64,000 nucleotides of DNA from Lophium mytilinum (GCA_010093605.1 MU004188.1:499673-563672); one strand, 5' to 3'; positions 1-64,000 are shown, counted from the first letter of the stretch. The notes: a model not told the origin generated them from the sequence alone. Made by a program: numbers and translations.

Positions 1-1676
1 TTTCCATCTCAGTGACATTAGTCTGAGTTTCTCCTTCATTAGTAGCATGTGCTGCTGCGTCTCGTTGCCATATCGCTCTTCCAGACGGCGATATATCGTG
101 ATCGCCTGATATGCCCAGAACAGTAAGAATGGAGATGCATCGGATATGTTAACAAGCCGGTCGCCGAACCAAACCCCGGATGCCCAGGTCATTTCGTTGA
201 CCACTGGCCCTAGAAAGGCCATTTTCATGTCAAATTGCTCCAGGTCGGTTCGTTTCGCCTCCGGATCGTGTAGAGCAATGAGTGCACTGACATGACCTCA
301 CTTCAGCCCCTATAGCTTGATTCGAATTGAAGCATAGACTTACCTGTAGCAGATACTCGACTGCGCGCAAACAGCAGTCCGCTTAACGGAACCTTCAATG
401 TATACAAGATTCAAGAGGGCTCGCAGCGTCCTATCAAGTTGCAAGCGCTCCGACTCGCGGAAAGCTTGATCCTCAGATTCAGAGCTTCGTGCTTGGAAAC
501 GTAGTACACGACCGAGTATGAAAGTCGCTTGAGACATTCTTGCAAGCATACCCATTTCGATGGATGCTGGGGACGATGCGCGGAACGGTTCCCGAATAAT
601 ATTCTGCAATACTTGTCAGCAATAAAGAATAGAGAGTATCTGTGGGAAGTTCGCACCCCTGATTCGAAAGCCTCATCATCCGCGGGTAGGTAGCTCGAAG
701 ATGCTGGCTCTTCCGTAGAGAGCATTTGGGTGGGATTGCCGAGCTGCATGGTCCTGAAGATGATGAGTGTTTGAGCAAGGAATAGGGTGCAAAGAACGTG
801 AAAGAGACGGACCGGTCTAGCATCAGGAGTGCCCACCATGCCCTCTTTTTCTCCTCGGTCTCCAACGCAGCTTCGAGTGAAATAGATAGATCAGTAGTTT
901 GCAAGCACTGATTTATGCCAATTGCTATACCGAAGCGCGCACATGAGCCGACGGACAAGTATGCTGCGGGATAGATGGCGTGCCCGAGCTCATATATGGT
1001 CAGGAGTATCTTAGCTTGTAGCAACTGAAGCGTTAAAACACCCACGTTTTCGGCCTCAAAGATGGCATTGCGTATGGCCATGTATTCTATTACGGGGCGT
1101 GGTTCCTGAGCTGGGTGCCATAGTAGTAGTCTCATAGCGGAAAGCAACAGAAAGACATCAACGCCTCGCGAAATAAGGGGGTTCAATGAATGTTCATATA
1201 AGCGCTTCTTGGAGATTATGGGCATCCACCAGTGGACTTTCTCCCAATACTGCAAGGCTAGCGAAACGGGATCTCCTACATAGTCGGCGATGATTGGTGG
1301 GACAGTCCAGTTGGGTTTTGGCAGCTGCATGCGGCTCTGTTGGAACACACGATTGTCTAGAAAGTACACAGCTGGGAAAGACTGGTTGCTGTCGGACGCT
1401 GTGAGGAGTGGCTGAGTCGAAGGCCATGCTCTCAAAGTACGGGCCTGCTGTGGACCATCATCATTAGGCGCAAAGATTCTGTATATTTTTGTTAGTTAGG
1501 AGTGAGGTATACTAGACTCAAGTGGCTTACCTAGAGTATTCGCACTCGAGATTCCTAGATGCACAGGCGGAGCATTTGGGTAGACGTTTGTCACAGCTTC
1601 GCTTCCGACGTCGACAGAAGGCACATGCAATTCCCTCTTGAGTCGCGACGGGAGCAGCAGCACCACTTGTCGTCAT
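1..1676 (-). CDS. Zn(II)2Cys6 fungal transcription factor with fungal-specific middle homology region (3' end runs off the window)
   Basis: Exon 1 (ATG 1676) translates to CAFCRRRKRSCDKRLPKCSACASRNLECEY, a six-Cys binuclear cluster, followed by a GTAAGC donor. ORF 479-1435 has Fungal_trans-like motifs (HWWMPIISK, YELGHAIYPAAYLSVGSCAR, EEKKRAWWALLMLDR). Confidence 0.9.
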
Positions 1677-2482
1677 CTCTTTGGTCTTTAAGAGGGTTTG
1701 GTATGTTCAAGAGCATGATATGCACATGAATATGGATGAAGGCTAGCAATACAAAGGGACCAAGCGGCGCTGCATGTGTAGAATGCTAGCGCGTGGCTGA
1801 CAAAGCAAGCAGCACCAATCACTCAGGTCAGCATTCCCTTGCATTTTCCTTCTTCACATCTCGAAGAATGAGTTTGGCATTCACAGTTCGAAGGGCCCGC
1901 CCACGCACCGTTTAGCAGTAGATAATGCTAGAGCGCTTTGCAACCCGTCTCTCAGAACACTACATGAGGCCTATCAGTAGCAAAGCTATGGATAATTCCT
2001 CGTAGGCCTAGACACCAGTCTTATGCAAGGGAGAGCATGTCTAGAACCTCCATACATCCCCCATGACAGAATAGACGAGCTGTTGTAGTGCACTAGCATG
2101 GCAAGATAGCTTGAATCCACAACCACGGTTCGGCTTGACGTAGTGTCGAATAGCATTTGGTAGGCTAAATATCTGGGGTTGCTGGTACACTACATGAGCA
2201 GCGGATGGCCGAGTCAAACCTTGAAAAGCCTTGCGCACTGTATCCACTAGTCCGATGCTGTCTGAGGTGGCCTGGCCAGGTTGCTGGGTAAGAAGTACTC
2301 AGAATTGAGCTTCTACCGACCTGGATTTCAGTAAGAGCTGTCTGACCAATCTCCTGCCGTGGAGAAGTCCAAGCAGACTCGTGGTATTGGTATGCTTCGC
2401 AAGAGCTGGGTTGCTGTCACTCTAGGGTGCTGGTGTACCTAGACGGCAATTCCGGGGGGAGCTGAGTCCTTGGTATGGGCTT

Positions 2483-4298
2483 TCACGACCAGCCGCGACC
2501 ACCGCGTCCACGCCCGCCACCCCTACCGCCACCTCTCCACGGTCCACCTCCTCTATTACCTCCCCTACCGCCTCGGCCTCTTCCGAAGCTCGACCCTCCG
2601 CGACCTCCCCGGAAGCCATCCCTCTGGATATCAGGCCTAGGCCCCTTCAACGCTCGTTGCTGGCTCTCTTCAGGTTCGGCATGGAATGGATTTGGGATCT
2701 GCAACAGATCGCAGAATCCTTGGGTGTGAGCATTGTTGTACTCTAGCGGCTGACCATCAACCTTCTCTCCTACTACGGGATCGTACGGCGTAGCTGTAAT
2801 GTGGAAGTCTTCTGGGATAGTCATCTTCTCCGCGTTGACGATGTTCTCTTCGACCCATGCTTCTTCCTTTTCGATTAGCGGGCGGTAGTGCGCGTCGCCT
2901 TGATCGAAGGGAATACGCGCTTCAAGTTCGCCTAGAGCTAGGTCCGCAGCGAAGACGCGCGTGATGGCGAGCCATTCTTTGTCGTACGAAAGGCGGAGTG
3001 GGCGGATGAAAGGGGCCGATTCTATTGGTTCGACTTCCATGAGTTGAAGAAAGTGACGGTTGGGAAGGCATTTGTCTAATGCCAGGAACCGCGTCGTTTT
3101 GTTCTTGATGTCTGCTGGAGGTGGGAGAGTTTCGGGTTTCGACTGCGCGCCACCATTTGCAGGACGAGAGAAGGCTGCTGGTAGAAGGCTCCTGATATCT
3201 TCGGGCACTTCGGAAGGGGTTGCATCAGCGTGACCATTTGCCTTGTGAGTATCGCCGTTTGAAGCTTGTGTAGTTGGCAGCTGTGCTGGTGTTGCTGAAT
3301 CGTCCTTGTCGTCTAAGTCGAGATCTATCTCGGCATCATTCTTTGGCGTCACCTGTGGAATTGCTGGAGTATCGTCATCCATATCGAGGTCAATCTCCTC
3401 ATTGTTCTTCGGTAGAGCTTCTTTCGTCTGGGGCTCTTTTGCAGCTTCGGGGGGTCCCTCGTGATTCCAGATCGCCGAGTACTTGATATGCATATGTGCA
3501 CTAAACCAATACGCGGGCCTGAGTCGATCTAGGACCAGCTTCGCCGCAACGCTTCCCAAAGTCCCATCTCGAGCCTCCTCTTCAAAATGTGACTTCTTCC
3601 GGAATAACGTCTTCCAATCGCCCTTCCACTCGATCCCTCGTGGCCAGTCATGGCTCAAGCCAATGTCAACCTGGGTCCGTATCTGAAGTAGTTTCCGCGT
3701 GTCCAGCTCTCTGACATGGTATATGCTCTTGATATCATCCTGATTGTACGGCAACCGCTCGTGATGCTGTTTCTTGTAGTTGTACCCCTTCCAAATTCCA
3801 GAGAGCCCAGCTATCCTCAGTGATCCTAGGCGCACCACATTCGCAGCTCCCATGTAATAGATATTCGGCGCCACCCATCCACCATAGTATAGCTCCCACA
3901 GATAGTTGCTTGCTTCATGGTTCCCTCCGATGAATATGGTCAGGTAGGGAGCATCTCGCGCGCCGGAGTAGTACTCGTGGAAGTCGCCGATCTCGCGGTA
4001 TTTCGCTGGCATGGACACCACGTTCAAGTCGTAGGCATTGCGGACTGACTAGCCATGTTAGGCACGACCCTGTGGCCAAGAGGATTCAATGCTTACTTGG
4101 AAGTCCCCTCCTATTATTAGGAGGTCAACTCCGTCCCAGCCTTGTCGTTCGCAAGTGTCTTGGATGGAGGCGTAGATGGAATGCAATGTGCCGTGGCCCT
4201 AGCTGCGTGAGCGGAAGTTTGTTGGAGAGACAGGGTGCACGTACACATCCTTCGACTGCGATGCGCAGCCCTTGTGTCTCGACGACTCGGGTATCCAT
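2483..4298 (-). CDS. DBR1: RNA lariat debranching enzyme (metallophosphoesterase) with RGG-rich tail
   Basis: Spliced start MDTRVVETQGLRIAVEGC-GHG, then IGGDFQ, IFIGGNHEASNYL, LSHDWP, WFSAHMH and TTRFLALDKCLP motifs. Two short 5' introns. Confidence 0.96.
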
Positions 4299-4560
4299 CG
4301 CCGTTGTGCTGTTGGAGCCCGGAGGTGGTTGATTTGGAGGGGCGAGGTTGGTTCCTTAGCGTGGAGTTAAGCTCTGGGTAGCTTTCGTCCCAAAGCCTCT
4401 CGGAGGAGTCAACTACGAAAGTTACGCGTCTGTCTTTCGTGGAAGTCGTGGGGGAGTATGAACGAGGTTGTTGCTAAGAGACGGCATATTTTCACGCAGG
4501 TGCTCTTCACAAGGATACGCGATTTTTCAACCTAGACTTTCTTCCCAGCTCCAAACCAAC

Positions 4561-5193
4561 ATGTCCGCCGCCAACGCGTCGGACAGACAGGCGGTACAGT
4601 CACGACTACGATACTTGAAAGATGCAGCTCACCTCCTGCACGCACAATCGCCAACAGCTGCAGCCGTTCTAGGCGCACAATACGACAAGCTCTTAGTGGA
4701 CAGAAACCTCGACATTGAAGCTTCTCAAAAAGAATGGGATTCGCATCGCCGAGATATCTGCGGCGCATGCGGAAATCTGTTGATCCCGGGACTATCTTGT
4801 CAAGTTACCCAAGAGACCAGTTCACCTAAAGCCTCGACGGGCCCAAAGTCGAAGAGACCAGTTGGTGATGTTGAGAAAGAGATGGTGTACACCTGCGCCA
4901 AATGCGACGCAAAGACGATCCAACCCCTACAACGCCCAGCAAAACTCCTCAGGAGACAGCCCAGGATCTCCAAATCACAAGATCAGACGAATACAAACCC
5001 GAGAGCGACCGCGGTCTCCTCAGATGACACGTCGACAGCTCCAAAGTCGGCCAATGCAAGCAGCAAGAAGAGAGCCAAGGCAAGAAAGCAAGGCGGGTTG
5101 CAAGCTCTGTTGGACAAGTCGAAGAGCGATACGTCTAAGTCGCGCCAAGGAGACTTTGGCTTGGACCTGATGGACTTCATGAAGGGGACCTGA
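4561..5193 (+). CDS. RNase P/MRP Rpr2/Rpp21/Snm1-family zinc-ribbon subunit
   Basis: RLRYLKDAAHLL helix, CGACGNLLIPG and YTCAKCD zinc-ribbon pair, basic tail ending LDLMDFMK. Head-to-head with DBR1. Confidence 0.75.
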   Translation: MSAANASDRQAVQSRLRYLKDAAHLLHAQSPTAAAVLGAQYDKLLVDRNLDIEASQKEWDSHRRDICGACGNLLIPGLSCQVTQETSSPKASTGPKSKRPVGDVEKEMVYTCAKCDAKTIQPLQRPAKLLRRQPRISKSQDQTNTNPRATAVSSDDTSTAPKSANASSKKRAKARKQGGLQALLDKSKSDTSKSRQGDFGLDLMDFMKGT

Positions 5194-5535
5194 AGCTCTT
5201 TTTACATTCACCAAATTCCGCGTTTGGTAGGGCTGAAGATGACAGGGGTACCGCCCGATCCCGAGATTGCCCCACCGAGGGGCAGAAAAGTTTCGAGGCC
5301 TTCGTCATCCCGCAAAAGGAACCTTCGTGAACAGGCCACCAATAATACTAGCCTTCTATGAAGGATTTGGCTACTCACCTATAACATCCAAGGACCTCAC
5401 ACCTTTGCCATCTTATCTACACCTCGCACATAACTGCACTGCACAGCGCGAAGTCTCTCAAAGAGTCATACACATCATCGCCAAACAATTGCGCCCAGTC
5501 GCCCAATATCAAATCCTCCTACAAATCAGCACAAA

Positions 5536-7188
5536 ATGGCAGCTCCCCCGCCAAGTATAGCGAAGGACCTCTTCGAGGACATGGGACGCAAAGTAGCGGA
5601 CGCGCAAGGCGAAGGAATTGACGACGGCGAGTCGAAAGTTGTCGACGAGATCGAGACGCTCTGCATGAACTGCCATGAAAATGTACGTAAATCGCAGTAC
5701 TTCTCTATACTTTGACAATACTGATTATGCACCAGGGCACCACACGACTCCTCCTCACCAAGATCCCCTTCTTCCGCGAAGTCATCATAATGTCATTCGA
5801 CTGCCCCCACTGCAACTTCAAGAACTCCGAGGTCACGCCCGCCGGGGAGATACAACAACGCGGGTGCAAATACTCGTTCAAAGTAGACCGGGCTGCGGAC
5901 CTCAACCGACAGATCGTAAAGAGCGATACTTGCATATTCAGGATAGAGGACATTGACTTGGAAATACCACCAGGCCGGGGACAGCTGTCGAATGTGGAGG
6001 GCATCTTGAGCATGGTCGCCGAGGATCTTGCGCAGAAGCAGGCTGAGCGGAAAGAGCTTATACCAGAGGTCTATGAGCAGATCCAGGGCATCATCAGGAC
6101 ACTAGAAGCCATGAAGACTGGTCTTCAATTCCCATTCGCCATCACCGTGAATGATCCTGCAGGGAACTCGTGGATAGAGCCATCGCCAGACGACAAAGGC
6201 GGGAAGTACTCGCGACACGAGTACGCAAGGACCCCAGAGCAGAATGAAGCTATCGGACTCGGTGGCGGAGAAGAGGAGGCGGCGGCAGACGGAGACGCAC
6301 CACCTACAGAATTGCGACCCGAATACCAAGCTTCGCAAATGTACCCCCACATGGCAGCGGCGGGCACCAACAACGTCGACGACGACGAGATCGAGGAAAA
6401 CCAGGTCTACTCATTCCCGGCAACTTGTCCAGGCTGCACCAAGCCTTGCGCGACCAACATGAAGATGGTTAATATCCCCCACTTCAAGCAAGTCGTGCTG
6501 ATGAGCACGGTATGCGAGTACTGCGGGTGTAAGTTCCCTATCAATCCGCCAAACTCAAACATATACTAATCTTGTTACAGATAGAAGCAACGAGGTCAAA
6601 ACCGGCGGCGCCGTCCCCGAAAAAGGCCGCCGCATCACCATCTCCGTCGAAAACAAAGCCGACCTCTCCCGCGACATCCTCAAATCCGGCTCCTGCGCCG
6701 TGCGCTGCCCAGAACTAAACCTCGAAATGGAACCCGGCACGCTCGAAGGCCGCTTCACCACCATCGAGGGCATCCTCACGCAGGTCCGCGACGACCTGCG
6801 CAACTCTACCTTCGACGAGGAGAGTGGCGGCAGTGGCAGCGACTCGGTGCAGAAGGAGTCGAAGGCGAAGTGGGACGCATTTTTCGATAAGATCTCGGCG
6901 GGGATTCGCGGGGATGTGAAGTTTACGCTGATTTTGGAGGATCCGTTGGCCGAGAGCTATGTGCAGAGCTTTACGGCGCCCGAGCCGGATCCGCAGATGA
7001 CGGTGGAGGATTATGTGAGGACGCATCAGGAGGAGGAGGATTTGGGACTGAATGATATTAAGACCGAGGGGTATGAGGAGGGGCAGGCGCAGGAGGAGAA
7101 GGCGAAGGTGGAGGAGGCGAAGATAGAGGAGGCGAAGGCGAAGGCGGAGGAGGCGGCGAGTAATGGGATGGTGGCGGAGGGGGGTTGA
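5536..7188 (+). CDS. ZPR1: Zinc finger protein ZPR1
   Basis: Two ZPR1 modules: [36 protein letters not shown] and CPGC...IPHFKQVVLMSTVCEYCG, with NDPAGNSWIE and LEDPLAESYVQ. Two introns near 5683 and 6528. Confidence 0.96.
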
Positions 7189-8066
7189 TTGGGGGGTTGA
7201 AGGTAGGGCGTGTATAGATACCAAGGCTTACTCTCACGAGCGATAGAGGTAGGCGATAGAGTGCATTGCGGTACTGATATTTTGGGATTGCGAAGAATAT
7301 GATATTATCAATGTTAACCCCACCATCGTGGTTGACATCGTCTGAGGTCAGTCACCCGATATCATTTCGAAAAGTTCTATGAAATGGACTCCAAACTGCT
7401 TCGCATATCTGAAAGTGTATCAAGTCCCCCAATCGTGCCAAAGAGGTGTATACAATCCCTCACGATTTCAGCAATATCACCGCACCGCTTATCACTTATG
7501 ATCTACAATTCCTTCACAGGCCCTGCCTAGGTACGTATCCGCCCTGTCCCTGGTCACCCCGACGTACATTAATATCTCCTACGCGTCCCAGCACTACCAT
7601 GAATTATGAGCCATCAAACACAGCCCCTAAGATATGGTGTTTGGAGGGGTATCAATAGGTGTCTAGAATTCTGTTAGATCGATGATGATTTCCACCCGTT
7701 TTTGCGTAGGAGTGCAGGTGGTACTAACCTGGAGATCGGGAGATGGGGAGGGCGTATTGTGAGGCGGTAGTAGGTGAGAGGGTGCTTGTCGAGGTGGTGA
7801 TGGCTCGCATGCAGCCGCGCGGGGTTGAGATAGAGCCGATACTGGTCGGTATGGTGATAGCTTGGGCTCGTTGTGTGGCCACGCTGTCTGGGTATCGTGT
7901 GGGTGTGGAGATTCGAGAAGTTGAAGTCTTGAGAGCAGCGGTACAGTGGTAGGATGGAAGAGCGTCGAGGAATCGGTTGTGAAGCGTTTTGATAGAGGGA
8001 AGTACCGAGAGTGTGATGTGAATGACCTCTTACATCTACGGGTACATTGCTCTTGCTTCCTGGAGC

Positions 8067-11000
8067 CTATGGCTTCCATACCTGTTGGAGCGCAGAGTAA
8101 TTCTCCATATATAGTTGAGTTCTTGGATGATCTGGTCCGAGTTTTTCTTGGAAGCCTGCGCATGCTCTCTGGTAGAGTTGTGAAGCTTCTTCATACTGCT
8201 GCCGTTGGTGTAGTACGTATGCAAGATTATGTACGCTCTGTAGCGTGTGTGGGTGCTCTTTCCCTAGCACCTTCTCCCTCCATTCCAACACTTGTCGGTG
8301 TAAGGCCTCAGCGTCGGCGTACTTCCCCTGTTTGCTTAATGTTATCGCTATGTTATTTACGCTCGTTAGCGTGTTGGGATGCTCTTTCCCTAGCGTCTTT
8401 TCCCTCCTTTTAAGTACTTGTCGGTTTAAGGCCTCTACCTGCTTGTGCTTTCCCTGATTGCTTAGCACCACCGCTAGGTTGTTCATGCTTACTAGCGTGT
8501 GTGGATGCTTTTTCCCTAATATGTTCTCCATCCCTTTTAAAGCTTGTCGACTTAAGGCCTCTGCCTGCTCGTACTTCCCCTGTTCTTTAAGCACTACCGC
8601 TAGGTCGTTTATGCTCGCCAGTGTGTCAGGATCTTCCGCTCCAAAAGCAGCCTCCTTTGCCTTTAATGCACCTCGGTTCATTTCCTCTGCCTCCTTATAT
8701 TTTCCCATCTCACTTGCATACCACGCCGCTTTGTGGAGAACGGACGTCCATGGCTTGACGGCCTGCCCACCAGCAGGCTGACACGCGACCGCTGCCCGCG
8801 CGTGGGGATACAGCGCTTGGCACACCGCCCAGTTCTTGTGCTCCCCCAACGGGAAATTATCGTACATGAGCTTTACAAAAGTCTCTTTCCAGCTTTCTAG
8901 CTCGTCAAATAGCTCTAGCCATTTCTTCATTGAGAACTGCACTAGCCGGTGCATCTCAAACTCGCGTCCGTCTACATTCATCCCAATCAAGGAATAGTTC
9001 GTCAACGTAAGAAGATCCTCTTCAAAGTCAGCTTCTTCAACCACGTCTAGCTGGTATCGGCCCTGGAGAAGCGACTCCGGAATCCCTTGTCTGTCGAAAA
9101 AACTCATCAGCGACAGTAGTCGAGCCGCCGTAGGCATCTCCTTGCGGATATGTGTAAACGAGATCTGCCAGGTGGCGATGATGGAGTTATAGGCTCTTCC
9201 ATCCCTGCGACCGTCTCCTACGTCCTTTGTAAGTAGACGAGCTCGGTCCTGGTCGTTTTGGCGGAATTCGTCTATATATCGCGAGACAGTCGTACGGGGC
9301 GCTCTCTGTTCGATATAAGCCGCCGCCTGCGTGATCGCAAGGGGCATGTAGTCGAGAGCTTCAACTAGTTCAAATGCGTCGGGCTCGTTCACATTGCTGA
9401 GCTTTTTCTGGAGGAGAGCTAGTGCTTCACCCTCGTCCATCGGCTTGACTTCCACCAGGCAATCTCCACGTCCTGCCAGTCTGCGCGCCACCTCTCGGTC
9501 CCTGGAAGTAATGAGGATCGATCCGTTCGGCGATTGTGGTAGAAATTCAGACAGTAGTTGTGCTGCTTCATCTAGATTACTAAGTCCAGCAACTTGCGTT
9601 TTGGGAGTTGTAGGGAAGAAGACAGCTGAATCATCGGCGTTGTCGATAACCATCACCCACCGCCCGTTCGACTCATCGCAGAGCCATTTACGAACGAGCC
9701 GTAGGATATCAGCTTTTGGGTCGTCCCAGCCGTCTATCTCCGTCTTCTCCGCAATCCTCCGGTAGCTTTCCTCGAATCTTGCTCGTGTGCTTGCATGCAC
9801 CCAGAACACCCACGTTGTCGGCGACTCGTCCTGGATTTGGTAGGTGTGTTCGATTGCGATCTGGGACTTCCTGCGCAGGCTGTTAGTATCAGTGTCGTGC
9901 GTTTATGGGGTACGGCACTCACCCAACGCCTCCAAGGCCGAAGAGCGCCGCGCGACCTGCTGGCCTGGCACATATCTGGCGTATCTTATCAAGGCTATCG
10001 CGGCTGATGAAGTGGTCGTCCCGCCGGAATGGGACTGTCGAGGATGGGGAAGGCTTTGGTTTGCGGTCGTGCAGGATGGTAACAGGGCCTAGACGGCTTA
10101 GTAAAAGCACCAAGTATGGATGTGAACATGGTGAGGAAGTATGTTCAGGACCGCGATGGGCAACTAGATTACACACGTTTGATTCCTTCCCAATCCTCCC
10201 AGTTTTGAGCAACTTTCTCTTGCGCGCTCTCACACATGATGCTTATATGGCCCGCAACGGTTTGAAAGTCATCGTCCGCGCGATTTCCGAACTTCACCAA
10301 GGTAATGTGATTTTTCCTGATCTCGACAGACTCCGCATCTCGCATTCCGGGGACCACGGCTGATACTTTGGGGACCATCTGTACGCATGTTAGAGACGTG
10401 CCACCCATCCTTCCCGGCAAAAGATTTACCATCATCGAACGTCCCGCTGGAAGGGGGGTTGGATATGACTCGAAGCAAAATATTGTAAAGACTTCCGAGC
10501 TTATAGTCTTGTATTGCTCCAGCTGTATTTCTAGCCACTCAGAGTCCCTCTCCAAGTGCTCAAGGATCGCTGTGTTAGTGTGTCGGAAGACTGAGGTGAC
10601 GTTGGCCAACACTTTTCCCCATGATGCGCTCTCTGTACCTTGATGAGGTGTTCCAAAGAACATAACTCCATAGGTAGAGAGCTTAATAGCTTTGATGTGT
10701 TCTCTATCGGAAACACTCGCCATGTTTGAGTGAATCAAGGCCTTTTGTCCTGTCAGCGCCGCACTCTACGTTCACACAAGGTCCTAGTGTCACTGACGCT
10801 TTTTACGACGATACCGCCCAGGCTATGGGCAAGGAAAATGATCGGGCGCCGCTCGGTCTTGTGGATGCCTCGTCAGTAGAACTCGCACGCTTCTGACCAT
10901 TACGGCACTTACCTTTGTTCTTCGCCGATACAGACTCAGTCCGGATATAAGACTCATGGAATGGCCGTATAGTGTCTGGTGCGAGAGATGCTCCGAGCTC

Positions 11001-11480
11001 CGCGTTCTCGAGTCGTACCCGTATGTGAGCACTCGAGCGTTCGGTACGTCTTTCGGCAGCAATGTCTGCAGCCACAGGACTCCATTGTCTGCCGTCCATG
11101 ACTTCTCCCTATGCCCGTCAAGGCCGTGAACCGCGACGATGCTGATTGTAGATGATGTGATCAGCCAGAGAGAACTGGAAGTGCTATGGCTATCCTCACT
11201 CGATGGATGGGGCCTCGCCCTCTACCAGGCATTTGATACCATATGCGCTTTCTTCGGGAGACGCTGATGCTGGAACGTTTGCGACGTGATTTATAGGTTG
11301 TGAACTTGGCTGGGCCTGTGGAACCTCTTCGAGAGGCGCTGAACGCGGGGTATCGTTTGGGACGCGGTTGACAGGTTCTGAAGGCTGTACCTGGGAAGCG
11401 TCTTCGGCCGCCGTACGCGCTGTGTGCTGTTTCTTCTTCCGAAATGGCAACTTCATTTTCTGTTGTAGACCCAAAGGCAT
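8067..11480 (-). CDS. NLR-like protein: SesB/DUF676-like alpha/beta-hydrolase + NB-ARC + TPR repeats
   Basis: Six GT-AG introns splice in frame. Motifs: DIVAVHGLDGH, ARVLTYGYDS, RPIIFLAHSLGGIVVK, FFGTPHQG (hydrolase); VPFRRDDHFISR, GLGGVGKSQIA (Walker A), WVMVIDNADD (Walker B), GSILITSRD, MPLAITQAAAYI, MHRLVQ; then about five 42-aa HPxTLxSxNNLA TPR units. Start is 11480 or 11456. Confidence 0.92.
8100..8730 (-). repeat. Coding tandem repeat, about five 126-bp TPR units
   Basis: Recurrent QGKYxxAEALxRQxL...LGKEHPxTLxSxNNLA with 42-aa period. Confidence 0.85.
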
Positions 11481-11748
11481 AACGCTAGTTGATGAGGTAC
11501 TCTACGAGTGAGTGTTGAGTATTACAACAGGCTGAAGATTTGTGAGGCTCCAGAGCCACAAGGCTGAAGTAGGCTAACTAGGGCTGAATCCGGAAGAGCT
11601 GAAGTCAGCCTCACGGTGCGCTGTACAAGCCCACATAGACACTTTAGCTGCATCTCAAATCCGAGCACAGCCCGAAAGCTATGTGCGCGGCTGCCGCCTG
11701 CTAAATGAGATTTCCGAAGCCTCTTTTCTCGCATTTACGCCCTCATTG

Positions 11749-12385
11749 ATGGGTGCTCACGACGGAATGAGTGCGACGTCAAGCCCAGCAAGCTCCTCGG
11801 TACCACGAACGATGAACATGAATAACGCAAGCACCACAGAAGCAGTCGTCAAATCTTTCGAAGGATTCCTCTCCTTCGTCATTGGCCTCTCCATCTTCGG
11901 CGCCTCAACCTTTGCAGTCATCGTGTCCGACATCGCGAACCCCAGCACTATCTCCGAGAACCCGCAATTTACGCGCAAGACAGTCCGCACCTTCCTAGGG
12001 ATTGCTTGGTTGTTCTTTATCCTTGCACTGGGGATCGTCGCCCTGGCCATGAGCCTGCTGGCGGTCCAGCGGGAGCACACCAAGGCTGGGTTTGACGGCC
12101 CTTGGAGACGCACGTGGGAGCGTCTGGGACTCCTGGCTTCTTCTTTCATCCAGCTGCTCGTCACTGTGGCGTTTCTGTTTCTTTCGCTGGTCCTGGTGGC
12201 ATATGCTGAAGCAGTTGGATGGGTTGCTGTAGCATTCACCTCTGCAACAGCCGTGTTTACTGTTCTATCGCTCGCGGTTCAATGGTCGTAAGTGTACCAG
12301 ACTTTCTCAGCTAGTCGGCTGTGCTGATAATAGACTTGAAGTAAACTTTTTGGGCGCAGAGAAGCGTGATCCCAGACAGATCTGA
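11749..12385 (+). CDS. Small uncharacterised integral membrane protein, about 4 TM helices
   Basis: Four hydrophobic stretches: FLSFVIGLSIFGASTFAVIV; FLGIAWLFFILALGIVALAMSLLAV; LGLLASSFIQLLVTVAFLFLSLVLVAY; VGWVAVAFTSATAVFTVLSLAV. Probable intron 12288-12333 (GTAAGT...CTGATAATAG); the unspliced form stops at 12291. Confidence 0.8.
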
Positions 12386-13392
12386 TGCACAAGGGGGATT
12401 CGGCAAATAGCCTATATGGGATGGCATTGGTTATACTGGTGGCCGGAAAGTGGCCAATCCGCACCGGCCACACCATGATGAGATGAGTCCTGCGAGCGTT
12501 TCCGGTCGATTAGTGGTGCGTTTGAGGTCGTGCTTGTGATCATGTTTGAGGTTGGATTAGAGGTCTAGCTGTCAGGGTTCTGCCTAATTTAGCTTCCGCT
12601 TTTCCAAGATACTTCATGGTTAGATCTGGCGCTAGCTGAAACAGTCTCCTTAAGCGAGAGGCTGCGGGCCGAACCAGGACTCGAAAAATTTGATCCTACC
12701 TTTGTACCTTTGTATTTATCAACCATGTGCCTATGATACGGCTCAAAAGACACTTAACGCTGGCGATAAGGTAGCTTCGAATCCGCCTATAGGGAAGTTC
12801 GAAGTTGTCCTGCAGCCTGACGCGTATTTACGAAGTTACCTTAGTAGGAGAAAACGAGCGTATGATATACGATCTAACAGGGCTGCTCGTGCAGTATCAT
12901 CGGCTCCACTGCTCTTCGATCCCATCATTATCGGCTCGTTTCCGGCGGAATACGTTGATGCTACCTTGCGTACCAACAAGCGTATTTCCGTGCTCCCAAA
13001 TGAAATCAGAAGTATCTGGAGTAAACAGCCTATTGGGTGTATTGTCAGGAAGCCGAACCGGCCCCCAAGCGGCAGCATGGCTAAGCCTCAGAGCCCGCAG
13101 CGGGGTTTGAGCTTCAAGGCGCTCTCAGCCGTTCAACAAGCATGTCGCATACCCTTCGACCTTTACTTGCTTGATCGCACTGGTTATGAAAGGGGCCGAA
13201 TCAGACTCCCAGAGCCACTTAAAGAGTCCCAAATTCTGGTGCGCCTATTACCGTGGATTGGCTACCGGCATACGACAATTCCAAGTCACTCTCAGCCCTC
13301 AGCCTTGACCTCCATCCTCAGTCCTCTCACTGCAGCTCTCGCATAATTCTTGAGGCCCTCCATCATTTGTAGCCGCCTAGAACGTCGTCCCA

Positions 13393-16300
13393 ATGTCTGT
13401 TTTGCTAGAAAGTGCTTCACGACTGAAGCCCGAGATTCGACTGGCTCAAGCTGTTCACCAGTTCAAAGAAGACCTTTCGAGCGAGCAGAAAGCTACCTTC
13501 CGTACCAATGAGTCCTCACCTCCGGACCCCAGCGATGTCATGCGACTCACAGCTGAGATTGACCGCCGGGCGGCTCAAAAAAGAGGCGTCCGCTCTTTTG
13601 GACCTTGCTTCACATATTTCCTACAGGCAGTCCAGCAATTTGCTGCGCTGGGGGACGTTGTTGTAGGAGGCTCCCAGAATATGATTGCATGTAGCGTCTG
13701 GTCACTGGTGCGGATGTCATTACTCGTTCGTATTTCAGCCCTCCCCGACTACCTTCTCTACTGATATCATGAATAGGCCATTGTAAACTTCTCGACATAT
13801 CTTGAGAAATTTTCGACCCTTTTCATGGCTATTGGTCGCTCAGCACCACGTTACCAAGATATGGCCCTACTGTATCCTCGATCCAAACGTTTACAAACAC
13901 AACTATCTGAATACTTCATTGTGGTAGTTGGCCTATGTCACCGGCTGTTGAAGTTTACTCAGAAGTCGGCAATCAGACAGATTGTATCTAGCCTTAGCGA
14001 CTCAGACTTAAAGACATTTCAATCTGAGCTTGATATCTGGGCAAACTCAATCAAAGACGAGATAACCTTGCTAGTGGCGAGCAAGGTCGAGGAAGAAGCT
14101 CAAGGGAACTCCCACTTTAGGATTCGATCCAACAGGTTTTACAGATCCGCATCCCACCAGCAAAAGCTAGCCACAAATCTACGGGTCCTCGGGTTTTGCT
14201 CAAAATATGACCACGAGACGACATGGAAACAGACTCGAAAGGTCGGAAACACAGCTCTTTTCAGTCAAATCGCCGAATACAAGGAGTGGAAAAGCAAAGC
14301 TACGTCCTGCACACTCATATATACGGGCAAGTTAGGGTCGGGGAAGTCCGTTATGCTTGCGAATATTGTCGACGACCTACATCTTTACCATGGAGGTAAG
14401 GATATTGCAGTAGCCTACTTCTTTTGCAGACACGACATTCCCGAGAGCTTGACGGCGCAGACAGTTACTGGCTCTCTAGCGCGACAGTTGTTACGAACGA
14501 TACCAGACCTTGCTATGGTAGCAGACTCGTGCGAAAGTACCACTTCAGCCCCGGATTTCGAGGATGTACTGAATCTACTACGTCGCGCCTTTCCACCCCA
14601 TCGCAAAGCGTACTTCGTTCTTGACGGGCTAGACGAATGCGACCGTTCCCAGAGAGAGACGCTAGTTCAACAACTCTGCATGCTCCAAGAAACCCTTACG
14701 CTACTTGTCTGTGTCTCGTTCAGACTTGAGCCAAACACCGCGTTAGAGTTACAGCCCCAACAGTTCGCTGCTGCTACTACAGCTACCATCCCTGATGACA
14801 ACCCTGATATCGAGGGATTCATTGAGGCGGAGTTAGCGAGATGTCTTGAGTGCAGGAAGCTGGTATTAGGGGACCCTGCTCTGATACTAGAGATACAACA
14901 TGCTCTCTTGGACGGCTCCAAAGGAATGTTTCTATGGGTGGCTCTCCAAATCCAAACCTTGTGTGACAAGAATACAGATCAAGACATCCGCGAAACTTTA
15001 GCGGATCTTCCTAAAGACCTCTCAGAAACATTTTCTCGGATTCTACGGCGATCGCAAGTATCGGGGAAGTCTTACCAAAGACAGATACTACAGCTCGTCA
15101 CAGTAGCCTACCGATACTTGACATTGGACGAGCTTCGAGAAGCTTTAGGCGTAGTTCCAGGAGACGAAGTTTGGAACCCTTCAAGGCTCCCGAACGACGT
15201 TTACTCGACGCTGGCTTGCTGCGGATGTCTCCTCATGGTTGACGAAGAGGAGTCCACTGTACGATTCGTACACCATAGCGTCAAGCAGTTCCTCCTGGGT
15301 GGATTTCATGACTCAACCAATACACCTTTCACGCTTGACAGCGCACAGAAGACGATGGCAGATATTGTTATCACCTACCTCAACTACGGTGTCTTTGGAA
15401 CCGAACTATCCACAATGAAAGTCCCACAGATGAATACAGCATTGGCACCGTCCAGCATCATTCGTTCAACTCAGGGGCCTTCAAGCACTGTTCAAAGTCT
15501 TGCTTTGAAGTACTTAAAGTTGAGAAAGCACCCTGACTTCGATATTAGCAAGAATCTTGCAGAAGCGGGTAAATCGTTCCAGGCACATTCGGTGGACGCG
15601 TTTTTTTTCTACTCTTACGCAAAGATGTACTGGATACAACATGTCCAGTACTTTTCGGAACAAGAGCTAGTCGTATGTGACTTGCTGCTCAAAATTTCGA
15701 AAGGGAAGGCAAGGCAGACGATCATTACTAATGAAGAGGGCAACACCCTGCTGGGGTGGGCAGTGACAGTGGGGTATGGAGCCGTAGTCGAGCTGCTGCT
15801 CGAGACGGGCAAGATCGACCTCGAATCTGGGGGTGAGCTGCTATTTTGGGCAGTAAAGAACGGGCACGACACCGTGGTAAAGCAGCTGCTAGCGATGGGT
15901 AAGGCTGATGTTAACTCCATGGACATAGATAATGATACGCCGCTGTTATGGGCGGCTAAGAACGGGCACGAAGCAGTGGTAGAGCTGCTACTCGGGACCG
16001 GCCAGGTCAACGTTGATTTCTCGTACAATGAATATCGTGAAACACCCCTGGAGCAGGCGGCTACGAGTGGACACGAGGCTGTTGTTAAGTTGCTGATTGA
16101 AGCCAAGGCCGACGTTAACAAGACCTCGAAGGCTGAATCCCGTCAGACACCGCTATTTCGGGCAGTTCAGAGAGGGCACAAGGCTGTAGTAAAGCTGCTA
16201 CTCGAGGCCAAGGCCGACATCGAATCTAAGGACCACTCCACCAATCGGACGCCGCTATCTTGGGCAGCTGAGGACGGACGAGAGGCTGTTGTCAGGTTGC

Positions 16301-17136
16301 TGCTGGAGGCTAAGGCCGACGTCAACTCCAAGGATATGCACGAATGGACGCCGCTATCTTGGGCAGTTAGATACGGGCGAGTGGATGTTGTTAAGCTGCT
16401 GCTCGAGGTGAAGGCCGACGTCAACTCTAAGGATAAATCCGGACGTACGCCGCTATCTTGGGCAGCTGAGGACGGGCGAGAGGTTGTTGTTAAGCTGCTA
16501 CTCGAGGCTAAGGCCGACGTCAACTCCAAAGATATGCACGGATGGACGCCGCTATCTTGGGCAGCTAAGGACGGGCGAGAGGCTGTTGTTAAGCTGCTGA
16601 TTGAGGTGAAGGCCGACGTTAACTCTAAGGATGAATTCGGACGTACGCCGCTATCTTGGGCAGCTAAGGACGGGCGACCAGCTGTTATCAAGCTGCTGCT
16701 CGAGGCTAAGGCCGACGTCAACTCCATAGATATGCACGGATGGACGCCGCTATCTTGGGCAGCTAAGGACGGGCGAGAGGTTGTTGTTAAGCTGTTGCTT
16801 GAGGTGAAGGCCGACGTCAACTCTAAGGATAAATCCGGACGTACGCCGCTGTCTTGGGCGGCTGGGAACGGGCACGAGGCTGTAGTAAAACTGCTGCTAG
16901 CAACGGGTAGGGCTGAAGTCGACTCTGAGGATAGATACGGATATACGCCGCTATCTTGGGCAGCTGAGAACGGGCGCGAGGCTGTAGTAAAACTGCTGCT
17001 AGCAACGGGTAGGGCTGAGGTCGACTCTGAGGATAGATTCGGAGATACGCCGCAATCACGGGCGACAAAATCGGGGCATAAGGTCATTGCAGAGCTGCTG
17101 CAATCACACCTTGACTTTGCTGGCACGGCTGGGTAG
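13393..17136 (+). CDS. NLR-like protein: N-terminal helical domain + NACHT + about 14 ankyrin repeats
   Basis: Intron 13726-13776 joins ORFs 13393 and 13825 in frame. Walker A GKLGSGKS, Walker B YFVLDGLDE, GMFLWVALQI, LPKDLSETFSRIL, VRFVHHSVKQFL, then TPLSWAAxxGxxxVVKLLL ankyrin units. Confidence 0.94.
16243..17100 (+). repeat. Highly conserved coding ankyrin tandem array (99-bp then 102-bp units)
   Basis: Anchor ACGCCGC(TATCTTGGGC) recurs at 16249, 16348, 16447, 16546, 16645, 16744 and 16843 (99-bp period), then 16945 and 17047 (102-bp period). Confidence 0.95.
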
Positions 17137-18814
17137 GATCGATCGCCTCCTCGCTACCCACCACCTACTACCCAATCATATAATCTTTTCATGGTATATA
17201 ATGGATTCAAGGCAGCGATATATTCTAACAAGCCAGCGAAGGTCTCGGTCAAGGGTGCTATCTGCGACCTCGTCTCGTATTCAACAGTCTTGTACTGGAT
17301 GGCTGGAGTTGGCTTCGACCGGTTCAGATTGATGCTTCACTGAAGGGACGACATGGAAGCTGAACGCCGATTCGAGCGACAAATCCAGCTCTGCCCATGG
17401 ATACTTAGTACTGTGCCCTGGTTCTCTTTCTTATCTCATCGATGTTGAAGGGCGAACAGGCTGGTCCTATTTCCTACAATTACCATTTCGTCTGGAGTTG
17501 GTTATAGCAATCCATACATCTTGTCTTTTCTCCATATTCTTCAGGTAGATCTGACGAACTATGCATAATTGCATATCGCCCGTCCGACCCCAGCTTCAAC
17601 TCTTAGGCACCCTATCTACGCACCGAAATCTTCGACGCCTTCTCATTTGCCGCACTTGGCACGCCCTCTGCCTACATCTAAAGACCCGTAGCCAGTCTGA
17701 TGGATATCAAGCGTACTGGAGAAGATACGAGTAAACACCAAATGGCCTCGTTCCTGCAGACATGGACATGCATGGACATGCTTTGTCATACTCCGCGGGA
17801 TACCCAGTGGGGATGGAGCTCCGAAGGCCCGAACTTCGAAGCAGTCCATTTTAGCTGGAAGGGGCGGCGAAAGGGTACGTTCCGCTAAATGCCTACTCTA
17901 AATTGCCATAGCTTGGCGTGAGAACCGAGAGACACCGTCGCGAAGTGCTACCGTTCGGGATTGAGTCGAAGTGTTACAAAGAGTTCCAGGTCTAACCGTA
18001 CAACAGCCTTGCGGTATACGAGGCATGCACATGGCGGGCCCTTTGAGTAGGTATTTCAAAGATTTGACTTTCCTTTTCAGTGCTGCGACAATAGAATGAG
18101 GAGAGATGGAGGGCTTTTGTCCTCGGTCTCGATCGTCTTTCTACAAGGAGTTATAGATCCGACTGTTCAACGAGTCTTATGGTACACGCGGCGTGGACGC
18201 GGAATTATTCGGTGTGGTGGTATCTCGTCCCAAATTCATGGCTTCGAAATCGGGTCAGCATTTGACATGTCGAGCTTGAGCCCATGAAACAATTTGAAGT
18301 ACCAGCCTCACGTATATACGGTCTGCCGTTGCATGAAGTAACATTTCAAGCACCGTGATAGGAATTTACGCAGTCAATAAACGAAAATCACGTGTCGACC
18401 ACGTGCTCGCCACGTGCTACAGCCTGAGGTTGATTTCGGCCGTTTTAGTAGTCTTAAGGTGGATAGGTAGCAGCTGGACGCTGGATATGATCTGACTACA
18501 GTTATTGCATTCTCTGATCTATGTTGTGACCCAGCATGACTTACGACGATAGCGGAGACAGCTAGGATCGAGCCGGGCTGCCAGTGTCTGTGGTACCTCA
18601 GCGAAGTCAAAGCTTGATCTCCTTGATGAGATTCCGTTGTATCCAGAATCTTGAAAACGCATTGGAGTGCTCTTGGCGGTGGTAGAACAGCGTGCTTGCA
18701 TGGAACTGACTTGAAATATCACAGCCCGGTGTATCATATACCAAGCTATACCGCTGAAACCCTCTCCTCAACGCCAACGCCCAGATGAAAACCTTCTGCT
18801 CCAAATTCTAGATC

Positions 18815-19549
18815 TCAGCCCCTGAGGGCTTGGAGTCGTCCCTTCATCTCCTTTAATTCTTCCTCGTTGTTCTCCTCCGTGACAGGCACTGTCGGTACGC
18901 TATCCACAGGCTTCTCCGCACTCGCCGGCAGCCGGTCCTTCAGGATCTCACCCAGTATCTTGTCCACTTCCGCCTCGGCCGCATCATCCTCGCCCTCCAA
19001 CAGCTCGCTATCCGGTAAACTGTCCCCCACCATCTCCTCAATGATCCCCGCCCGCACCAGCTCCTGACTCAGCTCTCTCATTGTGCCGGTCAACTCTGGC
19101 AGCCGCACCAGTGAATTCACATCTTTCATGATGCCTGTGCTCGCGCGAAGACTACCCTCGATCTTGCGCACCGAGAAGGCCTCATTGACTTGCATCTGCA
19201 CGCTCTGTAGCTGGGCCTTGCCTGTTAGGAGGCGGCTGTTCTGTTTCCGGATAGTGATGAGGCTGCGAGCGAATTCGCGAGTGGCATCTCGCTCACGTAT
19301 GGCTGCGCCGGAGTTGGGAGAGGCCCTTTGGGCGCGCTTCGAGTGTTCCACGATTAGAGCTTTGGCCTTGGTTTCGGCGGTTTTGAAGCCCTGGATTTCG
19401 CGTTCGAGTTTGCGGACGTTGGAGCGGACGAGGGCGTTGCATTTCCGTTTCTGAATCAGTTGATTAGCTGTGGTTGGTAGAGTAAGAGATGTAGTAGGCA
19501 CCTGTTCTTCTGGAGTGGGCTTCCAGAGGAGACCACGGATGGTCTCCAT
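18815..19549 (-). CDS. VPS24: ESCRT-III subunit Vps24 (Snf7 family)
   Basis: KAQLQSVQMQVNEAFSVRKIEGSLRASTGIMKDVNSLVRLPEL, AGIIEEM and C-terminal MKGRLQALRG. One in-frame, stop-free 51-nt intron after EEQ. Confidence 0.92.
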   Translation of the reverse strand: METIRGLLWKPTPEEQVPTTSLTLPTTANQLIQKRKCNALVRSNVRKLEREIQGFKTAETKAKALIVEHSKRAQRASPNSGAAIRERDATREFARSLITIRKQNSRLLTGKAQLQSVQMQVNEAFSVRKIEGSLRASTGIMKDVNSLVRLPELTGTMRELSQELVRAGIIEEMVGDSLPDSELLEGEDDAAEAEVDKILGEILKDRLPASAEKPVDSVPTVPVTEENNEEELKEMKGRLQALRG

Positions 19550-20146
19550 GGCGCACCGTGGGTACGGTCAGTGCTGCAAGGCCGGAAGGAAGTTCGGCTG
19601 TGTTTGATGTAGAAATTGGGAAGTGTCTTCACTCTTATGGCGCTTTATGGGAGGCTCCTAGGTGCTATGATGGGTTCGCAGTGAGACTTGTTGGCGCGGG
19701 AGAGTTGCAGCGGGAGCCGCGCCGACCACTGACGTTTGAGGGCGGGGCAGCTCCGACTTCGAGTCTTTCAAGCTGGTCAATTTGTGCGCAAAGAGTGTGC
19801 AAGGCGTGCATATTGTTTCACTCGGAGCACTATGTTCCCTCTGATAATATTCTCAAGTTCCGGCTGCGAAAATGGGGCGCATTTCCTGTCGACGGCGTCA
19901 CGATCGGCTCGCATTTCGATTGCCTTCCACAAACATCTCTCCAGCCTTGAGGCGCTAGTAAAAGGTGCAGCAGCCCTGGACCCTCCTCTACTCCTCTCGT
20001 CTCGTCTGCTTCGACATCTCTCTTCACCAACCACCACTCTCTCACTTACACTGCTACACTCGGCTACCACCTGAGCCTCTCGAGCCAACAACAAAAACAC
20101 CGCCGTCCTCTCTGTGCGACGCCCACACCCCCGCCTTTCCATCAAT

Positions 20147-21011
20147 ATGGCTTCTCAAACCCTCACTCCCGAAGGTAAGCTCCTCTCACTCCCTGACGTC
20201 TATAGCCGCCATGGCCGACGATACAATGTTCTACGTCCGCGTGACTAACATGTTCAAGTCCTCTGGGCTCAGCGGTCTTCCTCCACCGATGCCACCAAGA
20301 ACTACATATATATCAATGTGGTAGTGCCCAACGTTTCAGAGTCAGACCTGAAATTGGATTTGCAACCTACTAAACTCACCTTCACCGGCACTTCCGCCTC
20401 CAAGCACAAGACCTACCACGTTGAGCTGGAGTTCTTTGCCGAGATCGACCCAAAGGAGTCCAAGACCATTAATTCGGGGCAAACTGTCGAGTTGGTGCTG
20501 CGAAAGAAGGAGCTGAACGAGGCATACTGGCCGCGCCTTCTTAAGGACTCGAGGAAGATGCATTTCCTGAAGACCGACTTTAACAAGGTGAGTTTTCAAA
20601 ATCGACTCTTTTCGATGTCGAGTTAGGCTAACATCCGCGCAGTGGGTCCCTGAGGAAGAACAAGACGAGACCCCCGAAGACGACGAGTACATGAACAAGA
20701 TGAACCCCATGGGCGGTGAGGGTGGAGGCGAAGGCGGCTTCGGCGGCATCGATTTCTCGAAGCTCGGCGCCGGTGGCATGGGCGGGATGGGAGGCATGGC
20801 CGGTCTGGAAGGCTTGGGTGGCATGGGCGGCATGGGTGGCCTGCCCGACCTGCAAGACATGGCGGAGAACGGCGAAGACAGCAGCCCGAGCGACGACGAC
20901 GACGATGAGATGCCCGCGCTGGAGGGCGACGACGAGAAGCCTGCTGCCGCTTCCACCACGAAAGAAGCCCCCGCCCCCGCGGCTGCTGCCAAGATCCAGG
21001 AAGTCGAGTAG
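20147..21011 (+). CDS. SBA1: Hsp90 co-chaperone p23 (Sba1/Wos2)
   Basis: MASQTLTPE-VLWAQRS, CS domain with YWPRLLKD...HFLKTDFNKW, and a GGM-rich acidic tail. Two introns. Confidence 0.93.
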
Positions 21012-21446
21012 ATATTCCGCGCGCATCTCTAGGTTTTGGCGTCTTGAATAGGGGCAGCGCGTCTTTCTTGACAAAAGACTAGGTGGGAGTCAAAAATAGG
21101 GTAATGGTCTGATTGCAAGTGGCGGTGGGTGGTACATGCTTTTTCATCATCGTGGGAGACGGCTTGGACTGTTGTGGATTGAGATCAAGCTTTGTGATAT
21201 ATGCCCTAGCAAGTAGTCCTCTATTGAACGACTGATCAATCTCTCCTAATATCTTATGCACATGGCTGAATGCTTATAACAACTCTATTATCGAGATATG
21301 TCAATCTCCTCTCGCTCTCTATGCTGACGTCTAAATGCTTATGACTGGTCCTCTATTTAACGATATGGCAACCTCCTCTCATTGCCCATCCTGAGCCAGA
21401 CGACTGCTGTAAATGCCCACCCCTAACGCCCGTGACTAGCCTACCT

Positions 21447-22444
21447 CTATATCCCGTCTACCACCGGCTCCACATTCTCCTTCTCCTTCTCCCCACCCAC
21501 CTCAATGCCGTAACTCGCATACGGAAACCCCTCCAACGTCTCCAACAACCGCGCCCACCCATCATCCAACTCCCCCGGCTGCCCCTTCACCCTCACCCCC
21601 TCCACCCTCGCCACCCCATCCACCTCCTCATCCACATGCGCCCCCGTCAACCCCGCCAACACCTCCCTCTCCCGCCCTCTATACTCCTCCCGCAACCCCG
21701 GATGCGGACACCACACCACCTGCATTCCCGCTCTTCTTCCACTCTCCACCCCCGGCACGCTGTCCTCAAACACCAGACACTCCTCCGGCCTGACCTCCAC
21801 CTCCCCCTTCGCCCGCAGATCCACATTGATCGTCTCCAGCGCCAGCAAATAGATATCCGGCGCCGGCTTCCCGCGCCCCTTGGCGATGCGCGGGTCGTCG
21901 CCGAGCACGCGGTGGCGCTGGGCGAAGACGGCGAAGAGGTCCGCGAGGTGGTTCGTCTTGAGGTGGAAGTTTGCCTCGTGGGAGGAGGTGGCGAGGGCGA
22001 TGTGGGTGGAGGAGGTGGAGAGAGTGCGCAGTAGGGCGGGCACGCCGGGGAGCGGTTTTGTGCTGGGGAAGTGCTGGCGCTGCAGGGCGGAGATTTTGGC
22101 GGTGAAGTCGGCGGGGGAGATGGGGAGGTGTGCCCATTCTTGGAAGATGCGTTGGGACTGGAAGGGGTGTTAGAAGGGGGTGTTGGATAGGGGTGGGGTG
22201 ATGTATGTACTTCGGGGCCGGGGCGGCCTTGGAGTTGGGCTTTTATGCTCCAGGGGAGTTTGGGGCGGCCGTATTCGGCGAGGACGGCGTTGGTGCAGAT
22301 GGAGTAGAGGTCTTCGGAGTCGATTAGGAGGCCGTCCATGTCGAAGAGGCAGGCCCGTATGGGCGGAGGGGTGCTATGGTGGGGTTAGATTTTAGGAGTC
22401 AATTGATTTTGGAGGTGCTCTACGTACTTTGGGGATTTAGACAT
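21447..22444 (-). CDS. HAD-superfamily hydrolase (HDHD1/pseudouridine-5'-phosphatase-like)
   Basis: RACLFDMDGLLIDSEDLY, ALATSS, GKPAPDIYL and CLVFEDSVPGVESGRRAGMQVVW. Two introns. Confidence 0.9.
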
Positions 22445-22660
22445 TTTGTCTGTAGATATACTGAGTAAGTTAGAGCGGAGGTTGAGAATGTAGTGATCGT
22501 GTATGGTGGTGAAGACTATATGCTTCCTTCGAAATAAAATTTATAGCTCAACCACTCGTACGAAGTACTCCGAGCTTCGCACGGACCCCACCTCCCGTGG
22601 TACAACTGACGTCGCCGGAGAGCTTTGGAGCTTCAACAGCTACCACAACCAAACGCGAAC

Positions 22661-23513
22661 ATGGATACTCCCTCAGAAACAGAACCCTCAAAGACCCGCA
22701 ACACCCTCAAACCAGAAGCAGACGAAGAACCAACCTCCGTCCGCTTCTCCCCCGAAGAAGAAGCCGTAAATCCAGCCCCACCATCTTCTTCAATACATTC
22801 TCTGACCTCGCCTTGAGTCTCTCGTCGCAGAAACCACCACGGAGAAAACAACCGCCAATGCCCTCTTCAGCAAAGGCGACTTCTCCTCCGCCATCCAAGG
22901 GTACAACAAAGCCCTAGGCGTATGCCCCACCTACCTCGACTACGACGTCGCCGTCCTCCGCAGTAACATCTCCGCATGCCACCTCAAACTCTTAGACTGG
23001 AAGGCCGCGATTAGCTCTGCCACCGAGGCGTTAGAGGCGCTAGACCGACTCGACCCTCCGCCTAAGAAACCGAAACCTGGCGATGACGCTGCAGAGGCGG
23101 TGGTGGAAGAGGTGGACGACGACACGGCGAGCAAGATCGAGGCCCTGAATCGCAGCGGCCGCTCACGAGACGACATACAAAAGCTCCGCGCGAAAGCACT
23201 GCTTCGACGCGCAAAGGCACGGCAGGAGACGGGGGGATGGGCGTCGTTGCAGGGCGCGGACGAGGATTATAAAGTGTTGGCTGCTATGCCGAACCTGACG
23301 CCGCTGGATAGGAGGACGGTGCAAGATGCGCTGAGGACACTGCCGCCGAGATTGGAAGAGGCGAAGCAGAAGGAGATGGGTGAGATGATGGGGAAGCTGA
23401 AACAGTTAGGGAATGGGATCCTAAAGCCATTTGGACTGTCGACGGATAATTTCAACTTCGTGAAGGATGAGTCGTCGGGTGGGTATAGTATGAACTTTGA
23501 TCAAGGAAGGTAA
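22661..23513 (+). CDS. TPR protein, TTC1-like
   Basis: ANALFSKGDF...VLRSNISACHLKL, KALLRRAKAR, and the C-terminal EMMGKLKQLGNGILKPFGLSTDNF typical of the TTC1 family. One intron. Confidence 0.88.
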
Positions 23514-23876
23514 GAAGAAGGGGGTCCGGTGGAAAGCTGGAGGCGTAACAGCACGAAAAGGTATGGAGCAGGCTTCACGTAGTAATGAAGACGGATCGAA
23601 AGAACGCTCATATACCCGACTGGATCAATGAGCGCAATAAAGGCTGTAGTAGAAGGATGAAATAATCAACGGAAGGGGTGATCAAGTCTAGCTGCATCCA
23701 GGAAGCACGACTGGAAGGTCAAACGTACCCCTCGCTGATTGCTTCCCGTTTTTTCTCCTCACTCAGAACCTTTTGTTAAAGTATAAACACGATTACTTGT
23801 TCTTTTCGCATCACTATCCGCACACATCCTGTCTCCGCTACAACATAACTTCAACCCTTCTCTTCCAACGACAACC

Positions 23877-24272
23877 ATGCCCCCTCTCGACTACGAGCAG
23901 CAGCTATGTTCACACTGCAACGAAAACCACTACATCGTGAACCCAGGCGCAGAAGCCCTCATCTTTGCGGTCCTACAGGAGAAGCAGACGAAGCTGGGAG
24001 AAGACAACGAGGTCATTCTTGCTGTGGAAGTGCTACAGAGTCATACGCAATCGCTTAAATGCCAGATCGCCATTGCGAAGAAGGAACACCAGGCATCGAG
24101 AGATGACATGCAAATTAGGGCGAATGAAAGGGTCGCCTTAATCAAGCGGCGGGAAGCCGAGATTGATTCGGAGACTAAGCAGTTCGAAGCTGAGAGAGAG
24201 GCATGGAGAGTCGCGAGACTGGGTATTATTGAAGCTTTGAAGCCGGTTAGGAAGTACGCTGTGCCACAGTAG
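23877..24272 (+). CDS. Hypothetical 131-aa coiled-coil protein with N-terminal CxxC
   Basis: ATG in good context (ACAACCATG), upstream TATAAA near 23782 and a pyrimidine-rich leader, helical charged composition. No family recognised. Confidence 0.5.
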   Translation: MPPLDYEQQLCSHCNENHYIVNPGAEALIFAVLQEKQTKLGEDNEVILAVEVLQSHTQSLKCQIAIAKKEHQASRDDMQIRANERVALIKRREAEIDSETKQFEAEREAWRVARLGIIEALKPVRKYAVPQ

Positions 24273-24539
24273 GGTGACCGTTCGGGGTGCACTGACGATG
24301 GATGGTACACTACACACCGCGGAAAGCTGCACAGGGTGAAGGGCACATCATTCATCAATTCCCAGCACTGTGTAGTGTATACATGTAATGCAATACCATC
24401 CCATCCCTTGATCTTTGTATCATCACGTGCGTCCCACTTTCCCCAGAATGTTCAGCCTTATGGCGCTAACCACCATGCCTAAATCTTAACTTTATCCAAC
24501 CACTTCCTCCAAACTCTATTGCCATCCACAACACCCACG

Positions 24540-25811
24540 ATGGACCCCTCCACCCCGTCCTCGGCCTCACCGTCGCGGACCTCAACCCCAAACCCAGCCA
24601 CAGCCTCGCGCTTCACCTCCCAAGCCGCCACCGCCGAAGACCTACTCAAAGAACAAACCGTCGGCCTCGTGCACCTCTCCGACTTCCGCAAGCGCCGCGC
24701 CGAGGCCCTCGACCGGAAAGACAGGGAGCGCGCAGATGCAGCTCTCGTCGCGAACTCGAATCAGGGGACACCGAGCGCGTCTGGCGCGAGCACGCCACGC
24801 GACGGGTAAGTGAAACTCGTTCTCAAGCTATGCGATGGAGCGGAGCTGACTGTTAAAGTACAGAGCATCGACGCCGCGGCCCCTGAAGAAGAAGCGGAAG
24901 AATCCTGCGAAGGGTAAACTATCGTTTGGTTTCGAGGACGACGAGGATACGGGTGACAGTGCGGTGCCGACGCCCCGGTCGGCTACGCCAAATGAGCAGG
25001 GCGCTAGTGATGGCGGAGAGGAGAATGGGACTGTGGTTAAGAAGAAGATGGGCCCGAATGCGGGGGTGAAGTTTGTGCCGAAGGCGATGTCGAAGTCGGC
25101 GTTGTTGAGGGAGGCGCAGACGAGGGAGCAGTTGCGGAAAGAGTTTATATTGATGCGGGATGCGGTTAAGGCGACGGAGATGTTGCTGCCGTTTGTGTTC
25201 TATGATGGGACGAATATACCCGGGGGCGTCTGTCGGGTGAAGAAGGGAGATCCGATCTGGCTCTTCCTGGACAAGGCGAGGAAAGTTGGAGCGGAGACGG
25301 GTGGTGGTGGTGGAGACAAGAGTAGGAGGGAATGGGCAAGAGTTGGTGTGGATGATTTGATGCTTGTAAGAGGGGAGATCATAATTCCGCATGTAAGTGA
25401 CAGCTGCTATTCGGCGTCAAGGAGAGGATGATGCTAATTCAAAGACAGCACTACGAGTTCTACTATTTCATGGCGAACGCCACAATTGGCTTCGATGGCC
25501 CGCTGTTCAATTACTCGGCACAGCCCACGGCCGCTACGCCTGTGTCAACGGAATCGACACCTATAGACCCCGCTACCTTCGACCCTCTTGCCCGGCCCGA
25601 AAAGAAAAAAGAGAAGAAGTCGTTCATTCCAGACTCCGAGTTGGAAGGCTCTACTGAGGATCCTACGGTGACGAAGGTGGTGGATCGACGCTGGTACGAG
25701 CGGAATAAGCATATCTTCCCGGCGAGTGTGTGGGAGGACTACGATCCGGGCAAGGATTATAGCAAGGGGCATAGGAAGGACACGGAAGGCAATTCGTTCT
25801 TCTTCTCATGA
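24540..25811 (+). CDS. XAP5: XAP5/FAM50 family nuclear protein
   Basis: EQTVGLVHLSDFRKRR, KLSFG, PFVFYDGT, DDLMLVRGEIIIPH-HYEFY and TKVVDRRWYERNKHIFPASVWE. Two introns. Confidence 0.92.
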
Positions 25812-25897
25812 GCGTAATATGGACACACTGCCTGCGGGTTTTGCATCAAGCAAGCGATGAGTAAAGATGCCTCTAATACCCGATTCCCATAGAACAG

Positions 25898-27216
25898 CTA
25901 AAAGAGCCACTCATCTAAGCATTCTCTCTCCCTGGCAAATTTTCCGCTCCGTTTCCCAATCATACTCCCGCTCAATTCAAAAACTCGATCCGTCTGTGTC
26001 ATCCTAAGAGAATTGGTGCGGGGTGGTCGTTGAAGATGAGGCCGGAGACCCTTTCCAAAATTATCTGCACAGAGCAGGCCGATTATCAGTGTGGTAAAGG
26101 CTAGCAGCATAGTCATGGCGCCAAAAGTTGTTAAGGAGCCGAGGTTGGGTCTCGTATCATCTGTCACAGTTTGGTAGGCCTTAGCAAGTTTGTATGCGAA
26201 GTACGCCATGACAGCTAGCTGAGAGAACTATGAGAGAACATGGGTCAGAGACTATAGCTTTTAAAGCTAGATTTGGATGTTCTTATACACACCGCACACC
26301 ATAGTGCCCCGATCCTCGACTCTCTTCGAGTATAGAAGGCAGGAAGCATTACGATCACTATGAGAATAGGCATCGCAGCCACAGCTACCCAGCCCTCACT
26401 GCTTATTAGAAACGGAGGAATGATCAAGAACTGGATGTTGTACGCGAGAAAGAAAAAGACATCGACTTTCAGCATTATCAAATAAATCTATTGCGGGATG
26501 TTTGTTAGTGATTGTCAAGGTGGAGTAGAATTGAGGTTACCCTACTAGACCTACTTGAAATGTAAGGTATCGTCGTCTAAGCCGGAGGTCAGCAGCGATG
26601 GATTTCACTATCGACCAACCATAGGTATGGTATAATTTGTACGCAAAGAACCCAAGTAAGACCGTCGCCAAGGAGACCACAGATATGATGATGTCGAGCA
26701 TTACATCCATCTTGTGGGAAAATCCTTCTGGATAACCCGGGATTTCCTCGATGTTTTTGAAGATGGCGTTTAGCTGATTTCGTTGGATGACCGCAAAGTA
26801 GACAATCCCGAAATTGTATATGACCGTCGCAACTAGCTGAAAGCAGTTCTCTAGCCTGATTGCATCCCAGGTAATGATGAGCTGATAACTGAATCCGAGT
26901 ATGAAGACGGATAGATCACAAGCCACTGGCCGGAGGTTTGGTCTTCGAATCACCTCAACATATGAGCCATTGTTTCCGGAATCCAAGACCAAAGCCGAAA
27001 GCTTATTGGCTTCGCGTAAGATATGTCTGATTGTGCCATGGAATATTAGCCTCGAGCGCTCAAAGTTGAAAAGTGTTGCCTAATTGAAGCATACCCTTGT
27101 ATACCTAGCACGATGGCTGCTTGAGCAAGTACAGTCACTATGAACAAGACTGCCGCGACTATATCGAACTTGGACCGGTACCAGCGTAGCAAACGAGGTA
27201 AGCACGTTACCGCCAT
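25898..27216 (-). CDS. Multi-pass membrane protein, UPF0658-like
   Basis: Four exons splice in frame. WDAIRLENCFQL, YKLYHTYGWSIVKSIAADLRLRRRYLTFQIYLIMLKVDVFFFL and C..NFGKGLRPHL match the fungal UPF0658 pattern as I recall it. Confidence 0.75.
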
Positions 27217-27437
27217 CGCATTTTCTCTTTTCCAGGAACAAATTTCCAAGTGGGTGATGGACAAGGCTGAGGTTTATATGAAAGCGTCGATCACTAACTA
27301 CAATAAGCGTAAGCAATGCGGCTGCACTGCGCCACAGCCTTGTATCACTCCATGACCCTCAGCTCTTTTCCTGCGTCTGCTAGAAAAAGCTCCAAAATCA
27401 TATCTTGTGTGCGCAGATTACAACGTCTTTGCGAGGA

Positions 27438-30364
27438 ATGGATCACCTCCCACTGCCCGAAAATGCGGTTCCGCCTACGATAGAGACCCCTTACGTTTGC
27501 GACGAACCACCAATCAGCGTTACCGAGTTCCTCAAATACCCTACGCTTCATAGACTAGCGGTAGATCAAGACGGCATCGTCGATACGGCCGCATTCTTTC
27601 AATTGCCTTTCGACAGTCAAATCTCCATCACTCAAACCTGGTTGTACTTTGGTCTTTTACAAGCCCTATGCTGGACCCAGTTCCGCCCGGATAGCCTTAC
27701 GCGTCTCAGCCTTACGCTCGGTACGAAGGTTCTCTCCACTTCGACCTTACCTACTTATGTCTACGAGATCCGCAGGCGATTACTCCAGGACGCCAATGTC
27801 ACTGATGAGGAAGAGCAGCAGTATATCGAGTGTATGGCTGTAGCGCAGAGAAACTTCGTTGTCTTGAATCAAAGTAACGCATCCACCCAGCGAGCTCCTT
27901 TCCCCAGTATTCTACTTTCAATCAAGATTCTGTACGATTTCGTTTGGAATCTCGATGCTTGCTGCTCACCATTAGGATCTCCGAGCCCCGAGTCCTCCAA
28001 TCATATCTCAATCGTCCGATACACTTTGCCGTCTGCTGCACCGCTTTGGGCACACATGGTCAGCCAAGGCTGGTGCGTTCACCATTTGAGATTCTTGTTT
28101 AGCTTCATTCCCGAGGACACACTATACTTCCTAGCATCACTTCCCCGCTTCGGGGGTCGCACAAAAGGTCATGAAGAATGCGGTAGTCAAGACCACTGCG
28201 TGGCGTATAACGTCCTTGAGGAAACCTTCTCAAGCACTCATACTCGGAAGAGCTGTGAATGCGAACTAGTGCAAGCCTCAAGTATGAAAACGGATCTTGC
28301 CAGCATCATCAGGAGAGGAGGTATACCCCTCTTGGCCTGCTCACGAAGCTCGACAGGCGAAATCAAGTTAAAGTATGTGGAAGCGACTCCGAGTTCTCGT
28401 TATATGGCTATCTCTCACCTCTGGGCCGATGGGCTCGGACCTAAATTCCACCAATATGCCCCGCTGTCAGCTAGACCGGCTGATCGGGCAATTGAAGTCA
28501 CTTCATTTGCTTTCATCAAGGCGAGCCCCCATCTCCTGGGCCGGCGCCTTCAAAACGGCAGTGCGACGACAATGGAAAAGAGCGTTTCAGAAGATCTTCC
28601 AAGGAGAGCTACTCTTATGGATTGACGTATACTGTATTCCGGTGGGAAATGATAGGGAAAATCAAGAGCTCAAAGCAAAAGCTATTTCGCGAATGACACC
28701 TACGTATGCAGGTGCCGATTGGGTGCTCATTCTCGACCGCGAGCTCCAAGAAGTCTCTGGGACAATTGCTACGGAAGAGCAATGTGCCCGTGTGCTTATG
28801 AGCGGGTGGAATGGCCGATATTGGACCGCCCAAGAAGCTTTCCTCTCACGTCGCAAAGCCGTGCAGTTCCACAACCACGCAATGGTGTGGCGTCACGCAA
28901 GTAGCACCCAAGAGAACATCATTCATCAGAACAGTCTTGAAGATGGCGATGTATTGTCTCGCGCTCGACTCCATTCTTCAATCATGTCCCTGATTCGTCT
29001 CACCACGCCTGGAACTGTTGGAAGTACTCTGGAGTATGACAACCCCTCAAAATCACGAATACTCCAGTTTGAAGGCGTCTGGAATAGTCTTCTAGGGAAA
29101 TCTTCGAGCAAAGCAAAAGACCTACATGTAGTGCTGGCAAACCTTCTGGATCTGAGCACTCGTGAAATCCTGGAGCAGCCAGACACCGAGAGAGCAAAAT
29201 CGATACTCTGTTCCTACCAGCATCTTCCCTTAGAGATACTATTCCGAGACGGACAGAAACGACCGAATCATGATGAGAAGGTATCAGACGAAGACCGGTG
29301 GATACCCCAATTCCCAGCGGGTTCTCCATCACTAGCACTCGCTGCTTCGAAAGCGTATTTGGAGGTCCGCGGAGACGGACTCTTCATCAGCTACGACACA
29401 CTCAGCTGGAACTCCAATACGGTATTAGACCTCAATTTTGACTCGGATGAGCGTCCTTATAAATTTCGTATAGACAATGTCCAAGGAAGAAGCTACTGGG
29501 TTGAACTGCAATGCCTACCTGGAGATCTCGGCCCCTACACGAAGACATCGAGGAAGATCTTACTCCTAGAAGAGCCAATCCACTGCTCCCGCGCACCGGG
29601 GCGAGGTTTGCTCGGCGCTGGTGCCATCTTCTCCGTTTCCGAGGCCACAGAATCCATGCTCCAGCTCATATACGACTCGCCCATCGTATACGGCTTATGG
29701 AAAGGCGTATGTACCGAGTCGACATTCACTGATTGCGCCACTGCCGTTTCGTCAGTGGAGCTCACTAACTTGGACATACTTGTCAAATCCGGTGACCCGC
29801 CCTCAAATTCGCTAGACATCCTCTGCGTCCATACTAACCCACACCCTAGACATCTCCTCCTGGCCCAAACCCCACTTCAAACGCCCTCTGAACCTAACCC
29901 TTTACACAACTTCTGACGCTGTCCTTCGCCTCCTACTCCTCTATCCGATCTATGTGCTCTTCCTCACCCTCCTCATCACCTGCTTCGAAGCCGAGGTCTT
30001 CAGCATCAGCGTCTTCGGCGCCATCTTCGCGATTCTTACCACTGCTGCTTTGGCAGCGCATCTAGTGCTGTATTTCCAGTACTTGCGAAGGAGGATCCTA
30101 TACATGCAGAGTTTCGACGATCAGCTCGACCCTCAGGAGGAGTGGTGGGTTATCGTGGAGAAGTACATGGCGAAGGTGAGGTGGTGGAAAGCGCCACTCC
30201 AGTGTAGTGTTTTCAAGATAGTGGTGTACTGCGTGAAAGCGTGGAAGCCGCTGCAGAAGAACGGTGCTTGGTTCTCGGCGGCGGAGCAGAAGGAAGGAGG
30301 GGTGGAGCTTGAGGACTTGACTAGGAATGGTGAAGGAGGTGTGACGCTGAGAGGAGAGGTTTGA
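27438..30364 (+). pseudogene. HET-domain (heterokaryon incompatibility) gene with C-terminal TM helices and a single frameshift at about 28440
   Basis: QTWLYFGLL, GWC, YMAISHLWADGLG in one frame; NMPRCQL, LWIDVYCIP, AISRMTPTYAGADWVLILD, WNGRYWTAQEA in the +1 frame. No splice sites bridge the shift. Intron 29792-29849 links to a hydrophobic last exon. Confidence 0.85.
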
Positions 30365-30628
30365 TCTGTGCACACTTAGCTGTGGTATTCGTCGCTCTAA
30401 ATTTCTATGATCATGTTGGAGCATCCTAAGCAACGGCAAAGTCGTGCATGGATCTATGATGAGGCATTGTATCGAGCGAGAACACGCCCATGCTGACCAA
30501 ATTCAAGGTAATACCACAAATATACAGCTCGACGGAATGGACCCTACACCAACCCCTCTAGCACACAGAAATCTCCAAGTCCATATTTATCAGCACTCAC
30601 AAACAATCCGTCCATCTACGTCTTTCGC

Positions 30629-32291
30629 CTACCTCTTCGCAACAGCAAACGGGCATCCCCCCTTCCCCGCAGCAAACAGCTTCTCCCTCTCCGCCTCATA
30701 GTGCTCCAGCCCCTTTCCCTCCATTTTCTTCGGACCGACCTCGTGCATATGATAGCCCTCGGGCTTGTATTTCCCGCCCCCGGGAATCGGGCGCCCAGCT
30801 AGCCAGCGAACCCAGGCTTCAAGACCCCAGCGGTTGCGGAACGTCTCGGGGACGTACCAGGGCTCAGTTTCGTAGGTGGTGCTCTCGTAGCGGCCGGTAC
30901 TGTTGGGTTTCTCGGTGAAGGCAACCACGCGAAGGAAGTAGGGGCGCGGTAGGAAGAAGTTTTGGAGGAGGAATTTGCGGGTCGCGAGGATGATGTTCTT
31001 GGTGATATGGTATGGGGCTGGGGCTTCGGGGTACCTGCAATAGATGTTACTGAGAGGAGACTACCTTGCTATCATAGCTAGAGGCGAGTGATAGAGTGTG
31101 CATATCAGGAGTGACGTACTTGATGGCCTTCCGCAGCCTCTCGTCCATCATTGTCGTCACAAGTCTTTTTGCTGGACCTTTGAGAAACCCGGGAAGGTTG
31201 TAGATCAGGATGTTGGTCGTCTCGTTGGCGAGCTTGTGGTTCCAAGAGTCTGGGACTAGGTGCTTTTCCTCGTAGTCCTCGACCCACTCCTTGATATCGT
31301 GGGCGAATTCGAGGCCATCTTGGAAGCTGTTGGGGCCGTGTTTGAGAGCCGTGAAGTCGATATCCATCGAGTCGCCTATGTTCTTCCACAGAGTGCCACT
31401 GTACATACTTGATTAGCGCAAGGGGTATCTACAAGGGGCGAACGTACTATGCGCAAAGTTCCATGTCGGTGAGTGGTCGCCATTCGTAGCTGCGTAACCA
31501 TCGATCGGTTTCCAGAACGAACAGTGACAGCGTGTAGATCATGTCATTGTTGGTGATTTTGCCGGCCTTTCGATAGCCCCTAGAAAACGTGTTAGACTTT
31601 GAACCTTTCTATTAGGAGCGCTGACTCACTCGTGAAGATAATTCATCCTGGATATAGCGGAGATTGACCGATCTGAGTCGGGGGCATTTCCTGCGAATTC
31701 GTTGATGAGAACACCTGTGTCGGCATATCGCTACGAAGCAGTCAGTGGTTGAGAGTCATCGTGATTTACATCGTGAAAGCTTACCTTGGACGCGAAGACA
31801 GGTTCCGAAAACTGCTTTGTTTCACAAAGAGTCTTGCTGATCGTCGGTATACCGTATGTTCTATTGATTAGTCAACAAGATGTAATACAGTGAGTAGTAG
31901 GGATGAATAGCAGGAAGCCAATGCGACGCCTAAGCCCTAACCCGTCTTACGAGAGAGGGAATCATGGAATGGACGAAGACGGACGAAGTCCACGGAAGAA
32001 TGGGACTCACCGAAATAGAGCAAACGCCGCCGCCTTCTCGCTTAGGAAAGGAAACTCTAAGGTGGAGATGTATTTACTGATTTCAAAGGCATCTGTGGCT
32101 GTCATTCTCGAGTAGGACTCCCGTGTCTTGTATGGGAACTTGGCGTGTTGCTGCTTCATTCTACGAAATCGCAACGTTCGACACAAAAGGGAGTAGGAAA
32201 AGACCAAAGCGAGAGCGCTGATGGGCCATGATGGAAGCCTTTCAGTAATGAAAGAGAGGTCGAAAGACCATTTTTCGGAAATCGATGCCAT
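30629..32291 (-). CDS. ER-bound oxygenase MpaB-like/rubber oxygenase (DUF2236-type) family protein
   Basis: N-terminal TM anchor, then LEFPF...FALFR-TYGIPTISK, KRYADTGVLI, AISRMNYLH, GKITNNDMIYTLSLF, PWYV, and a GCPF tail. Several short introns. Confidence 0.8.
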
Positions 32292-33710
32292 GTCGAATAG
32301 TACCAAGGCACCCAGGCTAGGTTGCGATGAAAGAGGAGGCAAGCCGGGAAGAGAAGCGGGGGATTGGTCTCTAAAACTTAAGGATGTATGTGCCTGCAAC
32401 TAATATAAAAGGAAAGATGGTCGCCTCGATGGATTCGCAATCCGCGGGTGGCCTTGATACTTAGTGTAAGGTTCGTATTGCGGGAGACTTGTACATGCTG
32501 GCCTTATGCAACCGGTTTCGCGGCGTGCGGAGATAGCTGGAGCTGAACCCTATTTCCCACGCACAAGAACACGCCGAGGTATGTGGCCATAAGATTTGCT
32601 AGTCCCTTTCTCGCAAAGGTGCCTATTTCGCGACCATCTTCGGCCCTTACGCCTGTGATTTAGGACGGTTCGGCGGTCCGGATACCCACAACATGCTTCC
32701 CTGGTCGTTTTACAGGGCTATGCAGTAGCCGCACTGCGGGGGCGGGCACAACTGGGTTTGGTTCTATGTGCCGACGCAGAAACGATGTATTGCAAGCTTC
32801 ATTTCCAGCGTCACTACTGTGCATCCCCTAGACTTACATGTCCATTATTGCATGACACTTGGTCCATTTGGGAGCCCCAATCGCCACTAGGCCAATTATA
32901 CCGCTGTTTCCGACGTCTTTCGCCCGCTACTACCTATCAAGATTACAGAACACGTCGCACCTAGGCATTTCCCTCTCATTGCCCCTATCACGGTCAGCCG
33001 AGAGCTACATGAACGTTTCGTCTTGTATCATATCATCGAACCACGTAATTGCACAGTCCGAAGGTTATGCTCAAAGCTAATAGCATGCTCAGGTACAATT
33101 CGACGCTCGTCTGACAATTTTCCGGGTTTCACGACCCACGGCGAATTTTGAAAAGAAGACCAGGCTTACGTTATATAACTGCATTAACATGTCGGCTTTT
33201 GGAGGTGCAAAGTGCTCCAAAGAACTTTTCCTGAACTGATAGTCACGTGATCATACCGACCGCGCTATCAGCTATCCGAGCGCACTATTTCTGGCGCTCG
33301 GCTCCTTTATCTCGACACCCTAAAGACATAGCATAACATCTTTGTGGCTTTGGCCGTTGGTATGAGTATGGCGCATCATGATCTAGAGTGAGTACCTTCA
33401 AGAATAACAGAAATATGCATGTATGGAGGGCTGAGCACGGGCCTTTAAAGATTTATTGGAAGTGGAACCCCTTTTGAGAGGAGTCTACCGAGTTCAGAAT
33501 CACGTGATATTCAAAAGGCCGGTGCCTGAAGTACCTGTTTCAAGAAGCAGGTTACAGATCGTATCCCCTTGCGGCGCGGTAACAAGACGTCGCACGCATA
33601 TCGAAAGTCAGCGAGTCCCGCGTGTACCATGGTCTCAATGCTATCTATCCAACTGCCCTTATCCGAAGACCGTAAATCCCACAGCAGTTTTCGAGAAAAG
33701 GTGAATTTCG

Positions 33711-35510
33711 ATGGCCCAAACCATTGGCCCAACGCCTAGACCTGGCTCGGCCTTCTCGCGCCTCTCAGCCGACATCAAGCTAGAAGTATTCGATTTCGTT
33801 CGGTCGAAGATCGACCAAGGTATTTCACGCCTTGTGAGTCGGGTACGTCCATTTCCATGTGGCTAGCGAGCTTCATTCCAGCGAACAGAAGTCCCATTGG
33901 GATCTTACAGTAACGCGCTCCCCATTAGGAAACACGGAGTTTTTGTTGCTTCTATTCTTGATTACTGACTGTTCTCTTAGGAATGGAATCAGCTGATGAA
34001 GCCTTGGATGTGGAGATCCTTCACAACGAGCATGCGAGGCGCTACTTTCACAGATCTTGAGGCCCTTGCTGACGAGAGGAATGATTGTTTGCACGATATC
34101 CGAGAACTGAGCATATATAGGAGATATTCTGAGTCGGGCTCTTCTGGGCCGGGTTACCACCCCAATTTCCAACATCTCATGGATTTGCTCAACGATGACC
34201 AATTGCTCGATTTCAAGAGCGACAAAGAGTTCTCGATGAGCTCCTGGGATCTTTTGTCTCTGCTGAGGCGCCAACCAAATCTTCGCAGCCTTAGTATGCG
34301 ATTAGACTTAGGGACATCGAAGACCAGGCGTCCTGGATCACCGATCACGGTCGCTTCGTCACATCTGCTCGACACGCGCTGAGGTCTCTCAGAGTATATG
34401 TTAGAGACATGCCCAACGAAATTGAATACAATCGAGCGACACACAAGGTTGAAACAGCTTGCTCTCGCCTCTTTATAAGTTCTGGCTCTTTGCTAAGAGA
34501 TCTGGAGATATGCGGAGAGCCTTTCACCTCCATCGATTCCTCCATCGACTCAATTCTTTTGAACCACGTCCCTCGTACCCTTAAAAGCCTTAGTTTTCGC
34601 GATATACACTTCTACAGTCAAGACCATGAACTGCTCAGAACCATCAATATCGCCACGCTCCAATCACTGGAGCTTTCGAGCTGTACCGGAACTGTCACTT
34701 TCGTTTTTGCGCTCGCGGCCTCTTTTGGTCAATCGGGAAGTCAGCTCAAGGTTCTTACCGTTCGGAACACCAATGAGATGTTCAGGCCAGATCATGGCTT
34801 TCATACGGCTTTAGATTCACTACTTTCCTCATCTACGGGTCTGGAGGTATTTGAGTTCAACGACGCGCTCTGCGATAGCCTTAATTGGGAAGAAAGCCTT
34901 CGATCTCATCAAAAGAGCTTGAAAAGCCTCCTCATTGCAGGTGACTTGATGGGGATGGTAACAGATCCCTGGTCAGCGGAGCTCGTGGAGAAGGTTCTGG
35001 ACACATGCCCACACGTGGAGCAGTTTGCATACGCACTTCTAGACCCTTGGCTTGGCTGGGTCCAGAACTACGAGCTTCCTTTTTCTTTCGGGATGCACAA
35101 CTCACCAGACGCCCCGACAGTAGTCTCTACAAAATGCTTAATGTAGTTGCAGTAGCCCCGAACATTCATGTCCTTCGCCTTCTATGCGTACCGGGTTCGA
35201 CAAACGAGGAGAGGCAGTACAGACAAGATCAAGACTGGGCCGAAAAGGCGAGACTCATAGTGCAGAGCTTCGCAACACAAGTTCTAAGACGTCTTGCGGA
35301 TAAAGGCTCCAATGTGAGGGTGCTTGCTATCTCCCCCATATTTCCATGGAAGCAGGACAGTGCGATGTCAATGGCCACTACTATCCACATTACTACTACA
35401 AGCGCGAAATGACCGAAGCCGGACTCGATGGCAATGGACTTGTCAGCGCGATTCCAATTCGGGCATGTCTAGCAGAATTTCCAGACTTTACAATTTTGAG
35501 ATCGTTCTGA
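33711..35510 (+). pseudogene. F-box/LRR-like gene with three frameshifts
   Basis: F-box-like FSRLSADIKLEVFDFV, intron about 33843-33980, LRR-like LxxLxL units (LRSLSMRL, LKSLSF, LQSLELSSC). Protein-like sequence changes frame near 34375, 35110-35140 and 35360. Confidence 0.7.
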
Positions 35511-35829
35511 TTAGAGCGGAATCTGTCGGAACAGTCTAATCTGAGCAGGCAGAGAACAATTGCGTTAGGAGGGCGTCCAGAGAGCCGTCATCTCTACATA
35601 TCCAAAGACAGGAAAGCTGCCACAGCAGACGACACTTCTCTCTCCACATCAATTACCAGAGTGTGAAACCTAGTCAATGGTTTATATTCTTGTGCCGTAT
35701 CTAGTTCAATAAATTCCGTAAACTGGCCTCGCACACGACGTTGGAGCAATCTTCCACGGGATCTCCGACGTCCACGATCCAGCCAAACCCAAAGCTCATG
35801 TCCGTCCAGGATACCTCAACACTCACTCT

Positions 35830-36113
35830 TCACGTCGACAAAGACACTTTAATCTTGTTCCCTTCGAGCCTAAGAAGCTGACGTTAGCCTATACCAACGA
35901 CAGAGTCACGCCCGCGTGTCTGACTCACTCAGTCTCGTTGTATCCCTTGACCGCCCTCTCCGCTTCTTCATTCGAGCTCATGGTGATATACGCGTATCCG
36001 CCTGTGGACAGCATAATATCGCGAACGTTGCCGCAGTTTCCGAATTCGTCGTAAAGAGTGTCTTTCTTAGTGTGCGGGTTGAGGTTGTCAACCAAAACTT
36101 TTCTGCTAGACAT
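35830..36113 (-). CDS. Minimal single-RRM protein (about 74 aa)
   Basis: MSSRKVLVDNL (RNP2-like)...GGYAYITM (RNP1-like)...AERAVKGYNETE. Intron GTGAGT...CTAAC...TTAG, then LEGNKIKVSLST-stop completes the last beta strand in frame. Confidence 0.75.
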
Positions 36114-37387
36114 GCTTTTGAACAAAGAGTTAGATTGCTGACTTAGTTTGACGCTTTCATACTCTGAGCATAAGAGGCTCTTACACACATTATTAGGTTA
36201 TTTGTGAAAGTCGTTATTGGTGTTAGACCTAGAGTAGAAAGCAGCAATAATGAGGCAAGATTTGATGGGATGCCAGCGCCAACACTGGGATCCCTTCATA
36301 TTATAAGAAAGAGTGTGATGTACAGCGCAGTAAAGTAGTGCTCTCTAGATCGGGGATCTGATAATCCAGGCCCTGTTGCAAACATCTAGTCTGGTGCGCT
36401 AAAACAACAAGTCACATAATCTAACCAATATTGGGATGGACTTCATAGACTTGCGAGCATCAACTCTACGAAGTTAGTTTAGCTAGAACATAGAGTAAAG
36501 CGGAGCATAACTAGGATACTAGGCGACATCATCGATGATGTCACTAATTGATAGAGTACTAGATACCAATTGAGAAAGTGACGGATAGGGATCCAGATCC
36601 GGATCCGCACCCCTCCGCGAGATCCGCTTCAGTTCTGACACATTCTCCTTATAATCTCAGCCAAAAAGTAATGTCTTAACTCACCAGCTTCGACATCTTC
36701 TCAAAACGGCTTCAGCCGAGTGGTTTTTCAGAGATTGTGCAGTATCTTTATCTTGCGAATTGCATCTCTTTCCACGTAACTGACTATGTCACAACTGTCT
36801 TGAACCGCAAACTACATAATACGCCGGAAGTTAATGTTCTGCATAAATTCCAAGGTGCTATCGCCGCTAACCAGGTAGCTGGGCCTAAATATGTATCTGT
36901 CGACCAGACGACGAGGTGTCACATACAGCAAGTTCTAGCTCGAGAACAACGAAGCCGATAGCGACGTCCGTCCCTTCATTCTCATTTGTCGGAGAATTTA
37001 GTCTTGGACTTTAGAATTTCCGTTCCACCTCTAGATTGTGGCAGTATATTTTGAAATTTAAAGAAGTAATTGAATGTTAATACAGGATTGGACATTGTCA
37101 ATGAGTAATCTAGGCCTGCGATCATAGTCTGGGACAATCCGAGTTCAGACTCAAGATCAGGAGGTTTTATTCTAGATGCCGTCCTATCTGGAGCCTCGTG
37201 ATTCTTGTGCGGAGGAAACCTCCGATCTTGAAAGACATTCATGTTCTTCGGTGAGCTGAGTTTGAGAAGCTCTTAAAAGGCGCTGTGTCTACAATCGTCG
37301 TTCTCGCTAGTGCCCCGGCAACCGCGTCAATTCTCGCGCAAGGCTGCGGGGAGCTCATGTCGAGCATACTGAGTCGGACCATCAGCT

Positions 37388-39157
37388 TCATGCGGCCTCC
37401 TGTTGTCGAGTTTCAGTCTCGCCTTCGGCTACCTTTCTCCTCAGGACCGCAACACCCTCCACATGACCGGTCTGGGGAAAGAAGTCGAAACCCCTTAGGC
37501 TCTCAATCTCGTAAACCCCACTACCCGGTCCAAACCCTCCATCAACACCCTTCATACCTCCTACTAGAACACCAACATCCCTAGCTTGCGTGTGCACGTT
37601 GCAACTAACATATATCACCCTAGCAGGGCTGTACCTAAGTAGCTGCCGCAAGAAGCTTTCGTCGCAGCCCTTTCGAGGTGGATCGATTACCACAACGGTC
37701 TCATCCGCATTCGACTCAATGCTGGCAAATAGATTCGCAGCATCTGCTGCTATGAAGTTGGCTTGCGACTCTGAAAGCCCGTTTAGGCGGGCGTTGGATC
37801 TAGCGGACTCGATCGAAGAGGGCGAGATATCGATACCGAGGGAGTGGGTGAAGAGGGAAGAAAGCGTGATGGTGAATAAGCCGCTGCCCGAGTAGGCGTC
37901 GATGAGGTTTTTGATCTTGTGATTAGGTTGGTTCGGCGGTAGAATGTGATCTCGTATGTATGAAGTGAACTTAGGAAGAATCGAGTTGTTGTTCTGGAAG
38001 AAAGCACCCGCCGGATTGACGAAGGCGAAATCGTCAATGTATTCTGTGGATTTCCCGTTTTGATCCGTGACGCATGTTTTTTCGTGGATGTAGTCTCCCC
38101 GATCCTCGATGACAGCCTCGGTCTTTTCGGCAGACTCCTTCGCTTCTTCTGCGTTGAACTCGCTCTTCGGTATTCGTTTGGTGTCTTCTCGAAGAAGGAT
38201 TGTGGCTCCTTTCCTATATGTGTTAATTTGATCTGCAACACGTTTCCTCTCGCTCTTCATCCCTTTTCGCACGGCTTCGGTTCCAATAGGACAGTCTTCG
38301 ATATCAATCGTTATCCTCGTGCCCTTTTTCATGAAGCCAATGGGAGGGACCTCCTTAAAAGCCCGCTTGATCCCATTTCTCCCATCACTCCGTCGTGCGT
38401 CCGGAGGCCCATCGAAATGAGGCGTCAACTTCGTCCGATACTCATACTGAAGAGGGGATCCTATGGTTTCTCCAACGGGAGGGACAAATCCAGGTGCGAG
38501 ATTCGAAAATTGCTGATACGCCTTTTCCACGATGGTCTTCTTATGGGCCAGTTGGTATTGATATGGCAGCATCTGAAACTGGCAGCCAGAGCAAGACGCA
38601 AAATACGGACATTTGATGAGAGAGTCGTCTCGGTGAGGCGATGACTTCTCTACTTTAACAAGATCTGCAAGAGAATAGTGAAGGTTTGGAGTATGCTTGA
38701 AGATTTTTGCTTTGACGACATCACCCGGAGCCGTGAAAGGCACCACATAGACATGCTTAGAATCCGGCGATAGTGCAAGGCCATCTCCAGTAGATGAGAT
38801 TTCTGCTACAGTAACCTCGACTTCTGATAACCGTTCTGGAAGAGATGATTCAACCTTTCCATTTTCGGCGTCAGTTGAAGAGTCTTCAAGGGTGTACTTC
38901 TTCAACAACGCCTGCACATCAGCTAAAAGTACCTCCTCGTTGGATCCTGTGGTTGTGAGGATATTTCCGGTCTTGTTCTTCTTGTTCTTGAAACGATAGG
39001 AACCCTTTTCCTCATCAGGAGCTCTCTTCTTAGAGCCATTGCTCTCCACAGGCCCAACCTCAGCAGCTGAAGAAGCCATACTGAAGTGTTTAATGGGAGT
39101 TCGTTGCCCGACCGTTAATAGGGTCCTGAAAGTGCGAGCAGCGGATGTTCGAAACAT
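37388..39157 (-). CDS. TRM2: tRNA (uracil-5-)-methyltransferase
   Basis: TRAM-like start, CPYFASCSGCQFQ, YRTKLTPHF, FFQNNNSIL, LIDAYSGSGLF, IDPPRKGC, YVSCNVHTQARD and FDFFPQTGHVE. Confidence 0.95.
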   Translation of the reverse strand: MFRTSAARTFRTLLTVGQRTPIKHFSMASSAAEVGPVESNGSKKRAPDEEKGSYRFKNKKNKTGNILTTTGSNEEVLLADVQALLKKYTLEDSSTDAENGKVESSLPERLSEVEVTVAEISSTGDGLALSPDSKHVYVVPFTAPGDVVKAKIFKHTPNLHYSLADLVKVEKSSPHRDDSLIKCPYFASCSGCQFQMLPYQYQLAHKKTIVEKAYQQFSNLAPGFVPPVGETIGSPLQYEYRTKLTPHFDGPPDARRSDGRNGIKRAFKEVPPIGFMKKGTRITIDIEDCPIGTEAVRKGMKSERKRVADQINTYRKGATILLREDTKRIPKSEFNAEEAKESAEKTEAVIEDRGDYIHEKTCVTDQNGKSTEYIDDFAFVNPAGAFFQNNNSILPKFTSYIRDHILPPNQPNHKIKNLIDAYSGSGLFTITLSSLFTHSLGIDISPSSIESARSNARLNGLSESQANFIAADAANLFASIESNADETVVVIDPPRKGCDESFLRQLLRYSPARVIYVSCNVHTQARDVGVLVGGMKGVDGGFGPGSGVYEIESLRGFDFFPQTGHVEGVAVLRRKVAEGETETRQQEAA

Positions 39158-39340
39158 TCGAGTGTGTGTGTGGTCATCTGTACCAGAAAGCCGTTCACTG
39201 GATGAGGCTCAAAACCTTAATTTTTTCGCTACCCAGCTCTCCGTCCCGAACCTCATCGACCTCACCTCACCCACTCCCACCGCCTACAACGCGCCAATCC
39301 GCCCTCATCAGGGCTCAATCGAGGTCATCCAGACGCCAAA

Positions 39341-40694
39341 ATGAGCGTCTGCCGGCCAGCAAGATGCCTCTTCGCGAAGTCCTCCGCCGCCGCCCTCCCT
39401 AAACCCGCGTCCTCCTCCCAATGCCGCACCTTCACCACCACCCCCTCGCGGCCCGCCCGCCGCCGCCCTCACTACCCCAGCGTCAAAGCCGCCGACATGA
39501 CATATCTCAAGGAACAGGCCGCCACAAAACACCCCGACTACGCCGCCGTGGACGAAGCCCTCCTGGCACAGAAATACACCCCCAGCCAACTCGCCGCCAT
39601 CCGCGCCGCCGAAGCGGCCATTGACCCGCGCGACCTAACGCTGCAAGGCAAGAAACGCAACGACCCATGGAAGCTCCCCTACGACGACGACCTGAGCCAC
39701 GTCGACGGCGTGATTGACCACGCGGACAAGCTCCACGGCCCACCAGGCCGAAACAAGCGGGCGCGCGCACGGGAAGCCAGCGAGGCGGAGCGGGAAGCCG
39801 CGCTGGGGCTCATCGTCAACGAGCAGCTGGCCAAGATGTACCCAGACGGACTCCCGGCGGACCCAACCCCCGAGGAGGAGTACCAGAGGGAGCAGGCGAT
39901 CCACGCGGCGGTGCAGCAGGCGTACCTCGACCCGCGGACGAGCTTCTGGGCCGACGACGCGGCGGCGTGGAACTCGCTCGCGGACCCGCGGCACTCGGCC
40001 ATCATGCAGGAGCTGCCGCGGATCGACAGCAAAGTGGTGCAAGCGACGGCGACGTTTGAGGGCCAGGAGGTCGTCGACGAGCGCCAGCAGCGGCTGCTGC
40101 ATCAGCTGGGCTGGCCGCAGGACACGAATCTGCGGCAGAAGGGCTTCATTCACAAGGCGATTGTGCAGCATTTCGTCTCGAATTACACGCGGCTGGGCAA
40201 GATTGCGAGTTTCTACGTTTTGACGATTGCGGGGAACCAGAATGGGCTGCTGGGTGTCGGGGAGGGCAAGGCGGTGGATTCGGAGGAGGCGGTGGCGGCG
40301 TCGATCAGCAATGCGTATAAGAACATGAAGCCGATTCCGCGCTACGAGAACCGCACGATCTTTGGCGATATTGAGAAGAAGCTTGGGGCTGTGCGGGTGC
40401 AGTTGCAAGCCAGACCGCCGGGTAAGTCACCCCCTTCTCTTCCTTCAAATCGACACTAACAAGTTTGTCATAGGATTCGGCGTCCGCACCAACCACCTCA
40501 TTTTCGAAATTGCCCGTATGGCCGGCATCAAAGACCTCGCCGCGCGCGTGCCCCGCTCACGAAACAAAATGAACGTCGTCAAAGCCACCTGGGAGGCTCT
40601 CACGGCCCAAAAGCTCCCCGAGGACATCGCACGCGCACGGGGAAAGAAACTCGTAGACGTCCGGAAAGTGTACTACGGTGGATCGATAGGCTAG
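39341..40694 (+). CDS. MRPS5: Mitochondrial ribosomal protein uS5m
   Basis: Presequence-like N-terminus, [47 protein letters not shown] and [11 protein letters not shown]. One intron near 40422-40473. Confidence 0.93.
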
Positions 40695-40921
40695 ACATGT
40701 GCGAAACTTGTACTATATCGCGCTTCAGGAGACACGGAAGCATGTAGCATATCCGCATCATAGGCGCATAGCAGTGTACCAATTGGATCTGTAGATATTT
40801 CCACCCCAACCTGACTTTTGTAAACCGCCTGACTCCAATCGTTTTCCATCCGCATGCTGCCGTCCGGGTATCATATCAAAGACGCCAAAAACACCCAACC
40901 CAACACAAGCACCCGTCACAC

Positions 40922-41302
40922 TTATTCCCCCTGGCCCCCCTCCTGCCCATACATCTGCTGCTGCAGCACAATCGAATACACACTCGCATTCAGCAGCGTA
41001 AAGACCAGACTCGTCTTCCGCTCCAGCCCCCGCAGCGCTTGCAAGATCTCTGTCGAGGGGGTGGTTGAGAGCTCTGCTAGGAGCGTTGACATCTAGCCCG
41101 CACCTGGTATTAGCCGCTTGCTCTCAAATCTCTGTAGGGGGGATAGGTTGTGTAGGCAAGGGCGTACATTATTTAAGTTCCCAACCAACCGCGCATACTC
41201 ATCCAGCACTTCCTGCTCGAGCGGCGTGAGGGTCTCGGTGGCGGCGGGGGTACCGCCGGCGGCGGAGGTGGAGGAGGTGAGGTGGGTGGGAGAGGTCGAC
41301 AT
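40922..41302 (-). CDS. DAD3: DASH/Dam1 complex subunit Dad3
   Basis: LTPLEQEVLDEYARLVGNLN, intron, then LRGLERKTSLVFTLLNASVYSIVLQQ. Confidence 0.9.
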
Positions 41303-42489
41303 TGTGGGGTTTGTATAATAGTCTGGACTGGTGGAGGTGGTTCGGTACAGCGGTTTGCCGTTGATTTGTAGCGGAGAGGGGAGCTGGACGGCGAGGCGGA
41401 GCTTTGGGAAAAAACGAGCAATTGAGAGCTCAATTTGCGGTTTATGAGTAATCTTAAACAGTTGAGTAGGTTTCGCGAGAAGACGTTGTATTCGTATATT
41501 CACACAGAAGAATCGTGGGGGTGTTGAAGCTAAACACCCGGAACGCGACTTCGTGACTTTGTGTCTTGGCGTGTATCTTGGCATTATTTTGAGAACGACA
41601 ACCCGTAAATACAATATGGGTCTCGTGTTCGACGCTTTCAACCATTCATCGCGTTGACTGTTGTCAATCGGGTAAATCTTGTATTTTGACAGCTCGGCAG
41701 GCGATGCTCATCGGCCGTCCCAGGAAGAAGCACGTGACACGACCCGATGCCCTCCCAGAATCACTCCAAAACACGGAATTGACACTACCACCTGAAAAGG
41801 TTAAGGCCACGGTAATGACGACCGCAAAGCTACAGCAACGACTCAACAAATCACACTCATCACCTCACCAGACACTCCCCAGGACACAGCAGCGAATAGT
41901 AAAAAACCGCTTTAAATCCGCTACTTCCGCACTTTATACTATCAGAGAGCACCCGCAAAAGGAAGCCCGCTACTCCCCACCCCCAGCACTGAATAACGCC
42001 TGAAGATATCCACAAGTAAATGAAAAGGAGCGCACCGCAAAAGAAGCAAAAGCAGCAAAAGCGTACCTAGGATTGCGAAGGTTTTAGCGCCACGATGCCG
42101 AAACCTCCGAATGAGGAATACCGCTCTCCTCCTCGTGGAAATGATTAACAAAATGCCGATTCGATGGAGAGAGAGGGAGAGGGAACGAGAGAGCAATCAG
42201 TAAGAAGTCCCCATGCCGTCGAAAACGATGCCTCCAAAAAAGAGGATGACAAGGATTGAAAGACGAGATGCACAAAACAAGTTCCGCCGTGCACCGCCTG
42301 CCTGACCTGTTCTACAAAGGAGTGAGTTTCAAGGAAAAGCCAACACGCTAATGGCTCCTGAAAAGTCTCGGGGCATGACATGATACGCCCAAGTGGAGCC
42401 GCGGAATGAAAGATATGAAAGGTATGACACAATTCTTTTTCTGCTCGAACCTCCCCAACCACCTCTTGCGCGTGCTCAACCGCCTACGC

Positions 42490-44648
42490 CTACCTCCCGT
42501 TACTCTGCCCGTACGAGTCATCTTGCTGGAGCTGTTGCTGGTTGTGATCGTCGCCGTCGTGGTGTAATGTCACGCTGTTGAAGTCTTCAAACGGATCTGC
42601 GATCTCGGCTCCTGGCGTCGAGAGACCGGAGTCTAATGGTACACCCTTTGCTCTCGCTGCGCTGATGTCTACGCTCTGGCTCTCTTTCACGTTGCGGAAG
42701 TTGACGGTATCAATGCCGCGTCCTTGATGCGGAATCATGGGGGGCTTTGTGTGTCGTAGTAATGCCCACTGCGTTGTGCGGAAGAAAGGGTGGGTTTTCA
42801 CATCGGAGGCGCCCGCACGAGATCCGAGGCGGCGAAGCTCATCTTTTATCAAGAGTTTGCGGACGAGGGATTTGCATAGACTATGAAATGTTAGCTCGAG
42901 TTTGGCTCCTGGTTCGACGCGCGTAGGTAGACTTACTTCGAGACAGACGGAGCTCCAGAGCCTTCTGGAAAAGGCACGTCGTCTCGGAGGATATTCGCAA
43001 ACGTAGCATTTCGATTTTTGCCTTTGAATGGCGTCGTTCCATACAGCATTTCGTAGACCAATATACCCAGCGTCCACCAATCCACCGCACTCGTGTGTCC
43101 ACAACCCTTAATGACCTCCGGCGCGATGTATTCCTCTGTTCCCACAAACGAGTTCGTCCTAAAGTTCGCTATACACGACTTCGTATCGATCGTAGGTAAA
43201 TTGCTAGATGAAGTCCCGTTTCGCCCGTTGACAATCATTGTGGGCCTTCCTCCTGGATCTGACTGTTTCGAAAGATCGAAATCTGACAACATGATGTGAC
43301 CGGATTGATGCAAGAGAATGTCTGGAATAATTAGATATAAACGCATAGAACGGTATGAGGGTGCTCACTCTCAGGCTTCAAATCACGGTAAATGAAACCC
43401 ATGAGATGAAGATATTCCAGGGCAGCCGTGACCTCAGCAGCATAGAACCTCGCAGCATCTTCGTCCACGCACTTATTCGGTCGAGTTTGAAGAGCTGAAT
43501 TTGTTAGCATAGAACTATTCTGTCTCTTGGAGAGGTATACCTCTAAAAAATTCTCCTCCGCTACAGTATTCCATGCACAGGTACAGGTGGTCCTCGGATT
43601 GGAAGGAGTGATATAGAGTAACGATGAACGGGTGATTGCTAGTTGCAAGAATCTCTTGCTCTGCAAGGGCACGCTTGATCTTGTTCCGCTTGATCATTTC
43701 CTTCTTGCTTAGAACTATGAATAATTAGCATAGGAGGCTTTATTGGAAACCAGGGATCTTACCTTTCATAGCGTATAATCTGCTAGACTTCTTCTCTCGA
43801 ACAAGATAGACCTTTCCAACATCTCCCTTGCCAATCAACTTGATCTTATCAAAACTGGCGGGCCCGACCTCCACATTCCGCACCTTTATCGAGTTCGAGC
43901 TGTAAGTTCTCCTAAAAGCCACGGCATTTCTGATCTGTCCGGGCGAGGGGATGCCACCCTGAGGGACGACTGGCATGAGGTGTCCTTGGTCCGTCGCGGT
44001 CTCTACCATGCTCAATGTGGACGAATTGGCATGTTGTACCAGAGGCTCCTTCCCGAGTTCTGCAGTCTGCGGCCGGCCATCGTTTTTGCTGCTACTGAAC
44101 AGGCCTTGAGCGTTTGGGGCAGAGGCCACGCGACGCAGTTTCCGGGCGAGTTCTTCCTTGCCGGCTGTTGTGGCTTGGTCGTTGGCTCCACTATTCCCAT
44201 CGGCCTTGGTAGTGGTAATCCGCGGGGTGTCGGGAGGAGATGGGGGCACGCTGCCCTCATTGTGATGGCGCAGGGGTGGCGGCCCCTGGTGGATGAAGTA
44301 GGGGTTCGAATGAGCGGTGGGCGACAGGCCCTCGTCGAGGGGATTGCCTTCGCTGGCTACAGTGTTGGTTCGATTCCGATTGATGTGTGGCAAGAATCTC
44401 GACTGGCGGAACGACTTGGACTCCGACTTGCTGGGTGTACCAACGCCATCGTCGGATTGCTTCCGCTCCTTGCTGTCATTGTTGCCCAGGCTGTTTATGC
44501 GGAAGAAGTTTTTAATTTTCTGCGAGACTTGGCTGTTGGAGCCATTGACGGCCTTGTTGGAGGAAGATAAAGGGAGGCCGGAGAAGGAGCGCTGTTTTTC
44601 GGGCGGCAGCGTCGAGTGCCCCGAGGCGGAGCTGAAGAGTTGTGTCAT
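42490..44648 (-). CDS. nrc-2: AGC Ser/Thr protein kinase, NRC-2/Fpk1/Kin82 family
   Basis: [60 protein letters not shown] and DWWTLGIL. Four introns. Confidence 0.93.
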
Positions 44649-46319
44649 GGAGGCAGGCTACGGGGTGCGGTGCATACGAGGAGCGGCTCAGATCGAGGGC
44701 TCGCGGATAGTAGTGAGCAGGTGGTGGTGATTGATGATCAGGCTGGTGGTTAGGAGCCCTGGTCAGATCGCCATGTCCCCCGTCTCGGTGGCTTTGCAAG
44801 GCCTCGTCAGCTGGAGGCAGGGCGGTAGGGCGAGGATTCCGAGGTGGTGGAGAGGGAAGAGCAGGAAGAATGGCGGGTGGGAGTCCAAGTATGTCACGGC
44901 GCTCAGGTCAGGAATGCCGAGCGGTGGTGATTGCTGAGCAACGGCAAGAGTACACGGCCTTTGCAACTTGGTTGGTGGGGAACACACCGTCCCGCGACTG
45001 GCTGTAGCGTCGAGGACTCAGCGCCGCAGAGTGACAGTGACATTCACAGTGACATGTAGCAGCTAATTATCGCGATGCCACATTTCTGCTGCGCGCCTGC
45101 AGAGCCCTTTTTTGGCCCAGCAGGCTCTTTCGCCGCCCAGCGCAGCCCCTCACGCGGCGAACCTGACCTGCCTGAAGTGAATAGCAGCTGGCCGTGGCCT
45201 CTGCTGCGCCTCGCAAAAGCATCCCACGCCCTGATGAGCGGAATAGCTAATCCGCTGATTTCCAATCAGCTACTCAGAACCTCCGGGCACGCAATTGAGT
45301 ACAACAATAATCCACACCCCTATGCTGATGTGCATTTGTTCCTCAAAACTTCCCAACTAGGGGCGAAGACGACGCAGGCAACGCGAGCGCTCTGGACTCT
45401 GTCTTCGCTTGAAACCCCCCTCTGCATCTTGTACCATGAGTTCGAGACCTGCGGATTGTCCTACTAACTACAGTAGCGAGCTCTCAGCTGCGGAAGCACG
45501 ATACCTATCTCGCCTTAGCACCGTGAAGCTTCATTGCCGGATCTTGGCGGCCTGTTACGTGCTCGCTCCACGATCGACGCATGGTTAGAGACGTTAGACG
45601 TTGCTTGGTTCACTCCAGCATCACGACAACATCACGGCATGAGGACCTCAGTTTAATACATATTTGATCTTCCCATTGAATCTGGTACCTAGGCACATGA
45701 CCGCTGAGAAGGAATCATAGAAGAGAAAAGCTCTGAAAGTTTGGAAGTATGGTTTTCTGGGGTTTAAAGGGTGAACAGAGCTGGGGACTGTGTGATGGGG
45801 GTGATGGGGTTGGGAAGTAGAATTAGTGAGGTGTGTAAGCAGTGTGAAACCATAAGCAAGGCTCCATGACGAAACCTATCGCGGAGGGAAGACAATCCAG
45901 AATGTCCATCACAGAAGAGGACGGTCGTTCCGAGTGTCCGCCGCCGATAGCATGACCATTGAAATATCCATCGCAGAAGAGGATAGTCACTCCAAAAGGT
46001 CGTTGCAAAGAGAAGGTCCGTCAAATAAGATATACTGGAGCAGAACATGATATCCGATCATGTAGAGAGTCGTCCGAAGACAGAATAGTTGTTGTTCCGT
46101 GAAACAGAATAGCCGTGGTGTCGATCAAACTTCTTACCATTCCAACCGGAACGGGTATGCAGAATGACTTGTACGCCGCAGTGCCAAAAGAAAATGTCCA
46201 GGTGAAAGGGCTATGCCAGCATCCAAAGGCGCGTCGTCGACGTGGAGACGAAAAGGTTGCGAGAAGCGATGTGAGAGAAGACTTTTGTTCCGCAATCAAT
46301 CATCCCATGCCGTTGATGC

Positions 46320-49300
46320 TTAGTCCGAGAGAGGGTTAGCCTTCTTGTACTGGTCGATCTCCTTAGCCTCCTTGGCCTTGATCTGGCTGAAGCGGTTGCG
46401 CCAGTCCTCGCGCCACTTGGCCTTCTCCCCCTTGGTATCCTGCTGCTTGTGGGATCGGACACGGTTCAAGGCGTTCTCAAGACCGGCCTTAGCAGGGGAC
46501 TTGGATGGAGAGGAAGTGTTCTTCTGCTTGGAAGACTTGTTGGAAGAGGACCTGAAGCAAAAGGCCTCAGCGCTGTCATCGTCGGCACCCGTGATCGTAA
46601 TCGGCTCAATCATATCAGCCAGCTCGTCCATAGCTCCGTCGAGGCCAGAAACACGCTGCTCCTTGCTACGACCAGCACCAATAGTGCCAGCGGGGTTGTT
46701 ACCGGAGGATCGCGGAACGTAATCGTGGTGGCCTGGGTAGACGCGCTGATGACCAGTGGAGGTGCCTTTGCTGGACGAGCCCGTCTGAATTCCACGTGGA
46801 AGCGAGCGATGATTCGTGTTCTCAGCTGGAGAGCGCTGCAGCGCCGTCAAGGTGCCATTGCTGTAGTGCGATTCGGTGAGCGATCCACTGCCGTTTGTCA
46901 TAGGCGACAGTCCGAGACGAGCCTCGCGCTCTGATTCACGCCGATGCATCTTCTGGAGTTCGATGACGTTCTGGCAGAACGCAGGGGAGGTATTGCCACC
47001 CGGGGACTTCTCTGCCGCCTTCTGAAGCTCAGTGACCTGGTTGACGAACGCAATGGTACGGTTGTTCAAAGGCTGATTATCCTCCCAGATGTTCTTGCTA
47101 GGGCTGAACAGGGCGCTCGGTGGACCCATGCGAGCATTCTCCTGCGAACGAGCATTCTGGTCAAACTGTTGTTGAGAAGGGAAAGACAAGCTTACGGCTG
47201 AGTCGTGCAGGGTCAAGGCACTGTCAGTGTTCTCTTTTGCCGAGTGCTTGGAGCCCTGAGTATTGCTGTCTGTATTGCGCACTGCCATTCCGCGAAGGAA
47301 AACGACTGGCTCCCGGAGAATCTGGTTAAGGCCTTCTGAGTAGCCCTGGATGACTTCCAGAACGTCTGGAAGACCTTTGTGCTTGAGACCAGCCTGGTAG
47401 CCCTCCTGATAGGTAGTCAGGACGTGCTTTCCGCGCTTCGACTTGATTGGGGTGGTCCATTCAACAGGAGCGCTGAGTTGACCGGAGACCGTGACCTTGG
47501 AGCGACGACCAGACGCATTGGGAGTGCTCATATAGCTCGGAGCCTGCGAGCCAGCATTTGAAGCCTGCAGCATGAGGTCTTGGTTGAAGGAGGACATACG
47601 ATTAGTCAGGGGAGAGACCTGGATGGAGAGAACTGAGCGCGGCTTTTCTCCTCGGCTGCCAGCACCGCTGTTCCATGGGCTGTTGGGCCAGTTCTTCTCA
47701 GGAGTGGTCGGTCCAGTGTTCTGCGTCAAGGCAACCTGCAAGTTCTCCGTGGACTGGAGTGGCGCCACCCTAGTAGAGGAGTGCTCGTGCGTGTTGGTGG
47801 GGAAGAAATCCGCAGTGGAAATGCTCGAGACGCTGTTATTGTGTCGGACAGTGAGCTGGGAGTTGTTGCCAGTGGTTCCTGATTTCTCGGGGGAATCTTT
47901 GTTCTCAAACAGCCAGGCGTGCTTGGACGAAACACCCTCATGCGGGGTTGGCGACGGAATCGGCGAAGGAGTGGGCGGGATGAATGGCGTATGCATTCCG
48001 TTGTTGCCGGCCTGATTGTTGCCCTTTGGCTCGTAAGTCGGGCTCGTCGGATCGAGGCTGGAGCCCTGAGTGACAGGGTGCTTGAAGCCATCGCGAGGAG
48101 CTTTGATCTCGACAGCATGGGATCGACGAGTAGCGGAATTGGGCATGTTCGGGGACTGACCCACAGTCTCTTGCATCTGAATCGCGTTGTTGGTCGCATC
48201 GTTGTTGATGGGCAGAGCAGCGCCATGAACAGGATACGGGATCATGTCGGAAGACATGCCTGGCGCGATGTAGCCGTTGGGGAAGAGCATAGCTGCGGAG
48301 TCGTACATGCCGTTCTGCGACGCACCCATGGGGTTGACGGGAAGCGCGATCTGCGAGTGAGTCGGATGGGCCGGCTGCTGATACTGCTGGTTCTGTGGCT
48401 TGAAGCCGCGGCGGGTGTTGGGGCTCGTAGCAGACATCGGCTTGGCCTCGTAAGCCTTGATCTGTCGCCGGAGTTGGTCGATCTCGGTGACCAGCGCCTT
48501 CTTCCGAAGGACCAAGTTGCTGTTCCACTCCTCGGTGTGCACATCCCTCTCGAGAACCTGGGTCTGTTCCAAGAAGCGGTGCTCAGCTTGCAGGGTCGTC
48601 ATCTCCTTCTTGAGACGCGGGAGCTCGAGGAGCGAGTCGGGCTGGGAGGCCATAACGAGATTGGTGGAGGAGCCGTTGCGGCTGCCGGGCATGGCGTAGG
48701 CGGGGACGGTAAGATGGTTAGTGTTGCCACCGTGGTTAACGTTGCCGCCGTGGTTGACGTTGCCGCCGTTGTTGACGTTGCCACCGTGGTTGACAGTACC
48801 GTTAGCAGGAGCCATGGCTGGATAGATCCAATTGCTCGCGGTTCGAAGTGCTGAGTTGAACGTGTCGAAGGCGGCCAGGGGGATGTACTGGTCGTTAGTG
48901 TAAACGCAGGGCTGGCCGAACGAGTCGTAGGCAAACGCGTTGGGGAAGGGGAGGCCCTTCAGGAAGTCGGTCGCAGGCTGTGCCGGGAAGGTGAGCGGGG
49001 GAGAGTACTGCTGAGTTGAGCTCTGCCCTTTGAAGCTGCCGTACGGGTAGCGCGGTCCGCCGAGCGGAGGAAGGTCACTGGGAACGATGCGTCCGCCAGC
49101 CGTGACGCGAAGACCGGGCGGGCTGCCGTGCTCCTTGAGGAGTGCCTCTGCTTTGCCGCGCTTGACTGAGGGTGAAGGCGAGGGCTTCTTCCCTGCGGTG
49201 CTGTTGGCGATGGCAGCAGGCTTGCTTGTGGTTGACAGGTGCGTGCTGTTGCCGTCGGAGCGACTGCCGATGTACGAAACTGATGCAGAACCTCGGAGGA

Positions 49301-49772
49301 CGTGCTCTATTGGTTAATTGAATTGTTAGCCAAGGTCTCAATGTCTCTGTGCAGGTTGCAAGCGTGGCTACGGGCTTGAGGCTGAGGCTTGTTGTTGGTG
49401 ATGAGCGACACGGAGGGGAAAGGGAGCTCAGCCGACGACGGAAATATATGAGAGCGCGTGGGGGCGCTAGGCAGAAACGGGAGTGGGGATGTTGTCGGGG
49501 AGACGAGGACGCCCAAGTTGCCTGGGAGACAACAGCTCACCTTTGATGGCGTCCTCGTTGGGGAACTTCTCGATTGAAACCGCCGACTCCGACACCGAGT
49601 CCCGCATGGCGAGGAGCTCCTCGACCTTGTACGCCTGCTGAGGCATCTCTCCTTCCGCTCTCTCCAATATTGTTTCCAAAAGCTGACGAGCAGAGTCGTT
49701 CTCGCGAGGGCCGAGGTGATGACCGTGTGCGCGAGGTACGAAAGGCTGAGCGAGTGGCGAGATCTGCCACAT
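46320..49772 (-). CDS. Uncharacterised low-complexity protein with coiled coil, PAM2-like and eIF4E-binding-like motifs
   Basis: Exon 1 (ATG 49772 or 49646) ends at a GTGAGC donor near 49540. The acceptor at 49307 continues in frame through KRGKAEALLKEHGSPPGLRVTAGGRIVP toward the 831-aa ORF 46320-48815. Confidence 0.8.
48714..48794 (-). repeat. 18-bp coding minisatellite, (GGNVNH/N)x4
   Basis: GTTGCCRCCG recurs at 48723, 48741, 48759 and 48777. Confidence 0.9.
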
Positions 49773-51713
49773 TGTCAGTCGACCAACCAACCAAAGGACC
49801 ACGAGTGTCCTTAGGATGATCAAGAAGACTGGAATGTGAAGCTCTCCTACCAACAAGCAACCTCTTGAACAGACGCAAGGCAAGCAACGCTGGTGGGGCA
49901 GAGGAGTGGTGCAGGAAAGAAGGGAAGATCTCAAACCTACCTGACCCGAAGGTTGTCGAATGATGTGTGTGTCGAGAGAACGTGTTGCTATCCAAGAGTC
50001 CAAGCTGGTTGCAGCAGCAATGAAGGAAAGAAGACGGTTGACCGAGCTGGACGCAAGATTGTTGTTGATGAGTTGGTGGATGAAAAGAAGAAGAATGAGA
50101 AAGCTAGATGGCCGGAAGTTGGATCTGTCTGGAGCCCTCCTGCCAATGGATGTGGATGATCGTCGTTGACGTTGAAAAATGAGAGAGTGGTGGTGGAAGA
50201 ACGAAGGCCGGGGGGTGGCTACGTTTTTGTAGTGGGCAAGAACGAGCCGCCTTCTACCTTCACCTTGCCTGCACGGGCTTCCTCCCTTCACCCAAAGTCT
50301 CGCCGGAGGTGTCCAGTTGGTTCTATGAGCGAAGAGGTGGAGCTGCTGTCAGCCAATAGGAGACTCGTCCGTCAACTTCACCTTTGGCGTTGAGGCGGCG
50401 GAGGAGAGACTGCCAGGCAGGTGCCAGTTCGAAAGCTTTCGCCAGGGGGTGGCAGGTACCTATGACGTTTTACGAGGCTGCTCTTGGTCTGGAGAAGCTA
50501 TGTGAACGTGGATGGCGCTTCCTAGACTAGCTTCGCCAGGTGGAGAACGCTCCGAGATTTAGGGATGAACTTACAGGAGGTGAATGTCCAAATAATCAAG
50601 CAGGATCATACACGTGTAACCGCAGAGGAGCACGTATCGACACGCAGTAGAGATTCCAAGCTTCCTAGGTCCTACAATAGCTCACAGATATCCCTATACT
50701 TCCCTTCACTGCCTGTGGTGCCTCAAGATGCCTTCAAATCGGTGAACCAGGAGGAAGTTCAGCATGATGGACAAGTACTAAGCTCCGGAGGCCACTTCAG
50801 ACAGCTGGATACAAAGCAGAAGGGCAGATCGTTGCCCGAGGTTCCTATCGGTATGTTGCAGTACTAAACGCTCTGGCTTCCTACGACAAGAAACAGTCGA
50901 GGAGCAATGTGATTGAGCCTGGGGCTGGATAATTCACGACCTACAGAGGAGACCCTAGACAATGTTACTGAAAAGCCAACAATATAGTAGGGGGGAACAG
51001 ACCTGACACCGATGTTACCCCTTTTATCATGACTAAAGGCTCTGGGAGCGTCAGGCTCACAGCAGGCCATGTGGCCAAGGCTCGTATTTGGATAGGGACA
51101 CACATTTGACTTTGATCCTCGATCTTTCGCGGGCTACGTAAAGCCTTCTGACAAACGGTATCCTCTATTATCGGGACTACTCCCAGTAGCACAGTCCTTT
51201 GCAACAGTAGTTGGCCGTGCTACGTAGCTGTTCTGGCGGATTCAGCGACCGGACTATTTCACAAGATCAGTAATTTGATAGCCGAATTCACAACCTAGCT
51301 GCCTCGCACACTTGTTCATCGAAGGCCCCTACTTCGCTGCTTAGAGTGATCAAAGGAAGCAACCCATTCATCAGGAGCACATGATACTACACCTACACTC
51401 TGCCCCGATAGAAACAATAACTTGCTCAGAACGTGATATCATTTACAAAACCTCGAGCAATGGCAAAGAGGTATGCACAACATTGTAGAAAGATGCTGCA
51501 CTTTACCAGGAGTATGTCACCAAGGAGAGTCAAGCGCAATGAAGTAACATTGACAACTTGACGAGGAAATTCCAGACTCTTTTCACATTGATTAAGGCAA
51601 GCGACTACCGTCCTCCCTATAAAAACGCCAGTCGCTATGCATGTCGCTCATCTTGGAATAAAAGCACTCTATGAAAGAAAATAGGTACACACGAGGAGCC
51701 ATGAATCACCGCC

Positions 51714-54257
51714 TCATCTCCTACTGCGTGTGCCCCGCGTGGGCGGCAATGTCTCAAAGGCATCATCGTCATCGGAGATCTCATCGTCGCTCTATTGCTT
51801 GTCAGCATATCTGGGCGCACCAGAAAGAGGAGAAACTATCAAATGTTCAGATGTACTTACCGGCTCTTGAACCTTCTTACTCCGGCCGTTCGTCTGGCTT
51901 CGCTGTGTCCCGGCCTGAGAAAAGTCCAGTGTTGCCTGCTTCGAGCTTCGAGCGGGCGCCTTCTTCACCGGTGCTTTGGGTGCGGCCTTGGTTGTAGTCT
52001 TGGCTGCGGGCTTCTTTGCCTGGGATTTAGCAGGCTTTACGAAGAGACTGTCGTCCTCGTCCTCTTCCTCGTCATCCTCATCAATCATGATCACATCATC
52101 GTCCTCTTCATCTTCATCATCGTCAACAACTTTTTTCTTGCCTCGTCCTCCGCGAGGAGCTGGAGCTTTCTTCGGTGCTGCCGTGGCTATCTTGCGAGTG
52201 GTTGCAGCCGCTTTTCCCCGACCACGAGCGGCGGGTTTCTTTGGAGGGGCGACGGCAGTATCGTTGTCTTCATCATCTTCAGCCTCTCCGTCCGTGTGAA
52301 CAAGAGCCCCTGGTTGATCCGCCCAGTCGCCGTCGAGGTCGCTGTCCCAAGTGTCGGGCTTTGGCTTCAGTTTGGCTTTCCTCTGCGTTTCCCGTCAATT
52401 ATCGCCCCTAGTCAGCAAAGGGCAACTTACAGTCTTCTTTAGAAGCCCAGCAGAGAACAGCTCTTCCAGCTTTGACTTCTGGCGTTGCAACTCGTCGACG
52501 ATTTCATCTTCCTCGATGTCATTTGACTCGAGTAAATGCTTTACCTGATTTGCCAAGCTTTCATTCACGAACATCTCCATGGCATGTTTGTCATCTTTAT
52601 CAACGAACTGGCTGACTGCGTCTCCAAAGGAGTTCTGAGGTAGGATGGTAAGAGACTGTGCGGTGAGGAATTCGCGTACCAGCTTCTCAACCTTGACCGT
52701 GTCAATCGACAGCTGGGCAAGAATGGATTCCTCGGGCAATTCCGCATTAGCATTGGCCGTTCCTGTGCATTCCGTCAGATCCTCGCGTATATGTACTGGG
52801 TCAAAACTTACGTTTTGCTGTTGCTTTCTTGCGGTAGAACTGGATGACATCGCTAACATTCGCGACTTTGTCTTGGAATCGGTTCGAGAAGCGTTGAGGA
52901 TTTTCGCAGTCGTAACGGCCTCCCTCAGGCGCGGTGTACTCTACTCGCAGACGGATAAGCGGCAATGGTGCTACCAGCTCTTCGTCCTCGTCGTCATCTT
53001 GACACGAGAGCCATTCCGTCTTTGCATCTGCTATTAGCTTTTCGACAATCTGTATCAAATGCCGAGTAATGACAGTTCGATTATTGTCATTTCTCCAAAC
53101 ATCCTTCAATGCTCTCTCTTCGGAAAGAACGATTTCTTTCATCACGAAAGGACGGACTGTCTTCAGTCGGATAGGTTCACACTTGAACTCCTTGCCAGTG
53201 ATGCTGACTACAGCGACCTGTTTTGGAACCGCTTCGCCAGGCATAAGGGACGTAGCTACCGACGAGCCTGGTTGCATGACATGGAAACCCATTTCTGGGT
53301 TGTATCGGGGCTCAATCAAGCATTCATGTTCGTGGCCCCAGACTACCAGATCCATAAACTCCGGGAGGAAGTTTTCTGGCAGGTAACCAGTTTCAGTATA
53401 GGCGTGGCTTCAACATATAAGCGGATGTATATGGTACTAAGATGTCAGACTTACTGATTCTGATGCACACTCATGAGATTGAACCAGTCATCTTTCTGAG
53501 TGCCAGGTTGAAAGAACTTTACGTTCCCATCTCGGAACGTGCGGAAGAGTCTCTCATCTCGCACATTACTCATTCCATAAAGAGCAAGCTTTGTACTCCC
53601 CTTTTGGAGTAGGACGGGTTTGATGGCAATGCTATCTGATTCAGGGGTCCTTCCATAGTAGTTCAGCAAGCCAGATATCTGCAAGAGGTCGAGTGCAGCA
53701 AGATGGCCTTCCTAGGTAATGTAAGTCAACTGCACTTCGTGACGTGGATGAGGAAACGTACTCCGGTAGGATCGTCATGATTACCATGTATTGAGAAAAC
53801 CGGTATTGCTACGTTGATGTCTGGATCTTCGTAGTTGACATGATTGAAGGCACTAGCACCCTAAATCAGTTTCAATAGCGATAAGTAACTATAGATATAT
53901 ATTACCCTTGAAAGTTCTCGCTGGCATCGCTGAGCATTTCCAGCTCACACGGCTTCTCGCCGAAGCAGTTCATCCGCAGAGACCGCATGACCTGGTACAT
54001 AGACTTTCGCGAAGGCTTGTTATCATGGAACAGGTCCCCAGCCAGCAATACCATGTCCACATCCTGCTCTTTTGCAAGGCACATCACTTCGTGGAAGCTC
54101 TTCCAGCTGTCATCACCACGAACCGCATCGCGCTCATGGTAGCCTACATGGCTGTCTGTCGCCACAAGAATGCGGATGGTATCCGCGCCTAGCAGTCATA
54201 CTCAGGGTGATATCCATACGGGTTTCGGACTGAACACTTACCAGTAGCTGGAGGCAT
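51714..54257 (-). CDS. MRE11: Double-strand break repair nuclease Mre11
   Basis: [60 protein letters not shown] and PLIRLRVEY, with an acidic/basic tail. Multiple introns. Confidence 0.97.
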
Positions 54258-54508
54258 ATTAGGCAGTGCGGGCAATACTGAAGACGAGAGACCGCAAGCA
54301 ATATGAGAGTGGGGGTGATTTCCCCTCCTCAGCGGTGCCTCTTCCTCGTGAACTTATAGGAGGACCTTTCATGGGGATGGAGCTGCGACGCGGCTCGAAA
54401 CGCGCTCTGCAGCCTGCTGCCAAGTGAATTTGGGGCGTCCGCACGTGCCCGGCTTTTTCGAGCAACCTCATTCACGGTTCGCCGCATCACCTCCGCCGTC
54501 CATCATCA

Positions 54509-54980
54509 ATGTTCCCCACACGAGCGCTCTGCGCGCGATCCGTCTGGAAGGGTATGTTCTGCCAAATTGATAGAGCTGAGCAGCTGCTAATTATCTGAAC
54601 AGGCCCGCACATTGTCCCGTACGCCCTCTATCCCCTGTCGCTATGTCTTTACCACCCTGACAGAATCATCACACAGTCTCCCAATCGTACGACCGAAGCC
54701 CGGCGAAAAAGTGCCTCCAATCAAAACACAGGCCCGCGCTGCGACAATACTACCGAACTTCGTTGGCCTCAAGTTTCAAGTGCATAATGGGAAGATATAC
54801 AACGACATAACCATTACGGAAGATATGGTTGGGCGCAAGCTCGGGGAGTTCTCTCCGTAAGTTTCCCATCATACAGGAGGCTCAGCGTTCCTTGGTGGAC
54901 GCCCGCACATCATATGCAAAGGCTAACATGCGTCCAGGACGAGGAAGAAGTTCACATACAAGCAAACGAAGAATAAATGA
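54509..54980 (+). CDS. RSM19: Mitochondrial ribosomal protein uS19m
   Basis: [23 protein letters not shown]...[23 protein letters not shown]...[16 protein letters not shown]. Three introns, including a 16-nt micro-exon. Confidence 0.92.
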
Positions 54981-55377
54981 AGGCAGTCACTGGAGCGGCA
55001 AAGTGTGGGAGAATGGGTATCATTGGGCGGCGTTATGTGCCTTTTTGGTACTTCTATTGTACAAATTTGCACCATGAAGCTTACCTCGCTCTAAGCCATC
55101 GTGATTGCTGTGCTCGCAAGGTCCCTGTGCAAACTCACTCTCAACGCCAGTATGCCGTGCTCGACCAGCGCGCATACTCCAGTCCATGCTGTGATCCTAC
55201 CCAAGATGAACCGCGCGACCATTACTTCGTATGATTTGTCCCCATAGCCTTGATACTCCGTTAAATGCAGGAAAGAGGGTGTCGGACTCCGCACGCCGGC
55301 CAGTCGTCACTCCAAGCGCAATCGGATGTCTTCCACAAGCTGTTGCTTCGAGAGTCGATTTTCGGATGCTGGTGCAA

Positions 55378-56138
55378 TTATCGATAAAACTCTCCTCTCT
55401 TGATGTTGACCCCATATTCTCCTACTGCCATTCCCAGGTCTTCCATAGAAAGAACGGTTCGCCCTTGACTCCCACCTTGGCCACCACCACCATAACCAGG
55501 TCTCTGCACACCGAGATTGAGACCTTTACCAGCAGGTCCTCCCTCTTTACCACCTGCAGCGCCGCCAGCAGCAGCTGCGCCCTGGGGTCCAGCACCGGTT
55601 CCAGCCGCTCCAGCAAGACCTCCCATAGGATTGTTGCTTGTCGTATTCGATGCGCGTATTCGGGAGAATTGGTAGGCATCGGCGGCGATATCGGCAATGA
55701 ACTTCTGAGTCGCAAGCGCGAGCAGACGAGCGAGATGCGGTGATGTTTGGGGTGGCGGCGGCAGGCCAGCGAGGGTCAGGTAATAGTTCGTCACAGCGTC
55801 TGGGATCTATATGCACAGAGTGGTCAGCCAAGCATACCGTGTGCTGCGTTGTATAGGGATCAGGGCAATCTTACGATAGGCGCATACTCGTCCATCTTGC
55901 CCAAGAACTCGCGCAGAGTGGCGTCTTTCTTTGCCGATATCCGCGCCTCGAGCGCTGCAGCGCCCACACCCGCGCCATTGCTTGTAGAAGGCTCTAGATC
56001 ATTCGCGCCATCGAGGTTCATGGGGTCCGCTTGGGTGTCGTTGGGATTGAGCTCAGCTTCGATAGATCGGTCAATGTCATCCGTGATCTCAGCATTGGGA
56101 TCGGCGCCGGCCGGCTGGGAAACGGGTTGGTCCGTCAT
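55378..56138 (-). CDS. TAF10: TFIID/SAGA subunit Taf10
   Basis: [49 protein letters not shown] and [25 protein letters not shown]. Confidence 0.95.
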
Positions 56139-56736
56139 AGTGGAGGTGGTGTTCCAGTGGGTGGGTAGTGAGAGTAGAGTCGCAGGCCAGGCACCCTTGA
56201 ATACAGTGAGGCTGTCGGAGGCTTGACGATGAATGGAGCTGACTGCCAAGGCTTGTCGGCCCGACTTGTTCCGAGCGAATCGTCAAGGTTGTTCGCAGCT
56301 CGTTCGTTCGATTGGTCTGCACCTCTCGACATTAGGCCACCTCTTAGAGGGACTAGGTGCGGACTGCTGAGGACCACGAAACTGGAGCCTGCGCTGAATG
56401 CGCGTAAAAGAGGCTCTCCTATTTCACCCATTTTCATGTGAATCACGTAGGTATCGGCGCAACGTTAGAGCTCTTCTATGCTTTCATCCACAGTTCACTA
56501 ATTCGCAAGCCTGACTTGGGTCTAATCACATGTTCCTTACGCTGCTAAACAGACATCTATCTAGACACACATGACCTCCTCTAGTCCTCGTTTCTTCTGA
56601 GCTTCCGAGATAAAACATTCACGCCGGTCAGAGCTGCGGCCTCCTGAGGTTTGTGGACAGGGAATTGCGACTCCTGAGACTTGTCAATCGATCCTGGAGC
56701 TATTGCTAACCTCATCGAGTCTCTCCAAACGTCGTC

Positions 56737-58209
56737 ATGGCGTCCCTCGGGGGCTTACCGAACGAACTACTCGTCGAAGTCTTCTCACGCTTAGGGGACG
56801 TCGGCGATGTAATCAACTTGTCTCAGAGCTTTCGCGCCGCCCAAGATGTCCTAGACACTCGCGGTTTCTACCTCTCCATCATGCGATCTGTGATAAAACT
56901 CTCACACACTCACCGCTTTGATGTTCAGCTGTGTAGGCTTCTGGAACTACAAAAAGATCTACCGAATAGCTTGTCTGCAGCTGAGCCCTGCATCTATATC
57001 ATTCGGGACCTCACCTTTGGCCCAATATCTACCTTTCGAGACGCCAATGAGCTCCGGCTACACGACAGTATTCTGGAACCTGTCGACTGGATCTCCGATA
57101 ATCAAATAGATGACATCGTTGCTCGCTATAAAGGTCTTCACACTCTCCAAAGTCTCTATCTGCTCACACCCCCAACGGCACCATTCCTCGATCCCAACCT
57201 TCAAGACAATGAGCTCCTACGCGGCTTGGATGCTGTACAATCACGGGATCTTTCAGAAATTTCTGATGCGGATCTGTTGTTGAATGCCTCTCAACGCCTC
57301 GGTTACACAAGAGTATTGGATTTTGCGCAGCGTGGTCGCTTTCACGCTGCAGTCACTCACTATTGGATCCTGCATATTGTACGATGGACTCAGTGTCATT
57401 TCGGTTACCTGTATCCAAGAACGGGAAGTAATCTCCGTTACGACATCATGACCTTTCTCGACCTACAGTCCACATCACCGTTGCTCGATGCCTTCGACCT
57501 CCTTGAGATTTACATCTTCCTGTACAAACACCTCCTCCCACGGCATGCTCGCACCTTGGCGGATCTCTGGGATGAGGGTACAACCATGACCTATCTTTCA
57601 CATACTCCAGGTCACTACCCCGATGATAGCCCACGACTGTTCTCAACAGCTTTACCAGAACTCAACATTCCGTCGACTACTTCCCCCCTGACAGTCAACC
57701 CTACATTGAGCAGGACAGGGTACGGCAGCGGTGCGGTCAAGCCTCTTGATACTGTAGATTCGTTCAAGACTTTCTACCTGGGAGCGTGCGCCGCGCTGAG
57801 CCCGGCCGACATAATCGATCTCACCATACGAGACGATCTGATGCGACACCCTCCTTATCCAATCTGTACTCCGCCTTTGAGTTCACTTTGCTCTTTGGTG
57901 CCAAGCCCCAACTGTATCATGGATCGGCAGCATAGGTGGCTCAGGTTGGCTTCCTTTACAAACGACCGCTCGATATACAGAGGGACAACCTATGACGACC
58001 CGCACTTTGTAATGCTACAAGAAAAGATTGTTCTTCTGGCTGCTGAAAGCTTGAAGGGATATAAGGGGAAGCTTGATAAGTTGAGAATGTGGAATAATTG
58101 GCGCAAAGACGTCAAGGGCTGCGTGTGGTGGTGGGCGGCTTCTGAGGAGAAAGCGAAGATGAAAGTTCAGAGGTGGAAGGAGAAAGGCTTGTGGCATCTG
58201 CAGCACTAA
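56737..58209 (+). CDS. Hypothetical protein with N-terminal F-box-like motif
   Basis: Uninterrupted 490-aa ORF starting MASLGGLPNELLVEVFSRL. The remainder is unrecognised. Confidence 0.7.
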   Translation: MASLGGLPNELLVEVFSRLGDVGDVINLSQSFRAAQDVLDTRGFYLSIMRSVIKLSHTHRFDVQLCRLLELQKDLPNSLSAAEPCIYIIRDLTFGPISTFRDANELRLHDSILEPVDWISDNQIDDIVARYKGLHTLQSLYLLTPPTAPFLDPNLQDNELLRGLDAVQSRDLSEISDADLLLNASQRLGYTRVLDFAQRGRFHAAVTHYWILHIVRWTQCHFGYLYPRTGSNLRYDIMTFLDLQSTSPLLDAFDLLEIYIFLYKHLLPRHARTLADLWDEGTTMTYLSHTPGHYPDDSPRLFSTALPELNIPSTTSPLTVNPTLSRTGYGSGAVKPLDTVDSFKTFYLGACAALSPADIIDLTIRDDLMRHPPYPICTPPLSSLCSLVPSPNCIMDRQHRWLRLASFTNDRSIYRGTTYDDPHFVMLQEKIVLLAAESLKGYKGKLDKLRMWNNWRKDVKGCVWWWAASEEKAKMKVQRWKEKGLWHLQH

Positions 58210-59482
58210 AAAGTGCGAAGGAGTCTGGGTTTTGCATGCACATATTTGACCTTGTGGATTGTCGAACCAGTTGGCCTAGGAGGTTGCAGATACCGCCCTC
58301 AGAGGCGATGTAATGGGTTTATGGGGCGTTCAAAATGACAGGCTTTGATCTTTCTCGGGTTTCTGGAAGGATGAAGATAATGAAACTGTCTATACTAAGC
58401 TTTCATGCTTTCATTGTGACTACCTTTTCGATCCAAATACACGTGCACACTCCGAAGCTGAGCTAGACACGAGGAAGCACGCTAGGAATGAACAAAGTGG
58501 CACACCCTTCAAGCACTCTACCTCGTGTACAACTGTTCACCACTGCTTGAAGTGCCCTAACGAGTTTTCACATGGCCCAAAGTGAAGAGCTTCTCTCTCG
58601 TTTTTGTTTCTGAAAATGCATTGGGGCAACCCAAGCAGTGGCATACACGCATACACATCCATCGCAGGTTGGTTGAAATAAGAGTGCCGCCTTTTTTATG
58701 CCCCACGTGGGAGGTAAGAGGTTGATAAGACGTCGGATCTGGTCTGCCGCTTCTGATACAACTTCGCCAGCATCAAAAGCGACGGATTCATTATCACTTG
58801 AGTCCATAGTGATGTAGTTATTTCCGTAAAGCAAGTGGTTTCATTGTTAGTGTAGATCTTCGTGCGTAGTCGTCATATTTGCAAGGCATAACTCCAGGTT
58901 CGTACTTACACGCTGGATCAGGGGTTTAGGATAGGATATGCTAGAACGTCTGAGTTAAATAACAAGATGAAAGATAGAGCGCACATTTTTGTATGCGCGC
59001 GGGAAGGAAGAGCCGTCAATGGGATAGCACCTGCAAGCAAGAGTACGAGTAGCTTTGGTAGCTACTGTTCGATATGGCCCAGCGAGCATACCGAATCTTC
59101 AATGAGCTTCTGCCGTGATAAATATCTTGAAGATTTGACGAAGCACTACAAGCTATGGCAAGGGATTTGATAGAAACTTATGATAAGGCAATGCATGCAC
59201 CTGTGAAGTAGCTCGGTGGAGCTGTTAACATTCTCTTCTTATCAAGTGGAAGGTAATCTGCTACATAAGCTGTCATTTGAAAGTAATAGCACTGATACGG
59301 TTTTGGAATTTCGATGGATCATTCCTATCTCGAGTCTTTGCTTGAAAAGCTAGCCGCGGATGCTGTGTCGGCGTCTCTCACGATGCTTTGACCCCCTTTT
59401 TGGAGCGTCGGAGACCAGCATGACAGTCGTATAGCTTTCAAGGTCGGTGTATCGTGAAGCTCATGTAAATTTCTCTCAGAGC

Positions 59483-59972
59483 CTAGCTACCTCTCGATTG
59501 CAGAAGCCGCTCGATGCCTTGTTGGCTGTTCTTGTATGTCGTGTCCAGGTAGTGAAGCTTCTTGTCGAGATTGGCCATCTCCTTTTCCAGAGCCGTGGTC
59601 TCGTCTGCAAGCCTCTTCTTCACATCTGCTGGAGGACTGAACACAAACCTAATTTCCAGTTCATTAGAACTTTAAGGGGAGATGGGTGATTACGATCTCA
59701 CATCTTTCCTACGCCCTCGTACACATTAGTCGTCTCTGGAAGCGACGCGACCTCGCTTGTCGTCAACTGGAGCATTCGGCTCTCCCGGTTCTTGGCAGTA
59801 ATTTGGGCCTTCACTATGCCGAGTTGCTGTTGGGAGAATGCCGCCTTCGCCTCGATCTCTTGCAGGAGCTAGAGACGGGACATACGAATTAGAAATGTCG
59901 AGACCTAAGAACCTTTGCCATATGGAATTCCAAATCGCTTACCTTCTGCAGTGCTTCATTAGGGATCGACAT
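59483..59972 (-). CDS. PFD1: Prefoldin subunit 1
   Basis: MSIPNEALQK-LLQEIEAKAAFSQQQL...NVYEGVGKM-FV...LDKKLHYLDTTYKNS. Two introns. Confidence 0.9.
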
Positions 59973-60386
59973 GTCTACTGATATCAGTTTCAGATTCGAT
60001 GTTGATCGAAGAGGTGAAGTTGATGGCCACTTTCGTCGACGGCAAAACGATGATCCAGGCTGACATGTGATTGGTGGGACGCGTCGATATCGCGGTTCGC
60101 AGGCAAATCCTTGCGATTCGATGTTGGAGGGGACCCTTGCTTTGAGCAGCTTCAATCGACCATGCGGCCATTATCCCATTGTCCGAAACCGCGCGCATCC
60201 TCCAAATCCCGCAGCTTCGCATATATCTGCGTGGCTAGTCCTGCCACACCGGCATAATGACATGATCTGTTGCCAACTTAGCACCATTATCTTCCCAAAG
60301 TTCCGTTCACATCCGCGACTTTAAGACAGCTCCGACGACCTCCATTGCCCCTCCCAAGCCAGTCGTATTGGCTCCTTGAACGCAAA

Positions 60387-61706
60387 ATGGCCGAATCCAC
60401 GCATTCCTGGCTTCCCTCGATACCATATCCTCCTGCTCAAGAAGGACGATGGTCTCCAGTGACATCAACTCTCAATTGGTGTGAAGAGGTGAGTTCAACA
60501 TACCTATTAGGTATCTTCAAAATCGGCCACCGCCTCCCCCCCCTTCCCAATTGATTGTCGAAGGGAGCTAGATCCCGACCTAGGAGCTTTGGACTCCCTC
60601 TCGGCCCACTTGCGCACTGCTCCAGGCACCCTTGCCTGACATTGCTTGGGATGCTTCGTCTCGACACCGTTTCGAAAGACAAGACGATTTCCAGAAGTCA
60701 AGACTGACAGTCAACAGGATTACTACGCGACCATTTACTCCGCCGAAATCGTGAATACCCTCACAAACCTCCTGTTCATGTACCTCGCCGCACAGGGAAT
60801 CCGTGGTTGCTTGAAGAATGGCCACGATGGGATATTCGTTGTAACTTTTATTGGGTATCTCCTTGTGGGCAGCGGCAGCTTTCTGTTCCATGCCACGTTA
60901 AAATGTATGTTTGGACCAATACAAGGTATACCCTTTTCATTGCGTGCCCACCTAAGCCTTGTGTGCTGTAGATCCTATGCAGCTCGTCGATGAGCTATCC
61001 ATGATATACACGACATGCCTCATGTGCTACGCAACCTTCTCCCACGGAAAGTCGAAACTCTACTCGACAGTTCTAGCTGTATCCTTGGTGTCATTGTCAC
61101 TGTTCATCACACTATACTACCACTACCTCCAGGACCCGACGTTCCACCAAAATGCATATGCCCTCCTTACTGCTACTGTTGTCTTCCGAAGTATGTTTGT
61201 CATGGAAGTCAATATCCGACCCAAGTTCAAAGCGAAGGCGGCAAGAGAGGTGCAACGCGCGACAGCAGCTGGTAAAGCAGAGCAGCGTCGACAGGACCAG
61301 CGGGATAAAGATATATTGCGTCAAATGTGGAAGCTGATTGGCTGCGGTCTGAGCATATTCATTGGTGGTTTTGCTATCTGGACTGTGGACAACGAGTTCT
61401 GTTTGACTTTGAGAGTCTGGCGGAGACAAATAGGTTTGCCCTGGGGCATCTTGCTGGAAGGGCATGGGTGGTGGTGAGTACTCAGACACCATTCAAAGTC
61501 CTCCCACTGACCAGCATAGGCATATCATGACGGGTATCGGAGCGTACTTCTACATCCAGTGGGGGATATGGCTGCGACATTGTCTCAACGAGAAGCAAGA
61601 CAACTACGAACTGCACTGGCCAAGCCTCTTTTCCCTTCCCGCCGTTGTACGGCAGCAGAACAAGCCCTCGAATGGGCAGGTTGGAAGTACCACAAAAGAC
61701 AAGTGA
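60387..61706 (+). CDS. Alkaline ceramidase (Ypc1/Ydc1, CREST superfamily)
   Basis: TSTLNWCEE-DY, AEIVNTLTN, GSGSFLFHATLK-YPMQLVDELSM and LEGHGWW-HIMTG. Three introns. Confidence 0.93.
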
Positions 61707-62427
61707 GATCAGAAGGGGGTGTAGTATTCAAATCGTGCTTTCCTCAAGCAATTTAAGATATGGAGCAAGCCTGATGCTTCTCTCAACATGCTTGCACAGG
61801 ATGAAAGAAGTATACCTTTGAGAAGCGCTCAGTAGTGGACGTCTACAGACGCACTACGCCTGGCCAAGGTCTTTAAAATGTACATACTGTACTCACACAA
61901 TGCTGTCTGACATGTTTTGAACGCCATGAAGAAGTCGGGAAGTGATTGAGGTTTATTACATTGCATCCAGGCTCAGATAAGCCACGCTGTTCACACCATG
62001 CTATTCCTACAATTGAAGCCCGCAGCTGAAGCCCCCAGCAAATTAAAACTACAGCGCCCAAACACCGTGATCTAGCTAGCGTTGTTGTGATAGATCGTGT
62101 ACAACCCGTGCATGTGAACAAAGTCTCCAGCTATTTTCCCCTTAGGACAGTGAATTGGCTATGACTACTGCACAAATATCGGCAGCCTGTTGCTCCCGAG
62201 GTGGCCTGCAATTCACGCGTGGAACGCGCCCGAACAGGCTAGCCCGCGTTGTTTTGGTCAAGGCGTTCGGCAAGCGCCTTGACCTCTTTCCACAACACTT
62301 GCTTCTCACCGCTACCGCTGCCATCTCCACCTCCACCTCCACCGTCCACTCGACAGCTCTTCATTCCACCATCTCCGCCATTCTCAGCTCCCACCAACAA
62401 CTTTAGCACTTCTCTCAATCCGTCAAC

Positions 62428-64000
62428 ATGCGCGAAATCGTACGTCTACACGCTCTCAGCAGTCTCTGTTTTTGCGCGTCCCCTGATTGCCCCGCGTTCA
62501 TCCAGGCACCACCCATAACAGTTGAACACTCTGCTAACCACCTTTTCTCGCGTATAGGTCCATCTCCAGACCGGCCAATGTGTAAGAGATCCTCCCTGAT
62601 TGATATTTTGGTCCACATCGCTGACAATTTGCAGGGCAACCAAATTGGTGCTGCCTTCTGGTGCGTACACGCTAAACACGTCCAACGTCAACAATGGATA
62701 TATGGACTAACAGACCTCGTCCCGCAGGCAAACAATCTCTGGCGAGCACGGCCTTGATGGCTCTGGTGTGTAAGTGGACACAAACACTCACTTGGACAAG
62801 ATTTTGATGAATTCGGACTGACATCCGGCAGCTACAATGGCACCTCGGACCTTCAGCTTGAGCGTATGAACGTCTACTTCAATGAGGTATGTTTCAAGAA
62901 GCCCATCTTGTCTGATCCCGTGCATTCTAACATGAACAGGCGTCTGGCAACAAATTCGTCCCCCGTGCCGTCCTCGTCGACTTGGAACCCGGCACCATGG
63001 ACGCCGTTCGCGCCGGTCCTTTCGGCCAGCTTTTCCGCCCTGACAACTTCGTTTTCGGCCAATCCGGTGCTGGAAACAACTGGGCTAAGGGCCATTACAC
63101 CGAGGGTGCTGAGTTGGTGGACCAGGTTCTCGACGTTGTTCGTCGTGAAGCCGAGGGATGCGACTGCCTCCAGGGCTTCCAGATCACCCACTCCCTCGGT
63201 GGTGGAACTGGTGCCGGTATGGGCACGTTGTTGATCTCCAAGATCCGCGAGGAGTTCCCCGACCGCATGATGGCCACGTTCTCCGTTGTGCCATCCCCCA
63301 AGGTGTCGGATACCGTTGTCGAGCCGTACAACGCTACTCTCTCCGTCCATCAGTTGGTCGAGAACTCTGATGAGACTTTCTGCATTGACAACGAGGTTCG
63401 TGGCTCTGAGAGAAGCTTTTGCATTTAGACTAACGCAATCAGGCTCTCTACGATATCTGCATGAGGACTCTCAAGCTGAACAACCCATCCTACGGCGACC
63501 TGAACCATCTGGTTTCCGCTGTCATGTCGGGTGTCACCACTTGCCTGCGTTTCCCTGGTCAGCTCAACTCCGATCTCCGCAAGTTGGCTGTCAACATGGT
63601 TCCTTTCCCTCGTCTCCATTTCTTCATGGTTGGCTTCGCTCCTCTCACCAGCCGTGGTGCCCACTCCTTCCGTGCCGTTACCGTGCCGGAATTGACCCAG
63701 CAGATGTTCGACCCCAAGAACATGATGGCTGCGTCTGACTTCCGCAACGGCCGCTACCTGACTTGCTCTGCCATCTTGTAAGTGCATTAATGGAGCGTTA
63801 GATGTGAGCAAGTAGCTAACAGATAATCACAGCCGTGGCAAGGTCTCCATGAAGGAGGTCGAGGACCAGATGCGCAACGTACAGAACAAGAACTCCTCGT
63901 ACTTCGTTGAGTGGATCCCCAACAACGTCCAGACCGCGCTCTGCTCCATTCCTCCGCGTGGCCTTAAGATGTCCTCCACTTTCGTCGGCAATTCGACCTC
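62428..64000 (+). CDS. TUB2: Beta-tubulin (3' end runs off the window)
   Basis: [38 protein letters not shown] and [27 protein letters not shown]. Seven introns visible. Confidence 0.99.

Follow-up and report, generated by a model that had tools for sequence, protein, structure and literature searches.

Three genes between ZPR1 and an Snf7-family gene

The locus analyzed here raises the question of whether two predicted NLR genes of different classes, together with the small gene for a four-transmembrane (4-TM) protein that lies between them, form a single module, as an earlier note on this DNA had proposed. In the window, that is, the whole 64-kb stretch of DNA analyzed, three intact genes lie at positions 8067-17136: gene A on the minus strand, and genes B and C on the plus strand. 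The block is bracketed by ZPR1 (5691..7188, plus strand), which encodes a zinc ribbon and two jelly-roll domains, and by a gene of the Snf7 (ESCRT-III) family (18815..19567, minus strand) that the earlier note had named VPS24; VPS24 is one member of the Snf7 family. Gene models, Pfam matches and RNA contigs confirmed that hydrolase-NB-ARC-TPR, 4-TM and NACHT-ankyrin genes lie where that note had put them, with intact reading frames. Housekeeping genes account for the other large ORFs of the window, and the three genes resemble an accessory block in their midst. No paralogues of A, B or C were found elsewhere within the 64-kb window, nor were there any repeats flanking the block, the only repeats seen being the ankyrin and TPR arrays inside genes.

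All three genes were covered by spliced contigs in RNA run X1, the single source of RNA data, which is labelled 'RNA?' yet yielded spliced contigs. These contigs back 6/7 of the introns, namely introns 2-6 of gene A and the sole intron of gene C, while intron 1 of gene A was placed by its GT..AG ends and by alignment of homologues. One contig (11200-12554) crosses the promoter region between A and B and covers gene B; contig depth in this run is unsuitable for ranking the three genes.

Gene A encodes a predicted NLR with a putative DUF676 hydrolase domain

Gene A (8067..11480, minus strand; ATG at 11480, stop codon at 8067-8069) encodes a protein of 1017 amino acids in seven exons (11480-11200, 11141-10913, 10857-10798, 10741-10430, 10378-10177, 10088-9923 and 9870-8070). 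Its candidate effector domain, a DUF676 or sesB-like α/β-hydrolase, spans approximately residues 94-345 and exons 2-5 (10177..11141, minus strand). The public gene model P0206 skips the catalytic exon, which homologues of gene A match. Homologues of the hydrolase exon, with 47-86% identity, carry PF05057 together with NB-ARC and TPR domains or bear the DUF676 name, and no DUF676 match was found on gene A itself when its exons were searched singly against Pfam. The hydrolase motifs HGLDGH, AHSLGG (the nucleophile motif) and FFGTPHQG are present, and in the alignment the Ser of AHSLGG and the His of KNHITLVKF were invariant in 14 homologues. Judged from these sequences, the predicted hydrolase belongs to DUF676 (PF05057) and has kept its catalytic motifs. 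A PDB sequence search with a profile of the domain gave 0 matches at E ≤0.01, and an AlphaFold2 model of the domain from 14 sequences had a mean pLDDT of 50.8, which is insufficient for comparing folds.

The middle of the gene (8841..10088, minus strand, boundaries approximate) comprises a linker, the Walker A motif, the NB-ARC and a winged-helix region (DUF7779). The Walker A motif, GLGGVGKS, straddles the junction of exons 6 and 7. In Pfam searches of the last exon, the match to NB-ARC was weak (E 0.0028; 17.4 bits against a cut-off of 23.5), with the P-loop exon lying outside the query, and DUF7779 was matched at E 9e-11; homologues of gene A carry PF00931. The same exon ends in a region of TPR repeats (8070..8840, minus strand; TPR_12, E 8.6e-59; TPR_10, E 9.9e-58), which includes a 126-nt tandem array at 8227-8616 and is presumed to be the sensor. 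The combination of a Walker A NTPase with C-terminal TPR repeats places the predicted product of gene A among the fungal NLRs (STAND).

Gene B belongs to an unannotated family of 4-TM proteins

Gene B (11749..12291, plus strand) consists of one exon and encodes a stand-alone 4-TM protein of 180 amino acids; its ATG lies 268 bp from that of gene A, in agreement with the earlier estimate of about 270 bp. The protein is part of a large Pezizomycotina 4-TM family, comprising 522 representative clusters and lacking annotation, and no Pfam match was found for the protein or its family. The commonest weak Pfam match among 52 family members, at E ≤1, was DUF3087 (8 members). UniRef names a few relatives after PGG (PF13962) or MARVEL (PF01284), and these identities were rejected, both being absent from the 25 families listed as most often matched in these 52 members at the same threshold. 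A search for longer forms revealed no fused 4-TM/NLR protein, its one match being a low-complexity protein of 327 amino acids, and none of the 19 longest among the best 150 4-TM representatives contained an NLR or hydrolase domain.

AlphaFold2 predicted four long helices for gene B (mean pLDDT 76.7). With this model Foldseek gave no match in the PDB at E ≤0.001, and it listed Orai with a TM-score of 0.44-0.47 and E ~2. The best structural alignment was to Drosophila Orai (4hkr_A; Z 11.9, rmsd 3.4 Å over 125 residues), below the caution line of ~13 for helical bundles, and the alignment to the plant immune channel WeiTsing (8hf2_A) had a Z of 8.8, within the helical-bundle range. The best ESM Atlas score, 0.88, fell under the 0.9 line, and a cluster made up in part of Orai-1 came up at 0.82. 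All of these scores are in the range that the tools call common for helical bundles. The resemblance of the predicted four-helix bundle to the channel subunits Orai (CRAC) and WeiTsing is a structural lead only. No relationship in sequence or in Pfam was found, nor was a conserved acidic residue of a pore recognized in gene B.

The A-B pair recurs with a conserved hydrolase domain

The recurrence of the pair was analyzed in 20 metagenome loci that encode relatives of gene B, ~14 of which are distinct after removal of near-duplicates. A 4-TM gene directly adjoins a DUF676/NB-ARC gene in three of the 20 (L001, L002 and L006), a small sample of three loci plus the window. In L001 the two genes of the pair stand in tandem, 618 bp apart, and the flanking genes encode a carboxylesterase, a formyltransferase, an E1 dehydrogenase and HAT1, not ZPR1 and Snf7. 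L002, a contig of 1.4 kb, has a divergent pair whose ATGs are 228 bp apart. The L006 pair is also divergent, the NLR adjoining the second of two 4-TM copies, and both the DUF676 gene and this 4-TM copy need frame changes at homopolymer runs, which may reflect either sequencing errors or pseudogenes. Because the flanking genes of L001 differ and the orientation varies between loci, the A-B pair has moved. A DUF676 profile search of ~199 kb of locus DNA revealed no further DUF676 genes. L004 and L013, which are partial matches with flanks of only 1-1.9 kb, contained none, and in the wider 4-TM family six distinct locus groups (L005/7, L008-10, L011/14, L012, L015/16 and L017/18) showed no NLR in flanks that reach up to 10 kb. 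In a quick tree of the 4-TM family, from which L004 and L013 were left out as partial matches and L019 and L020 as matches of 34-38 residues, the NLR-linked loci fell into two sister clades and the six NLR-free groups into outlying clades. Label-shuffle figures for this tree carry no weight, since the gene context is known for only a minority of its rows. Since the portion of PMC12258605 drawn on here reports 964 sesB-like NLRs in 82 Sordariales genomes, or ~12 per genome, chance adjacency should be rare.

The domains of gene A differ in their conservation. The DUF676 domain of the window shares 79-85% identity with P0207, P0208, P0209 and P0210, and identity among the window, L001 and L002 is 78-81%; between the window and L001 it is 81%, with 71% identity for the 4-TM protein. 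When compared with proteins that share the DUF676 domain at 79-85%, the NB-ARC is only 23-27% identical and the TPR region 25-35% identical; over P0207, P0209, P0210 and L001 the NB-ARC range is 23-31%. Conservation of DUF676 alongside divergence of NB-ARC and TPR indicates that gene B tracks the effector domain and not the sensor, and these comparisons point to exchange of the sensor, with the DUF676 domain remaining linked to the 4-TM gene. The L006 4-TM protein belongs to a distant clade (36-40% identity), and since the DUF676 domain of that locus shares at most ~44% identity with any in the set and falls outside the subclade of the window, the pairing there is no demonstration of ancient co-inheritance.

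A direct-repeat motif marks the A-B promoters

The ATGs of A and B are separated by a divergent promoter region (11481..11748, 268 bp), in which 3 of the 17 GCTGAAG sites of the 64-kb window are located. This region also contains a conserved motif of ~22 nt, CCACAAGGCTGAAGTAGGCTAAC (11556..11580, plus strand), a direct repeat of the form GGCTGA-N4-GGCTAA, which is forward to B and reverse to A and lies 190 bp upstream of the ATG of B and ~80 bp upstream of that of A. Counterparts were found in L002 at 671 and in L001 at 9784 (plus strand) and 11063 (minus strand), and the exact 11-mer CAAGGCTGAAG occurs at four sites in 263 kb, all of them in A/B-type promoters (the window, L002 and twice in L001). 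Across these promoters the motif is forward relative to the 4-TM gene, preceding its ATG by 129-217 bp, and reverse relative to the NLR gene, preceding its ATG by ~80-100 bp. L001, where the genes are in tandem, has two copies of the motif, one per gene, as a 29-nt inverted duplicate. The GGCTGA direct repeat was absent from L006.

Gene C is a predicted NLR beside the pair

Gene C (13393..17136, plus strand; exons 13393-13725 and 13777-17136, intron 13726-13776) encodes a protein of 1230 amino acids, with a NACHT domain at ~14266-14692 and ~13 ankyrin repeats at ~15700-17100, where there is a 99-nt tandem array (16181-17000). On the basis of its NACHT NTPase and ankyrin repeats (NPHP3_N, E 1.8e-24; NACHT, E 1.5e-7; GPIID_WHD, E 3.8e-6; Ank_2, E 3.5e-114), its product is also a predicted fungal NLR. 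At its N-terminus the part encoded by exon 2 matched DUF7708 with 21.5 bits, short of the cut-off of 25, the domain being split by the intron. A variant of the promoter motif, GGCTGA-G-GGCTGA within CAAGGCTGAGGGCTGAG (13292..13304, minus strand), is located 89 bp upstream of the ATG of C and reverse to it, which makes local co-regulation of A, B and C in this fungus possible.

The earlier note's three-gene module, in which both NLRs and the 4-TM gene would be co-regulated and the membrane protein would serve as the common effector of two sensor classes, can draw on several of these observations: the three genes are intact, are transcribed in one RNA run and look like an accessory block among housekeeping genes, and the motif variant at C has the reverse orientation and nearly the distance seen at DUF676-NLR genes (82-103 bp). 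Moreover, the 64-kb window has only two sites of the pattern GGCTGA-N0-6-GGCTRA, one within the A/B promoter and the other upstream of C, which exceeds all of 200 first-order resamplings (mean 0.155 matches; two or more in none), although this statistic is post hoc because the spacer range was widened after the C site was seen. The variant, however, has a spacer of 1 nt where the A/B motif has 4, and it falls within the part of C that is transcribed ahead of the ATG (the RNA contig starts at 12716), and the DUF7708-like helical domain at the N-terminus of C shows no similarity to A or B. Furthermore, relatives of gene C were present in 0 of the 20 metagenome loci with a 4-TM relative, and clusters of two unrelated NLRs are common, the available part of PMC12258605 giving 225 two-NLR clusters in 82 Sordariales genomes. 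We consider a three-gene module unlikely; what stands of the proposal is an A-B unit, with its adjacency in 3/20 loci and its shared motif, and C as a conserved third member finds no support in the 20 loci.

A model for the A-B unit

These findings suggest that genes A and B probably constitute a conserved, co-regulated unit of a lipase-NLR and a membrane partner, with gene C as a local neighbour that is perhaps co-regulated. Gene A would be an all-in-one NLR, in which the TPR region is the presumed sensor, the NB-ARC an ATP-driven oligomerization switch and the DUF676/sesB-like serine hydrolase the output, and the small integral membrane protein encoded by gene B would be transcribed from the promoter region of A through the common GGCTGA direct-repeat motif. 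Upon oligomerization of the gene A product, its lipase-like domains may act at a membrane, where the 4-TM protein would be the resident partner, either as a docking site or co-effector that fixes the place of action of the hydrolase or as a membrane protein activated by the hydrolase. Damage to the membrane and regulated cell death would follow. The analysis establishes the gene structures, their transcription, the recurrence of the pair, the uneven conservation of the domains and the promoter motif; we infer that the DUF676 domain and the 4-TM protein make contact, physical or functional, that the hydrolase acts as a lipase and that cell death results. Gene C would be a separate NACHT-ankyrin NLR, beside the pair in this fungus only, that may share the transcription factor.

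The 4-TM protein could instead act as a protector that shields the cell's own membranes from the hydrolase, in the manner of an immunity protein, or could be a guarded host membrane protein that the NLR monitors. Tight linkage and co-transcription suit a poison and its antidote as well as they suit co-effectors, the pair moves together, and the present data fit the protector and the co-effector equally. A guarded target, on the other hand, should co-vary with the sensor, and the exchange of TPR and NB-ARC with retention of the DUF676 domain and the 4-TM gene argues against that version; we regard a protector or guarded protein as improbable. In a bolder reading, and a decidedly doubtful one, gene B would encode an oligomeric cation channel of the Orai/WeiTsing type, or else a membrane-rupture factor, which the lipase domain would open or remodel once the NLR is activated. 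The two would then form a fungal receptor-plus-channel pair for cell death with no need of an amyloid relay, and one dedicated transcription factor would drive several NLR genes, including C, by binding GGCTGA direct repeats ~80-100 bp upstream of their starts. Very unlikely, finally, is a historical accident, in which an unrelated 4-TM gene sits on a bidirectional promoter and the other loci reflect the shared ancestry of related fungi: the wider 4-TM family is often without an NLR neighbour, and the window, L001 and L002 are close enough in sequence to share one ancestral arrangement, but adjacency has been kept despite differing flanks and changed orientation, the motif is duplicated in L001 with one copy per gene, the distant clade of L006 has the same pairing, and the pair persisted while NB-ARC identity fell as low as 23-31%.

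Relation to known NLR systems and significance

In the parts of the literature available here, sesB-like domains rank with the commonest that ascomycete NLRs carry at the N-terminus (PMC4986451, PMC12258605, PMC9815663). The sesB-like/NB-ARC/TPR NLRs described there by Dyrka et al. 2014 (PMC4986451) have the architecture of gene A, that is, a predicted lipase/esterase α/β-hydrolase, an NB-ARC and TPRs with internally similar units. In the available text of that source they are all-in-one proteins with no partner gene, whereas here one DUF676 subclade has a conserved 4-TM neighbour. The portions of PMC9815663, PMC12258605 and PMC4986451 drawn on mention no transmembrane partner gene of sesB-like NLRs, although supplementary neighbour tables (such as S2 and S4 of PMC9815663) might list some.

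In the amyloid-signalling clusters, as far as the available parts of PMC7885112 and PMC5485727 describe them (hellp-sbp-pnt1 of C. globosum, sesA/sesB/het-eN of N. haematococca and het-s/nwd2 of P. anserina), an NLR adjoins membrane-acting or lipase-type cell-death genes, as it does here; adjacency of the NLR to a partner gene was found in the window, L001, L002 and L006. In those accounts, however, the lipase is a separate protein and the partner a soluble HeLo-like pore former, whereas gene A encodes the predicted lipase as part of the NLR itself and the partner is an integral 4-TM protein. The clusters also have a motif common to the NLR N-terminus and the effector, and none was found between the A, B and C proteins: when B was compared with A and C by BLASTP (word size 2), no match was better than E 0.92, in keeping with the earlier note, which had seen no amyloid signalling motif. 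Plant head-to-head sensor/helper NLR pairs, as outlined in the available part of PMC12258605, resemble A and B in their divergent transcription from a short shared promoter, but both of their partners are NLRs, whereas gene B, the divergent partner of A, is not. The analogy with such pairs drawn in the earlier note fails because the two NLRs A and C are not head to head: the gene opposed to A is B, and C lies downstream of B, likewise on the plus strand. Head-to-head NLR pairs are rare in Sordariales (13/225 two-NLR clusters in the same portion of PMC12258605).

We found no published description of the A-B pairing, which adds to the known theme of fungal NLRs with a neighbouring gene. For the sesB-like lipase NLRs, which count among the commonest in fungi and are treated as self-sufficient, a conserved membrane partner provides a testable handle on the site and the target of the hydrolase. 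The pairing would widen the fungal theme of an NLR with a clustered effector beyond amyloid signalling. Because the sensor is swapped and the effector domain is kept with the 4-TM gene, the pair reveals which part of a modular immune receptor is tied to the downstream machinery. The conserved promoter motif, in turn, could lead to a transcription factor that controls NLR genes in fungi, which would be the first one known.

Structure and transcription of genes A and B

The interval 8067-17136 is filled by three genes: gene A, which encodes the DUF676 (sesB-like) hydrolase/NB-ARC/TPR NLR on the minus strand (ATG at 11480, stop at 8067-8069, seven exons); gene B, a single plus-strand exon at 11749-12291 that encodes the four-transmembrane (4-TM) protein; and gene C, which encodes the NACHT/ankyrin NLR on the plus strand (ATG at 13393, stop at 17136). 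The earlier note had described three intact frames, with about 270 bp between the starts of genes A and B, and both points held: the gene models encode 1017, 180 and 1230 amino acids, respectively, and the ATG of gene B lies 268 bp from that of gene A. The first ~90 residues of gene A are of low complexity and are followed by an α/β-hydrolase with the motifs VAVHGLDGH, AHSLGG and FFGTPHQG, in which the nucleophile and His motifs are conserved. The Walker A motif (GLGGVGKS) is split between exons 6 and 7, Pfam matches to NB-ARC (weak), DUF7779 and TPR_10/TPR_12 (strong) fall on the last exon, and the sesB-like NLR frame is intact. Introns 2-6 were confirmed by spliced RNA contigs from run X1, while intron 1 is placed by its GT..AG ends and by homologues that read straight across it. 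A public protein of the Dothideomycete Lophium mytilinum, P0206, is 100% identical to one gene A exon; this 269-aa model, marked 'partial', is severed from the NB-ARC/TPR part, omits the 20-codon exon 3 (10798-10857) that carries the catalytic AHSLGG motif, and reads through intron 4 (10379-10429). The seven-exon, 1017-aa model agrees with the RNA joints and with the homologues P0208, P0209 and P0214. One gap-free RNA contig (11200-12554) spans gene A exon 1, the A/B spacer and gene B, which fits overlapping divergent transcripts, the transcript starts being undefined by the contig.

A search with the gene A hydrolase exon returned 170 longer proteins at E <= 1e-5, and the family composition was taken from the 120 listed. 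Among these listed matches, a PF05057 (DUF676) domain, or the name DUF676 or SERAC1, is frequent; NB-ARC and TPR domains are also present in most of the long proteins, a few have NACHT and ankyrin domains (P0217 and P0271), and some are short, being stand-alone or truncated models. The gene A hydrolase is one of the sesB-like lipases/esterases that form the N-termini of fungal NLRs (PMC4986451, PMC12258605). It belongs to a tight DUF676 subclade with 63-86% identity to the window (P0207-P0211 and P0213-P0216), whose sources include Elaphomyces, Glonium, Pyrenochaeta, Phaeosphaeriaceae, Geoglossum and Peltigera; outside it, the listed matches have at most 58% identity.

The 4-TM protein has 64 near-length homologues, and a profile of 52 of them matched 522 representative clusters at E <= 0.001 (364 at 1e-10 or better), the named members coming from Sordariomycetes, Dothideomycetes and one Orbiliomycete. 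Conservation is mostly at small or aromatic residues within the helices (SIFGASTF, R..L...WL.F, AFLFLSL and AY...VGWVAV), and AlphaFold2, run on a 52-sequence alignment, predicted four long helices with a mean pLDDT of 76.7. Pfam gave no convincing model for the gene B protein or the 52 family members; UniRef names a few members PGG or MARVEL, labels that had no convincing Pfam support among those 52. The family is essentially stand-alone: most of the top 150 representatives are 100-350 aa long, the 19 longest of them have neither an NLR nor a hydrolase domain, and a search for longer 4-TM-containing proteins gave a single match of 327 aa.

The 4-TM gene recurs beside DUF676 NLR genes

A scan of metagenome contigs yielded 20 loci with a 4-TM relative, corresponding to ~14 groups after merging near-duplicates (L008/9/10, L011/14, L015/16, L017/18 and L005/7; the rest single), and these were searched by tblastn with the three window proteins and with the DUF676 profile on all six-frame ORFs. 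A DUF676 gene was found in 3 of the 20 loci (L001, L002 and L006), every time directly beside the 4-TM gene, and the profile gave no matches beyond these three over ~199 kb of locus DNA. In L001, the 4-TM gene (protein 71% identical to that of the window) is followed, after 618 bp, by a DUF676/NB-ARC/TPR gene in tandem orientation. In L002, a 1.4-kb contig ending within the hydrolase, the 4-TM gene (also 71%) is divergent from it, with 228 bp from ATG to ATG. L006 has two diverged 4-TM copies (132-644 and 2939-3408; 36-40% identical to the window) in opposite orientation beside one DUF676/NB-ARC gene, the second copy being divergent with that gene. The L006 DUF676 domain is only ~44% identical to every sequence in the comparison set, and therefore lies outside the window subclade. 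The frame of this DUF676 gene required one-base changes at homopolymer runs, that of the adjacent 4-TM copy also required a change, and these changes may reflect a low-accuracy contig, contig error or gene decay. A DUF6594 ORF lies between the two 4-TM copies.

Sordariales genomes have a mean of 56 NLRs, and 964 sesB-like NLRs were counted in 82 genomes (PMC12258605). Since this amounts to only ~12 sesB-like NLRs per genome, the three adjacent cases far exceed chance. The L001 flanks (carboxylesterase, formyltransferase, E1 dehydrogenase and HAT1, among others) are unrelated to those of the window; because both flanks and orientation differ, the pair has been rearranged yet kept together. The expectation that NLRs would adjoin 4-TM homologues was borne out at these three loci, where the neighbour is a DUF676 NLR, but not in six locus groups, in which up to 10 kb around the 4-TM gene holds no NLR; L004 and L013, partial 4-TM matches with 1-1.9 kb of flank, also had none. 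In a quick 4-TM tree, the window, L001 and L002 form one clade with both L006 copies as its sister clade, and outlying clades hold the loci that lack an NLR altogether. The evidence for pairing comes from the sequence of four loci, namely the window, L001, L002 and L006. Separately, at L016:1502-4691, ORFs encoding ankyrin repeats and a protein kinase domain lie upstream of a distant 4-TM relative, on the same strand, and could represent another signalling gene adjoining the 4-TM family.

A shared promoter motif

The spacers between the 4-TM and NLR genes in the window, L001 and L002 are unalignable apart from one element, CC[AG]CAAGGCTGAAG[TC][AG]GGCT[AG]A[CT], a GGCTGA direct repeat with a 4-nt spacer. 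In the window it lies at ~11559 on the plus strand, 190 bp upstream of the 4-TM ATG and ~80 bp upstream of the NLR ATG, and in L002 it is again on the plus strand, at 129 bp and ~100 bp, respectively. L001 has a first copy (plus) 217 bp upstream of the 4-TM ATG and a second (minus), a 29-nt inverted duplicate, ~100 bp upstream of the NLR ATG. The orientation relative to each gene is thus kept: the 4-TM gene has the motif in forward and the NLR gene in reverse orientation. Exact matches to the 11-mer CAAGGCTGAAG number four in the 263 kb of window and loci, all of them at these promoter sites; when up to two mismatches are allowed, the 17-mer motif has a single match in the window (0.01 expected), and 3 of the 17 window sites of GCTGAAG fall inside the 268-bp A/B spacer. 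The motif is absent from L006. A third window copy of the 9-mer CAAGGCTGA (as CAAGGCTGAGG) at 27262 has no second GGCTGA half-site.

Gene C and the surroundings of the block

Gene C has one RNA-confirmed intron (13726-13776), NPHP3_N/NACHT, GPIID-type winged helix and ~13 ankyrin repeats, with a below-threshold DUF7708 match in its helical N-terminus. Its ankyrin array (99-nt period, ~8 copies, 79-84% matches) and the TPR array of gene A (126-nt period) share the internal repeat similarity known for fungal NLRs (PMC4986451). The gene C RNA contig begins at 12716 and runs unspliced for at least 677 nt 5′ of the ATG (12716-13392), an unusually long 5′ leader that holds a variant GGCTGA repeat. 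The gene C 3′ end (16923-17300) is overlapped by another RNA contig of greater depth (3034 nt, depth 524), which differs from the window at positions that include four listed ones within 16953-16976; this contig may represent a convergent transcript arising in the unannotated 17137-18800, or may have been misplaced because of repeats. A stretch of ~1.7 kb (17137-18814) separates gene C from the Snf7-family gene; it has only short ORFs without Pfam matches, and is nevertheless covered by RNA contigs.

The three genes had been proposed as one module between ZPR1 and VPS24. ZPR1 was found on one side, the gene on the other being seen as a Snf7-family gene, and the remaining large ORFs are housekeeping genes, among them Dbr1, Rpr2, HAD hydrolase, tRNA methyltransferase, ribosomal S5 and Mre11. 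No paralogues of genes A, B or C were found elsewhere in the 64-kb window, nor any repeats flanking the block. The A-B part of the module recurs in L001, L002 and L006, but no relative of gene C was found in the 20 loci, and gene C has no sequence in common with A or B. Gene C is a complete, transcribed NLR of another class whose position beside A-B is not conserved, and its proximity to gene A means little by itself because two-NLR clusters are common in fungi (PMC12258605). A local link is kept open by the repeat variant: GGCTGA-N0-6-GGCTRA has only two sites in 64 kb, one in the A/B spacer and one at 13304 (minus), 89 bp upstream of the gene C ATG and reverse, as for the three DUF676-NLR genes (82-103 bp). 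First-order resampling gave a mean of 0.155 hits and two or more in 0 of 200 runs, although this statistic is post hoc, the N0-6 range having been widened after the 13304 site was seen. The spacer at this site is moreover 1 nt rather than 4, and the site lies inside the transcribed 5′ region.

The 4-TM gene tracks the hydrolase domain

The DUF676 domain of gene A is 79-85% identical to those of P0207, P0209 and P0210 and 81% to that of L001, whereas the corresponding values are 23-27% and 31% for NB-ARC, and 25-35% and ~30% for TPR. The gene A NB-ARC and TPR parts are equally close or closer to P0223, P0226, P0232 and P0251, whose DUF676 domains are only 45-55% identical. This pattern indicates that the effector domain stayed conserved while the sensor and switch attached to it were swapped, as is known to happen in fungal NLRs (PMC4986451, Table 2). 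The 4-TM protein (71% identical between the window and L001) and the DUF676 domain (81%) have diverged at about equal rates, and this couples the 4-TM gene to the receptor's output end. Sequence comparison thereby links it to the effector domain rather than the sensor.

We propose that ligand-driven oligomerisation of the gene A protein would allow its hydrolase domains to act on membrane lipids, in line with what has been suggested, by analogy with SERAC1, for domains of the sesB-like class (PMC4986451), with the 4-TM protein as their putative membrane partner. By the positive-inside rule, its K/R-rich TM2-TM3 loop and both termini should be cytosolic, on the NLR side. The 4-TM protein may instead be a protector, since the present data fit this role and that of a co-effector alike. 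That it is the thing watched by the TPR repeats is argued against by its link to the output end. The best structural alignment of the 4-TM model was to an Orai channel subunit (Z 11.9, rmsd 3.4 Å, 125 residues), and the model also aligned with the plant immune channel WeiTsing (Z 8.8); these Z values fall in the range common for helical bundles, the Foldseek and Atlas echoes of the fold match were weak, and the likeness is a structural lead only.

The closest precedent comes from C. globosum, where the sesB-type lipase SBP and the HELLP protein are encoded in one cluster and HELLP brings SBP to the membrane region (PMC7885112). Here, as read from the genes, receptor and lipase instead form a single protein, its partner is an integral membrane protein, and there is no amyloid motif. 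The architectures of genes A and C are already known. We found no mention of a transmembrane partner of sesB-like NLRs in the portions of the fungal NLR literature consulted, and the word 'transmembrane' is absent from the main text of PMC9815663 and PMC12258605. The apparent novelty lies in a DUF676-NLR subclade and an undescribed 4-TM family that form a conserved pair and share a promoter motif.
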